A stretch of 50,379 bases of DNA, taken from contig PUKW01000349.1 of the NCBI GenBank assembly GCA_003550665.1, forward strand, positions 1-50,379, written 5' to 3'. The notes beneath the pieces were generated by a model that saw only the letters and a program-made list of their open reading frames with translations, had not been told where the DNA came from and did not search any database. The stretch comes from Paracoccaceae bacterium (GTDB lineage Bacteria; Pseudomonadota; Alphaproteobacteria; Rhodobacterales; Rhodobacteraceae). Shown here piece by piece: positions 1-50,379 of this stretch. The translations under genes and the position numbers were made by a program. Every line of letters begins with the position of its first letter. Position 1 is the first letter of the stretch.

Positions 1-2
1 GC

Positions 3-1127
3 GCGACATGGGCGGGGCTCGCGATCAACCTGCCGCTGGCGCTCGTCAAGATCGTCGCCGGCGTCGCGGCGGGCAGCTCGGCGCTCGTGGCCGACGGTGT
101 GCATTCGCTGTCGGACACCGCATCGGATGTCACGGTGCTCTGGGCGCTGGGGCATTCGGCGCAGGGACCGGATGCCGAGCATCCCTATGGCCATGGCCGA
201 TTCGAGACGCTCGCGACGCTCGCCGTGGCGGCGGCGCTGCTTCTGACGGCGGCGGGGATCCTGTGGGACGCGGCGCTGCGGCTGATGCAGCCGGGGGACC
301 TCGCGGTGCCGGGGGTGCTCGCGCTCGCGGTGGCGGGGCTTTCGATCGCACTCAAGGAGGGGCTCTATCACGTCACGGCGCGGGTGGGCCGGCGCACGGG
401 TTCGGCGCTGATCGTGGCGAATGCGTGGCATCACCGCTCCGATGCGCTGTCCTCGGTTGTGGCGTTGATCGGGATCGGGGCGGCGATGGCGGGGCTGGCG
501 GCGGCGGATGCGCTCGCCGCGGCGGTGATCGCGGCGATGCTGCTGCGCGTGGCCTGGGCGCATGGCCGCCCCGCCATCGACGAGCTCGTCGACAGCCAGC
601 ACGATTCCGACACCCGGCGCGCGCTCGCGCGCAAGCTCGCCGAATGTCCGGGCGTCGAGGGGGTGCGCGATCTGCGGGTGCGCCGCCACGGCGCCGAGGC
701 CGTGGCCGATGGCAGCATCCTCGTCGATCCCGACATCACGATCACCGAGGGCCACCGCATCGCCGAGGCCGCCCGCACCAGCGCCATCGCCGCCCTGCCC
801 GCGCTCTCGCAGCTCGTGCTGCATGTCGAACCGGCGGGGCATCATGACGGATACGGCGCCACCCGCGCGCCGCTGCGCGATCAGATCGAGGGCGAACTGC
901 GCCGCCACATCGCGCGCCTGCCCCAGATCACGCGTGTCGAGGCGATCCGGCTGGGCTATTTCGACGACGGCATCGATGTCGAGATCGTGGCGGTTTTGGA
1001 AAGCGCCGCCGATCAGGCGCGCGTCGAGGCCGATCTGGATCGCGCGCTGCGCCGCGGGCTGCCCACCCTGAGCCGGCTGCGGCTGCACCTCGCCACGCCT
1101 CAGGCGTCGAGCTCGGTGTCCCAGTAG
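3..1127 (+). CDS. Cation diffusion facilitator (CDF) family metal transporter, 5'-truncated by the window edge
   Basis: Frame is open from position 3 (ATWAGLAINLPLALVKIVAG...SSALVADGVHSLSD). Has PDAEHPYGHGRFE and NAWHHRSDA CDF motifs and a cytoplasmic dimerisation domain (ITEGHRIAE...LVLHVEP). Confidence 0.92.
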   Translation, partial: ATWAGLAINLPLALVKIVAGVAAGSSALVADGVHSLSDTASDVTVLWALGHSAQGPDAEHPYGHGRFETLATLAVAAALLLTAAGILWDAALRLMQPGDLAVPGVLALAVAGLSIALKEGLYHVTARVGRRTGSALIVANAWHHRSDALSSVVALIGIGAAMAGLAAADALAAAVIAAMLLRVAWAHGRPAIDELVDSQHDSDTRRALARKLAECPGVEGVRDLRVRRHGAEAVADGSILVDPDITITEGHRIAEAARTSAIAALPALSQLVLHVEPAGHHDGYGATRAPLRDQIEGELRRHIARLPQITRVEAIRLGYFDDGIDVEIVAVLESAADQARVEADLDRALRRGLPTLSRLRLHLATPQASSSVSQ

Positions 1128-1684
1128 AGAAAATCGATCCAGCTTTCATGCAGGTAGTTGGGCGGGAACTTGCGCCCAAGATTGCGCAGCTCCTCCGGGT
1201 CCGGCCGCCGCGGCGGCTTGCGCAGCGTCAGGCCCGACTGGCGCAGGCTGCGCGAGCCCTTGCGCAGATTGCAGCGCGCGCAGGCGGCGACCACGTTGTG
1301 CCAGCTCGTGCGCCCGCCCCGCGCGCGGGGGATGACGTGATCGAAGGTCAGATCGCGGGTCGCGCCGCAATACTGGCAGGCGAACTCGTCGCGCAGGAAC
1401 AGGTTGAAGCGCGTGAAGGCGGCGCGGCGCTGCGGCTTGATGTAATCGCGCAGCACCACCACCGAGGGGATGCGGATCTGCATGCGCGGGCTGCGCACGA
1501 CCTCCTCGTATTCGGCGACGATATCGACACGGTCGAGCCAAGCGGCCTTCACGGCGTCCTGCCACGGCCAAAGCGAGAGCGGGTAATAGGACAGCGGACG
1601 GTAGTCCGCGTTGAGCACAAGCGCGGGGAAGTGGCGCGTGCCAGCCGGATCGCGCACGAAGCTGGTTCGAAAATCCATCTGCAT
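1100..1684 (-). CDS. HNH endonuclease family protein (McrA-like)
   Basis: LVLNADYRPLS N-terminus; RDEFACQYCG...LTFDHVIPRARGG..W.NVVAACARCNLRKG HNH/zinc-knuckle motif. Start trimmed to MQMDF; the alternative ATG is at 1678. Confidence 0.92.
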   Translation of the reverse strand: MQMDFRTSFVRDPAGTRHFPALVLNADYRPLSYYPLSLWPWQDAVKAAWLDRVDIVAEYEEVVRSPRMQIRIPSVVVLRDYIKPQRRAAFTRFNLFLRDEFACQYCGATRDLTFDHVIPRARGGRTSWHNVVAACARCNLRKGSRSLRQSGLTLRKPPRRPDPEELRNLGRKFPPNYLHESWIDFLYWDTELDA

Positions 1685-1757
1685 CGGCGCGCAAATCCTC
1701 CTGCCGGTTGCGCAGCCGGTCGCGCCGGATCGAGCCGCACGCACCGGCCCCTTGCGG

Positions 1758-1803
1758 AAACTATATCTCGGCTTTGCGCTCTGGCAAGCTCTCAATATAG
1801 TGT
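1758..1803. promoter_or_regulatory. Tandem NrdR-box-like 16-mers in the divergent HNH/VOC promoter region
   Basis: AAACTATATCTCGGCT (1758-1773) and GCTCTCAATATAGTGT (1788-1803) resemble the NrdR consensus acaCwAtATaTwGtgt; they start 30 bp apart. Confidence 0.55.
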
Positions 1804-1856
1804 TTGCTGCCCGATCTGCCCCCAGCGGTGGCACTGCGACACGACAGGATGATGAC

Positions 1857-2276
1857 ATGACACAGCCGCAGCTTTCCCGGATCCTTGAAGCGGCGGTCTA
1901 TGCCGAGGACCTCGACGCGGCCGAGGCGTTCTATGGCGGCGTGCTCGGGCTTGAGCGCATCAGCCGGGTGGGCGACCGGCATGTCTTCTATCGGCTCGGC
2001 TCGGGCGTAATACTCGTTTTCAACCCCGCGCGCACCGCCGAGCCGCCCGCCAACCCGAAGCTGCCGGTGCCGCCGCATGGCGCGCACGGGCCCGGGCATC
2101 TGTGCCTTGCAGCGGAGCGTGCCGCGATCGATGGCTGGCGCGCGCATCTGGAGGCCTTGGGCGTCGCGATCGAGGCCGATTTCGAATGGCCGCACGGCGC
2201 GCGCTCGATCTATTTTCGCGATCCGGCGGGCAACTCGCTCGAGATCGCCGAGCCGGCGCTGTGGTTTGCGGGTTAG
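1857..2276 (+). CDS. VOC/glyoxalase family protein
   Basis: ILEAAVYAEDLDAAEAFYGGVLGL, HGAHGPGHLCL and ARSIYFRDPAGNSLE are typical glyoxalase-fold motifs; AGGA lies upstream of ATG 1857. Confidence 0.9.
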   Translation: MTQPQLSRILEAAVYAEDLDAAEAFYGGVLGLERISRVGDRHVFYRLGSGVILVFNPARTAEPPANPKLPVPPHGAHGPGHLCLAAERAAIDGWRAHLEALGVAIEADFEWPHGARSIYFRDPAGNSLEIAEPALWFAG

Positions 2277-2277
2277 C

Positions 2278-2306
2278 TTGCAGCGCGGCGCGCGGGGCTC
2301 TAACAC
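2278..2306 (+). promoter_or_regulatory. Putative sigma70 promoter of purB
   Basis: TTGCAG-N17-TAACAC, 27 nt upstream of the purB ATG. Confidence 0.4.
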
Positions 2307-2333
2307 GCGGCCATCCAAGGAAAGGGCCCGCCG

Positions 2334-3641
<1,308 letters not shown>

Positions 3642-3759
3642 GCGGGCCGCAACCGGCGCGATTGCGGCGCGGCGCGTGGCTTGCCGGGGCGCGTGGCGGC
3701 GTTTATGGCGGCGCGGCCGGGGCATGGTGCTTCCGGTGACGGGCTGGAGCGGTGAGCGG

Positions 3760-4686
3760 ATGGGCGCACCGGACGACGAACGCGGCGCGGGGCTGCGCGA
3801 CCGGATCGAGGACGGGGTGCTCGCCGCGGCGATCGGTGCGGCGCGCCAACTGCCCTATGACCGGCGCGTGCCGTTCATGGGCGCGCTCACATCGCATCTG
3901 GTCGCTCCCGTCGCCGGCTACCGCAAGCGCATTCGCGACAATCTCGCCCTCGTGTGTCCGGAATTGCCCCCCGCGGAGGTCGCGCGGCTGTGCCGGGCGG
4001 TGCCCGACAATCTCGGCCGCAGCCTGATCGAGATCTTCTCGCCGCAGGATCTACTGCGCCGAGCCGAACACACGCCGCTGACGGGGCCCGGCTTCGAGGT
4101 GATCGAGGCCGCCCGCGCCGCGGGGCGCCCCGCGATCATCGTCACCGGCCATATCGGCAATTACGAAATCGCGCGCGCGGCGCTGCAGGCGCGCGGCTAC
4201 AGCGTCGGGGCGCTCTACAAGCCGATGCGCAACCGCTACTTCAACGCGCGCTACCTGCGCGCGATGTCGCATATCGACACGCCGCTCTTCGCGCGCAGCC
4301 GCGACGGGCTGGCCCGGATGATCCGGTTCCTGCGCGGCGGCGGCCTGCTGTGCATCGTGGTCGACCAGCGGATCGCGCGGGGCGCGCCGCTGCGCTTCTT
4401 CGGGCACGAGGCGCGAACGGCGCTGTCTGCGGCCGAACTCGCGCTGCGCTTCGGCGCGCCGCTGGTGCCGGGCTACGCGATCCGCCGGCCCGACGGGCTT
4501 AACTTCGATGTCAGCTTCGAGGCCCCGGTGGCGCGCGACACCCCAGAGGCGATGACGCAGGCGCTCAATGACAGCCTGGAGGTGCAGGTGCGCGCCCACA
4601 TGGATCAGTGGCTGTGGACCCACCGGCGCTGGAAACTGCCGCGGCGTCAGTCCGCGGGGCGGGCCGAACCCAGGATCCGCCCCTGA
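3760..4686 (+). CDS. Lipid A / lysophospholipid acyltransferase (LpxL/HtrB family)
   Basis: TGHIGNYE (HxxxxE), VVDQ, FFG, C-terminal DQWLWTHRRWK. The start codon is uncertain. Confidence 0.88.
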   Translation: MGAPDDERGAGLRDRIEDGVLAAAIGAARQLPYDRRVPFMGALTSHLVAPVAGYRKRIRDNLALVCPELPPAEVARLCRAVPDNLGRSLIEIFSPQDLLRRAEHTPLTGPGFEVIEAARAAGRPAIIVTGHIGNYEIARAALQARGYSVGALYKPMRNRYFNARYLRAMSHIDTPLFARSRDGLARMIRFLRGGGLLCIVVDQRIARGAPLRFFGHEARTALSAAELALRFGAPLVPGYAIRRPDGLNFDVSFEAPVARDTPEAMTQALNDSLEVQVRAHMDQWLWTHRRWKLPRRQSAGRAEPRIRP

Positions 4687-5360
4687 CCGGCGCGCTGCAC
4701 GAAGGCGGCCACTTCTGCATCGGCATCGACCTGCACCACGACGCTCAGCTCGCCGCGCCCGTCCCAGCGCTCGACGGTCTCGAGCCTGGTGACGACATTC
4801 GTGTAGGTGATCTCGCGGCCGGCATTCTCACCGCTCTCGATGGCGACGGTCCGGCGCGGGGTATACTGGACGACCTTCACGTCGAGCGGCTCGGCAATCG
4901 TCAGCAGCGGCTCGCCCGTCAGGTGCAGCGTCGCCCCGTCGCGCTCGAGCGACAGCCGAACGAAAGGGCCGCGGGCGCGGGCGCGGCGGATCGCGTCCAT
5001 CACCCGCATCGCCCGGTTTCCCTTCACCCGCTCGCCGCCGCCGATGACCATCTCCGGCGTGTAGACCTTGCTCGATGCGTTGGCGAGGGCGTAGCGGCGC
5101 TGGCGATCCGAGAAGGCGGGCTTGGCGAAACGATCCGCCCAGCCGATGTAATCCCAGTAATCGACATGCAGCCCGAGCGCGATCACGTCGTCGCGCTCGG
5201 CGAGATCCTCGAGGAAACGATCGGCGGGCGGGCAGGCCGAGCAGCCCTGCGACGTGAAGAGCTCGACAACGACGGGTGCGGTATCCGCACGTGCCGCAAA
5301 CGCGCCGAACCAGCCCAGGAGGCCAGCCAGCGCTGCCACCGCGATCATCACTCGATGCAT
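4647..5360 (-). CDS. Exported thioredoxin-like DUF1223 family protein
   Basis: Signal peptide followed by VVELFTSQGCSACPPAD, HVDYWDYIGWAD and GENAGREITY. Confidence 0.9.
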   Translation of the reverse strand: MHRVMIAVAALAGLLGWFGAFAARADTAPVVVELFTSQGCSACPPADRFLEDLAERDDVIALGLHVDYWDYIGWADRFAKPAFSDRQRRYALANASSKVYTPEMVIGGGERVKGNRAMRVMDAIRRARARGPFVRLSLERDGATLHLTGEPLLTIAEPLDVKVVQYTPRRTVAIESGENAGREITYTNVVTRLETVERWDGRGELSVVVQVDADAEVAAFVQRAGQGRILGSARPAD

Positions 5361-5469
5361 CCCGAACGCACTCCGCCTCTGTTGCTCGCCCGCAGTAGCT
5401 TCGGTCGCCGGATTCGGCCAATCAAGGTTTAGCGAGATGCTCCGGCGCGGCTGATGCGTTCCGGCAACT

Positions 5470-5489
5470 TTGTGCACCACGGTATACAA
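5470..5489. promoter_or_regulatory. Imperfect palindrome between divergent DUF1223 gene and acnA, candidate TF site
   Basis: TTGTGCACC-AC-GGTATACAA; 7 of 9 arm positions are complementary, in an AT-richer intergenic patch. Confidence 0.4.
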
Positions 5490-5578
5490 TTTTGACCGCT
5501 CCCCCTCTTGATTAGAGGCGCAGGATGCGTCATTGCAGACATGACCCCACCCGCATCACCGTCAGGGAGGCTTTCCCG

Positions 5579-8332
<2,754 letters not shown>

Positions 8333-8355
8333 GGGCATCGGCATCGTGCCCCTGG

Positions 8356-8383
8356 CGCCCGCGGCTTCGGCCGCGGGCGTTTT
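8356..8383 (+). terminator. Rho-independent terminator of acnA
   Basis: CGCCCGCGGC-TTCG-GCCGCGGGCG: perfect 10-bp stem with a UUCG loop, followed by TTTT. Confidence 0.85.
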
Positions 8384-8427
8384 CATGCGGGGTTTTCACG
8401 GCGCCGCTGCGGGGCTATGTCACGCGC

Positions 8428-9780
8428 ATGAGCGAGACACTTCACATCGTCGGCGGCGGAATGGCTGGAAGCGAGGCCGCCTGGCAGGCCGCGCAGGCCG
8501 GGGTGCCCGTCGTAATCCACGAAATGCGCCCCGATGTGGGCACCTTCGCGCATCACACCGGCAACCTCGCGGAGATGGTGTGCTCGAACTCCTTTCGCTC
8601 CGACGATGACGAGCAGAACGCCGTAGGGCTGCTGCACTGGGAGATGCGCGCGGCGGGCGGGCTGGTGATGGCGATGGCGGATGCGCATGCCCTGCCCGCC
8701 GGCGGCGCGCTTGCCGTGGACCGCGAGCCCTTCGCCGAGGCCGTCACCGCCCGGCTGCGGGAGCATCTGAACGTGACGGTGCAAACCGGCGAGATCACCG
8801 CCCTGCCCGATGACGGCCGCTGGATCATCGCGACCGGCCCGCTCACCTCCGGCGCGCTCGCCGAGGCGATCCGGGCCGAGACTGGGGCCGAGGCGCTTGC
8901 CTTTTTCGACGCCATCGCGCCGATCGTCCATGTCGACAGCATAGACATGTCGAAGGCGTGGTTTCAGTCGCGCTACGACAAGGGCGAGACCGAGGCGCAG
9001 CGCACCGCCTATCTCAACTGCCCGATGGACCGCGACCAGTACGAGGCCTTCATCGACGCCCTGCTCGCCGCCGAGAAGACGACCTTCAAGCCCGGCGAGA
9101 CGGCGCAGTATTTCGACGGCTGTCTTCCCATCGAGGTGATGGCCGAGCGCGGGCGCGAGACGCTGCGCCACGGCCCGATGAAGCCCGTGGGCCTGACGAA
9201 CCCGCATCAGCCCGAAATCAAGCCGCACGCCGTGGTGCAGCTGCGCCGCGACAACGCGCTTGGCACGCTGTTCAACATCGTCGGCTTTCAGACCAAGATG
9301 AAATACGGCGCGCAGACCGAGGTGCTGCGGATGATCCCGGGGCTCGAGAATGCGCGCTTCGCCCGGCTCGGCGGCATTCACCGCAACACCTTCCTCAACG
9401 CGCCCACCCTGCTCGACGCCGAGATGCGGCTGCGCACGCGCCCGCATATCCGCTTTGCCGGGCAGATCACCGGCGTCGAGGGCTATGTCGAGAGCGCGGC
9501 GATGGGGCTCGTGGCCGGGCGGCTCGCCGCCGGCGAGATCCTGGGCCATCCGGCGGGCACGCCGCCGCCCGAGACGGCGATGGGCGCGCTGATCAATCAC
9601 ATCACCGGCGGCGCCGACGCCAAGACATTCCAGCCCATGAACGTCAATTTCGGCCTCTTCCCGCCCATCGAGGCGCGGGGCGGGCGCCGGGGCCGGCGCG
9701 ACCGCTACAAGGCCTATACAGACCGCGCCAAGACGGCTTTCAATCAGTGGCTTGCGGCGCAACGCTGCGATGCCGCCTGA
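8428..9780 (+). CDS. trmFO: Folate/FAD-dependent tRNA (uracil-5)-methyltransferase TrmFO (Gid)
   Basis: [63 protein letters not shown]. Confidence 0.97.
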
Positions 9781-10621
9781 AGCTTGCCGGACCCGTTTCG
9801 CGCCTTCCCCGACGGGACTCCTGCATCTCGGGCATGCCTTTTCGGCGCTCACGGCGCATGATCGGGCGACCGCGGCGCGCGGGACGATGCTGCTGCGGAT
9901 CGAGGATATCGACACGCCGCGCTGCAAGCCGGAATTCGAGGCGGCGATCCTCGAGGATCTGCGCTGGCTCGGGCTCGACTGGCCGGAGCCGGTGCTGCGC
10001 CAGTCGGAGCGCCACGCCGCTTATCGCGCCGCGCTCGACGCGCTCATCGCGCAGGGCGTGTGCTACCCGTGCCGCTGCACGCGCCGCGACATCCGCGCCG
10101 CGCAATCGGCGCCGCACAGCCCCGCCCCCGCCTATCCGGGCACCTGCCGGGGCCGGCCGATGGCCGAGGCTGGCGCGGATGACGCGATCCGCCTCGACAT
10201 GGCGCGCGCGCTTGACGCGGCGGGTGCCGGGCTTGGCTTCGAGGAGACGGGTCCGGAGCGCGCCGGCTGGCACGCGCTCGATCCGGCGGCGCTGCAGCAC
10301 GAGATCGGCGATGTGGTGCTCGCGCGGCGCGATATCGGCACCTCCTATCACATCGCCGTCATCATCGACGACTCCGCGCAGGGCATCACCGAGGTCGTGC
10401 GGGGCATGGACCTGTTCGATCAGACGCCGCTGCACCGGCTGCTGCAGGCGCTGCTCGGGCTCCGCGCGCCGGTCTGGCACCATCACCGGCTGATCCGCGA
10501 CGAGGACGGCCGGCGCCTCGCCAAGCGCGACGATGCGCGCGCGATCCGGCGCTACCGCGACAACGGGCTGAGCCCGGGCGATCTGCGCGCGCGGCTCGGC
10601 CTCACGCCACCGGCGCCATGA
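9770..10621 (+). CDS. gluQ: tRNA glutamyl-Q(34) synthetase GluQRS
   Basis: [21 protein letters not shown], CxC...YPGTC zinc motif, RLAKR; short, with no anticodon-binding domain. Confidence 0.93.
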
Positions 10622-10961
10622 TCTCGACCTCCTCGCCGTCACGAAGCGCTGTATAGAAGCAGCTTTCGCGGCCGGTGTGACAGGCGGGGCCGGTCTGCTC
10701 GATGAGCGCGAGCAGGCAATCGCGGTCGCAATCGATGCGCAGCTCGCGCAGCGCCTGCACATGGCCGCTCGTCTCGCCCTTGACCCAGAAGGCCTGCCGC
10801 GATCGCGACCAGTAGGTCATCCGCCCGTTCGCGAGCGTGCGTGCCACCGCCTCGGCGTTCATCCACGCCATCATCAGCACCGCGCCGCTTGCATGATCCT
10901 GTGCGATGACCGGGATGAGTCCGTTCGCATCGTATCGCAGGGTTGCCGGGTCGAATGCCAT
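10602..10961 (-). CDS. hisI: Phosphoribosyl-AMP cyclohydrolase
   Basis: VLMMAWMN, YWSRSR, WVKGETSGHVQ, DCDRD, ACHTGRESCF. Confidence 0.96.
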   Translation of the reverse strand: MAFDPATLRYDANGLIPVIAQDHASGAVLMMAWMNAEAVARTLANGRMTYWSRSRQAFWVKGETSGHVQALRELRIDCDRDCLLALIEQTGPACHTGRESCFYTALRDGEEVEIMAPVA

Positions 10962-11026
10962 GTCGCTATCCTTTCCACCGCGCTGCAAGCGCCCTAGGTA
11001 GCGGGGCGCAGCGATGGGGGAAAGAC

Positions 11027-11479
11027 GTGAGCACCGAAACCGACCTGATCAAGCTCTATTCGGGCCGCATCCTCGAGCTTGCGGCCGACATTCCGCATGC
11101 CGAGCGGCTCGCGGCCCCGATGGCCAGCGCCAAGCGCCGCTCGCCGCTGTGCGGCTCGACGGTGACGGCGGATGTCACGCTGCGCGACGGCCGCGTCGCG
11201 GAATTCGGCCAGGAGGTGAAGGCCTGCGCGCTCGGGCAGGCGGCGGCGGCGGTGCTCGGTGCGAATATCATCGGGCGCGACCGTTCAGCGATCGCACGGG
11301 CGCGTGATGACCTGCACGCGATGCTCAAGGAGGGCGGCGATGCCCCGGCCCCGCCCTTCGACGGGCTCGAGGTGCTGCTGCCGGCGCGCGACTACAAGAA
11401 TCGCCACGCCTCGATCATGCTCGCCTTCGACGCGACGCTCGAAGCGATCGACGAGGCGGCCAAGGCCGACTGCGCCTGA
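11027..11479 (+). CDS. NifU/IscU-like Fe-S scaffold family protein (alphaproteobacterial type)
   Basis: GTG start; KLYSGRILELA, SPLCGS, KACALGQA, RHASIML. Confidence 0.85.
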   Translation: MSTETDLIKLYSGRILELAADIPHAERLAAPMASAKRRSPLCGSTVTADVTLRDGRVAEFGQEVKACALGQAAAAVLGANIIGRDRSAIARARDDLHAMLKEGGDAPAPPFDGLEVLLPARDYKNRHASIMLAFDATLEAIDEAAKADCA

Positions 11480-11496
11480 ACCGACGGATTGTACTG

Positions 11497-11528
11497 AAAA
11501 GGCCGCCGCACCGGGTCGGCGCGGCGGC
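11497..11528 (-). terminator. Rho-independent terminator for the minus-strand small-ORF transcript
   Basis: Minus strand reads GCCGCCGC-loop-GCGGCGGC-CTTTT (plus strand: AAAA at 11497-11500, arms at 11502-11509 and 11521-11528). Confidence 0.7.
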
Positions 11529-11618
11529 AAGTGGCGTGTCTGAATGTCGGACGGGATGCGCGCGGGACAGGGGCGCATCCCGTGGCGGCGCAACGCCGCC
11601 GTCAGACCGCTGGGCAGA
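11497..11618 (-). ncRNA. Structured 3' UTR, candidate 3'-derived small RNA
   Basis: Hairpins GGCGGCG/CGCCGCC (11584-11600) and ACGGGATGCGC/GCGCATCCCGT (11551-11583, C-rich loop on the minus strand), enclosed by GTCTGA/TCAGAC (11538-11543, 11602-11607), then the terminator. Confidence 0.4.
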
Positions 11619-11741
11619 TCAGAACAGAAGCGGAAGGTGCAGTCCGGCCCAGAGCAGGACCGCAAGCGAGGTCGCGCCGATTGCGTCCTGCAGGAGTGTG
11701 GGCCGCGAACGCGCAATAACGCAGGTTAGTTCGTCGAGCAT
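11619..11741 (-). CDS. 40-aa small hydrophobic (membrane) protein, putatively SOS-regulated; not in the ORF track
   Basis: ATG at 11741 preceded by GGAAGG. Translation MLDELTCVIARSRPTLLQDAIGATSLAVLLWAGLHLPLLF*, with a C-terminal hydrophobic helix. It has its own upstream operator region and downstream terminator. Confidence 0.8.
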   Translation of the reverse strand: MLDELTCVIARSRPTLLQDAIGATSLAVLLWAGLHLPLLF

Positions 11742-11762
11742 TTTCTGGCCTTCCGTTACGGT

Positions 11763-11825
11763 GTTGTTATTTTGTTCTCATATTTCGCCGCGCCGATCAA
11801 GAACTTTTTAAGAACTTACGAGAAC
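11763..11825 (-). promoter_or_regulatory. Alphaproteobacterial LexA (SOS) boxes overlapping a putative promoter
   Basis: GAAC-TTTTTAA-GAAC (11801-11815) is a perfect GAAC-N7-GAAC, i.e. GTTC-N7-GTTC on the minus strand. An extra GAAC lies at 11822-11825 and GTTG-N7-GTTC at 11763-11777. A minus-strand TTGATC (-35-like) abuts the perfect box. Confidence 0.8.
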
Positions 11826-11833
11826 AAACGAGA

Positions 11834-13924
11834 TCACCCCACACGCAGAAGGCGAATTGCCTTGTCGCGCTCCATCAGCCAGAACAGCACCCGCGCGGCC
11901 GCACCGCGCTCGGAGGCGAGCCTGGGGTCGCTTGCGAGCAGGGCGCGCGCATCGCTCTGCGCGAGCGCCATCAGCCCGGTCTGTCGTTCGAGATCGGCCA
12001 CGCGAAACCGCGGCAGCCCCGATTGCGCCGTGCCCATCAGATCCCCGGCGCCGCGAATCGCGAGATCCTCCTCGGCGATGCGAAAGCCGTCCTCGGTTTC
12101 GCGCAGGATCTGCAGGCGCCGCCGGGCCGACTCCGACAGCGGAGGCGCATAAAGCAGCAGGCAGGTCGACTCGGCCGTGCCGCGCCCGACCCGCCCGCGA
12201 AGCTGATGCAGCTGCGCAAGGCCAAAACTCTCGGCCCGCTCGATGACCATGATCGTCGCATTGGGCACATTGACGCCGACCTCGATCACCGTCGTGGCCA
12301 CGAGCACGCCGGTCTCGCCCGCATCGAAGCGTGCCATCGCCGCGTCCTTCTGCGCCGCCGGCATCTGGCCGTGCACCAGATCGACGACGCCCTCGCCGAG
12401 CGCCGCGCGCAGATGCCGAAACCGCGTCTCCGCCGAGGTCAGATCGACACTCTCGCTCTCCTCCACGAGCGGGCAGACCCAGTACGCCTGGCGCCCGGCG
12501 GCGAGCGCGTCGCGCAGATGCGCGACCACCTCCTCGAGCCGCGCCGCCGAAACCAGCGCCGTGCGGATCGGCCGGCGGCCGGGCGGCTTCTCGTCGAGCT
12601 GCGAGACATCCATGTCGCCATACTGCGCCAGCGCGAGGCTGCGCGGGATCGGCGTCGCCGTCATCACGAGCACATCCGCCGCCGCCCCCTTGGCGCCGAG
12701 TTCCATGCGCTGCGCCACCCCGAAACGGTGCTGCTCGTCCACGATCGCGAGGCGCAGATCGGCGAAGGTCACGTCGCGCTGAAAGAGGGAATGGGTGCCG
12801 ACGAGGATCTGCATGGCCCCGGAGGCGAGCGCCTCCAGCTTGGCGGCGCGCGCGGCGCCCTTGTCTTCGCCGGTCAGCAGGTCGAGGCGCACCCCGGCCG
12901 CGTCGGCGAGCGGCGCGAGGCTGTCGTAATGCTGCCGCGCGAGAAGTCCGGTGGGCGCCATGAGCGCGCCCTGCCCGCCCGATTCGACCGCGATCAGCAA
13001 CGCCATCAGCGCCACGAGCGTCTTGCCTGCGCCGACATCGCCCTGCAGCAGCCGGCTCATCCGGGTTCCGGCGGCCATGTCGGCGCTGATCTCTGCGATC
13101 GTGCGCTCCTGCGCGGCGGTAAGAGTAAAATCGAGCGCGTCGAGCACCTTGCGTTGCAGCGCGCCGGTCCCGCGCACGGCCCGCCCGCGCTGTCGGCGCT
13201 GCGCGGCGCGGGCTAGCGCCATGGCGAGCTGATGGGCGAAAAGCTCGTCATAGGCCAGCCGCCGCCGCGCCGGGGCATCGGGCGACAGCGCGGCCATGTC
13301 CTCGGGCGCATGCCCCGCCTTGAGCGCCGCACGCCAGCAGGGCCAGCCCTCGCGCGCCATGAGCGCAGGGTCGATCCATTCCGCCAGGTCCGGCGCGCGG
13401 GCGAGCGCGGCCGCCGCGGCCTTGTGCATCACCCGCTGCGTGACGCCCTCGGTGAGCGGATAGACCGGCTCGAAGCCCGGCAGATCACCGGCCTCCTCGG
13501 GCGGCAGGATATGATCGGGATGCACCATCTGGGCGACGCCGTCGAACAGCTCGAGCCGCCCGGAAACCAGCCGCCGGTGCCCCGTCGGGAGCTGCTCCTG
13601 CAGCCAGGCACCCCGGGCATGGAAAAACACGAGCTCGAAATCGACTTCGGCGTCGGAAACCTGCACGCGATGAGGCCGGCCCTTGGACGCGGCCGGCAGG
13701 TGGCGGCGCACCGCGACTTCGACGGTGACGACGCAGGGCGGCGTGACCTCGCGGATCGTGGCGCGGCGGCTGCGGTCGATCCCCGAATGCGGTAGCGTGA
13801 AGAGCAGATCGCGCGGCGTGGCGATATCGAGCCCGCCAAGGCGCTGCGCCGTGCGCGCACCGATGCCGGGCAGCGTGTCGAGCCCGGCAAAGAGCGCGAA
13901 CAGGATCTCGGGCCGCCCCGCCAC
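11834..13924 (-). CDS. recG: ATP-dependent DNA helicase RecG
   Basis: RRRLAYDEL, LLQGDVGAGKT, DEQHRFG, MTATPIPRSL, QLHQLRGRVGRG, DGFRIAEEDL. Confidence 0.98.
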   Translation of the reverse strand: MAGRPEILFALFAGLDTLPGIGARTAQRLGGLDIATPRDLLFTLPHSGIDRSRRATIREVTPPCVVTVEVAVRRHLPAASKGRPHRVQVSDAEVDFELVFFHARGAWLQEQLPTGHRRLVSGRLELFDGVAQMVHPDHILPPEEAGDLPGFEPVYPLTEGVTQRVMHKAAAAALARAPDLAEWIDPALMAREGWPCWRAALKAGHAPEDMAALSPDAPARRRLAYDELFAHQLAMALARAAQRRQRGRAVRGTGALQRKVLDALDFTLTAAQERTIAEISADMAAGTRMSRLLQGDVGAGKTLVALMALLIAVESGGQGALMAPTGLLARQHYDSLAPLADAAGVRLDLLTGEDKGAARAAKLEALASGAMQILVGTHSLFQRDVTFADLRLAIVDEQHRFGVAQRMELGAKGAAADVLVMTATPIPRSLALAQYGDMDVSQLDEKPPGRRPIRTALVSAARLEEVVAHLRDALAAGRQAYWVCPLVEESESVDLTSAETRFRHLRAALGEGVVDLVHGQMPAAQKDAAMARFDAGETGVLVATTVIEVGVNVPNATIMVIERAESFGLAQLHQLRGRVGRGTAESTCLLLYAPPLSESARRRLQILRETEDGFRIAEEDLAIRGAGDLMGTAQSGLPRFRVADLERQTGLMALAQSDARALLASDPRLASERGAAARVLFWLMERDKAIRLLRVG

Positions 13925-13927
13925 GGC

Positions 13928-16129
<2,202 letters not shown>

Positions 16130-16843
16130 TCAGGCCTCGAGGGCGACGCGACCGCTGCTGACTTCGGGCACCGGATCACGCAGGACGTAGCCGCGCCCCC
16201 AGACCGTCTCGATGTAATTCTCGCCACCCGTGGCTTCGGCGAGCTTCTTGCGCAACTTGCAGATGAACACATCGATGATCTTGAGCTCGGGCTCGTCCAT
16301 CCCGCCATAGAGATGATTGAGAAACATCTCCTTGGTCAGCGTCGTGCCCTTGCGCAGGCTCAGCAGCTCGAACATCTGGTATTCCTTGCCGGTCAGATGC
16401 ACGGCCCGGCCATCGACCTCGACGGTCTTGGCGTCGAGATTGACGTCGACGCGCCCGGTGCGAATGATGGATTGCGAGTGGCCCTGGCTCCGGCGGATGA
16501 TGGCATGGATGCGCGCGACGAGTTCCTCGCGGTGGAACGGCTTGGTCAGGTAGTCATCCGCACCGTTGCCGAAGCCCCTGATCTTGCTTTCGGTGTCGTC
16601 ATCGCCCGTGAGGATCAGGATCGGTGTATCGACCCGCGCGCCGCGCAGCTGGCGCAGAACCTCGTGTCCGGCCATGTCCGGCAGGTTGAGATCGAGCAGG
16701 ATCAGATCGTAGTCGTAGAGCTTCGCCAGATCGATCGCCTCCTCGCCGATATCGGTGCAGTAGACGTTCAGATTGGCGTGGGTCAGCATCAGCTCGATGC
16801 TGCGCTGCGTAGTCGGGTCGTCTTCCACCAACAGGACGCGCAT
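16130..16843 (-). CDS. ctrA: Response regulator CtrA
   Basis: [67 protein letters not shown]. Confidence 0.98.
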
Positions 16844-16887
16844 GGCAACTTCTCCGGATTGAAACCTTTGTGCCCTCACACTGGGCG

Positions 16888-16909
16888 TTAATAGTTAACC
16901 GGCCCTTAC
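16888..16909. promoter_or_regulatory. CtrA-binding site upstream of ctrA (autoregulation)
   Basis: TTAA-CCGGCCC-TTAC (16895-16909; minus strand GTAA-N7-TTAAC) plus an adjacent TTAA at 16888; the consensus is TTAA-N7-TTAAC. Confidence 0.7.
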
Positions 16910-16936
16910 GCTGACATGTCTGCGCCGAATTGCAAC

Positions 16937-17215
16937 CTAAAGTTGACGATATTTCTTTGTCGCGGTGACCTTGAGGGCACCCTTTCCGAAACGCGTTGCA
17001 GCGTTGCACCAATGCTCGAACTCCTCGTCGGACAGCGCATAGCGGCGCAGCGCATCCTCGCGCGTGATCAGCCCCGTCGCCACGGCCCGCACCACGGCGA
17101 GCTTGCGACTGGCCACCCAGCGCGACGTGTTCGGATCCGGCAGGTCGGCCCGCGTCATGATCGTGCCATCCGGCAACGTGACGGCGCCCGGCCCCTCGGA
17201 TCGCTTGATATACAT
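16937..17215 (-). CDS. sciP: CtrA inhibitor SciP (DUF1153)
   Basis: VTLPDGTIMTRADLP, RWVASRKLAVV, RYALSDEEF..W; directly upstream of ctrA. Confidence 0.95.
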   Translation of the reverse strand: MYIKRSEGPGAVTLPDGTIMTRADLPDPNTSRWVASRKLAVVRAVATGLITREDALRRYALSDEEFEHWCNAATRFGKGALKVTATKKYRQL

Positions 17216-17262
17216 GGCCAACATCCCCTGAACAGTCCCCGCCACGATCATTGTGTGACAGC

Positions 17263-17278
17263 GTTAAGGGGGCGTTGC
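17263..17278 (-). promoter_or_regulatory. CtrA half/degenerate site upstream of sciP
   Basis: Minus strand GCAA-CGCCCCC-TTAAC. Confidence 0.5.
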
Positions 17279-17338
17279 CGGCGGGGTTGAGAGTATCGCG
17301 CATTTTCTATATTTCGCAGGGTAAGCACGGAGATAACG

Positions 17339-18481
17339 ATGGCCCTCGACAGCATGCATCCGCTCAACTCGCTGGGGCTGGCCAAGCCGCCGGCGCAGAC
17401 GCGCGTGATCGTCGCGATGTCGGGCGGGGTGGACAGCTCGGTCGTCGCGGCGATGCTCCATGACGAGGGCTATGACGTGGTGGGAATCACGTTGCAGCTC
17501 TATGATCACGGTGCGGCGCTCGCCAAGAAAGGAGCGTGCTGCGCGGGGCGCGATATCCACGATGCGCGTCGCGTCGCCGAGGCGCGCGGCTTTGCGCATT
17601 ACGTGCTCGATTACGAGAACGCCTTTCGCGACGCGGTGATCGACGAGTTCGCCGACAGCTACCTCGCCGGGGCCACCCCGGTGCCCTGCATCCGCTGCAA
17701 CGAGCGGGTGAAGTTTCGCGACCTGCTGGAGACGGCGAAGGATCTCGACGCCGACTGCATGGCGACGGGCCACTACATCCAGCGCAGGACGGGCCCCGCG
17801 CGGGCCGAGCTGCATATGGCCGCCGATCCCGTGCGCGACCAGTCCTATTTCCTGTTCTCGACGACGCAGGAGCAGCTCGACTATCTGCGCTTCCCGCTCG
17901 GGCACCTGGAGAACAAGGACGCCACGCGCCGGCTCGCGCAGCAATACGGGCTGAGCGTCGCCGACAAGCCCGACAGCCAGGATATCTGCTTCGTTCCCGA
18001 TGGCGACTACGCGAAGGTCATCGAGAAGCTGCGCCCTGGCGCCGCGGAGCCGGGCGAGATCGTCCACGCCGATGGCCGGGTGCTCGGCACGCATCCCGGC
18101 GTGATACACTTCACCATCGGGCAGCGCCGCGGGCTCGGCATCGGCGGGCTCGAGGAGCCGCTTTATGTGGTGCGGCTGGACCCGGAAACGCGGCGCGTCG
18201 TGGTCGGGCCGCGGGCGATGCTGGCGACGCGCCGGGTGCCGGTGCGCGAGGTCAACTGGCTCGGCGACGCCCCGCTCCAGAGCCGGGACGAATGGCCGCT
18301 TTCGGTCAAGCTGCGCTCGACACGCCCGCCGCGCGAGGCGGTCCTGCGCCCGACGGGCCCCGACAGCGGCGAGGTCGAGTTGATCGCGCCGGAGGAGGGC
18401 GTCAGCCCCGGCCAGGCCTGCGTTTTCTACGAGCCGGGGGGCAGCCGCGTCTTCGGCGGCGGCTGGATCACCCGCGGCTGA
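17339..18481 (+). CDS. mnmA: tRNA 2-thiouridylase MnmA
   Basis: [54 protein letters not shown]. Confidence 0.98.
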
Positions 18482-18543
18482 TCCGCTTGCCCCCCTCCGA
18501 CCCCGCCGCTAGCCTCGGGCCCAAGCAACGGAACGGGGACGCC

Positions 18544-19989
18544 ATGAACGAGACAACGCATGCGCGCCGGATGCCGGGCCTGCCCGGTTGGGGTCTCGGC
18601 ATTCTCTATGTCGTGATCGTGGCGCTGCCGCTGCTGCTCGCCGCGCTCGGGGATGTCGAGCCGTTCGATATCTGGGCCGAACTCGCCGCGGCGACAGGGA
18701 TCGCGGGGGGCGTGATGATGCTGCTGCAGCTTGTCAGCAGTGGCCGCTTCGAGACGCTGTCGGGGCGCATCGGCATCGACGTGACGATGGGGTTTCACAA
18801 ATGGGCCGCGCCGATCGCGCTGGTGCTGGTGCTGCTGCATCCGCTGCTGCTGGTGGGGCCGTGGGACGACCCGGCCCGCTCGGCGCAGCGGCTCTGGGCG
18901 ATGTTCACGGGCGAGCGGCTGCGCGACGGGGTGGCGGCGCTGGTGATCCTTCTGGCGATCATCGGGCTCGGGATCTTTCGCGAGAAGCTGCCGGTGCGCT
19001 ACGAGATCTGGCGCGCGACCCATGCATTGATGGCGCTGGCGCTGGTTATCCTGACGGTGGTGCATGCGCGCGCGCACGGCATCTATGCGGCCGAGCCGCT
19101 CTCGGGGGCGTTCTGGATCGCGCTCGGCATCGCGGTGGTCGCGCCGATGCTGTGGGTCTATGCGCGCAAGCCGCGCGATCTCGCCCGCCATCGCTGGAAG
19201 GTCAGCGGGGTGCGCAAGCTTGCGCACAAGCTGTGGGAGCTGACCCTGACGAGCGGAACCGGCACGCCGCTGCGCTACGAGGCGGGGCAGTTCGCCTGGA
19301 TCAACGCCACCCACAGGCGCGTGCCGCTCGCGGATAACCCGTTCTCCTTCTCCTCGGCGCCGGGCGACGGCACGCGGCTGCAATTCATCATCCAGGAGGC
19401 CGGCGATTTCACGCGTACCGTCGGCGATCTGCCCGAGGGACGGCCCGTCGCGCTCGACGCGCCGCATGGCAGCTTCACCGCCGCGCGGCGCGATGGTGAC
19501 GCGATCCTGCTCATCGGCGGCGGCGTGGGCGTGGCGCCGATCGTGGGTATCCTCGCCGATCTCGCGGCGCGGGGCGAGACGCGGCCGGTGCGGCTGATCT
19601 ATGCGGCGCGCGACCGGGCATCGCTCATCGATCCGGCGGAGTTCGAGCCGATGCTCGCCGGGCTCGACTCGCGCGCGCTTTATCTCGTGGACGAGGACAC
19701 CGACGATTCGCGGCTCGGGCGCGGCCCCATCGGCGATGGGCACCTGCGAGCCATGCTCGACGGCATCGACCCGGCGCGGGCCTCCGCGCTGCTGTGCGGG
19801 CCCGGCGCGATGATGGTCGCCGTGACCGATACGCTCAACGATATCGGGGTGCCGCTCGACAGCATCGAATACGAGCGCTTCGACTACAGCGACGGGGCGC
19901 AGTCACGCAAGGATCGCCGGATTCTCACGCGGTTCCGGCTGACGGGCGCTGCGGTCGCCCTCGCCGCGCTCGCCTTCGCCCTGCGCTAG
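18544..19989 (+). CDS. Ferric reductase-like (NOX-type) membrane flavocytochrome: heme-b TM domain plus FAD/NAD(P)H domains
   Basis: Six TM segments with His pairs (FHKW...LLHP; ATHAL...VVHA), GQFAW, NPFSFSS, PHGSF, GGGVGVAP, LCGP, ERF. Confidence 0.88.
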   Translation: MNETTHARRMPGLPGWGLGILYVVIVALPLLLAALGDVEPFDIWAELAAATGIAGGVMMLLQLVSSGRFETLSGRIGIDVTMGFHKWAAPIALVLVLLHPLLLVGPWDDPARSAQRLWAMFTGERLRDGVAALVILLAIIGLGIFREKLPVRYEIWRATHALMALALVILTVVHARAHGIYAAEPLSGAFWIALGIAVVAPMLWVYARKPRDLARHRWKVSGVRKLAHKLWELTLTSGTGTPLRYEAGQFAWINATHRRVPLADNPFSFSSAPGDGTRLQFIIQEAGDFTRTVGDLPEGRPVALDAPHGSFTAARRDGDAILLIGGGVGVAPIVGILADLAARGETRPVRLIYAARDRASLIDPAEFEPMLAGLDSRALYLVDEDTDDSRLGRGPIGDGHLRAMLDGIDPARASALLCGPGAMMVAVTDTLNDIGVPLDSIEYERFDYSDGAQSRKDRRILTRFRLTGAAVALAALAFALR

Positions 19990-20094
19990 AGCGCGTCGCG
20001 TTCATTCGCATTCACGCGCCGCTCTCTAACCTCTTGAAATCGCATGTCCGAGGAGCGGAAAACCGGTCCCCTACTTTTGCGCGACATGCGCTAG
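19986..20094. repeat. 109-bp palindromic intergenic element (RIME/Bru-RS-like, MITE-like)
   Basis: CTAG at both ends; left hairpin (AGAGCG..CGCGT / ACGCG..CGCTCT); central CTAACCTCTTGAAAT; right hairpin CGCATGTC...GAAAACCGGTCCCCTACTTTT...GACATGCG. Confidence 0.75.
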
Positions 20095-20360
20095 AGATCG
20101 AGCAGATAGGCGATGATGTCGGCGCGGTCCTGATCGTCCTCGGCATAGTGATCGACGAGGAATTCGTCGAGCCACTCGGCGCGCTCCTCGTCATCGCCCT
20201 CGATGTCGCGCATGAAGCGCTCGGGACGGGCATGACACTCGACGCAGCTTGCGTCATAGGCATCAACGCCGCGGTCGATATCGCCGACGATCTCGTCATC
20301 TGCAAAGGCCATCGGCGCGGCGAGAAGGGCCGCCGCGACGGCCGCGAAACGGATGAGCAT
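20091..20360 (-). CDS. Small exported monoheme c-type cytochrome
   Basis: GGAGG RBS; signal peptide ending AFA; GDIDRG..YDASCVECH (CxxCH); C-terminal ADIIAYL class I helix; 89 aa. Confidence 0.82.
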   Translation of the reverse strand: MLIRFAAVAAALLAAPMAFADDEIVGDIDRGVDAYDASCVECHARPERFMRDIEGDDEERAEWLDEFLVDHYAEDDQDRADIIAYLLDL

Positions 20361-20376
20361 GACAAACCTCCGGGTT

Positions 20377-21555
20377 TCACTGCACCTCGCCAGCATGCGG
20401 CGCAATGCCGCGTTTGCCAAGGAATTCCAGCACCGAGTCCGCCGCGCGCTGCCCCGGTGGCGGGCCGCCCTGCCCCAGCCGCGCCATCGTCTGCCCGATC
20501 GCGGCGCGCTGCGCGGCCCGCTCGGGCCCGTCGCGCAGGAGCGCGTCGAGCGCCGGGGCCATGCGATTGGCGCGGCAATCGCGGCCGAGGAATTCCGGCA
20601 CCGCGCGCGTTTCGCTGACCAGATTGACCAGCGTGACCGTGTCGATGCGCAGCAACCGCGCCATGGCGAACCGCGTCAGCGGCGCCATGTCGTAGCCGAT
20701 CACCATCGGCACCCCCGCCGCCGCCAGCTCCAGCGAAACCGTCCCCGACGCCGCGAGCGCCGCATCGGCGGCGGCGAAGGCGGCGTGCTTGTCATCCGGC
20801 CCGAGCACCACCGGCGCCCCCGGCCAATCCGCCAGCTGCGCCTGCGCAAATTCCGCCGTCGCCGGCACCGTCGCAACCGCGACGCGCAAACCCGGATGCG
20901 CCTGCGCCACCTGCTGCAGGGTCGCGCCGAAGCGCGGCGCGAGCCGCTCGATCTCGCCGCGGCGTGAGCCGGGCAGGCCCAGCACCAGCGGCGCCCCGGG
21001 CGCGATCGCATGCGCCGCGCGAAACGCCGCCGCATCCGCCGCCGCGGCCCGCGGCGCCGCGACCACCGGATGCCCCACGAAATCACAGCTTATCCCCGCA
21101 GCATGCATGTATGGCGGCTCGAAGGGCAGAAGCGCGAGCACATGATCGACCACGCCCGCCATGCGCCGCGCCCGCCCCGGCCGCCATGCCCAGACCGACG
21201 GCGCAACGTAATGCACCACCGGCAGGTCGGGCCGCGCCGCGCGGACCTGCCGCGCCACACGCAGGCAGAAATCCGGGCTGTCGATCCCGATGAGCACATC
21301 GGGGCGCGCGGCGATGACGGCGTCGGCCGTCTCGCGAATCCGGCGCTTGAGCTGGCGATATTTCGGCAGGATCTCCGCCAGCCCCATCACCGACAGCTCC
21401 GCCATAGGAAAGCGGCTCTCAAGCCCCTGCGTCGCCATGCCGGAGCCACCGACCCCGATGAAATCGATATCGCGAACCCGCGCGCGCAGCCCCGCCATGA
21501 GGGCCGCGCCGAGCGCATCGCCCGACGCCTCCCCAGCGATCACGAAGGCGCGCAT
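20377..21555 (-). CDS. lpxB: Lipid A disaccharide synthase
   Basis: IAGEASGDALG, LSVMGLAE, IDSPDF, HYVAPSVWAWRPGR, LPGSRRGE, ASGTVSLE. Confidence 0.97.
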   Translation of the reverse strand: MRAFVIAGEASGDALGAALMAGLRARVRDIDFIGVGGSGMATQGLESRFPMAELSVMGLAEILPKYRQLKRRIRETADAVIAARPDVLIGIDSPDFCLRVARQVRAARPDLPVVHYVAPSVWAWRPGRARRMAGVVDHVLALLPFEPPYMHAAGISCDFVGHPVVAAPRAAAADAAAFRAAHAIAPGAPLVLGLPGSRRGEIERLAPRFGATLQQVAQAHPGLRVAVATVPATAEFAQAQLADWPGAPVVLGPDDKHAAFAAADAALAASGTVSLELAAAGVPMVIGYDMAPLTRFAMARLLRIDTVTLVNLVSETRAVPEFLGRDCRANRMAPALDALLRDGPERAAQRAAIGQTMARLGQGGPPPGQRAADSVLEFLGKRGIAPHAGEVQ

Positions 21556-22370
21556 CACCGCGCCCAGAGCAGCAGATCCAGCTCGTCGGCGACGCGCACG
21601 GCCTCGGCGCGGTCGAGCAGCATCACCCCGCCCGCCTCGAAGGCGACCCCGCCGAGACCTGCGGCCGCCGCCGCGCGCAGCGTCTGCGGGCCGAGCGCGG
21701 GCAGGTCGATGCGCCGGTCCTGGCCGGGCTTGGCGGCCTTGTAGAGCAGCCCGCGCGCGCCCGCCGGATCGGGGCGCATCGGCGGCAGCGCCGCGAGCCC
21801 TGCGAGCATCGCATCGGTGCCGGGCAGCGCCTCGACAGCAAGGCACAGCCCCTGCGACACGACCGCCCCCTGCCCGACATCCACCGCGCCGAGGGCGGCG
21901 ACGATCTCGGCCGCGCGCGCCGCATCGGCGGCGTCGCCCTTGCCGGGCTGACGCGCCGAAAGCACCCCCGCCGCGGGAACCAGGCCGGGCGCGACATCGG
22001 CGGCCCCGACCACGTCGAGCCCCGCCTCCTCGAAGATCGCGATCACCTCGCGCAGCGTTGCGTCGTCGCCCGACTGCATCGCGCCGAGCAGGCGCGGCAC
22101 CATTGCCGCGGTGCGCGGATCGAAGGCCCCCGGGTCGAGCCGGGGCCGCTGCGCCGCGCCGGCAAAGACCACGCGCCCAACGCCTTGCTCGTGCAGCGCA
22201 TCCAGAAACGGCAGCAGCCGCTCGACCCGGAAACGCAGATCCGGCGCGCCGAGCTCCGCGGCAAGCCCCGCCCCCTCGGGCGCCGCGATCAGAGGCGGCA
22301 CCTCCAGCGCGTCACGCAGGAGTTCCGGAAGCCGGCCCGACCCGGCGATAATGGCAAGACGCTCGCCCAT
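21555..22370 (-). CDS. lpxI: UDP-2,3-diacylglucosamine pyrophosphatase LpxI
   Basis: LAIIAGSGRLP, GDDATL, DVGQ, AVEALPGTDAML, KPGQDRRIDLPALG; lies between lpxA and lpxB. Confidence 0.93.
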   Translation of the reverse strand: MGERLAIIAGSGRLPELLRDALEVPPLIAAPEGAGLAAELGAPDLRFRVERLLPFLDALHEQGVGRVVFAGAAQRPRLDPGAFDPRTAAMVPRLLGAMQSGDDATLREVIAIFEEAGLDVVGAADVAPGLVPAAGVLSARQPGKGDAADAARAAEIVAALGAVDVGQGAVVSQGLCLAVEALPGTDAMLAGLAALPPMRPDPAGARGLLYKAAKPGQDRRIDLPALGPQTLRAAAAAGLGGVAFEAGGVMLLDRAEAVRVADELDLLLWAR

Positions 22371-22373
22371 GCC

Positions 22374-23168
22374 TTACACGGGATGCAGGAAGGCACGCTG
22401 CGACGGCTCGAGCAGGAAACCGGCCATCTCGCGCACATGCGGATCGGGGCTGTCGAGCAGCGCGCGCGCCCGCTCCGAGAGCGCCCCCTCGCCATGGGCG
22501 AGCGCGTCATAGGCCGCGCGCATCGCCGCGATGCCCGCGCGGTCGAGCCCGCGCCGCTTCAGCCCCACGAGGTTGAGCCCCTCGAGCCTGCCGCGCGGCC
22601 CCTGTACGAGCCCGTAGGGCATGACGTCATGGGTCACCATCGTCACCGCGCCGATGATCGCCCCCGGACCGATGCGCACATGCTGATGCACGCCGGACAG
22701 CCCGCCGATGATCACCCCGTCGCCGATCACGCAGTGCCCGGCCAGCGCGGCCTGGTTGGCGAGGATGACACCGTCACCGACGCGCGCATCGTGGCCGACA
22801 TGCGCGCCGGTCATGAACAGGCAGTCATCGCCGACCTGCGTGACCCCGCCGCCGCCCTCGGTGCCGGGGTTGAGCGTCGCCGCCTCGCGGATGCGGCAGC
22901 GCGCGCCGATCACGAGCCGCGTCGCCTCGCCCGCATATTTCAGGTCCTGGGGCGCCTCGCCGACACAGGCGAAGGGAAAGACGACACTCCCGGAACCGAT
23001 TTCCGTCCTCCCGGTGACGACGACATGGCTGCGCAGCTCGACCCCCTCCGCGAGCACGACCTCGGGCCCCACCAGCGAAAACGGCCCGATCACGCATCCC
23101 GCACCGATCCGCGCACCCGCCTCGATGACGGCGGAGCGGTGGATCAGCGCCTCGGGATGCACGGTCAT
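22374..23168 (-). CDS. lpxA: UDP-N-acetylglucosamine acyltransferase
   Basis: Hexapeptide repeats, PQDLKY, HVGHD, LAGH, GLNLVGLKRRG. Confidence 0.97.
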   Translation of the reverse strand: MTVHPEALIHRSAVIEAGARIGAGCVIGPFSLVGPEVVLAEGVELRSHVVVTGRTEIGSGSVVFPFACVGEAPQDLKYAGEATRLVIGARCRIREAATLNPGTEGGGGVTQVGDDCLFMTGAHVGHDARVGDGVILANQAALAGHCVIGDGVIIGGLSGVHQHVRIGPGAIIGAVTMVTHDVMPYGLVQGPRGRLEGLNLVGLKRRGLDRAGIAAMRAAYDALAHGEGALSERARALLDSPDPHVREMAGFLLEPSQRAFLHPV

Positions 23169-23172
23169 CGCG

Positions 23173-23655
23173 CTACCCCGCGCTCTCGCCGGTGTTTATC
23201 ATCGCCGCGAATTCGGCTTCGGCGGCAAGCTCGCCATCCACCCGCGCCTCGCCCCGGAACTTCCAGACCTTGCCGCGCCCGCGCAGCACCGTCACGTGAA
23301 GCTCGACGACATCGCCGGGGACGACCTTGCGGCGAAACTTGCAGTTGTCGATATTCATGAAATAGACCAGCGGCCCCTTGTCCACGAGATCGAGCGTCAG
23401 CCCGACGAGCACCGCCGAGGTCTGCGCGAGGGCCTCCACGATCAGGACGCCGGGCATCACCGGCTCGGCCGGGAAATGACCCTGGAAATGCGGCTCGTTG
23501 AAGGAGACGTTCTTGATCCCCGTCGCGGCGGTGCCGGGCTCGATGTCGCGCACCCGATCGACGAAAAGAAACGGGTAGCGATGCGGGATCAGCCGCTGGA
23601 TCAGGCCGATATCGGCCTCGGTCGGAATCTCGCCGCGCTGCGCCGCCCCGGTCAT
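23173..23655 (-). CDS. fabZ: 3-hydroxyacyl-ACP dehydratase
   Basis: [41 protein letters not shown]. Confidence 0.97.
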
Positions 23656-23697
23656 CACCCGCTCCCCGCTGCGCCGGATCCCGCGCCCGGCCGCGCT

Positions 23698-23726
23698 TGC
23701 CTAGCAACTCGCCCGCGTCCTGACAA
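23698..23726 (-). promoter_or_regulatory. Putative sigma70 promoter for fabZ-lpxA-lpxI-lpxB
   Basis: Minus strand TTGTCA-N17-TAGGCA. Confidence 0.5.
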
Positions 23727-23734
23727 GGCGCGGC

Positions 23735-24406
23735 TCAAGGGTCGGTTTCGGGAATGGACAGCTCGAGCGGCGGGCCCTCCGGCGCGTCGTGATCGCCGGG
23801 CTCGACCGGGTCGAGGTCGCGGTCATCGTCCTCGACGATTTCCGCCACCTCACCCTCCTCGACCGGCTCGCCTTCGCCGAGTGCCTCGTCGAGCCGCGCG
23901 ATGGCCTCGTCGGTGATGTCGAAGCGCGGGCTCGACAGGATCACGGCGCGGTCGTCGAGGATCGCCGCAACGCCGTGTTCCTCCAGAAGCTCTCCGAGGA
24001 TCGGCAGCGCGGCCTCGAAGAAGCGCTGCTGCTCGGCCTCGCCCCGGCGCGAGATGGCGCGGCTCTTCTCTTCCTGGGTGCGGCGGATCTCGGTGACGCG
24101 GGCGTCAAATTCATCGGCGAGCTCGCGGAATTCGGACGGTTCGAGCTCGCCGCGCTTCTCGCTCAGCTCGCGCTCTTCCTCGGCGAGCTCGGACTCGATG
24201 CGCCGGTTCTCGGCGGCAAGCTCGCGCGACGCCGCGTCGAGCTCTTCTGCCACGCGCTGGCCGAAGCGGGAGTCCTGGAACAATCGCTCCTGATCGAGGG
24301 TGCGCACCTCGCCATCCGGGCCGGGCGCGAGCTGTGCTGCAGCGGGCGTCGCCCAGACCATGAGCGCGACGAGCGCGGCGAGCCGAAAGAGACCCGCCGC
24401 CCGCAT
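23735..24406 (-). CDS. OmpH/Skp family periplasmic chaperone
   Basis: Signal peptide, LDQERLF..S..GQ, coiled-coil core, DITDEAIARLD; directly downstream of bamA. Confidence 0.88.
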   Translation of the reverse strand: MRAAGLFRLAALVALMVWATPAAAQLAPGPDGEVRTLDQERLFQDSRFGQRVAEELDAASRELAAENRRIESELAEEERELSEKRGELEPSEFRELADEFDARVTEIRRTQEEKSRAISRRGEAEQQRFFEAALPILGELLEEHGVAAILDDRAVILSSPRFDITDEAIARLDEALGEGEPVEEGEVAEIVEDDDRDLDPVEPGDHDAPEGPPLELSIPETDP

Positions 24407-26739
24407 CAGAATCGCGTGGAGACGGTCAGGTCGAAATTGCGCTCCTCGTCGAAGTCTTCCTTGAGAAGCGCGCGCGAGAAGTCGAAACGCAGCGGTCCGA
24501 TGGGCGTATCCCAGAAGACCGAGAAACCGACCGCCGAGCGCAGGCTGAAATCGTCACTGCCACGCAGCTCGGCACCGTCGGTGTTGTCGAGTCCCCAGGT
24601 CGTGCCGACATCGAGGAACAGGCCGCCATCGATGCCGTATTCCTCGGGCAGGCCGAGCGGGAAATCGGCCTCGAAGCGCGCGACGATGAAGTTGTTGCCG
24701 CCGAGCGCATCCTCGTTCTCGGCAGCGAAATCGCGCGGGCCGATGCCGTTGAATTGAAAGCCGCGCATCTCGCGATTGAGCGCGAAGCGCTCCAGCACGC
24801 GGCTGTCGCCGTCGATCATGCTCAGATTGCCGCCCTCGAGTTCGGCGCGCAGCGTGACCTCCTCGCTCATGATGCGACGCTCCACGCCGGCGAGCGCGGT
24901 GGACTTGATGTAGCGCTGGTCGCCGCCGAGCCCGGCGAAGTCCTGGCGAAAACGCAGATAGTAATCCATCACCGGATTGAGCCCGGCTTCGCGCGTGTCA
25001 TAGCGATAGGTATAGCCCACGGAGCTCGTGTAGTCGCCGAAGCCCTCCTCGCGCTGCAGGACCGCCGAGGACTCGTCGCTCACCCCGCGCAGCGAGTCGC
25101 GCGAGACCCGGTAGCGCAGGCTCAGCCGGCCCTGCTCGCTGACCGGAAAGCCGAGCGAGGTCTCGACCCCGATATTGCGCGTGTTGTAGGCGGCGTTGAA
25201 GCGCTCCGTCTCCTGCCAGTAGGCCGAGGCGCTGAGCTCGAGATCACGGTCGAGGAAATAGGGCTCGGTGAAGGTGATCGAGGTGTCCTGGGTGTCGGTG
25301 CCGAAGCCGAGCGAGATGTCGAGCTCCTGACCGCGGCCGAAGAGATTGGCCTCGCGGAAGGTCGCCACGCCGCCGAGGCCGGCATCGATGCCGTAGCTCA
25401 CGCCGAAACCGATCGAGCCCGAGGGCTGCTCCTCGACATCGACCACCACGACGACCTGATCGTCGGCCGAGCCCTCCTCGGTGCGCACCTGGGCATCGCC
25501 GATGTATTCGAGATCCCGGATCCGATCCGCGGCGCGGGTGAGCTCGCGCGGGTTGAACGGATCGCCCTCGACCGTGTCGAAGTGGCGCCGAATCACGCTG
25601 TCGCGGGGGTTGGTGTTGCCGCGAATATCGATCCGCTCGACGAAGAGCCGCTCGGCCTGGCGCAGCACGAAGGTCACGTCCACCGTCCCCGCGGTCTCGT
25701 TGCGCGACAGGCTCGGCTCCACCTCGACGAAGCGCAGGCCCTGACGATCAGCCACGCGCTCGAGCCGGGTGATGGCGTTCTCGATGCGCGCCGGCGAATA
25801 GGTCGTACCCGAGCGCAGCCGCAGTTCCTCGCGGAACGGCGCCGCCTCGACGCCCTGGATCTCGCTGCGCACGTCGGTGCCGGCGATGTCGAAGGACTGC
25901 CCCTCGCGGATGTTGAAGGTCAGAAAAAAGGCATCGCGCTCCTGCGACATCTCCGGGGTGGCCGACAGCACCTCGAAATCGAGATAGCCGCGCGCGAGGT
26001 AGAAGTCGCGCAGCGCGTCGCGATCGGCGTCCACGCGCTCGGCGGCGAACCGGTCGCGGCTGATGAAGCTGCGCAGAAGCCCGGCCTGCTTGGTCTCGAT
26101 GGCGCGACGCAGGCGGCGGTCCGAATACTCGCGGTTGCCCACGAAGGAGACGCGTTCGACCTCCGTGGTCGCCCCTTCATTGACCTCGAAGACGAGCGAG
26201 GCGCGGTTGCCAGAGCGCGGGATGATGCGCGGCGTGACCTCGGCGGCGTAGCGGCCGCGCTGGCGGTAGAGCGTGGCGAGCTCGGAGGCGTCGGACTCGG
26301 CGGTCGACGGCGAGAAGGGCCGACCCTGCTGCGACTGTACCGCCTCGCGCAGGTCGTCATCGTCAATGCGGTCGTTGCCCTCGAAGTTGATCACGTCGAT
26401 CACCGGATACTCGCTGACCCGGATCACCAGCGTGTTGCCATCGGGCACGAATTCGACATCCTCGAACAGGCCCGTTTCCACGAGCCGCTGATAACCGTCA
26501 TTGACCTCGGAGGCGCTGAGCGCCTGCCCCGGCGAAATCTCGGCCTGGCCGGTGATCGTCTGGTCGGTGACGCGCTCGTTGCCCTCGATGCGGATGGTGT
26601 CGAAACGAAAATCCTGCGCCGTCGCAGGGGCGGAGATCGCGGCTGCGCTCACCGCCAGGCAGAACGTGAACGCCGCACGTCGCGCGGCCATGCCGCGGCT
26701 CGCGTTTCGCCCGGCGAGGGCCCTCATCCTGTCGCGCAT
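24406..26739 (-). CDS. bamA: Outer membrane protein assembly factor BamA
   Basis: POTRA repeats (IEGNERV, FEGND, FVGNRE), FTEPYFLDR, MRGF, TPIGPLRFDF, C-terminal Phe. Confidence 0.97.
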   Translation of the reverse strand: MRDRMRALAGRNASRGMAARRAAFTFCLAVSAAAISAPATAQDFRFDTIRIEGNERVTDQTITGQAEISPGQALSASEVNDGYQRLVETGLFEDVEFVPDGNTLVIRVSEYPVIDVINFEGNDRIDDDDLREAVQSQQGRPFSPSTAESDASELATLYRQRGRYAAEVTPRIIPRSGNRASLVFEVNEGATTEVERVSFVGNREYSDRRLRRAIETKQAGLLRSFISRDRFAAERVDADRDALRDFYLARGYLDFEVLSATPEMSQERDAFFLTFNIREGQSFDIAGTDVRSEIQGVEAAPFREELRLRSGTTYSPARIENAITRLERVADRQGLRFVEVEPSLSRNETAGTVDVTFVLRQAERLFVERIDIRGNTNPRDSVIRRHFDTVEGDPFNPRELTRAADRIRDLEYIGDAQVRTEEGSADDQVVVVVDVEEQPSGSIGFGVSYGIDAGLGGVATFREANLFGRGQELDISLGFGTDTQDTSITFTEPYFLDRDLELSASAYWQETERFNAAYNTRNIGVETSLGFPVSEQGRLSLRYRVSRDSLRGVSDESSAVLQREEGFGDYTSSVGYTYRYDTREAGLNPVMDYYLRFRQDFAGLGGDQRYIKSTALAGVERRIMSEEVTLRAELEGGNLSMIDGDSRVLERFALNREMRGFQFNGIGPRDFAAENEDALGGNNFIVARFEADFPLGLPEEYGIDGGLFLDVGTTWGLDNTDGAELRGSDDFSLRSAVGFSVFWDTPIGPLRFDFSRALLKEDFDEERNFDLTVSTRF

Positions 26740-26773
26740 CTGATTGTCCGTCCCGCCATGTGTTTATACGATC

Positions 26774-26802
26774 TGCGTAGCGGCAAAGCCCCCGATTGTC
26801 AA
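26774..26802 (-). promoter_or_regulatory. Putative sigma70 promoter of bamA
   Basis: Minus strand TTGACA-N17-TACGCA. Confidence 0.55.
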
Positions 26803-26832
26803 AGCGGGGGACAGGGCCGGCGGGCCGGTGTG

Positions 26833-28170
26833 TCAGGGACAGAACAGATCGTTCGTGACCGCGAAAACCATCAACGAGACAAGGAGCACGAGCCCCGTCA
26901 TCATCAGCGCGTTGACCACCCGATCACTCGGCGGTCGTCCGGCGACGGCCTCGTAGGCGTGAAAGACGAGATGGCCGCCATCGAGCACGGGAATCGGGAA
27001 CAGATTCACGAGCCCGATCGCCGTCGAGAGCACGGCGATGAACCAGATGAAACTCGCCAGCCCCTGCTCCGCCGTCGCGCCCGAGACTTCGGCGATTCCG
27101 ATGGGGCCTTGCAGGTTGCAGGTGCTGATCGTGCCCACGATCATGTTGTAGAGGCCCGACAGGCTCATCTGGATGATCGTGCCGGTCTGCGCGGTGCCGA
27201 GTGCCAGCGCCTCGAGCGGGCCGGCGCGGCGGGTCTGCGATTCGAAGAAGCTGCCGCCGCTCAACCCGATGAGCCAGCGCTGCTCGAAGCCGCCATCGGC
27301 GGTGGGCACGTCGGTGCTGCGCGGGTTCAGCGTGACATCCAGCATCTCGCCGTCGCGCCACACGCCGAGATCGAGCGCGGCGCCCTCGCGCGCCTCGACA
27401 TGTGCGCGCAGCTCGTCGAAGGCGTGGATCTCGGTGCCATCGACGGACATGATGACGTCGCCGGGCCGCAGCCCGGCGCTCTGCGCCGCGGAGCGCGGCT
27501 GCACGCCGTCGGCGATCGGCGGGAACGGGTGCGGGCCGCGGGCCTCGACAAGGTTTCCGTCGCGTTCGACCTCGTAGGTGACGGTCGGGGCGGGGTCGAT
27601 CGCCTGCGCGGCCTCGCGCAGATCGATGACGCTCGCGACCTCCTGCCCCTCGACAGCCCGGATCACGTCGCCGGTTTCGAGCTCCTGCACCGGGGCCGGG
27701 AGCGGCTTGAGATCGGCGATCACCGGCTCCTCGATCGCCACCCCGCGAATCGCGAAGAACGCGGCGAAGACCAGGATCGACATCGCGAAATTGAACAGCG
27801 GCCCCGCCGCGACCGTCGCCGAACGCGCCCAGAGCGGCGCGCCGTGCATGGTGCGCCGCTTGCGCGAATCGTCCATCGACTCGATCGCCGCGCCGTCGCG
27901 CCCCGACGCCGCGTCGGAATCGCCGAGGAACTTCACGTAGCCGCCGAAGGGCAGCGCCGCGACCTGCCAGCGCGTGCCGCGCCGGTCCATGCGCGACAGC
28001 AGGACCGGGCCGAACCCGATCGAGAAGACCTCCGCATCGATTCCAGACCAGCGCCCGACGATGTAATGGCCGAACTCGTGCACGAACACGATCACCGACA
28101 GCGCGATGATGAAGACCACGATGGTGAAGGCCAGCCCGCCCACCGACGGAAGCGCGCCGAGAATATCCAA
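26833..28170 (-). CDS. rseP: RIP metalloprotease RseP
   Basis: HEFGH, FSIGFG, GGYVKF, AGPLFN, two PDZ domains, NLFPIPVLDGGH. Confidence 0.97.
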   Translation of the reverse strand: MDILGALPSVGGLAFTIVVFIIALSVIVFVHEFGHYIVGRWSGIDAEVFSIGFGPVLLSRMDRRGTRWQVAALPFGGYVKFLGDSDAASGRDGAAIESMDDSRKRRTMHGAPLWARSATVAAGPLFNFAMSILVFAAFFAIRGVAIEEPVIADLKPLPAPVQELETGDVIRAVEGQEVASVIDLREAAQAIDPAPTVTYEVERDGNLVEARGPHPFPPIADGVQPRSAAQSAGLRPGDVIMSVDGTEIHAFDELRAHVEAREGAALDLGVWRDGEMLDVTLNPRSTDVPTADGGFEQRWLIGLSGGSFFESQTRRAGPLEALALGTAQTGTIIQMSLSGLYNMIVGTISTCNLQGPIGIAEVSGATAEQGLASFIWFIAVLSTAIGLVNLFPIPVLDGGHLVFHAYEAVAGRPPSDRVVNALMMTGLVLLVSLMVFAVTNDLFCP

Positions 28171-28184
28171 GATCCGTGTCCCCG

Positions 28185-29360
28185 CTATTGCCAGGTGCCG
28201 CCAGCAAGGACCTCGCCCGCCCGCACACGGGCGACATGGTCCATTGCCAGCACCACATCAAGGGTGTCAGGCGGGTTTTGCAGCCCGTCCCCGCGCGCAA
28301 GCCGCGCCAGCGTCGCCTCGACGAGCGGCGCCATCGCCGAAAAGCCGATGCGCCCGTCGAGAAACGCGTCGAGCGCCGTCTCCTTGGCGGCGTTGAAGGC
28401 CGCACCTGCGAGCCCGCCCGCGGCCATCACCTCGCGCGCAAGCCGCAGCGCGGGAAACCGCGCGGGGTCTGGGGCGGCGAAATCGAGCCGCGCCAGCCGG
28501 GCGAGATCGAGCCGCTCGACCGGGGCCGGGCGGCGCGCGGGCCAGTTGAGCGCAAAGCCGATCGCGTGGCGCATGTCCGCCGGGCCCAGATGCGCCATCA
28601 ACGCCCCGTCATTGAACCCGACGAGCGCATGCACGATCGATTGCGGATGAACGAGCACCTCGATCTGCGCGGGATCGACGCCGAAATATTCGCGCGTCTC
28701 GATCACCTCGAGCGCCTTGTTGAACAGCGAGGCCGAATCGATCGAGATTCGCGCGCCCATGTCCCAGTTGGGATGCGCGACCGCCTGCGCGATGGTGGCC
28801 GCGGAGATGCGCTCGCTCGTCCAGTCGCGGAACGGCCCGCCCGAGGCGGTGATGATCACGCGCTCGACGGCGGCGATGTCCTCGCCGATGAGCGCCTGGA
28901 ACACGGCCGAATGCTCGCTGTCGACGGGCAGGATCGTCGCGCCGTGGCGCGCGGCCTCGGCCATCAGGAGCGGCCCGGCGGCCACGAGGCTCTCCTTGTT
29001 GGCCAGCGCCAGCGTGGCCCCCTGCCGCAGCGCGCGAAACCCCGGCGCGAGCCCCGCCGCACCCACGATCGCCGACATCACCCAGTCGGCCGGCCGCTCC
29101 GCCGCCTCGATGAGCGCGCCGGGCCCCGCCGCCGCCGCCACGCCGCTGCCCGCGAGCGCGGCGCGCAGCTCCGCGAGCCGGTCCGCATGCGCCGTCACCG
29201 CGATCTCGGCGCCCGTCGCGCGGGCCTGTTCGGCCAGAAGCGCGATGTTGGCGCCGCCCGACAGCGCGACGATATCGAATTCGCCGGGCTGGCGCGCGAG
29301 CATGTCGAGCGTGTTCACCCCGATCGAGCCCGTCGCCCCGAACACCGACACGCGCCGCAT
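28185..29360 (-). CDS. dxr: 1-deoxy-D-xylulose 5-phosphate reductoisomerase
   Basis: GATGSIG, LANKESLV, PVDSEH, TASGGPF, HPNWDMG, HPQSIVH. Confidence 0.98.
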   Translation of the reverse strand: MRRVSVFGATGSIGVNTLDMLARQPGEFDIVALSGGANIALLAEQARATGAEIAVTAHADRLAELRAALAGSGVAAAAGPGALIEAAERPADWVMSAIVGAAGLAPGFRALRQGATLALANKESLVAAGPLLMAEAARHGATILPVDSEHSAVFQALIGEDIAAVERVIITASGGPFRDWTSERISAATIAQAVAHPNWDMGARISIDSASLFNKALEVIETREYFGVDPAQIEVLVHPQSIVHALVGFNDGALMAHLGPADMRHAIGFALNWPARRPAPVERLDLARLARLDFAAPDPARFPALRLAREVMAAGGLAGAAFNAAKETALDAFLDGRIGFSAMAPLVEATLARLARGDGLQNPPDTLDVVLAMDHVARVRAGEVLAGGTWQ

Positions 29361-29363
29361 CGC

Positions 29364-30158
29364 TCAGCCCACCGCCAGCAGGCCGAGCTGATGCAGGATC
29401 AGCACCGCGAGCGCGCCGCCCAGCATCGCGTCGAAGCGGTCCATCACCCCGCCATGGCCGGGAATCAGCGCCGAGCTGTCCTTGACGCCGGCGCTGCGCT
29501 TGAGCGCGCTTTCGCCAATGTCGCCGCCCTGCCCCGCCATCGCCACCAGAACCGACAGCACCACGAACCCCGGCCCGGCGCCGAGCGGCGCGGCGAACGC
29601 CGCCCCGATCGCCACCGCGACGAGCCAGCCCGCCACCGTGCCCGACCAGGTCTTCTTCGGGCTGACCCGCGGCCAGAATTTCGGCCCGCCGATCATCCGC
29701 CCGGCGAAATACCCGGCCACATCCGACCCGATCACGAGCGCCACGAGCCAGAGCAGCCACAGCATCCCGTAGCCGTCGCGCAGCAGGATGAATCCCGCCC
29801 CCGCCACGAGGATAACCGCCGCGCCGACGCCGAAGCGCGCACGCGCCGGGGCCGGCACCGTCAGCGCCGCGACCGCCGCCGCGAGGAGCGCCGTGAGCAC
29901 CAGCGCGAGCTCCGGCACGGCGAGCGCGAGCAGCCCGACGAGTGCACCGCCCGCCGCGCCCAGCGCCGCGGCGAGCCGCCGGTCGGCCGCGGGGGCGAGC
30001 ATCCGGTGCAGCTCCCAGATCATCGCCGCGACCGCGACCACGACTAGCGCGCGAAACACCACCCCTCCGGCCCAGATCGCCGCCGCGCCAAGCGCGACCA
30101 TCACCGCCGCCGAAGCAACCCGCGCCGCGAGGTCTGGAAAGCGATCGGCGAGCGGCAT
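29364..30158 (-). CDS. cdsA: Phosphatidate cytidylyltransferase
   Basis: SDVAGYFAGR, SPKKTWSG, GDIGESALKR..GVKDSS.LIPGHGGVMDRFD. Confidence 0.96.
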   Translation of the reverse strand: MPLADRFPDLAARVASAAVMVALGAAAIWAGGVVFRALVVVAVAAMIWELHRMLAPAADRRLAAALGAAGGALVGLLALAVPELALVLTALLAAAVAALTVPAPARARFGVGAAVILVAGAGFILLRDGYGMLWLLWLVALVIGSDVAGYFAGRMIGGPKFWPRVSPKKTWSGTVAGWLVAVAIGAAFAAPLGAGPGFVVLSVLVAMAGQGGDIGESALKRSAGVKDSSALIPGHGGVMDRFDAMLGGALAVLILHQLGLLAVG

Positions 30159-30880
30159 CAGCGCACCGCGCCGAAGCGCCGGTCGCGCTGGTGAAAGCGG
30201 GTCACGATGTCGGCGAGCTTTTCGGCGGTGAAATCGGGCCAGAGCGTGTCGGTGAATTCGTATTCGGCATAGGCCGACTGCCACAGCAGGTAATTCGAGA
30301 TCCGCGTCTCGCCGCTGGTGCGGATGACGAGATCGGGATCGGGCAGCCCGGCCGTGTCGAGATGCGCCGCGATCGTGGCCTCGTCGATGGCGTCGGCGGC
30401 GATCTCGCCGCGGGCGACGGCCTCGGCCACGCGCCGCGTGGCGCGCATGATCTCGTTGCGGCCGCCGTAATTGATCGCCACCTGCAGGTGCAGGCGGTCA
30501 TTGTGGCGCGTGCGGCTCTCGATCCAGGAGAACAGCCGCTGCAGCTTGGGGTCGATGCGGGTGCGATCGCCGATGATGCGCATGCGCACGCCCTCGTCGC
30601 TGAGCCGGTCGGCCTCGCGGCGGATGTAGCGGCCGAAGAGCGACATCAGCCCGAGCACCTCGCGCGTCGAGCGTTTCCAGTTCTCGGTCGAGAAGGCATA
30701 GAGCGTCATGTAGTCGATGCCGAGATCGGGGCATGCCTCGACGACCTCGCGCGCGCGCTCGGCGCCGCGCTTGTGGCCGGCGAGCCGATGGCGGCCGTGC
30801 TGGCGCGCCCAACGTCCGTTGCCGTCCATGATGACGGCGACATGGGTCGGGGTCGCCTTCGCTGTGTCCTTCGCGGCCAA
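30158..30880 (-). CDS. uppS: Undecaprenyl diphosphate synthase
   Basis: HVAVIMDGNGRWA, YAFSTENWKR, NYGGR, PDLVIRTSGETRISNYLLWQ. Confidence 0.97.
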   Translation of the reverse strand: MAAKDTAKATPTHVAVIMDGNGRWARQHGRHRLAGHKRGAERAREVVEACPDLGIDYMTLYAFSTENWKRSTREVLGLMSLFGRYIRREADRLSDEGVRMRIIGDRTRIDPKLQRLFSWIESRTRHNDRLHLQVAINYGGRNEIMRATRRVAEAVARGEIAADAIDEATIAAHLDTAGLPDPDLVIRTSGETRISNYLLWQSAYAEYEFTDTLWPDFTAEKLADIVTRFHQRDRRFGAVR

Positions 30881-30920
30881 TGCCGATGCCCCCTCTTCGC
30901 TGCCCCCCGTTGCTGCGGGC

Positions 30921-31487
30921 TCAGACCGTCATGATTTCCTGTTGCTTGGTCTCGAGCTGCTTGTCGATGGCGGCGATGAACTTGTCGGTGAGCTCCTGGA
31001 TCTCGTCGGCATAGAGCTTCTGATCGTCCTCGCTCAAGCCCTCGCCCTTGGCCTTCTTGATGCGGTCCATGCCGTCACGGCGGACATTGCGCACCGCCAC
31101 GCGCGCCTGTTCGGCATACTGCGCGGCGACCTTCGACAATTCCTTGCGCCGTTCCTCGTTGAGCTCGGGGATCGGCAGGCGGATCGTGGTGCCGTCGACG
31201 ACCGGGTTGATGCCGAGCCCGGAGTCGCGGATCGCGCGCTCGACCTTGCCGACGAGTCCCTTGTCCCAGACATTGACCGTGACCATCCGCGGCTCGGGCA
31301 CGTTGATGCTCGCCACCTGGTTGAGCGGGGTCTGCAGCCCGCCATAGGCCTCCACGGTGACCGGCTCGACCATCGAGGCCGAGGCCCGGCCGGTCCGCAG
31401 CGAGGCGAATTCCTGCTTGAGCGCGCTCATAGCGCCCTCCATGCGGCGTTCCAGGTCGTCGGTGTCGATATCGGTGTCTTCGGACAT
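30921..31487 (-). CDS. frr: Ribosome recycling factor
   Basis: [31 protein letters not shown]. Confidence 0.98.
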
Positions 31488-31572
31488 GGCGTCTCTCTTT
31501 CATTGGGCCCGCGGGTCGTGCAACCTTGGCGCGTCCGCCTATAGGCCAGACGGGACCAGTCTGTATAGCCCG

Positions 31573-32307
31573 TCAGCCATGGACCCGCGTCGCGCGGCCG
31601 GTGCCGCGCAGGATGCTGCAGAACCCGCCCGGCTCGTCGAGCGAGAACACGATGATGGGCAGGTTGTTGTCGCGCGCGAGCGCGATCGCCGAGGCGTCCA
31701 TCACCTTGAGATGCTTTTGCAGCACCTCGTCATAGGTGACGCTGTCATAGCGGCGCGCCGATGCATTCCCGATCGGATCGCTGTCATAGACCCCGTCGAC
31801 CTTGGTGCCCTTGAGGATCGCCTCGCAATGCATTTCGTTGGCGCGCAGCGTCGCGGCGGTGTCGGTGGTGAAGTAGGGATTGCCGGTGCCGGCGGCGAAG
31901 ATGCAGACGCGCTTCTTCTCGAGATGGCGCACGGCGCGGCGGCGGATATAGGGCTCGGCGATCTCGTCCATGCGGATCGCGCTGATGACGCGGGTGTTGA
32001 TGCCGCGCTCCTCGAGGGCGGACTGCATCGCCAGCGCGTTCATCACCGTCGCCAGCATCCCCATATAGTCGGCGGTGGCGCGCTCCATGCCCTGCGCGCT
32101 GCCCTGAAGCCCGCGAAAGATGTTGCCGCCGCCGATCACCATGCAGATCTCGACACCGAGCGCGTGCACCGCCTCCACCTCGCCCGCGATGCGCGACACT
32201 GTCGGCGGATGCAGACCGTAGCCCTCGTCGCCCATCAGCGCCTCGCCCGAGATCTTGAGCATGACGCGCTGATAGGCGATCGGGGCGGGTGAGCCGGCCA
32301 TTTCCAT
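31573..32307 (-). CDS. pyrH: Uridylate kinase
   Basis: [45 protein letters not shown]. Confidence 0.98.
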
Positions 32308-32433
32308 TCGCGATGCCCTCGATGACGGATGCGCGCGCGGCGCTGTTCAAGTCGGGCGCAAAATGTCGCAAAAGCGGGACGTGTTCAACGTCAAACGCCG
32401 CCGGTCGCCCGATCGCGCCGATGGAGCCCGCCG

Positions 32434-33315
32434 ATGCCCGCCGATCTTCCTCTCGAACCGGACCCCACGCGCCCGGTGCTGATCGCCGGGCCGACGGCGT
32501 CGGGCAAATCCACATTGGCGGCGCGGATCGCGGCGCGGCAGGGGCGTGCCGTGGTCAATGCCGATGCGCTGCAGGTCTTCGCGTGCTGGCGCGTGCTCTC
32601 GGCGCGGCCCGGACCCGAGGAGCGCGCCAGCGCACCGCATCTTCTGTTCGGCCACCGGGGGGCGACGGCGCATTACTCGGCGGGCGACTGGCTGCGCGAG
32701 GTCGCGGGGGTGCTGCGCGCGCACACCGCGCCGGTGATCGTGGGCGGCACGGGGCTCTACTTCTCCGCGCTCACCGCGGGGCTCGCCGAAATCCCGCCGG
32801 TGCCGCCCCCGATCCGGGCCGAGGCCGAGGCGCGGCTCGCGGCGCGCGGCTGCGCGGCGCTCGCCGCCGAGCTCGACGCCGACAGCCGCGCGCGCCTCGA
32901 TGCGGCCAACCCGGCGCGGGTGCTGCGCGCCTGGGAGGTGCTGCGCGCGACGGGGCACGGCATCGCCGCCTGGCACGCCGCGACCCCGCCGCCGCTGCTG
33001 CCCGCCGACCGGGCGACGGCGCTGGTTCTGGAACCCGATCGCGAGGCGCTGGCGGCGCGAATCGATGCGCGCTTCGACGCGATGATCGCGGCGGGCGCGC
33101 TCGAGGAGGTGCGCGCGGCGCGCGAATGGTGGGACCCGGCGCTGCCGGCTGCACGCGCGATCGGGGCGGCGGAGCTGATGGCGCATCTGCGCGGCGAGAC
33201 GACGCTCGACGCCGCGATCACCGCCGCCAAGATCGCCACGCGCCGCTACGCCAAGCGCCAGCGCACCTGGTTTCGCAACCGCCTCGGCGATTGGCGGCGC
33301 GTCGCCGTGCCCTGA
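32434..33315 (+). CDS. miaA: tRNA dimethylallyltransferase
   Basis: [39 protein letters not shown]. Confidence 0.96.
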
Positions 33316-33389
33316 TCCTCGATCGATTTTTCGTTTCGCAGATCGCGCCCGATCGCCTAGGCTTTCGAAAAAACGAGCAGGCGAAGCGC

Positions 33390-34223
33390 ATGACAGTGAT
33401 CCCCGAGCCACCCTCGGCAACCCGCGCCGTGCCCCTGGCCCATCTGGCCAGCGGGGGGCGCTGGCGCACCGAGGCGATGCGCAGCCTGCCGCAACCGCTG
33501 CTGCTGTGGTTCACCGCCGGGCAGGGGCGAATCACGGTGGCGGGCGTCACGCGCGGCTACGGGGTTCACAATGCGGTCTTCATCCCCGCCGGCACGATGC
33601 ACGGCTTCGAGATGAGCCGCCAGGTCCGCGGCACGGCGCTGTTCATCGCGCGCGACCTCGCCCTGCCCCTGCCCGAGGCGCCGCAGCACCTGCGCGTGCG
33701 CGAAACCCGCCCGCAGCAGGAGCTCACCGCGCTGATCGATGCCGTCCAGCGCGAGATCGCCAGTGACGATCCCGTCGCGGGGCGCGCACTGCACCACCAG
33801 CTCGGCCTGCTCAGCGTGTGGATCGCGCGCCGCATCGCGACCGAGGCCAAGGGCACCGATCCCTCCAGGCGTGACGCGGCGCGGCGGCTCGCGGCGCGCT
33901 ACACGGTGCTCGTCGAGCGCGACCTGACCATGGGGCGCGACGTGGCGGACTACGCCGCCGCGCTTGGGGTGACGCCCACGCATCTGACGCGCGCCTGCCG
34001 CGCCGCCTGCGGGCGCACGGCGCACGAGCTCCTGCAGGACCGGCTCCTGTTCGAGGCGCGGTGCCTGCTCAGCGACACCGCACTGCCCGTCAAGGACATC
34101 GCCGGGCGGCTCGGTTTCGGATCGGCGGCCTACTTCACGCGCGCCTTCCACTTCCGGACCGGCCAGACACCGAGCGCCTTTCGCCGCGAGAGCGTCGGCG
34201 CGATGCGGCATCAAAGGCCTTGA
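33390..34223 (+). CDS. AraC family transcriptional regulator
   Basis: Cupin-like N-domain (FIPAGTMHGF) and C-terminal double HTH (YAAALGVTPTHLTRAC...LGFGSAAYFTRAF...PSAFR). Confidence 0.93.
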   Translation: MTVIPEPPSATRAVPLAHLASGGRWRTEAMRSLPQPLLLWFTAGQGRITVAGVTRGYGVHNAVFIPAGTMHGFEMSRQVRGTALFIARDLALPLPEAPQHLRVRETRPQQELTALIDAVQREIASDDPVAGRALHHQLGLLSVWIARRIATEAKGTDPSRRDAARRLAARYTVLVERDLTMGRDVADYAAALGVTPTHLTRACRAACGRTAHELLQDRLLFEARCLLSDTALPVKDIAGRLGFGSAAYFTRAFHFRTGQTPSAFRRESVGAMRHQRP

Positions 34224-34376
34224 CGCGCGGTGGCACGGTCGCGTTTGCTCGGCAGTGTCGCAAACGGGCGCGCGCATGACGATTTTGGACCAAGGCAGCG
34301 ATGCCCGCCGCGGACGGCGCACTGGATCGCGGTGGCCGGCCGGGCCGCCGCAAGCCGCGGTCCGGGGAGCGGCCCG

Positions 34377-36023
34377 ATGACCGGCAGGGCGCATCGCGGC
34401 ACCCGCATCCATCCCGCCGCACGGCGCGACGCCGCCGCATGCCGCGCCGGCCGGCTCGACCGGCGCGAATTTCTCACCCGCGCGACGGCGCTCGGTGTCG
34501 CGCCGGGGACGGCCTACGCGCTAGGCGCGGCGCGCGCGCGTGCGAGCGATCACGCGGCCGGCCGGCATGGCGGCACCCTGCGTATCCAGATGAGCCTGCG
34601 CAGGATGAGGGAGCCGCGGCTTTTCGACTGGCCCGAAACCGCCAATTTCTGCCGCGGCTGGCTGGAATACCTCGTCGAATACAACCGCGACGGCACGCTG
34701 CGCGGCATGCTGCTCGAGGACTGGGACGCCAGCGACGACGCGACCGAATACATCCTGCACCTGCGCCGGGGGGTGCGCTGGAACAACGGCGATCGGTTCC
34801 TCGCCGAGGATGTGGTGCACAATTTCGAGCTGTGGTGCGATGAGAGCGTCGCCGGCAACTCGATGGCCAGCCGCATGACCCCGCTGATCGACCCGGCGAC
34901 CGGGCTGCTGCGCGCGGGCGCGGTCACAATCGTCGACGATCACACCGTGCGGCTGCGGCTGTCGGCGCCATCGGTCGCGATCATCGCCGACATCTCCGAC
35001 TATCCCGCCGCGGTGGTGCATCGCTCCTTTGCCGGCGGCGACCCGGTCGAAACGCCGCTCGGCACCGGCCCGTATCTGCCGGAGGCCTACGAGGCGGGCC
35101 TGCGCGGCACGCTGGTGCGCAACGAGGACCACGACTGGTGGGGCGGCGACGCGGGAGCCTATCTCGACCGTATCGAGTTCGTCGATCTCGGCACCGATCC
35201 GTCGAGCTGGTTCGCCGCGGCCGAGGCCGACGAGATCGACCTCGTCTATCAGACCACCGGCGATTTCATCGAGCTGTTCAACGGCATAGACATGGTCGAG
35301 TCGCGCACCGCCACCGCCGCGACGCTCGCCGTGCGCTTCAATCAGGCCGCCGAGCCCTATGACAATGTCGATGTGCGCCGCGCGCTGCAGATGGCGGTGG
35401 ACAATACCGTGGTGCTCGAGCTGGGCTATGACGACCGCGGCACGGTCGGCGAGAATCATCACGTCGCGCCGCTGCATCCCGAATACGCCGATATCGGCCC
35501 GCCCGAGCACGATCCTGATGGGGCGCGCGCGCTGCTGGAGGCGGCCGGATACGCCGATCACGCGTTCGAACTGATCTCGATCGACGATTCCTGGCAGTCG
35601 GCCAGTTGCGACGCCGTTGCCGCGCAGCTGCGCGACGCCGGGATCTCGGTGACGCGCGCGATCCTGCCCGGCGCGGCCTTCTGGAACGAGTGGATGGCCT
35701 ACCCCTTCTCGGCAACGGAATGGAACATGCGCCCGCTCGGGGTGCAGGTGCTAACGCTGGGCTACCGCTCCGGCGCCGCGTGGAACGAGACGGGCTTTTC
35801 CAATGCCGAATTCGACGCGCTCCTGGCCGAGGCCAACGCGCTCGCCGATGCCGATGAGCGGCGCGGGGTGATGGCCCGGCTGCAGGAGATCCTGCGCGAG
35901 GAGGGCGTGCTGATCCAGCCCTACTGGCGCTCGATCTTCCGCCACCACCGCCCGCATGTTCAAAACGCCGCCATGCATCCGACCTTCGAGATGCATCTCT
36001 ACAAGTATTGGGTGGACGGCTGA
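34377..36023 (+). CDS. ABC transporter substrate-binding protein, family 5 (Dpp/Opp-like), Tat-exported
   Basis: DRREFL Tat motif, [37 protein letters not shown]. The start codon is uncertain. Confidence 0.92.
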
Positions 36024-36096
36024 GCCCGGCGCGGGCCGCGGGCGGGCCGATCGCGCCGGCTGACCGCCGCCACGGACCGGCCATGGCGGGGGATCG

Positions 36097-37182
36097 ATGC
36101 TGAGCTTCGTGATCCGGCGCCTGGCGACGCTGCTTGTGACGGCGCTGTGCCTGACCTTCCTGGTGTTCCTGCTCACCAACATGCAGCCGCGGCTCGAGAC
36201 CCTCGCCAAGACGCAGGGCTCGGCGCGCATGTCGGATGCGGAGGTGCAGAGCTGGCTGGTGCGCGAGGGTTTTGACCGCCCAATCATCGAGCGCTACGGC
36301 GAATGGCTCGGCGTGGTGCCCGGCTGGACCCGCGAGCAGACCGACGGGACGATGCGCGGGCGCTGCATCGACCGCGTCGCCGACCCCGCCGAGGCCGACA
36401 CCCGTTGCGGCGTCCTGCAGGGCTACTGGGGCAGCTCGACGCGCTTTCAGGCCGAGGTGGGCGACGTGATCGCGGCGCGGCTCGGGGCCACGGGCATGCT
36501 GATGCTGTGGGTGGTGATCGTGATGGTGCCCTCGGCGCTGGCGGTCGGGGTGCTTGCGGGGATGCGCGAGGGCTCGCGCACCGACCGCTCGCTCTCGACG
36601 GTGTCGATCGTGTCCGCGGCGACGCCTGAGTATGTCTCGGGGGTGATCTTCATCGCGCTCTTTGCCTCCTCGACCTTCGGGATCTCGCCGCTTCTGCGCG
36701 AATGGGGGTTGATGGAGGCCAACATCCTGTTTCTGGGCAATGCGCGCAGCGCCATGGACCAGATCACCTTCTGGAACTTCGCCCTGCCGGTGATGACCAT
36801 CGCGTTTTACGGCATGGGTTACATCGCGCGCATGACCCGCGCCTCGATGGCCGAGGTGATGACGCAGCAATACATCCGCACCGCGCGGCTCAAGGGGGTG
36901 AGCTTTCCCGCCGTCGTGCTCAGGCACGCGCTGCGCAATGCGCTGATCGCGCCCTTCACGGTGATCATGCTGCAGTTTCCCTGGCTTCTCAACGGGGTGG
37001 TGATTGTGGAGGTGCTGTTCAGCTATCCGGGCTTTGGCTGGGCGCTCGTCGAGGGGGCGAGCAACAACGACATCGAGCTTCTGCTCGCCTGCTCGGTGGT
37101 CGCGGTCGTGGTGGTGCTCATCACGCAGCTCATCTCGGATATCGGCTATGTCTATCTCAATCCGCGCATCCGGATCAGCTGA
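36097..37182 (+). CDS. ABC transporter permease (DppB/OppB-like)
   Basis: RMTRASMAEVM...YIRTARLKG EAA loop, HALRNA, VEVLFSYPG, LNPRIR. Confidence 0.94.
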   Translation: MLSFVIRRLATLLVTALCLTFLVFLLTNMQPRLETLAKTQGSARMSDAEVQSWLVREGFDRPIIERYGEWLGVVPGWTREQTDGTMRGRCIDRVADPAEADTRCGVLQGYWGSSTRFQAEVGDVIAARLGATGMLMLWVVIVMVPSALAVGVLAGMREGSRTDRSLSTVSIVSAATPEYVSGVIFIALFASSTFGISPLLREWGLMEANILFLGNARSAMDQITFWNFALPVMTIAFYGMGYIARMTRASMAEVMTQQYIRTARLKGVSFPAVVLRHALRNALIAPFTVIMLQFPWLLNGVVIVEVLFSYPGFGWALVEGASNNDIELLLACSVVAVVVVLITQLISDIGYVYLNPRIRIS

Positions 37183-37191
37183 GGCCCGCGC

Positions 37192-38538
37192 ATGAGCATC
37201 CCCCTGGTCTGGATCGTCGCCGCCTTTGCCGCCTGTCTAGCGGTCGCCGTGATGACGCGCGGCACGCGCGGGGCGGTGCGCGGGCTGGGTCGCGCGGCGC
37301 TGGCGGGCGCGGGCGCGCTCGGGGCGTGGCTGCTGGTGGACGGGGTCATCATCCACGGCCTTGCCGCCGATCCCGATATCGCCCAGCTCGCATGGGGCCA
37401 GATGGCGGGGCGGATGATCGCGCAGTTCTGGCCGGTCTGGGCGGCGCTCGCGCTCACCTTCGCGCTGTCGCTCGCCTACCGGCGCCGGCTCGGCCTCTAC
37501 GGCAAGCTGTTCGGCAGTAGCATCGGCATGATCGGCTTTGCGCTGGTGATGTTCTGGATCTTCACCGCGCTGTTTGCCGATCTCATCGCCACGCATGACG
37601 CCATCGCGCAGGTCTCGGGGATGCGCAACGCGCCGCCGGGCACGCCCCTGCCCGATCCGGGCGCGCGCTATGAATTCTTCCTGCTCGGCGGGGATGCCCA
37701 GGCGCGCGACGTGTTCTCGCGCATGGTGATGGGCGCGCGCGACGTGCTCGCCATCGCCCCGGCGGCAACGGCCTTCGCCTTCATGGTGGGGATCACGCTC
37801 GGCCTGCCGGCGGGGTATTATGGCGGCCGTTTCGACACCGCGCTGACCTTCGTGTCGAACCTCGTGCTCGCCTTTCCGGTGATCCTGCTGTTCTATCTGC
37901 TGGTGACCCCCGACATCGTGGCGACGGGGCTGCCGATGTGGATGGCGGCGGTGCTGTTCCTGTTTCCGGTCATCTTTCTGTCAGTGCTGTGGAACAGCCG
38001 GTATTTCACGCATCCGCTGCGGCGCAATATCTATGTCGGGCTCACACTGGTCATCGGGCTGTGGATCTATTCCGGGCTCGCCTTCAATGCCGATCCGCTG
38101 GGGGTGTGGGGGATGTCGCCCAACATGCTCAACGTCTTCGTCGCGGTGGTGTTCGTCAACGCGCCCACGGTGTTTCGCATCGTGCGCGGGCTGACGCTCG
38201 ACATCAAGAGCCGCGACTATGTCGCCGCCGGGCAGACCCGTGGCGAGCGGCCCTCCTATCTGATGCTGTGGGAGATCCTGCCCAATGCGCGCGGCCCGCT
38301 GATCGTCGATTTCTGCCTGCGTATCGGCTACACGACGATCCTTCTGGGCACGCTGGGCTTTTTCGGCCTCGGCGTGTCGCCGGAATCACCCGACTGGGGC
38401 TCGACGATCAACCAGGGACGCCAGCTTCTGACGGTGTATCCCCACGCCGCGCTGACCCCCGCTATCGCGCTGATGAGCCTCGTGCTGGGGCTCAACCTGC
38501 TTGCCGACGGGTTGCGCGAGGAAAGCCTGAGGGATTGA
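37192..38538 (+). CDS. ABC transporter permease (DppC/OppC-like) with extra N-terminal TM segments
   Basis: LLGGDAQARDVFSR, DYVAAGQTRGE, EILPN, PDWG, NLLADGLRE. Confidence 0.94.
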   Translation: MSIPLVWIVAAFAACLAVAVMTRGTRGAVRGLGRAALAGAGALGAWLLVDGVIIHGLAADPDIAQLAWGQMAGRMIAQFWPVWAALALTFALSLAYRRRLGLYGKLFGSSIGMIGFALVMFWIFTALFADLIATHDAIAQVSGMRNAPPGTPLPDPGARYEFFLLGGDAQARDVFSRMVMGARDVLAIAPAATAFAFMVGITLGLPAGYYGGRFDTALTFVSNLVLAFPVILLFYLLVTPDIVATGLPMWMAAVLFLFPVIFLSVLWNSRYFTHPLRRNIYVGLTLVIGLWIYSGLAFNADPLGVWGMSPNMLNVFVAVVFVNAPTVFRIVRGLTLDIKSRDYVAAGQTRGERPSYLMLWEILPNARGPLIVDFCLRIGYTTILLGTLGFFGLGVSPESPDWGSTINQGRQLLTVYPHAALTPAIALMSLVLGLNLLADGLREESLRD

Positions 38539-38548
38539 GGGAACGCCG

Positions 38549-40633
38549 ATGACCGACAAGCATGACAGCCCGATCCTCGAGATCGACACCCTCTCGATCT
38601 CCTTCTTCACCCGCGCGGGGGAGATCCCGGCGGTGATGGACTTCTCGGCCGCGGTGCGGCCGGGCGAGGCGATGGGGCTCGTGGGCGAGTCGGGCTGCGG
38701 CAAGTCCACCGTGGCGCTCGGGGTGATGCAGGATCTCGGCGTGAACGGGCGCGTCACCGGCGGTACCATCCGGTTCAAGGGCCGCGACCTCGCGGCGATG
38801 TCCGCCGCCGAGCTGCAGAAGATCCGCGGCCGCGAGATCGCGATGATCTATCAGGAACCGATGGCGAGCCTGAACCCCGCGATGCGGGTGGGGCGCCAGC
38901 TCGCGGAGGTGCCGATGCTGCATGAGGGCGCGTCGAAAGCCGACGCGACGGCGCGCGCGCGCCGGGTGGTCGCCGATGTGCGGCTGCCCGACCCAGACCG
39001 TATCCTGCAGGCCTACCCGCACCAGCTTTCGGGCGGCCAGCAGCAGCGCATCGTCATCGCGATGGCGCTGATGGCCAAGCCGTCGCTGCTGATCCTCGAT
39101 GAGCCGACCACCGCGCTCGACGTCACCGTCGAGGCCGGGATCATCCGGCTGGTCAAGGATCTGGGCCGCGAATACGGCACCTCGATGCTGTTCATCAGCC
39201 ACAATCTCGGGTTGATCCTTGAGACATGCGACCGCATCTGCGTGATGTATTCCGGCGAGGCGGTGGAGACCGGCGCGATCAGGCAGGTCTTCCGCTCGAT
39301 GCGCCACCCCTACACGCAGGCACTGTTTCGCTCCATCCCGCTGCCCGGCGCGGACAAGAACGAGCGCCCGCTCAAGACGATACCGGGCAACTTTCCGCTG
39401 CCGTATGAGCGCCCCGCGGGCTGCAATTTCGGCCCGCGCTGCGACTATTTCCGGCCCGGGCTGTGCGATGCGCGCGACGTGCCGATGGAGACGATCCCGC
39501 GCTCGGACGCGCATGCCACGCGTTGCCTGCGCCACCGCGAGATCGACTGGGACGCCGTGCCCGATGCCGGGGTTCGCCACGACCCGACGCCGATCGGCGA
39601 CGTCGTGCTACGCATGGAGGATGTCAGGAAATATTACGAGGTCGCGGCGCATGCGCTCTTTGGCGGCGGCGCCACGCGCGTCGTCAAGGCCAACGAGTCG
39701 CTCAGCTTCGAGGCGCGCGAGAGCGAGACACTGGCCATCGTGGGCGAGTCGGGCTGCGGCAAGTCCACCTTCGCCAAGGTGCTGATGGGGCTGGAGACGG
39801 CGAGTTCGGGCAAGGTGCTGCTCAATAACCGCGAGATCCAGGATACGCCCGTGCAGGCGCGCGACCGGCAGACAGTCGCGCAGATGCAGATGGTGTTCCA
39901 GAACCCGTTCGACACGCTCAACCCCTCGATGACGGTGGGCCGGCAGATCACCCGCGCGCTGGAAATCCTGGGCGCGGGAATGTCCGAGCGCGCGCGCCGC
40001 GACAGGATGCTCGCCCTGCTCGATCTGGTGAAGCTGCCGCGCGAATTCGCGGACCGGATGCCGCGCCAGCTCTCGGGCGGGCAGAAGCAGCGCGTGGGCA
40101 TCGCGCGCGCCTTCGCGGGCGGCGCGAATGTCGTTGTCGCCGACGAGCCGGTCTCGGCGCTCGACGTGTCGGTGCAGGCGGCGGTGACCGACCTGCTCAT
40201 GGAGATCCAGCGCGCGAACCACACCACGCTTCTGTTCATCAGCCACGATCTGTCGATCGTGCGCTATCTCGCGGACCGGGTGCTGGTGATGTATCTCGGC
40301 CATGTCGTCGAGATCGGCACCACCGGGCAGGTATTCGCGCCCCCCTATCACCCCTATACCGAGGCGCTCCTGTCCGCGGTGCCCATTGCCGACCCCAGCG
40401 TCGAGAAGACCGAGATCGTGCTCGAGGGCGACATCCCCTCGGCGATGGACCCGCCGCCGGGCTGCCCGTTCCAGACGCGCTGTCACTGGAAGGCCGAAGT
40501 CCCCGGCGATCTGTGCGAGCGCGAGGTCCCGCCGATGCGCGACATGGGCGGCGGCCATCAGCTCAAATGCCACCTCGCCGAGGCGCAGCTGCGCCGGATG
40601 GTGCCGGTGTTCCGGCTCGCGGCGGCCGAGTAG
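38549..40633 (+). CDS. ABC transporter ATP-binding protein, fused double NBD (DppD/F-like)
   Basis: Two GESGCGKST Walker A motifs, two LSGGQ signatures, DEP Walker B, HPYT, Cys-rich oligo_HPY tails. Confidence 0.96.
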   Translation: MTDKHDSPILEIDTLSISFFTRAGEIPAVMDFSAAVRPGEAMGLVGESGCGKSTVALGVMQDLGVNGRVTGGTIRFKGRDLAAMSAAELQKIRGREIAMIYQEPMASLNPAMRVGRQLAEVPMLHEGASKADATARARRVVADVRLPDPDRILQAYPHQLSGGQQQRIVIAMALMAKPSLLILDEPTTALDVTVEAGIIRLVKDLGREYGTSMLFISHNLGLILETCDRICVMYSGEAVETGAIRQVFRSMRHPYTQALFRSIPLPGADKNERPLKTIPGNFPLPYERPAGCNFGPRCDYFRPGLCDARDVPMETIPRSDAHATRCLRHREIDWDAVPDAGVRHDPTPIGDVVLRMEDVRKYYEVAAHALFGGGATRVVKANESLSFEARESETLAIVGESGCGKSTFAKVLMGLETASSGKVLLNNREIQDTPVQARDRQTVAQMQMVFQNPFDTLNPSMTVGRQITRALEILGAGMSERARRDRMLALLDLVKLPREFADRMPRQLSGGQKQRVGIARAFAGGANVVVADEPVSALDVSVQAAVTDLLMEIQRANHTTLLFISHDLSIVRYLADRVLVMYLGHVVEIGTTGQVFAPPYHPYTEALLSAVPIADPSVEKTEIVLEGDIPSAMDPPPGCPFQTRCHWKAEVPGDLCEREVPPMRDMGGGHQLKCHLAEAQLRRMVPVFRLAAAE

Positions 40634-40700
40634 CGGATGGCTCGACAGGCGCGCGGGGCCGGCGTATGCTGCGCCGCAGCGTCATCCATGGAGAGCCGCC

Positions 40701-41063
40701 ATGCCCCGCCCCGCCGCAATGACCGCCAGCCCCGCCCACTTCACCGCCCCGCTCGGCGGCGCCGTCAGCCAATGGTTCCAGTTCTGGGCCGGATGGTTCG
40801 AGAATGTCGGCCAGATCGGGCTGATCAACATCGAGCTCGGCCATACCGCGAACCCCGCGCTCGAACAGAAGATCCTTTCCGAGGTCGCGAGCTATGGCCG
40901 CCAGCTCGGCCGGATCTCCGAGGCGCTCGAGGTGCTGCTCGACCGCAACGAGGCCGCCGGGGTGCTGGACCCCGCCAAGCTCGACCCCGCCGATCGGCGC
41001 ACGCTCGAGGAATTCCGCAGCCTGCTGTCCGAGATCAAGCGCGTGAAGGGCCGCGACGGCTGA
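40701..41063 (+). CDS. Hypothetical protein (120 aa)
   Basis: GGAGAG RBS, host-like GC3 codon bias, natural-looking sequence GQIGLINIELG...EVASYGRQLGRISEALEVLL. Alternative start at ATG 40719. Confidence 0.72.
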   Translation: MPRPAAMTASPAHFTAPLGGAVSQWFQFWAGWFENVGQIGLINIELGHTANPALEQKILSEVASYGRQLGRISEALEVLLDRNEAAGVLDPAKLDPADRRTLEEFRSLLSEIKRVKGRDG

Positions 41064-41112
41064 GCCATCGCCGCGACCTGCACCGCGGTCAGCTCAACCC
41101 CGGCGCAGAGCG

Positions 41113-41280
41113 GGAATTTTCGAGATGTGCGGGATCGACCGCACGGGCGGCTGCATTGTTGTCGTGCGGCCCGACCAATACGTTGCCGCGATCCTGCGGC
41201 TGGACGAATTCGCCGCGCTCGCCGCGTTCTTCGATCGCTTCATGCTCGCCCCGAAAGCGGCCGGCGGCGCGGCGCAATGA
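41113..41280 (+). pseudogene. C-terminal remnant of a phenol 2-monooxygenase / 3-hydroxybenzoate hydroxylase-type FAD monooxygenase
   Basis: Frame reads GIFEMCGIDRTGGCIVVVRPDQYVAAILRLDEFAALAAFFDRFML..*. VVVRPDQYV is the characteristic C-terminal motif of this family; no catalytic domain lies upstream. Confidence 0.75.
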
Positions 41281-41295
41281 CGGGCGGCGATCCGC

Positions 41296-41787
41296 TCAGG
41301 CGAACTTCGCGCGCAGCGCCGCGTCGACGGCGGGCGGAACGAAGCGCGAGACATCGCCGCCAAGGCGCGCGATCTCCTTGACGAGCTTGGAGGCAATGGC
41401 CTGGTGGCGCACCTCCGCCATCAGGAACACCATCTCGATGCGCGAATCGAGCGCACGATTCATCCCGACCATCTGGAATTCGTATTCGAAGTCCGTCACC
41501 GCGCGCAGCCCGCGAATGATGATCTGCGCGCCGACCTCATGCGCGGTCGTGATCAGCAGATTATCGAAGGGGCGGGCGATGATCTCGGTTCCGGTCTGCT
41601 CGGAGAGCGTGACGCACTCCGCCTCGATCATCGCCACGCGCTCCTCGACCGAAAACAGCGGCCCCTTGTCGCGATTCACCGCCACGCCGATATAGAGGCG
41701 GTCAACGAGCGCACAGGCGCGTGTGATGATATCGGCATGCCCCAGGGTGATGGGGTCGAAGGTGCCGGGGTATAATCCGGTGCGCAT
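41296..41787 (-). CDS. coaD: Phosphopantetheine adenylyltransferase
   Basis: YPGTFDPITLGH, IRGLRAVTDFEYE, IASKLVKEIA. Confidence 0.98.
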   Translation of the reverse strand: MRTGLYPGTFDPITLGHADIITRACALVDRLYIGVAVNRDKGPLFSVEERVAMIEAECVTLSEQTGTEIIARPFDNLLITTAHEVGAQIIIRGLRAVTDFEYEFQMVGMNRALDSRIEMVFLMAEVRHQAIASKLVKEIARLGGDVSRFVPPAVDAALRAKFA

Positions 41788-41853
41788 CGGCGGGCTCGCT
41801 GTTGTTCAAGCGAAAGCAACAAGATTGCGCCACCGATTGCAAGGGGCCGCGGC

Positions 41854-42294
41854 TCAGTAACCGGCGATCAGCCCCTGAAGCGCGTCCTTCTCCATCGAAA
41901 GCTCCGAAAGCCGCGCCTTGACCACGTCACCGATGGAGATGAGGCCGATCATCACGCCATCGCGCATCACCGGCAGGTGGCGAAAGCGCCCGTCAGTCAT
42001 CGCGGTGAGTATCTGATCCGCCTTGTCGCTCGGGCTGCAGGTGACGATGTCGCGGGTCATCATATCGGCCACGGTCCATTTCAGGCAGCCATCGCCCGAC
42101 TTGCCGATCTCGCGCACGATATCGCGCTCCGACAGGATACCCTCCACGGCCTTGCCGTCGGGCGACACGACGAGCGCCCCGATGCGCAGCCGCGACAGCA
42201 TCGCGGCGGCGTCGGCCACGGTCTTGCCGGGCTCGATGGTGGCGACGTCGGATGCGTCCGCATCCTTAATTCTCAGAATCTGCTGCACCAGCAT
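41854..42294 (-). CDS. CBS domain pair protein
   Basis: RIGALVV, GILSERDIV, MTDGRFRHLPV, GLISIGDVVK; GGAGG RBS. Confidence 0.94.
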   Translation of the reverse strand: MLVQQILRIKDADASDVATIEPGKTVADAAAMLSRLRIGALVVSPDGKAVEGILSERDIVREIGKSGDGCLKWTVADMMTRDIVTCSPSDKADQILTAMTDGRFRHLPVMRDGVMIGLISIGDVVKARLSELSMEKDALQGLIAGY

Positions 42295-42318
42295 GGCGGT
42301 TCCTCCACAACGTTCGAA

Positions 42319-42347
42319 AGTTTCCGGCAGCACCCCCCGGCTGTCAA
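42319..42347 (-). promoter_or_regulatory. Putative sigma70 promoter of the CBS gene
   Basis: Minus strand TTGACA-N17-GAAACT; the -35 overlaps the LysR stop codon. Confidence 0.45.
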
Positions 42348-43240
42348 GCGCCGCCGTCACTCTTCGCGAGTTCGTGCCGCACACCGCGCAGCAGCGCCGC
42401 CGCGAATCGGTTGAGCCGGTCCACGCGGCGGTCATCGGCGTGGCGCACCAGGTAGAAGCTGCGCCGCAGCATGACGTCCTCTGGCAGCAGATGGACGAGC
42501 TCCGGCGCCGCCGGCATCGCGAAATCATGCACGATCGCGACCCCGGCGCCGCGGCGCGCGAGGTTGAGCTGCACCGCGACGGAGTTCGAGGCCAGCGCCG
42601 GCGCCTGCACGCCGATCTCGGCGAGGTAGTCGAGCTCGGAGTCGAATATCATGTCGGGGATGTAGCCGATGATGCGCTTGCCGCGCAGGTCGGCGCGGCA
42701 CGCGACGGGGCCGTGGCGGTCGAGCCAGTCGCGCGAGGCGGCGAGATGCAGCCGGTAATCGGCCAGTTTCTGCACCGTGAGCCGCCCGGTCTCGGGGCGA
42801 GAGACGGCGATGGCCATGTCGGCCTCGCGCTTCGAGAGGTTGACGACGCGCGGCAGCGCGACGATCTGCACCTCGAGGCCGGGATGGGAATCGCAGATCC
42901 CCGCGATCACCTGCGGCAGCAGGAAGTTGGCGCAACCATCGGGAGCGCCGATGCGGATCGTGCCGGTAAGCTGCCCGCCCGGCCCCGCGACCGCGTCGCG
43001 CGCGCCCGACACCGCCGCCTCGGCGCGCGCGGCGTGCTCCATCAGCCGCACGCCCTCCTCGGTGAGCGCATAGCCCTGCGGCGAGCGCAGGAACAGCCGC
43101 GCGCCCAGCCCCTCCTCGAGCCGGGTCACACGCCGGCTCACCGTGGCCGGGTCGAGCCGCAGCGCCCGCCCCGCCGCGGACAGGCTCTCGGCGCGCGCCA
43201 CACTGAGGAAAATGCGCAGACCATCCCAATCCGCCGCCAT
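42344..43240 (-). CDS. LysR family transcriptional regulator, divergent from the mms operon
   Basis: DWDGLRIFLSVARAESLSAAGRAL...TVSRRV..LE HTH; NLSKREADMAI substrate domain. Confidence 0.95.
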   Translation of the reverse strand: MAADWDGLRIFLSVARAESLSAAGRALRLDPATVSRRVTRLEEGLGARLFLRSPQGYALTEEGVRLMEHAARAEAAVSGARDAVAGPGGQLTGTIRIGAPDGCANFLLPQVIAGICDSHPGLEVQIVALPRVVNLSKREADMAIAVSRPETGRLTVQKLADYRLHLAASRDWLDRHGPVACRADLRGKRIIGYIPDMIFDSELDYLAEIGVQAPALASNSVAVQLNLARRGAGVAIVHDFAMPAAPELVHLLPEDVMLRRSFYLVRHADDRRVDRLNRFAAALLRGVRHELAKSDGGA

Positions 43241-43253
43241 GTCCGCTCCTGAA

Positions 43254-43277
43254 TTTACGCAAAACGCTTTTGGCAAA
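43254..43277. promoter_or_regulatory. Candidate LysR binding palindrome
   Basis: TTTACG-CAAAA-CGC-TTTTG-GCAAA dyad between the divergent lysR and mmsA genes. Confidence 0.5.
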
Positions 43278-43339
43278 CTGCCTCTTTCGCGGCCATTGGC
43301 GCAAGCCTATCCTGCGGTCGCACCCACGAGGAGGACTCC

Positions 43340-44839
43340 ATGCAGGAACTGACCCACTGGATCGACGGCAAGCATGTCAAGGGCGGCTCGGGCCGCTTCG
43401 GCGATGTCTACAACCCCGCCACAGGCGAGGTGCAGGCGCGCGTGCCGCTCGCGAGCAAGGACGAACTGGCCGCCGCCGTGCGCACCGCCGCGGCCGCGCA
43501 GGTGAAATGGGGCGCGACGAACCCGCAGCGGCGCGCGCGTGTGCTGATGGAGTTCGTCCGGCTGCTTAACCGCGACATGGACAAGCTCGCCGAGACCCTC
43601 TCGCGCGAGCACGGCAAGACCGTCCCCGACGCCAAGGGCGACATCCAGCGCGGACTCGAGGTGGCCGAGTTCTGCATCGGCGCGCCGCATCTGCTCAAGG
43701 GCGAGTTCACCGACGCCGCCGGCCCCGGCATCGACATGTATTCAATGCGCCAGCCGCTTGGCGTGGTCGCCGGGATCACCCCGTTCAACTTCCCGGCGAT
43801 GATCCCGATGTGGAAATTCGCGCCCGCCATCGCCTGCGGCAACGCCTTCATCCTCAAGCCCTCCGAACGCGACCCCTCCGTGCCGCTGATGCTCGCCGAG
43901 CTGATGAAGGAGGCCGGGCTGCCCGACGGCATCCTGCAGGTCGTCAATGGCGACAAGGAGGCGGTGGACGCGATCCTCGATGACGAGATCATCCAGGGCA
44001 TCGGCTTCGTCGGCTCCACCCCGATCGCCGAATACATCTATGGCCGCGGCTGCGCCAACGGCAAGCGGGTGCAGTGCTTCGGCGGCGCCAAGAACCACAT
44101 GATCGTGATGCCCGACGCCGACATGGACCAGGCCGCCGACGCGCTGGTGGGTGCGGGCTACGGCGCGGCGGGCGAGCGCTGCATGGCGGTGTCGGTCGCG
44201 GTGCCGGTGGGCGAGAAGACCGCCGACAAGCTCGTCGAGAAGCTGGTGCCGCGCATCGAGAAGCTCAAGGTCGGCCCCTACACCGCCGGCGACGATGTCG
44301 ATTACGGCCCCGTCATCACCGCGCAGGCGAAGGAGAAGATCCTCGGACTCGTCGAGTCGGGCATCCAGCAGGGCGCCGAGCTCAAGGTCGATGGCCGCGG
44401 CTTCAAGCTGCAGGGCTACGAGGATGGCTACTTCGTCGGCCCCCACCTGTTCGACCAGGTCACCCCGCAGATGGACATCTACAAGCAGGAGATCTTCGGC
44501 CCCGTCCTGTGCCAGGTGCGCACCGAGAGCTACGAGGAGGCGCTCAAGCTCGCGATGGATAACGAGTATGGCAACGGCATCGCCATCTTCACCCGCGACG
44601 GCGACACCGCGCGCGACTTCTCGAGCCGGATCAATGTCGGCATGGTGGGCGTGAATGTGCCGATCCCGGTGCCGCTGGCCTATCACACCTTCGGTGGCTG
44701 GAAGAAGTCGGGCTTCGGCGATCTCAACCAGCACGGCCCCGACGCCTTCAAGTTCTACACCCGCACCAAGACGGTCACGGCGCGCTGGCCGTCGGGGCTC
44801 AAGGAAGGCGGCGAGTTCCACTTCAAGCAGATGGACTGA
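43340..44839 (+). CDS. mmsA: Methylmalonate-semialdehyde dehydrogenase (CoA-acylating)
   Basis: GITPFNFPAM, KPSERDP, FVGST, GAKNH, GAAGERCMA, EIFGPV, GVNVPIPVP. Confidence 0.97.
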   Translation: MQELTHWIDGKHVKGGSGRFGDVYNPATGEVQARVPLASKDELAAAVRTAAAAQVKWGATNPQRRARVLMEFVRLLNRDMDKLAETLSREHGKTVPDAKGDIQRGLEVAEFCIGAPHLLKGEFTDAAGPGIDMYSMRQPLGVVAGITPFNFPAMIPMWKFAPAIACGNAFILKPSERDPSVPLMLAELMKEAGLPDGILQVVNGDKEAVDAILDDEIIQGIGFVGSTPIAEYIYGRGCANGKRVQCFGGAKNHMIVMPDADMDQAADALVGAGYGAAGERCMAVSVAVPVGEKTADKLVEKLVPRIEKLKVGPYTAGDDVDYGPVITAQAKEKILGLVESGIQQGAELKVDGRGFKLQGYEDGYFVGPHLFDQVTPQMDIYKQEIFGPVLCQVRTESYEEALKLAMDNEYGNGIAIFTRDGDTARDFSSRINVGMVGVNVPIPVPLAYHTFGGWKKSGFGDLNQHGPDAFKFYTRTKTVTARWPSGLKEGGEFHFKQMD

Positions 44840-44901
44840 GCCCGCGCCGCGCCCTTGCCCGGCGGGGGCGCGGCTGTAACAGTGCGTGCGGGAGGAGCCG
44901 C

Positions 44902-46044
44902 ATGGATTTCGCGCTCAGTGAGCAGAGCCGCGCCATCTGCGAGACGGCGCGCGATTTCGGGGCCGAGCGCATCGCGCCCCATGCCCGCGACTGGGAGGCG
45001 GCTGGCACCATACCGCGCGCGCTGTGGCAGGAGCTTGGCGCGCTCGGCTTCGGCGGGCTCTATGTGCGCGAGGACTCGGGCGGCGCGGGGCTGACGCGGC
45101 TCGACGGCACGCTGGTCTTCGAGGCGCTGTCGATGGCCTGCCCGTCAGTCGCGGCGTTCCTGTCGATCCACAACATGTGCGCCGCGATGATCGACCGCCA
45201 CGGCTCGGACGCGCTGCGCGCGCGGCTGCTCGAGCGGGCGGTGAGCATGGAGATCGTGCTCTCCTATTGCCTGACCGAGCCAGGCGCGGGCTCGGACGCG
45301 GCGGCGCTGCGCACTCGCGCGGTCCCCGGGGCCGAGGGCTACGCGATCACCGGCACCAAGGCGTTCATCTCCGGCGGCGGCTATTCGGATGCCTATATCG
45401 TGATGGCGCGCACCGGCGGCGACGGGCCGCGCGGCATCTCGGCGCTGATCGTGGAGGACGGCGCGCCGGGGCTGTCCTTCGGCAAGCTCGAGGACAAGAT
45501 GGGCTGGCGCGCGCAGCCGACGCGGGCGCTGCATTTCGATGCCTGCGCGGTGCCGGCGGCGAACCTTCTCGGCGAGGAGGGGCGCGGCTTTGCCTATGCG
45601 ATGGCCGGGCTCGATGGCGGGCGGCTCAACATCGCGGCCTGCTCGCTCGGCGCGGCACAGGCCGCGCGCGATGCGGCGCTGCGCTACACGGGCGAGCGAG
45701 AAGCCTTCGGCCAGCGGCTCGACGGGTTCCAGGCGCTGCAGTTCAAGCTCGCCGACATGGAGATCGAGCTGCAGGCCGCAAGGGTATTCCTGCGCCAGGC
45801 GGCGTGGAAGCTCGACACCAGCGCGCCGGATGCCACGAAGGCCTGCGCGATGGCCAAGGCCTTCGTCACCGAGGCGGCCGAGCGCGCGGCGGATGCGGCG
45901 TTGCAGCTGCATGGCGGGTATGGCTACCTCGCCGATCACGGCATCGAGAAGATCGTGCGCGACCTGCGCGTGCACCGCATTCTCGAGGGCACCAGCGAAA
46001 TCATGCGCGTGATCACCGCGCGTCACCTCATGGGGGACCGATGA
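44902..46044 (+). CDS. Acyl-CoA dehydrogenase (isobutyryl-CoA dehydrogenase-like)
   Basis: YCLTEPGAGSDAA, GTKAFISGGG, QLHGGYGY, VHRILEGTSEIM; mms operon context. Confidence 0.93.
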   Translation: MDFALSEQSRAICETARDFGAERIAPHARDWEAAGTIPRALWQELGALGFGGLYVREDSGGAGLTRLDGTLVFEALSMACPSVAAFLSIHNMCAAMIDRHGSDALRARLLERAVSMEIVLSYCLTEPGAGSDAAALRTRAVPGAEGYAITGTKAFISGGGYSDAYIVMARTGGDGPRGISALIVEDGAPGLSFGKLEDKMGWRAQPTRALHFDACAVPAANLLGEEGRGFAYAMAGLDGGRLNIAACSLGAAQAARDAALRYTGEREAFGQRLDGFQALQFKLADMEIELQAARVFLRQAAWKLDTSAPDATKACAMAKAFVTEAAERAADAALQLHGGYGYLADHGIEKIVRDLRVHRILEGTSEIMRVITARHLMGDR

Positions 46045-47069
46045 GCGACATTCATATCCGCACCGAGGGCCGCGCCGGGCGCATCACCCTGACCCGCGCC
46101 AAGGCGCTCAACGCGCTCAGTCATCAGATGTGCCACGACATCGACGCGGCGCTGATCGACTGGCGCGACGATGATGCCGTGTCGCTCGTCATCATCGACG
46201 CCGAGGGCGAGAAGGCCTTCTGCGCGGGCGGCGATGTCGCGGCCGTGCAGCGCGCGGGCACGGCGGGCGACTATGCCCTCGGGAGCGATTTCTGGCGCGA
46301 CGAATACCGCATGAATGCGCGCCTTGCCGAATATCCCAAGCCGGTCATTGCCTTCATGCAGGGCTTCGTGATGGGCGGCGGCGTGGGGCTGGGCTGTCAT
46401 GTGTCGCACCGGGTGGTGGGCGACACGGTGCAGATGGCGATGCCGGAATGCGGCATCGGGCTGATCCCGGATGTGGGGGGCACGCTGCTGCTGTCGGCGG
46501 CGCCGGGGCGGCTCGGGGAGTTCCTCGGCCTGACGGGCACGCGCATGGGCGCGGGCGACGCGATCCGCGCGGGGTTCGCGGATCGCTACCTGCCCGAGGC
46601 CGAATGGCCCGAGGTCATCGCCGCGCTCGCCGAGTCGGGCCTCGCCGAGGCGCTGCCGGTGCGCCCGGCCCCTGCCCCGCAGCTGGCGCAGGGCGCGATC
46701 GACACGGCGTTTGCCGCACAGACGGTGCCCGAGATCATCGCCGCCGTGGACGACGCGCCCGACCTCGCGGCGGCGGGCAAGGCGCTCGCGCGGGGCTCGC
46801 CGCTGTCGATGGCCTGCACGCTCGAGATGGTGCGCGCGCAGCGCGGCGACGACGATATCCGCAACGCGCTGATGCGCGAATTCCGCTTCACCTGGCGGTC
46901 GATGGATCAGGGCGACTTCCTCGAGGGGGTGCGCGCGCAGATCATCGACAAGGACCGCACCCCGCGCTGGCGCCATCCCGGCCCCGAGGCGGTCACCGAG
47001 GCCGAGGTTGCGGCGATGCTCGCCCCGCTCGGCGAGGACGAGCTGACTTTCGAGGAGGCGGCGGCATGA
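46041..47069 (+). CDS. 3-hydroxyisobutyryl-CoA hydrolase (enoyl-CoA hydratase/isomerase family)
   Basis: KALNAL, AFCAGGD, VMGGGVG, AMPECGIGLIPDVG, DFLEGVRAQIIDKD..PRW; ATGA overlap with the upstream gene. Confidence 0.93.
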   Translation: MSDIHIRTEGRAGRITLTRAKALNALSHQMCHDIDAALIDWRDDDAVSLVIIDAEGEKAFCAGGDVAAVQRAGTAGDYALGSDFWRDEYRMNARLAEYPKPVIAFMQGFVMGGGVGLGCHVSHRVVGDTVQMAMPECGIGLIPDVGGTLLLSAAPGRLGEFLGLTGTRMGAGDAIRAGFADRYLPEAEWPEVIAALAESGLAEALPVRPAPAPQLAQGAIDTAFAAQTVPEIIAAVDDAPDLAAAGKALARGSPLSMACTLEMVRAQRGDDDIRNALMREFRFTWRSMDQGDFLEGVRAQIIDKDRTPRWRHPGPEAVTEAEVAAMLAPLGEDELTFEEAAA

Positions 47070-47938
47070 AGATCGGATTCGTCGGGCTGGGCAACATGGG
47101 CGGGCCGATGGCGGCCAATCTGGCGACGGCGGGGCACGAGGTCACCGGCTTCGACCCCGCCGCGCCGATGCCCGAGGGGGTGCAGGCCGCTGCGAGCGGC
47201 GCCGACGCCGCGCGCGGCGCCGAGGTCGTGATCACCATGCTGCCCAATGGCGACATCCTGCGCCGGGTCGCCGCCGAGCTGATCCCGGCGATGGCGCCGG
47301 GAATGGTGTTGCTCGACTGCTCGACGGTCGATGTCGACAGCGCGCGCGCCGTCGCCGCCGAGGCCGAGGCCGCCGGGGTGCTGACAGTGGATGCGCCCGT
47401 CTCGGGCGGCGTGGGCGGCGCGCAGGGCGGCACGCTGACCTTCATGGCGGGCGGGCCGGTGGAGGCGTTCGACCGCGTCGCCCCGCTGCTCGACGTGATG
47501 GGTCGCAAGGCCGTGCATTGCGGCCCCGCCGGCGCGGGCCAGTCGGCCAAGATCTGCAACAACATGATCCTAGGGGCGACGATGATCGTCACCTGCGAGG
47601 CCTTCGCGCTGGCCGACAAGCTCGGCCTCGACCGGCAGGCGATGTATGACGTGGTCTCGACGTCGTCGGGGCAGAGCTGGTCGATAACGACCTACTGCCC
47701 CGCCCCCGGCATCGGCCCGCAGAGCCCCGCCGACAACGACTACACCCCCGGCTTCGCCGCAGAGCTCATGCTCAAGGATCTGCGCCTTGCCCAGCAGGCC
47801 GCCGAGAGCGCGGATGCCGACACGCCGGTGGGCGCGCTGGCGATGCAGCTCTATGAGCACTTCGTCGAGCAGGAGGGGGCGACGGGCAGGGATTTCTCGG
47901 CCATGCTCGAGCGCTTCGCGGGGCGCGGGCGCGGCTAG
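47066..47938 (+). CDS. mmsB: 3-hydroxyisobutyrate dehydrogenase
   Basis: IGFVGLGNMGGPMA, DAPVSGG, AKICNN, GFAAELMLKDL, DFS; GAGGAGG RBS. Confidence 0.96.
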   Translation: MKIGFVGLGNMGGPMAANLATAGHEVTGFDPAAPMPEGVQAAASGADAARGAEVVITMLPNGDILRRVAAELIPAMAPGMVLLDCSTVDVDSARAVAAEAEAAGVLTVDAPVSGGVGGAQGGTLTFMAGGPVEAFDRVAPLLDVMGRKAVHCGPAGAGQSAKICNNMILGATMIVTCEAFALADKLGLDRQAMYDVVSTSSGQSWSITTYCPAPGIGPQSPADNDYTPGFAAELMLKDLRLAQQAAESADADTPVGALAMQLYEHFVEQEGATGRDFSAMLERFAGRGRG

Positions 47939-48015
47939 GCGATCCCTCGCGCAATGCGCCATCCGGGGCTTGCGGTGCGTGCGCCGATCCTGCACGCGCC
48001 ATTCGGGAGCCAGTC

Positions 48016-48348
48016 ATGCGCCATCTTCTCTCCGCCACGCTGATCGGGGCGGGTCTTCTCGCCGCAGGAGCCGCCACCGCGCAACCCGCGCACTGCCCGC
48101 CGGGGCTGGCCAAGAAGAACCCGCCCTGCGTGCCGCCGGGACAGGCGCGCCAGGGTGTCACCGTGGGCGCGCAACTGCCGCCCGGCGTGGACTATATCAT
48201 CCTCGGCGAAGAGGAGCTGCGCCGCCTCGGCCTCGCGCCGCAGCCCGGTATCCGCTACATCGTCGTCGACAACGAGGTGTTCCGCATCGCCGACGCGACG
48301 CGCAAGGTGCTCGACGCCATCGGCGCGGTGCAGGCGCTCACGCGCTGA
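48016..48348 (+). CDS. Small exported protein with CPPGLAKK motif (RcnB-like)
   Basis: Signal peptide, HCPPGLAKKNPPCVPPGQA, RYIVVDNEVFRI; GGAG RBS. Confidence 0.8.
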   Translation: MRHLLSATLIGAGLLAAGAATAQPAHCPPGLAKKNPPCVPPGQARQGVTVGAQLPPGVDYIILGEEELRRLGLAPQPGIRYIVVDNEVFRIADATRKVLDAIGAVQALTR

Positions 48349-48351
48349 GCC

Positions 48352-49758
48352 TCAGGCGGGCTCGGGGCTGCGCGCCGCCGATGCCGCGGCCTCCTGCGCG
48401 ATGGTGCGCCCCTCCGTGAAGTTGATCAGGTCCACCATGGTGAAATCGCCCGGATCGGCGCGCGGCAGGGTCGGGGTCCAGTGCGGCGCCGAATGCAGGT
48501 AGGAGGCCGGATCATGCGTCAGCAACGCGAGGAAGGTCCGCCCGACGATCTGCGCGCCCACCCCGGCGAGATGGGTGCCGCAGGTCATCACCTCGGCCTC
48601 GCGCAGGATGTAATACCACAGAGGCGCCGGCCCGTGCCCGCCCGCCGTGCTCCAGATCTGGTCGTTGTTGAGCCGCTCCGAAGGTGACAGCATGGCCTCG
48701 GCCACGACCTGCCCGGAGGGCAGCCGCGCATCGAGCCCGCGCTGCAGGTTGCGCGCCGCGACCGAGCGCGGCGCGCCGGGCACCACCCCGTCGGGCAGGT
48801 TGAGCATCGGCGTGGCGATCTTCGTGTCGATCATCATCCCGGCCTGGGCCTGCGGCTCGCCGCCAAAGAAGAACGCCCAATCGACGGTGCGCTCGGCCGG
48901 CACCGGCTTGAAGCCGCGCAGATCGGGCGCCCCGGCCGGGCCGTCCGGCACCGGAAAGAGCAGCCCGCCCACCCCCTCGCGCAGCGTGTAGCCCGACCGC
49001 ACCTGGCTGTGGCCGAAGCGGAAGCCCGCAACGCTGAACTCCACCGGGATAAAGGGATCGACATCGGACGGGTAGCCGAACGGGTTATGCGCCGTCAGCG
49101 CCGCGACGACCTGCTCGCCGATGGTGCGCGGCAGGAACTCGTGCAGCACGATCCACTGGTAGTGCCGCCGCACGATGGTCTGCGCCTCGAGGAAGCGCTC
49201 GGAGGCGGGCGCGTCCGGGTCGGTCTGGCTCTCCACGACGCGGTTGTGGAACTTCAGGAACAGCAGGTGCAGCTGCGAGATGAGCAGGTTCTCGTCATTG
49301 CGGTGATCGCCGATCAGCGCGCGGCCGTGGCGCGTGCGCGGCAGATCGCCGCCATCCTCCGAGAGCATGAAGCGCATCCCGTCGGGCTCGTAGAGATAGG
49401 GCTGCATGTCCGGCCCGCGCCCGTAGAGCGAGTCGAGTTCGAGCGCCGGGGTGCGGAAATTGTGCGTGGCGTCCACGTCGATCTGGCGTTCGAGGATCGA
49501 GGTCGCGTCGAGCGTGATGTCATGGTCGATGAACTGGCCGAGGAAGGTGTAGCCGGCCTTGATGCGCGGATTGTCCTGCGAGGTGTCATCCGGCGGGGTG
49601 AGCCCGCCATCCATCGGTCCGCCGACCGCGCCGAGCGCCTCGGGGCCGGGGTGAAAATACTGCAGGCAGGGCGCGGCCGGAAACATGCGCCCGAAACGTC
49701 CGGACACCGCGAAGCTGCCCGCGGGCGCCTGAAGCCCGCGAAGTTCGAAACCGTGCAT
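48352..49758 (-). CDS. Animal-type heme peroxidase (peroxidase-cyclooxygenase superfamily)
   Basis: FLGQFIDHD (distal His), LDSLYG, GDHRNDEN (distal Arg), FRFGHSQV (proximal His), RNLQRG, PLWYYILREAE. Confidence 0.9.
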   Translation of the reverse strand: MHGFELRGLQAPAGSFAVSGRFGRMFPAAPCLQYFHPGPEALGAVGGPMDGGLTPPDDTSQDNPRIKAGYTFLGQFIDHDITLDATSILERQIDVDATHNFRTPALELDSLYGRGPDMQPYLYEPDGMRFMLSEDGGDLPRTRHGRALIGDHRNDENLLISQLHLLFLKFHNRVVESQTDPDAPASERFLEAQTIVRRHYQWIVLHEFLPRTIGEQVVAALTAHNPFGYPSDVDPFIPVEFSVAGFRFGHSQVRSGYTLREGVGGLLFPVPDGPAGAPDLRGFKPVPAERTVDWAFFFGGEPQAQAGMMIDTKIATPMLNLPDGVVPGAPRSVAARNLQRGLDARLPSGQVVAEAMLSPSERLNNDQIWSTAGGHGPAPLWYYILREAEVMTCGTHLAGVGAQIVGRTFLALLTHDPASYLHSAPHWTPTLPRADPGDFTMVDLINFTEGRTIAQEAAASAARSPEPA

Positions 49759-49890
49759 GGGTCATCCCCCTTGGAGGCGCGCCGGCGGGAGCGCACACAC
49801 GCCCGGGGCGCAGTTGACAGGACAGTTTTTAGTAGTGGCGAAAATTACTCCGAATCGCCCTGTCGCGCAACAAGTATTCGTTAACACAGC

Positions 49891-50379
49891 CTATTGCGCA
49901 GCAACACTGCGCGGGGCCAGCATCGCGCGCAGGTAGCGCCCGGTATGGCTGCGCTCCACCGCGGCGACCTCCTCGGGGGTGCCCGTCGCCACGATCTCGC
50001 CGCCGCCATCGCCGCCCTCGGGGCCGATATCGATGATCCAGTCGGCGGTCTTGATGACGTCGAGATTGTGCTCGATGACGATCACCGTGTTGCCGGCATC
50101 GACGAGCTCGTGCAGCACCTCCAGAAGCGCGCGCACATCGTCGAAATGCAGCCCCGTGGTGGGCTCATCGAGGATGTAGAGCGTGCGCCCGGTCGAGCGG
50201 CGGGCGAGCTCCTTCGAGAGCTTTACGCGCTGCGCCTCGCCGCCCGACAGGGTCGTCGCCTGCTGGCCAACCTTGATGTAGCCGAGCCCCACCCGCATCA
50301 GCGCATCCATCTTCTCGCGGATCGAGGGGACGGCGGCGAAGAAGTCCTGCGCCTCTTCCACCGTCATGTCGAGAACACC
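49891..50379 (-). CDS. uvrA: Excinuclease ABC subunit A, 3' part (5' end outside the window)
   Basis: [56 protein letters not shown]. Confidence 0.97.

Follow-up and report, generated by a model that had tools for sequence, protein, structure and literature searches.

The window, which is the whole 50,379-nucleotide stretch of Paracoccaceae DNA that was analysed, contains a short gene for a 40-amino-acid membrane peptide between recG and a convergent sufU/iscU-like gene, and directly 3' of its stop codon begins a highly structured element that ends in an intrinsic terminator (Table 1). Beyond recG lie ligA, a ctrA-like gene and a DUF1153 gene. The two perfect hairpins, the GTCTGA/TCAGAC helix and the U-tailed terminator that a first-pass annotation had picked out were all recovered by direct reading of the sequence. 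In two related loci, L388 (G035) and L392 (G125), the sufU-like match holds an in-frame TGA, which indicates either a broken gene or recoding.

Table 1. Features of the peptide-RNA locus and its neighbours (positions in the window).
Feature	Position	Strand	Remark
sufU/iscU-like gene, convergent	11030..11479	plus	TIGR01994 below cut-off; adjacent in 25 of the 29 best loci, in which adjacency was counted
Intrinsic terminator	11497..11528	minus	stem 11528-11502, CUUUU tail
CACUU linker	11533-11529	minus	just ahead of terminator
Multi-stem body	11534..11610	minus	closed by helix P1
Helix P1	GCG-GUCUGA 11610-11602 with UCAGAC-A-CGC 11543-11534	minus	
Closing-helix letters as first described	GTCTGA 11538-11543, TCAGAC 11602-11607		
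11-bp hairpin	11551-11561/11573-11583	minus	loop CCCUGUCCCGC at 11572-11562
CUGUCCC loop seed	11570-11564	minus	inside the 11-bp hairpin (11551..11583)
7-bp hairpin	11584-11590/11594-11600	minus	exact sequence in 1 of 105 homologues, the source copy only
5' single-stranded seed UCUGCCC	11612..11618	minus	family consensus UUUCUGCCUG
40-aa peptide gene	11619..11741	minus	variable N-half, one hydrophobic helix
Second LexA-type box GAAC-N7-CAAC	11763..11777	minus	near the likely (unmapped) transcription start
LexA (alphaproteobacterial SOS) box GTTC-N7-GTTC	11801..11815	minus	overlaps sigma70-like -35 TTGATC, 11800-11795
Third GTTC half-site	11811-11825	minus	upstream of the main box, at a spacing of 6 nt and not 7
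recG, upstream neighbour	11834..13924	minus	Pfam RecG domains; adjacent in 26 of the same 29 loci

Judged from its motifs, the peptide gene is predicted to sit under two LexA boxes, in keeping with the SOS control first supposed for it. The main box agrees with the GTTC-N7-GTTC form of the alphaproteobacterial LexA box given in the available portion of PMC6473078. As one exact match is present in the window and 0.78 would be expected by chance, the weight of this box rests on its position and its conservation. It is found in 105 of 105 homologues, most of which were fetched by a pattern containing that very box, and the second box recurs as GAAC-N7-[CGT]AAC in 103 of the 105, its second half being no part of the search pattern. 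The third half-site, with the same 6-nt spacing, is also seen in many homologous promoters. Elsewhere in the source genome, the GTTC-N7-GTTC motif lies upstream of the lexA-like gene, of an imuB-like gene and of a gene (G000:C158, minus strand, near 13058 in strand coordinates) that we take from its N-terminus to be rpoH-like.

The peptide follows the consensus TLxxDxxGxxALxVxLxxxLxLP and is exactly 40 residues long in 74 of the 105 homologues, all of which contain the hydrophobic segment. Identity by codon position across this set (0.50/0.65/0.38) carries a coding signature. The peptide has no match in Pfam or NCBIfam, its named homologues among the matches listed are all "hypothetical" or "uncharacterized", and an ESM Atlas search returned unnamed hypothetical clusters only. 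An HMM profile built from 50 peptides matches 273 of 300 Rhodobacteraceae genomes. The DNA search matches 158 of the 300, mostly at the promoter, and the promoter pattern adds at least 120 further loci; those with a stated genus or family belong to the Rhodobacteraceae/Paracoccaceae, bar one MAG labelled Abyssibacter, while several are classified to class or phylum only. No convincing peptide match was found in 149 genomes of other families, five of which gave weak matches (E 3e-4 to 6e-3) with no LexA box nearby. In the class-wide profile search, the tally of which counts G330 (flagged unpublished) as a non-match, both family genomes in the set matched strongly.

The minimum free energy (MFE) fold of the minus strand reproduces the three-way junction proposed at first, with the closing helix lengthened by GCG:CGC across a bulged A. 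Its z-score is -5.06, with 0 of 200 shuffles folding equally well, and stays at -5.0 when the terminator is taken off. Folding alone does not assign the strand, since the plus strand also folds (z -4.21). Across the homologues the MFE of the peptide strand is the lower one in 34 of 105, so the strand is assigned from the U-tail, the promoter and where the seeds lie; in the source copy only the minus strand has the U-tailed terminator. One copy of the stretch exists in its own 3.1-Mb genome, where its sole strong match is itself and the next has an E-value of 0.0028 over 54 nt, which excludes the multi-copy repeat that had been named as a possible refutation. An Rfam search had also been recommended; with the Rfam 15 covariance models at the gathering threshold no family matches the locus, which gave four chance-level matches of 10-15 bits, and none of 20 named homologous loci matches at E<=0.5, so membership of an Rfam family is rejected for these loci. 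The only Rfam match in the window is to the Ruegeria Cis52 sRNA (141 bits, 36759-36937, minus strand); it lies antisense inside a predicted ORF (36097-37182), and its conservation may reflect the coding gene.

Relatives of the element were drawn from 150 loci (L009-L158), in which 110 distinct UTRs reached a terminator; removal of five with a false terminator or a misassigned ORF gave a set of 105. When their terminators are left out, z falls below -2 in 67 of the 105 bodies (median -2.5). Using anchors chosen from sequence only, the arms of the closing helix pair better with their own partner than across species in 70 of 81 cases, and so does the stem flanking CUGUCCC in 49 of 66, set against 31 of 66 (null) for a mismatched negative control. 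Twenty-five long forms, chosen by hand, were aligned on sequence alone with MAFFT. From this alignment RNAalifold retrieves the closing helix, in which five of six pairs have changed on both sides and 96.7% of cells are able to pair; slid controls pair in 24-60%, and 0 of 500 shuffles reach the covariation score of this helix, although relatedness among the sequences inflates covariation counts. On 29 short forms the same method recovered the terminator alone because the interior did not align. The upper stem of the terminator carries compensatory changes. Its base, CCGCCGC/GCGGCGG, occurs in 3 of 341 terminator-like hairpins of the source genome and, as such or in two close variants, in 93 of the 105 homologues, a figure that is partly selected, the UTRs having been delimited by a similar 3' arm. 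Conserved structure in relatives, which the first-pass annotation had made the test of its proposal, is thus borne out, and this is almost certainly a real conserved RNA structure. The junction geometry it had described is less general: the number of internal hairpins ranges from one to seven (mode three, two to four in 85 of 105), which means that the three-way count is not the conserved feature, and the 7-bp hairpin belongs to the source copy. Even if the targets predicted below are wrong, a covarying RNA family absent from Rfam would remain.

What does recur, as far as the aligned sequences allow it to be drawn, is a predicted plan of stop codon, U-rich stretch with a seed, closing helix, one to seven (mostly two to four) hairpins with C-rich loops, linker and terminator. 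CUGCC[UC] is found in 100 of the 105 UTRs. The longer CUGCCUG occurs in 80 of 105 and in 2 of 95 control stretches taken behind the terminator, and CUGUCCC in 75 of 105 and in 0 of 95. Between two and eight seed copies are carried by 103 of the 105 RNAs. The seeds are predicted to be exposed, with unpaired probabilities of 0.79-0.82 for CUGCCU and 0.73 for CUGUCCC, against 0.47 for words of the same composition. Departures from the plan include a minimal UTR of 60 nt in Falsirhodobacter (L146), a Pseudorhodobacter MAG (L157) with the peptide and no RNA behind it, two Frigidibacter loci (L014/L044) in which the RNA is displaced by about 200 nt from the stop codon, and two Paracoccus loci (L126, L151) with shortened, divergent peptides and UTRs.

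The C-rich loops had initially been thought able to pair with Shine-Dalgarno sequences. That idea survives insofar as single-stranded motifs of the RNA are complementary to ribosome-binding regions; it had missed the most conserved seed, CUGCCU(G), which follows directly on the stop codon, and had named no targets. A home-made caller gave 2719 genes in the source genome, 109 of which carry seed complements near the start, and ftsW, which has both complements in tandem, stood out among these. The choice of ftsW was thus post hoc, and the pattern AGGC[AG]G was defined after the ftsW and ftsZ leaders had been seen. Orthologous leaders were then scored for this pattern at -30..-3. It is present in 28 of 29 family ftsZ leaders (ftsZ was first included as a control), as CAGGC[AG]G in 26 of them, and canonical AGGAG/GGAGG in 0 of 29. 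The pattern is also found in 24 of 30 ftsW, 8 of 19 ddl and 17 of 20 clpP leaders, the last from two separate sets (5/5 and 12/15; loci G000:C164:14882-15517, L414-L418 and L449-L477). Comparison leaders carry it far less often (ftsA 3/20, ftsL 0/28, ftsQ 0/19, ftsI 1/29, rsmH 0/27, mraY 0/12, murF 0/10, murB 1/20, lpxC 0/19, sufU 1/24, hisI 1/24), as do the leaders of the source genome at large (71/2605). A murD row (7/18) was set aside because the query was a fragment with no true start. Seven further core genes, including clpP and nrdJ, were chosen for having the motif in the source genome; nrdJ keeps it in 2 of 5, and typA, ntrC, metG, ptsP and a gene resembling an NADH-dehydrogenase subunit (0/5 each) were rejected as targets. 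So was ftsL, whose site is confined to the source genome. Among genomes outside the family, the 39 with the best ftsZ matches were selected; in these the motif is found in 0 of 35 ftsZ leaders (GGAG in 35/35), 4 of 38 ftsW, 3 of 38 ddl and 0 of 14 clpP leaders, a comparison of inside with outside the family that amounts to one evolutionary transition. Behind murD, family ftsW (L180-L209) is preceded by a separate non-coding leader, in which a small hairpin of the GACCCGG-AAA-CGGGC type is conserved just ahead of the GAGGCAG site; this suggests an internal promoter in the dcw cluster.

Pairing was scored with a custom script for accessibility-corrected duplexes, against a background of 150 leaders of the source genome. 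When the RNA of each genome is matched with its own leaders, the median percentiles are 0.10 for ftsZ, 0.12 for ftsW and 0.16 for ddl, and 0.54-0.76 for nine control genes. Shuffling the RNA body raises the medians to 0.39, 0.38 and 0.28, respectively (80 background leaders). The top 5% is reached by 7 of 27 ftsZ and 8 of 28 ftsW pairs only, and the seeds are short (7-10 bp). The source copy carries CUGCCC and not CUGCCU. Of the source genome's 2719 leaders 1478 were computed, and in this set ddl ranks 20th, ftsW 57th, clpP 131st and ftsZ 158th; the sites at which the copy pairs best with ftsZ and clpP differ from the conserved motif. For ftsW an 8-bp match is predicted between the seed in the loop of the 11-bp hairpin and positions -13..-6 of the source genome's gene. 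By the motif counts and these ranks the RNA is complementary to the ftsZ ribosome-binding site at the level of the family, and only weakly so in the source copy. The 3' end of 16S rRNA was not found in the source assembly.

We consider it somewhat more probable than otherwise (roughly 0.55) that the locus encodes an SOS-induced, 3'-UTR-derived sRNA with multiple seeds, predicted to repress translation of ftsZ, ftsW and clpP and so to pause division. That the RNA acts in trans, whatever its partners, is considerably better supported and appears likely. This reading builds on what was observed: the sequence itself, the conservation of structure, the LexA-type boxes, the family distribution, the complementarity and the conservation of the leader sites. 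DNA damage would lead to LexA cleavage and to derepression of one transcript for peptide and RNA, and the active RNA would be either the whole transcript or a 3' product released by RNase E, which would cut the U-rich stretch that follows the stop codon. Assistance may come from an Hfq-like protein, for which a gene is present. Translation of ftsZ, ftsW and clpP would fall as the exposed CUGCCU/CUGUCCC seeds bind their AGGC[AG]G ribosome-binding sites; the repeated seeds could act on the GGCAG/GGCGG words that recur in the ftsW leader and on the CAGGCGGA site of ftsZ, and the G in the seed would choose AGGC[AG]G leaders over ordinary AGGAGG sites. The membrane peptide might conceivably add a further, SidA-like brake at the protein level. 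A conserved peptide together with a conserved structured 3' RNA, as the dual output suggested at first sight would have it, is borne out by the 273 of 300 genomes and the 105 UTRs, and the earlier interpretation as a whole is partly supported.

No settled account of how division is arrested after DNA damage in roseobacters and the relatives of Rhodobacter was found in the literature searched, and SulA scored over the cut-off in 0 of 61 family genomes (E. coli was positive). The locus is a candidate division brake made of peptide and RNA in about nine of ten genera sampled, some of them from lineages that have laboratory strains. If the reading is correct, it would be an alphaproteobacterial counterpart of DinR that arose independently and is conserved throughout the family, and it would explain why ftsZ in this family is without the GGAG site found in all 35 of the other alphaproteobacterial ftsZ leaders. 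More tentatively, and with the odds against it, the Rhodobacteraceae may have replaced SulA by a two-output SOS checkpoint, in which the leaders of ftsZ, ftsW and clpP keep a private AGGC[AG]G address that the RNA reads, shutting down division and ClpP proteolysis together and sparing genes with AGGAGG sites.

The closest known relative in mechanism is DinR of Klebsiella pneumoniae, an sRNA from the 3' end of a LexA-controlled small-protein gene that occludes the ftsZ ribosome-binding site (PMC10907235, as far as its available text goes). The mechanism is the one proposed for the Rhodobacteraceae RNA, proven for DinR and predicted here. According to the same text, DinR comes from dinI, which encodes a soluble RecA modulator of 83 residues, and has a seed restricted to Klebsiella. 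In the present locus the host is an unrelated membrane peptide of 40 residues, the RNA occurs throughout the family and repeats its seeds, further targets are predicted in ftsW and clpP, and SulA was not found. Identity with DinR itself is rejected, the host peptide being hydrophobic, without a Pfam or NCBIfam match and not dinI.

Among alphaproteobacterial RNAs, the Cuckoo RNAs (CcsR1-4) have a variable number of hairpins and stems and a repeated C-rich loop motif, CCUCCUCCC (PMC4615179, available portion). The present family resembles that description in its two to four internal hairpins in 85 of 105 members, its varying and covarying stems and its repeated loop motif, and differs from it in having CCUCCU in only 3 of 105, the motifs CUGCCU/CUGUCCC in its place, a long-range closing helix and LexA boxes. 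StsR and UpsM of Rhodobacter sphaeroides exert sRNA control over dcw genes including ftsW (PMC8266604), which is dcw-gene control in the same family of bacteria as the LexA-box RNA. They differ, in the sections available, in being driven by RpoHI/HII in stationary phase, and UpsM lies upstream of mraZ and binds ftsW/mraY in mid-CDS; neither LexA nor SOS is mentioned in that paper's main text. UdsC, UdsB, UdsD, UdsH and SorX are 3'-UTR-derived sRNAs of R. sphaeroides (PMC9779115, PMC8625941, in part) that share the 3'-UTR origin, often behind a small hypothetical gene, and the terminator end. The host genes named there are not beside recG or sufU, unlike ours, and UdsC is RpoHII-dependent. UdsC itself is rejected as the same RNA: its published primers and probe, in the portions seen, mismatch by eye, its host is RSP_7527, and our family carries the complement of GAGGCAG and not the word. 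No entry in the available part of the R. sphaeroides sRNA table is named as lying beside recG or sufU, its unnamed entries being unmapped, and a motif search of the accessible P. denitrificans supplement (PMC5107571), a weak test in which mostly DNA-letter terms met an RNA-letter table, gave one unrelated match. No description of the locus was found in the portion of the literature searched, in which the R. sphaeroides and R. pomeroyi sRNA tables hold unmapped unnamed entries (also PMC6238624). A family-wide SOS locus of peptide plus RNA with predicted division-gene targets has thus apparently gone undescribed so far, and a prior listing of the RNA as an unnamed sRNA is possible.

Against this literature some points of general background may be set. 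CcsR1-4 originate behind RSP_6037. SidA of Caulobacter and TisB of the E. coli TisB/IstR-1 pair are small membrane peptides under LexA control. The likeness of the present peptide to them is one of LexA box, small size and membrane character, and the peptide differs in having no family match, no convincing homologue outside the Rhodobacteraceae and no antitoxin gene found.

The rival that shares most with the preferred reading keeps the SOS-induced trans-acting RNA and gives it other partners: a sponge for sRNAs carrying GAGGCAG (UdsC-like), a protein that binds C-rich loops, or other mRNA targets, with the ftsZ, ftsW and clpP sites kept for another regulator or for tuning of translation. The two to eight seed copies in nearly all members do recall a sponge. 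In the available parts of PMC8625941 and PMC9779115, UdsC and UdsG carry GAGGCAG and the UdsD probe implies CUGCCUC, the two words that this RNA and its predicted target sites also carry, so that other regulators, or a protein, may keep the target-side motif. Furthermore, the pairing energies with ftsZ, ftsW and clpP are modest, and the target test covered about 20 orthologue groups and not the whole genome. UdsC as a family-wide sponge partner is nevertheless rejected, its 5' 14-mer being unconserved in the family (among the matches listed for 151 genomes two were exact, and the others were scattered and had one mismatch), and the leaders with a family-wide complement are of the kind expected of an SOS regulator. 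We regard this alternative as rather unlikely. Less likely still is action in cis, in which the peptide would be the sole effector and the structure, like that of type I toxin mRNAs, would govern the stability, decay timing or translation of the peptide mRNA. Wherever the RNA is found it is attached to the peptide gene, and 3' exonucleases could be held up by the terminator and the strong closing helix; a small hydrophobic peptide under LexA control is also reminiscent of TisB and DinQ. But pairing with the peptide's ribosome-binding site is weaker for its own UTR than for foreign ones (0.05 vs 0.12, n=101), on which ground fold-back onto that site is rejected and the control of the peptide in cis that had been considered at the outset is not supported. 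Accessibility of the site is 0.34 with the UTR and 0.34 without it, a stability element has no need of conserved exposed loop sequences, and in some genomes (L157, G114) the peptide persists with the RNA reduced or missing. With respect to type I toxin-antitoxin features, then, the small hydrophobic peptide is present and sequestration of its ribosome-binding site by the 3' region of its own mRNA is not seen in these 101 cases.

It had also been suggested that the element is antisense and antitoxin-like. A functional RNA on the plus strand, for example from sufU read-through, would then be a type I antitoxin for the peptide, and the convergent sufU-like gene does end near the terminator, with a spacer of 106-334 nt in most measured loci and a plus strand that folds as well. 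This proposal fared badly. No plus-strand promoter or terminator was found in a sigma70 consensus scan, which also misses the peptide's own promoter; the C-rich seeds and the U-tail are on the peptide strand, the latter in all 105 by definition of the set; and sufU is non-adjacent in 4 of 29 loci that still carry the element. We consider an antisense function very improbable. The remaining possibility, an ordinary terminator with chance hairpins upstream, would find some comfort in the high GC content and in the one hairpin that is unique to the source copy, yet it is largely refuted, and retains hardly any probability, now that about 100 diverse loci show covariation and conserved motifs.

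The preferred reading of a trans-acting RNA with division-gene targets can further be compared with the 30 family genomes with a weak or absent peptide match, which were read by eye. Thirteen have a divergent peptide and RNA, and their ftsZ leaders carry CAGGCGG in nine cases and pairing-compatible variants in four. In six the peptide is there and the RNA reduced or missing; two of these (G114, G221) keep CAGGCGG at ftsZ. In G066 the RNA is minimal and the ftsZ site absent. Five are without the locus behind recG; the ftsZ start is certain in four of them, none of which has the motif. Another six were not classifiable. As judged from these leaders, the distribution fits co-occurrence of RNA and site, with few independent events. 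Two loci of genomes without the element, L390 (G023) and L376 (G261), have in common a structured-looking non-coding stretch convergent to sufU, which may resemble 6S RNA.

Follow-up and report, generated by a model that had tools for sequence, protein, structure and literature searches.

Behind recG, the DNA analysed here (the window: 50,379 nucleotides of contig PUKW01000349.1 from a Paracoccaceae bacterium, assembly GCA_003550665.1) carries a four-part unit that consists of LexA-type boxes, a 40-codon gene, a folded RNA tail and a terminator (Table 1). On comparative sequence evidence, the 40-codon frame is a real, conserved protein-coding gene under selection, and apparently an undescribed one. 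It would represent a new peptide family, that of a small membrane effector under SOS control, to which an RNA tail and a phage branch belong; the function we give is a testable guess. We see about an even chance that the LexA-repressed peptide binds a membrane partner, most likely in the late divisome, and delays division after DNA damage. An earlier, sequence-only reading of this DNA had noticed the boxes and the frame; to that observation are added here a 3' RNA with a conserved fold and, in prophages, homologues of the peptide.

Table 1. Coordinates of the unit behind recG, its neighbours and the prophage homologues (positions in the window, or in the named locus where a handle is given).
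Feature	Position	Strand	Basis or remark
recG	11834..13924	-	NCBIfam RecG above cut-off; fixed upstream neighbour, end of sciP-ctrA-ligA-recG
SufU/NifU-like gene, convergent	11030-11479		SufU-like, score below SufU cut-off; no Pfam hit
Extra GTTC half-site	11822..11825	-	Sequence; 6 bases before operator 1; spacing conserved
Putative LexA-type operator 1, GTTC-N7-GTTC (GAAC-N7-GAAC on + strand)	11801..11815	-	Abuts -35-like element; box conservation
-35-like hexamer TTGATC (inferred)	11795..11800	-	Column conservation; family consensus TT(T/G)ACA
TGAGAACAA element, extended -10 reading at 17-base spacing (inferred)	11772..11780	-	Column conservation
Putative LexA-type operator 2, GAAC-N7-CAAC, one mismatch (= GTTG-N7-GTTC)	11763..11777	-	Over inferred -10/start site
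Shine-Dalgarno-like GGAAGG	11749..11754	-	Sequence; 7 nt before ATG
40-codon gene	11619..11741	-	Family profile, dN/dS, predicted structure
Predicted transmembrane part, residues 20-40, no charged residue	11622..11684	-	Hydropathy
Structured 3' RNA tail, short form	11496..11618	-	Fold z, motif counts, arm-swap test, compensatory changes, model hit
Unpaired CUGCC in RNA tail	11613-11617	-	
Hairpin with CUGUCCC loop in RNA tail, besides outer stem	11564-11570 (loop)	-	
Intrinsic terminator-like hairpin and U tail	11497..11528	-	Terminator scan (hairpin 11528-11502); conserved in alignment
Prophage homologues	L322:1501-1626, L329:1501-1623, L330:about 1485-1611, L332:1462-1590(-), L334-L343		

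The stops of the two convergent genes, at 11479 and 11834, enclose a gap of 354 bp, as the sequence-only reading had given it, and every motif listed there was recovered at the same position, together with the 40-codon frame and its quoted peptide sequence. The convergent gene is present, but its description as NifU-like stood less well, the assignment being SufU-like and below the family cut-off; of 17 loci, only 10 have this gene inside the flank that was fetched. There is no U tract after its end on its own strand, so that read-through into the peptide unit is possible. On the other side, ligA, ctrA and sciP in the window each score above the NCBIfam cut-off. The linkage to recG proposed from the single locus is general: recG lies upstream of the peptide gene, on the same strand, in 113 of the 114 loci examined.

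A single-sequence query matched 17 of 41 genomes, and the best locus in each of these lies behind recG on the same strand and has a box. When the 17 sequences were combined into a profile, 263 of 301 Rhodobacteraceae genomes matched (completeness at least 90%, own genome included), almost always with one copy. Twenty of the 38 unmatched genomes were re-examined, and the end of recG was located in 14; behind it there is a divergent peptide copy in 11 and neither frame nor box in 3. Among the other six, there is one with a candidate copy whose boxes are imperfect and whose flank has no recG match, another has a prophage copy only, and four have no match to the peptide query. In a class-wide sample only members of the family matched, with the exception of 1 of 298 outside genomes (E 0.009, inside a 221-aa frame); the gene is a family-restricted one. 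Second hits at L018 and L331 were rejected as extra copies; both lie inside long unrelated frames. The peptide locus is present in two contig runs; two RNA runs, in which the organism has no reads, gave none on the locus. At L148 the promoter is intact and the peptide stops at 28 residues, possibly a broken copy or an assembly error, and in five variant loci (L020, L050, L058, L063, L119) either extra sequence separates the stop from the RNA tail or recG and the peptide gene stand far apart (267-620 nt), and the parts stay together.

Statistics were drawn from 117 loci (the first 17, the best-scoring profile hits, alternate ones among the hits listed next, and the recG loci; 4 duplicates and 2 weak non-syntenic hits were left out) and, because of how the loci were picked, lean to better-scoring members. 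The frame is found in 114 of the 117, with an ATG start in 114 of 114 and a length of exactly 40 residues in 85. The ratio dN/dS, for which the sequence-only reading had looked to a value below 1, is 0.32 in frame, versus 1.04 and 2.05 in the other frames (113 nearest pairs, 133 distinct 40-codon members). No Pfam or NCBIfam family matches the window peptide, and 104 family members gave scattered weak hits alone (best E 0.004, in 3 members); nor was there a match in PHROGs, PDB sequences or Foldseek, and in the Atlas the neighbours are 40-aa clusters without a name. A search of 1.84 billion cluster representatives gave 541 matches at E 0.001. The term "unannotated" used earlier for this gene is only partly true: no family has been named, but public collections already hold relatives, the 10 named representatives that were looked up all being entered as "hypothetical protein".

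Within 130 nt upstream of the gene, 112 of 114 loci have a perfect GTTC-N7-GTTC or GAAC-N7-GAAC (0.78 expected from shuffles), whereas the 130 nt after the stop, used as control, hold one perfect box, in 1 of 114 loci; the box seen in the window is thus a conserved feature. The elements stand in a fixed order: GTTC-N6-GTTC-N7-GTTC, TT(T/G)ACA, TGAGAACAAA, and a second site of the form GAAC-N7-(G/C/T)AAC. A site of the operator 2 type, with at most one mismatch, is found in 110 of 114 loci, the extra GTTC half-site at 6-base spacing in 94-104 of 111 loci per base, and the TGAGAACAA element in 95-106 of 111 loci per base. The third GAAC reported at 11822 is therefore present, but its distance from the next half-site is 6 and not 7 bases. 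A Shine-Dalgarno-like word (loose pattern) occurs in 183 of 194 loci.

Judged from this arrangement, the boxes would be LexA-type operators over a -35 and an extended -10. GTTCN7GTTC is given as the Caulobacter LexA consensus in excerpts of PMC12700426, and the same box is found at lexA in the present genome, in agreement with the earlier naming of GTTC-N7-GTTC as the alphaproteobacterial LexA box. According to the same excerpts, about 97% of Caulobacter SOS promoters carry a single box, so that the multiple boxes here suggest a tightly held gene. Operator 2 scores 24.6 bits with a matrix trained on sidA promoters, and this matrix ranks the peptide promoter first in its own genome, a rank that is partly circular because the 44 training sites, from another family, were picked by the GAAC-N7 pattern. 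The own genome (3.15 Mb) has 32 perfect boxes, of which 6 have an AT-rich spacer, including the peptide promoter and one upstream of lexA; LexA itself scores above cut-off and its gene has a GAAC-N7-GAAC of its own. When the promoter pattern alone was scanned over species genomes, at least 120 stretches were found, 80 of them with flanks, in named Rhodobacteraceae genera and alphaproteobacteria. The peptide lies downstream in all 80 flanked loci, shortened in one, and recG upstream in 78. Elsewhere in the own genome, an identical strong LexA-type box with identical flanks is present on two contigs (G000:C296:2809 and G000:C313:94), in one case just after a SulA/ImuA-like gene at the contig end.

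The peptide has a basic amphipathic N-terminal helix, D19-x-x-G22, a hydrophobic helix and L34-x-L-P37. Among 133 members, four residues hardly vary, namely D19 (131), G22 (132), L34 (131) and P37 (131); K6, R11 and T15 occur often, and residues 2-13 are amphipathic. The hydrophobic C-terminus of about 20 residues proposed earlier is upheld by a best 19-residue Kyte-Doolittle window of 1.72 from residue 21 (family median 2.16) and by a structure model (pLDDT 89.9) with helices at 2-11 and 13-39; the model has no structural match. Based on hydropathy and this model, the peptide is predicted to be a small single-pass membrane protein. Net charge after residue 19 is 0 in 131 of 133 members, and the helix moment is 0.28. 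A hydrophobic helix that varies except at a few fixed residues would fit partner binding better than bulk membrane damage.

Behind the stop codon there is a structured RNA. Short motifs recur among 194 tails: 95 contain CTGCCTGCG (0.4 expected), 136 contain TGTCCC (21 expected) and 96 contain TGCCTGT (10 expected), almost never on the opposite strand, and these C/U motifs are predicted to be unpaired (0.75-0.87 versus 0.40). When arms were swapped between loci, the outer stem was more stable with both arms from the same locus in 129 of 137 loci (-21.9 versus -14.7 kcal/mol; control 66 of 137), and the same holds for the sequences flanking the UGUCCY loop in 95 of 116. In 18 similar loci, 16 of 34 pairs have two-sided changes, above all 500 shuffles, a result that is supportive and carries no probability, since the structure was drawn from the same alignment and the sequences are related. 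A wide alignment of 48 rows gives a predicted consensus fold for the terminator alone. The tail of the window has a fold z of -5.3, terminator included. Its strand was assigned by the terminator because pairing does not fix it (GU 16 versus AC 13; z is lower for the sense strand in 30 of 43, and raw energy is in favour of antisense).

An RNA model built from 18 other loci matched 48 of 66 other sources, and none of 4 sidA loci or 3 peptide-less loci. Its best hit in the own genome is 11496-11621, which is weak (E 0.016, missed under stricter filters) because the window holds a short form of the tail. Hits in 7 of 139 genomes from other families look like plain terminators and lack boxes, and the tail has no Rfam match. 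Conserved structure and seed-like loops that end in a terminator, as in 3'-UTR-derived sRNAs, are present at the level of sequence, and the tail would most likely be a processed or protein-bound regulatory RNA.

Four peptide copies away from recG were found through second or off-site matches. Their neighbours are cI-like repressor, Cro/Ner-like, ParB-like and other PHROGs genes, a layout that we take to be that of Mu-like prophages. With a query of this type, 12 of 301 genomes matched, 10 in a prophage setting (one not extracted in frame), 1 behind recG and 1 left unassigned. The prophage homologues keep D-x-x-G and the hydrophobic helix, their stop mostly overlaps the next gene, and they are without RNA tail and, except for one match in one locus, without box. 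All 10 lack the C-terminal L-x-L-P, and they may do another job. Relationship to the host family is indicated by a profile probability of 96.5 for ten prophage peptides (E 7.7e-10), with a score of 42, where FtsW windows reached at most 17 and shuffles at most 12. The repressor-divergent operon holds phrog_7669, phrog_13335, phrog_35777 and a ParB-like gene; the prophage peptides themselves belong to no PHROGs family. The host-type query had no match in phage or plasmid records, and the prophage-type query gave weak hits alone in phage records (E 0.04-0.3), in two roseophages. One is gene 31 of vB_DshS-R5C (L345:1444-1578; E 0.04), a 44-codon hypothetical gene in a run of small genes; the other is in phage CRP-114, where there is no annotation.

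In the mechanism that we favour, LexA would sit on both operators, covering -35 and -10, and RecA-triggered cleavage of LexA would release an mRNA of about 270-330 nt with a short leader. The peptide would insert with its basic amphipathic helix on the cytoplasmic face, and D19, G22, L34 and P37 might form the face that binds the partner. The partner, FtsW, FtsI or FtsN, is guessed by analogy with SidA, and analogy alone ties the peptide to FtsW, as there is no homology to SidA; the result would be a division brake as SidA is in Caulobacter, from an unrelated family. Prophage homologues beside cI-like, Cro/Ner-like and ParB-like genes probably count in favour of such a brake. Against it count the 3 of 14 re-examined genomes that are without the unit behind recG and, as far as the predicted model goes, the missing structural match. 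Mutants of lexA in Rhodobacter capsulatus have reportedly been studied; if they do not filament, a potent division block would be doubtful.

It is somewhat unlikely that the SOS-induced peptide binds a membrane protein outside the divisome, such as a CckA-CtrA pathway sensor kinase, a membrane protease, or a component of phage entry or DNA uptake. The same anatomy and conservation would fit such a partner, and the prophage homologues could serve exclusion or lysis-lysogeny control. The position at the end of sciP-ctrA-ligA-recG points in this direction, as does the overlap of LexA and CtrA networks in Rhodobacteraceae that is described in parts of PMC6473078. CtrA-like half-sites (GTTAA/TTAAC) are present upstream in 101 of 194 loci versus 48 expected, a modest excess over a control that is a single-base shuffle, and often fall in the -35/-10 spacer or the leader, but a full CtrA box is found in only 3 of 194. 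Beyond position, the link to CtrA cell-cycle control drawn in the sequence-only reading thus receives no support, the gene having its own promoter.

A type I toxin of the TisB/DinQ kind, which would depolarise the membrane and be held down by an RNA, had been offered as the other option and is now disfavoured; we regard it as improbable. TisB, too, is a small hydrophobic protein under LexA control (excerpts of PMC13159721), a structured RNA adjoins the gene, and predicted folds frequently pair the region from Shine-Dalgarno to ATG (mean unpaired 0.34). For the window, the fold predicted for the full mRNA pairs the Shine-Dalgarno region 11749-11755 with the His-Leu-Pro codons 11632-11638 at the end of the frame. 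But the inferred leader, with a median of 28 nt over 136 loci, leaves no room for a standby site, and recG ends at a median of 110 nt upstream, too close for a divergent antitoxin to fit in between, although a convergent antisense RNA is conceivable. There is no co-variation between leader and tail, only 58 of 136 loci pairing better with their own partner, and a search for an antitoxin beyond the terminator brought up recurring words from the adjacent coding gene alone. The helix is uncharged and of low hydrophobic moment, there is no Pfam or NCBIfam toxin hit, and the gene is near-core and mostly present once per genome, a spread that contrasts with the generally narrow range of type I systems (excerpts of PMC13159721).

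Alternatively, the 3' RNA might be the main product, an SOS-induced small RNA with several C/U loop seeds, and the peptide secondary, which appears quite improbable. The enrichment of CTGCCTGCG and TGTCCC as unpaired motifs, the arm-swap result and the two-sided changes are consistent with it, and 3'-UTR-derived sRNAs are known in Rhodobacteraceae (parts of PMC8625941). But the protein is under clear selection, and prophages keep the peptide, whose stop the next gene usually overlaps. Around the start codons of 1,111 crude gene calls, sequences complementary to the loop motifs show no enrichment, and the limits of the wide alignment and of the strand assignment given above also weigh against it. 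It is very unlikely that a regulator other than LexA acts at the boxes, or that the gene, perhaps read through from recG, does not respond to DNA damage. In favour of this stand the predicted nature of the LexA sites and a simple scan that sees no canonical sigma-70 promoter at the gene in the window; against it, the boxes have the exact alphaproteobacterial consensus (excerpts of PMC12700426), recur at lexA in this genome and are kept in all but two loci.

A peptide that delays division by binding a membrane partner thus remains the preferred explanation. A wider version, which we think unlikely, is a dual-function SOS transcript: the LexA-released mRNA would give both the division brake and a multi-loop regulatory RNA, and Mu-like prophages would carry a LexA-independent peptide that arrests the host at induction.

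A full-text literature search, with most subscription papers outside its scope, found no paper on a recG-linked peptide gene and no described SOS division inhibitor for Rhodobacteraceae. The gene table of D. shibae (PMC6473078) has ctrA-ligA-recG and then a 399-bp gap without a gene. The searched passages of PMC5546546, PMC4809877 and PMC8116508 make no mention of the peptide gene, and neither does the main text on R. pomeroyi. In the published sRNA table of R. capsulatus no row names recG or its tag, and among the published R. sphaeroides sRNAs examined none is near a rough position estimate extrapolated from tags. Rhodobacteraceae include abundant marine roseobacters and several model organisms, and the peptide is a candidate for their brake on division after DNA damage, the unit being a single, sharply defined one. 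Should the peptide block division, the checkpoint problem would have been solved here independently, and the divisome could be probed in a new way. Hosts and phages would then share a checkpoint gene family, as shown by the homologues in prophages, and with a LexA-controlled 3' RNA the SOS response would gain an RNA arm, which is a rarity.

Several known systems resemble parts of the unit. As in SorX, UdsB and UdsC/RSP_7527 of Rhodobacter sphaeroides, a structured RNA runs from stop codon to terminator behind a small gene. RSP_7527/UdsC differs in its start sequence and its RpoHII promoter, in contrast to a LexA-type promoter and no Rfam match here, and identity with it was rejected, as it is another gene with another start sequence (parts of PMC9779115, PMC8625941 and PMC6238624).

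With TisB/IstR-1 and DinQ/AgrB of E. coli the peptide gene shares LexA-type control of a small hydrophobic protein, in the case of DinQ as in that of TisB. Such toxins have an amphipathic helix with a charged face; the peptide gene has neither a long leader nor a charged face, no antitoxin was found for it, and it is near-core. Phage early operons keep small host-arresting genes beside the repressor, such as lambda and Mu kil. The prophage homologues would resemble these in being short membrane peptides in a repressor-divergent operon; they differ in having no PHROGs family.

The closest parallel is SidA, a 29-aa LexA-controlled inner-membrane inhibitor of FtsW in Caulobacter (parts of PMC4211646). 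The SidA model (NF033228) has no hit in the own genome and does match in Caulobacter. A SulA-model hit in the own genome is sub-threshold, in a gene that is presumably imuA; no SOS division inhibitor of those two kinds was thus found here. Homology to SidA, suggested by eye from the acidic residue before the helix, was rejected: the profile-profile probability is about 0.7 (0.68), within controls, and cross-HMM scores are at most 3 bits, within shuffled and FtsW-window controls. The prophage clade was also rejected as a bridge to SidA (profile probability 1.0). The claim of the sequence-only reading that the peptide has no evident similarity to SidA, TisB or DinQ is in keeping with these scores and with the lack of a toxin family hit. 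SidA-family loci were collected from 34 matching genomes among 41 of one family. The sidA-family genes (L276-L305) are mostly followed closely by one long coding gene, which we take to be dnaE, and some genomes are below the model cut-off.

The two families differ in length (29-31 aa versus 40 here) and in motif (FVW versus D-x-x-G and L-x-L-P here), and there is no detectable homology; sidA loci have no recG in the flank, mostly have a coding gene close behind, and are without RNA tail. What they have in common is a small single-helix membrane protein (predicted here) with a basic N-terminus and an acidic residue before the helix and, at the level of sequence, a LexA-type multi-box promoter with a short leader.
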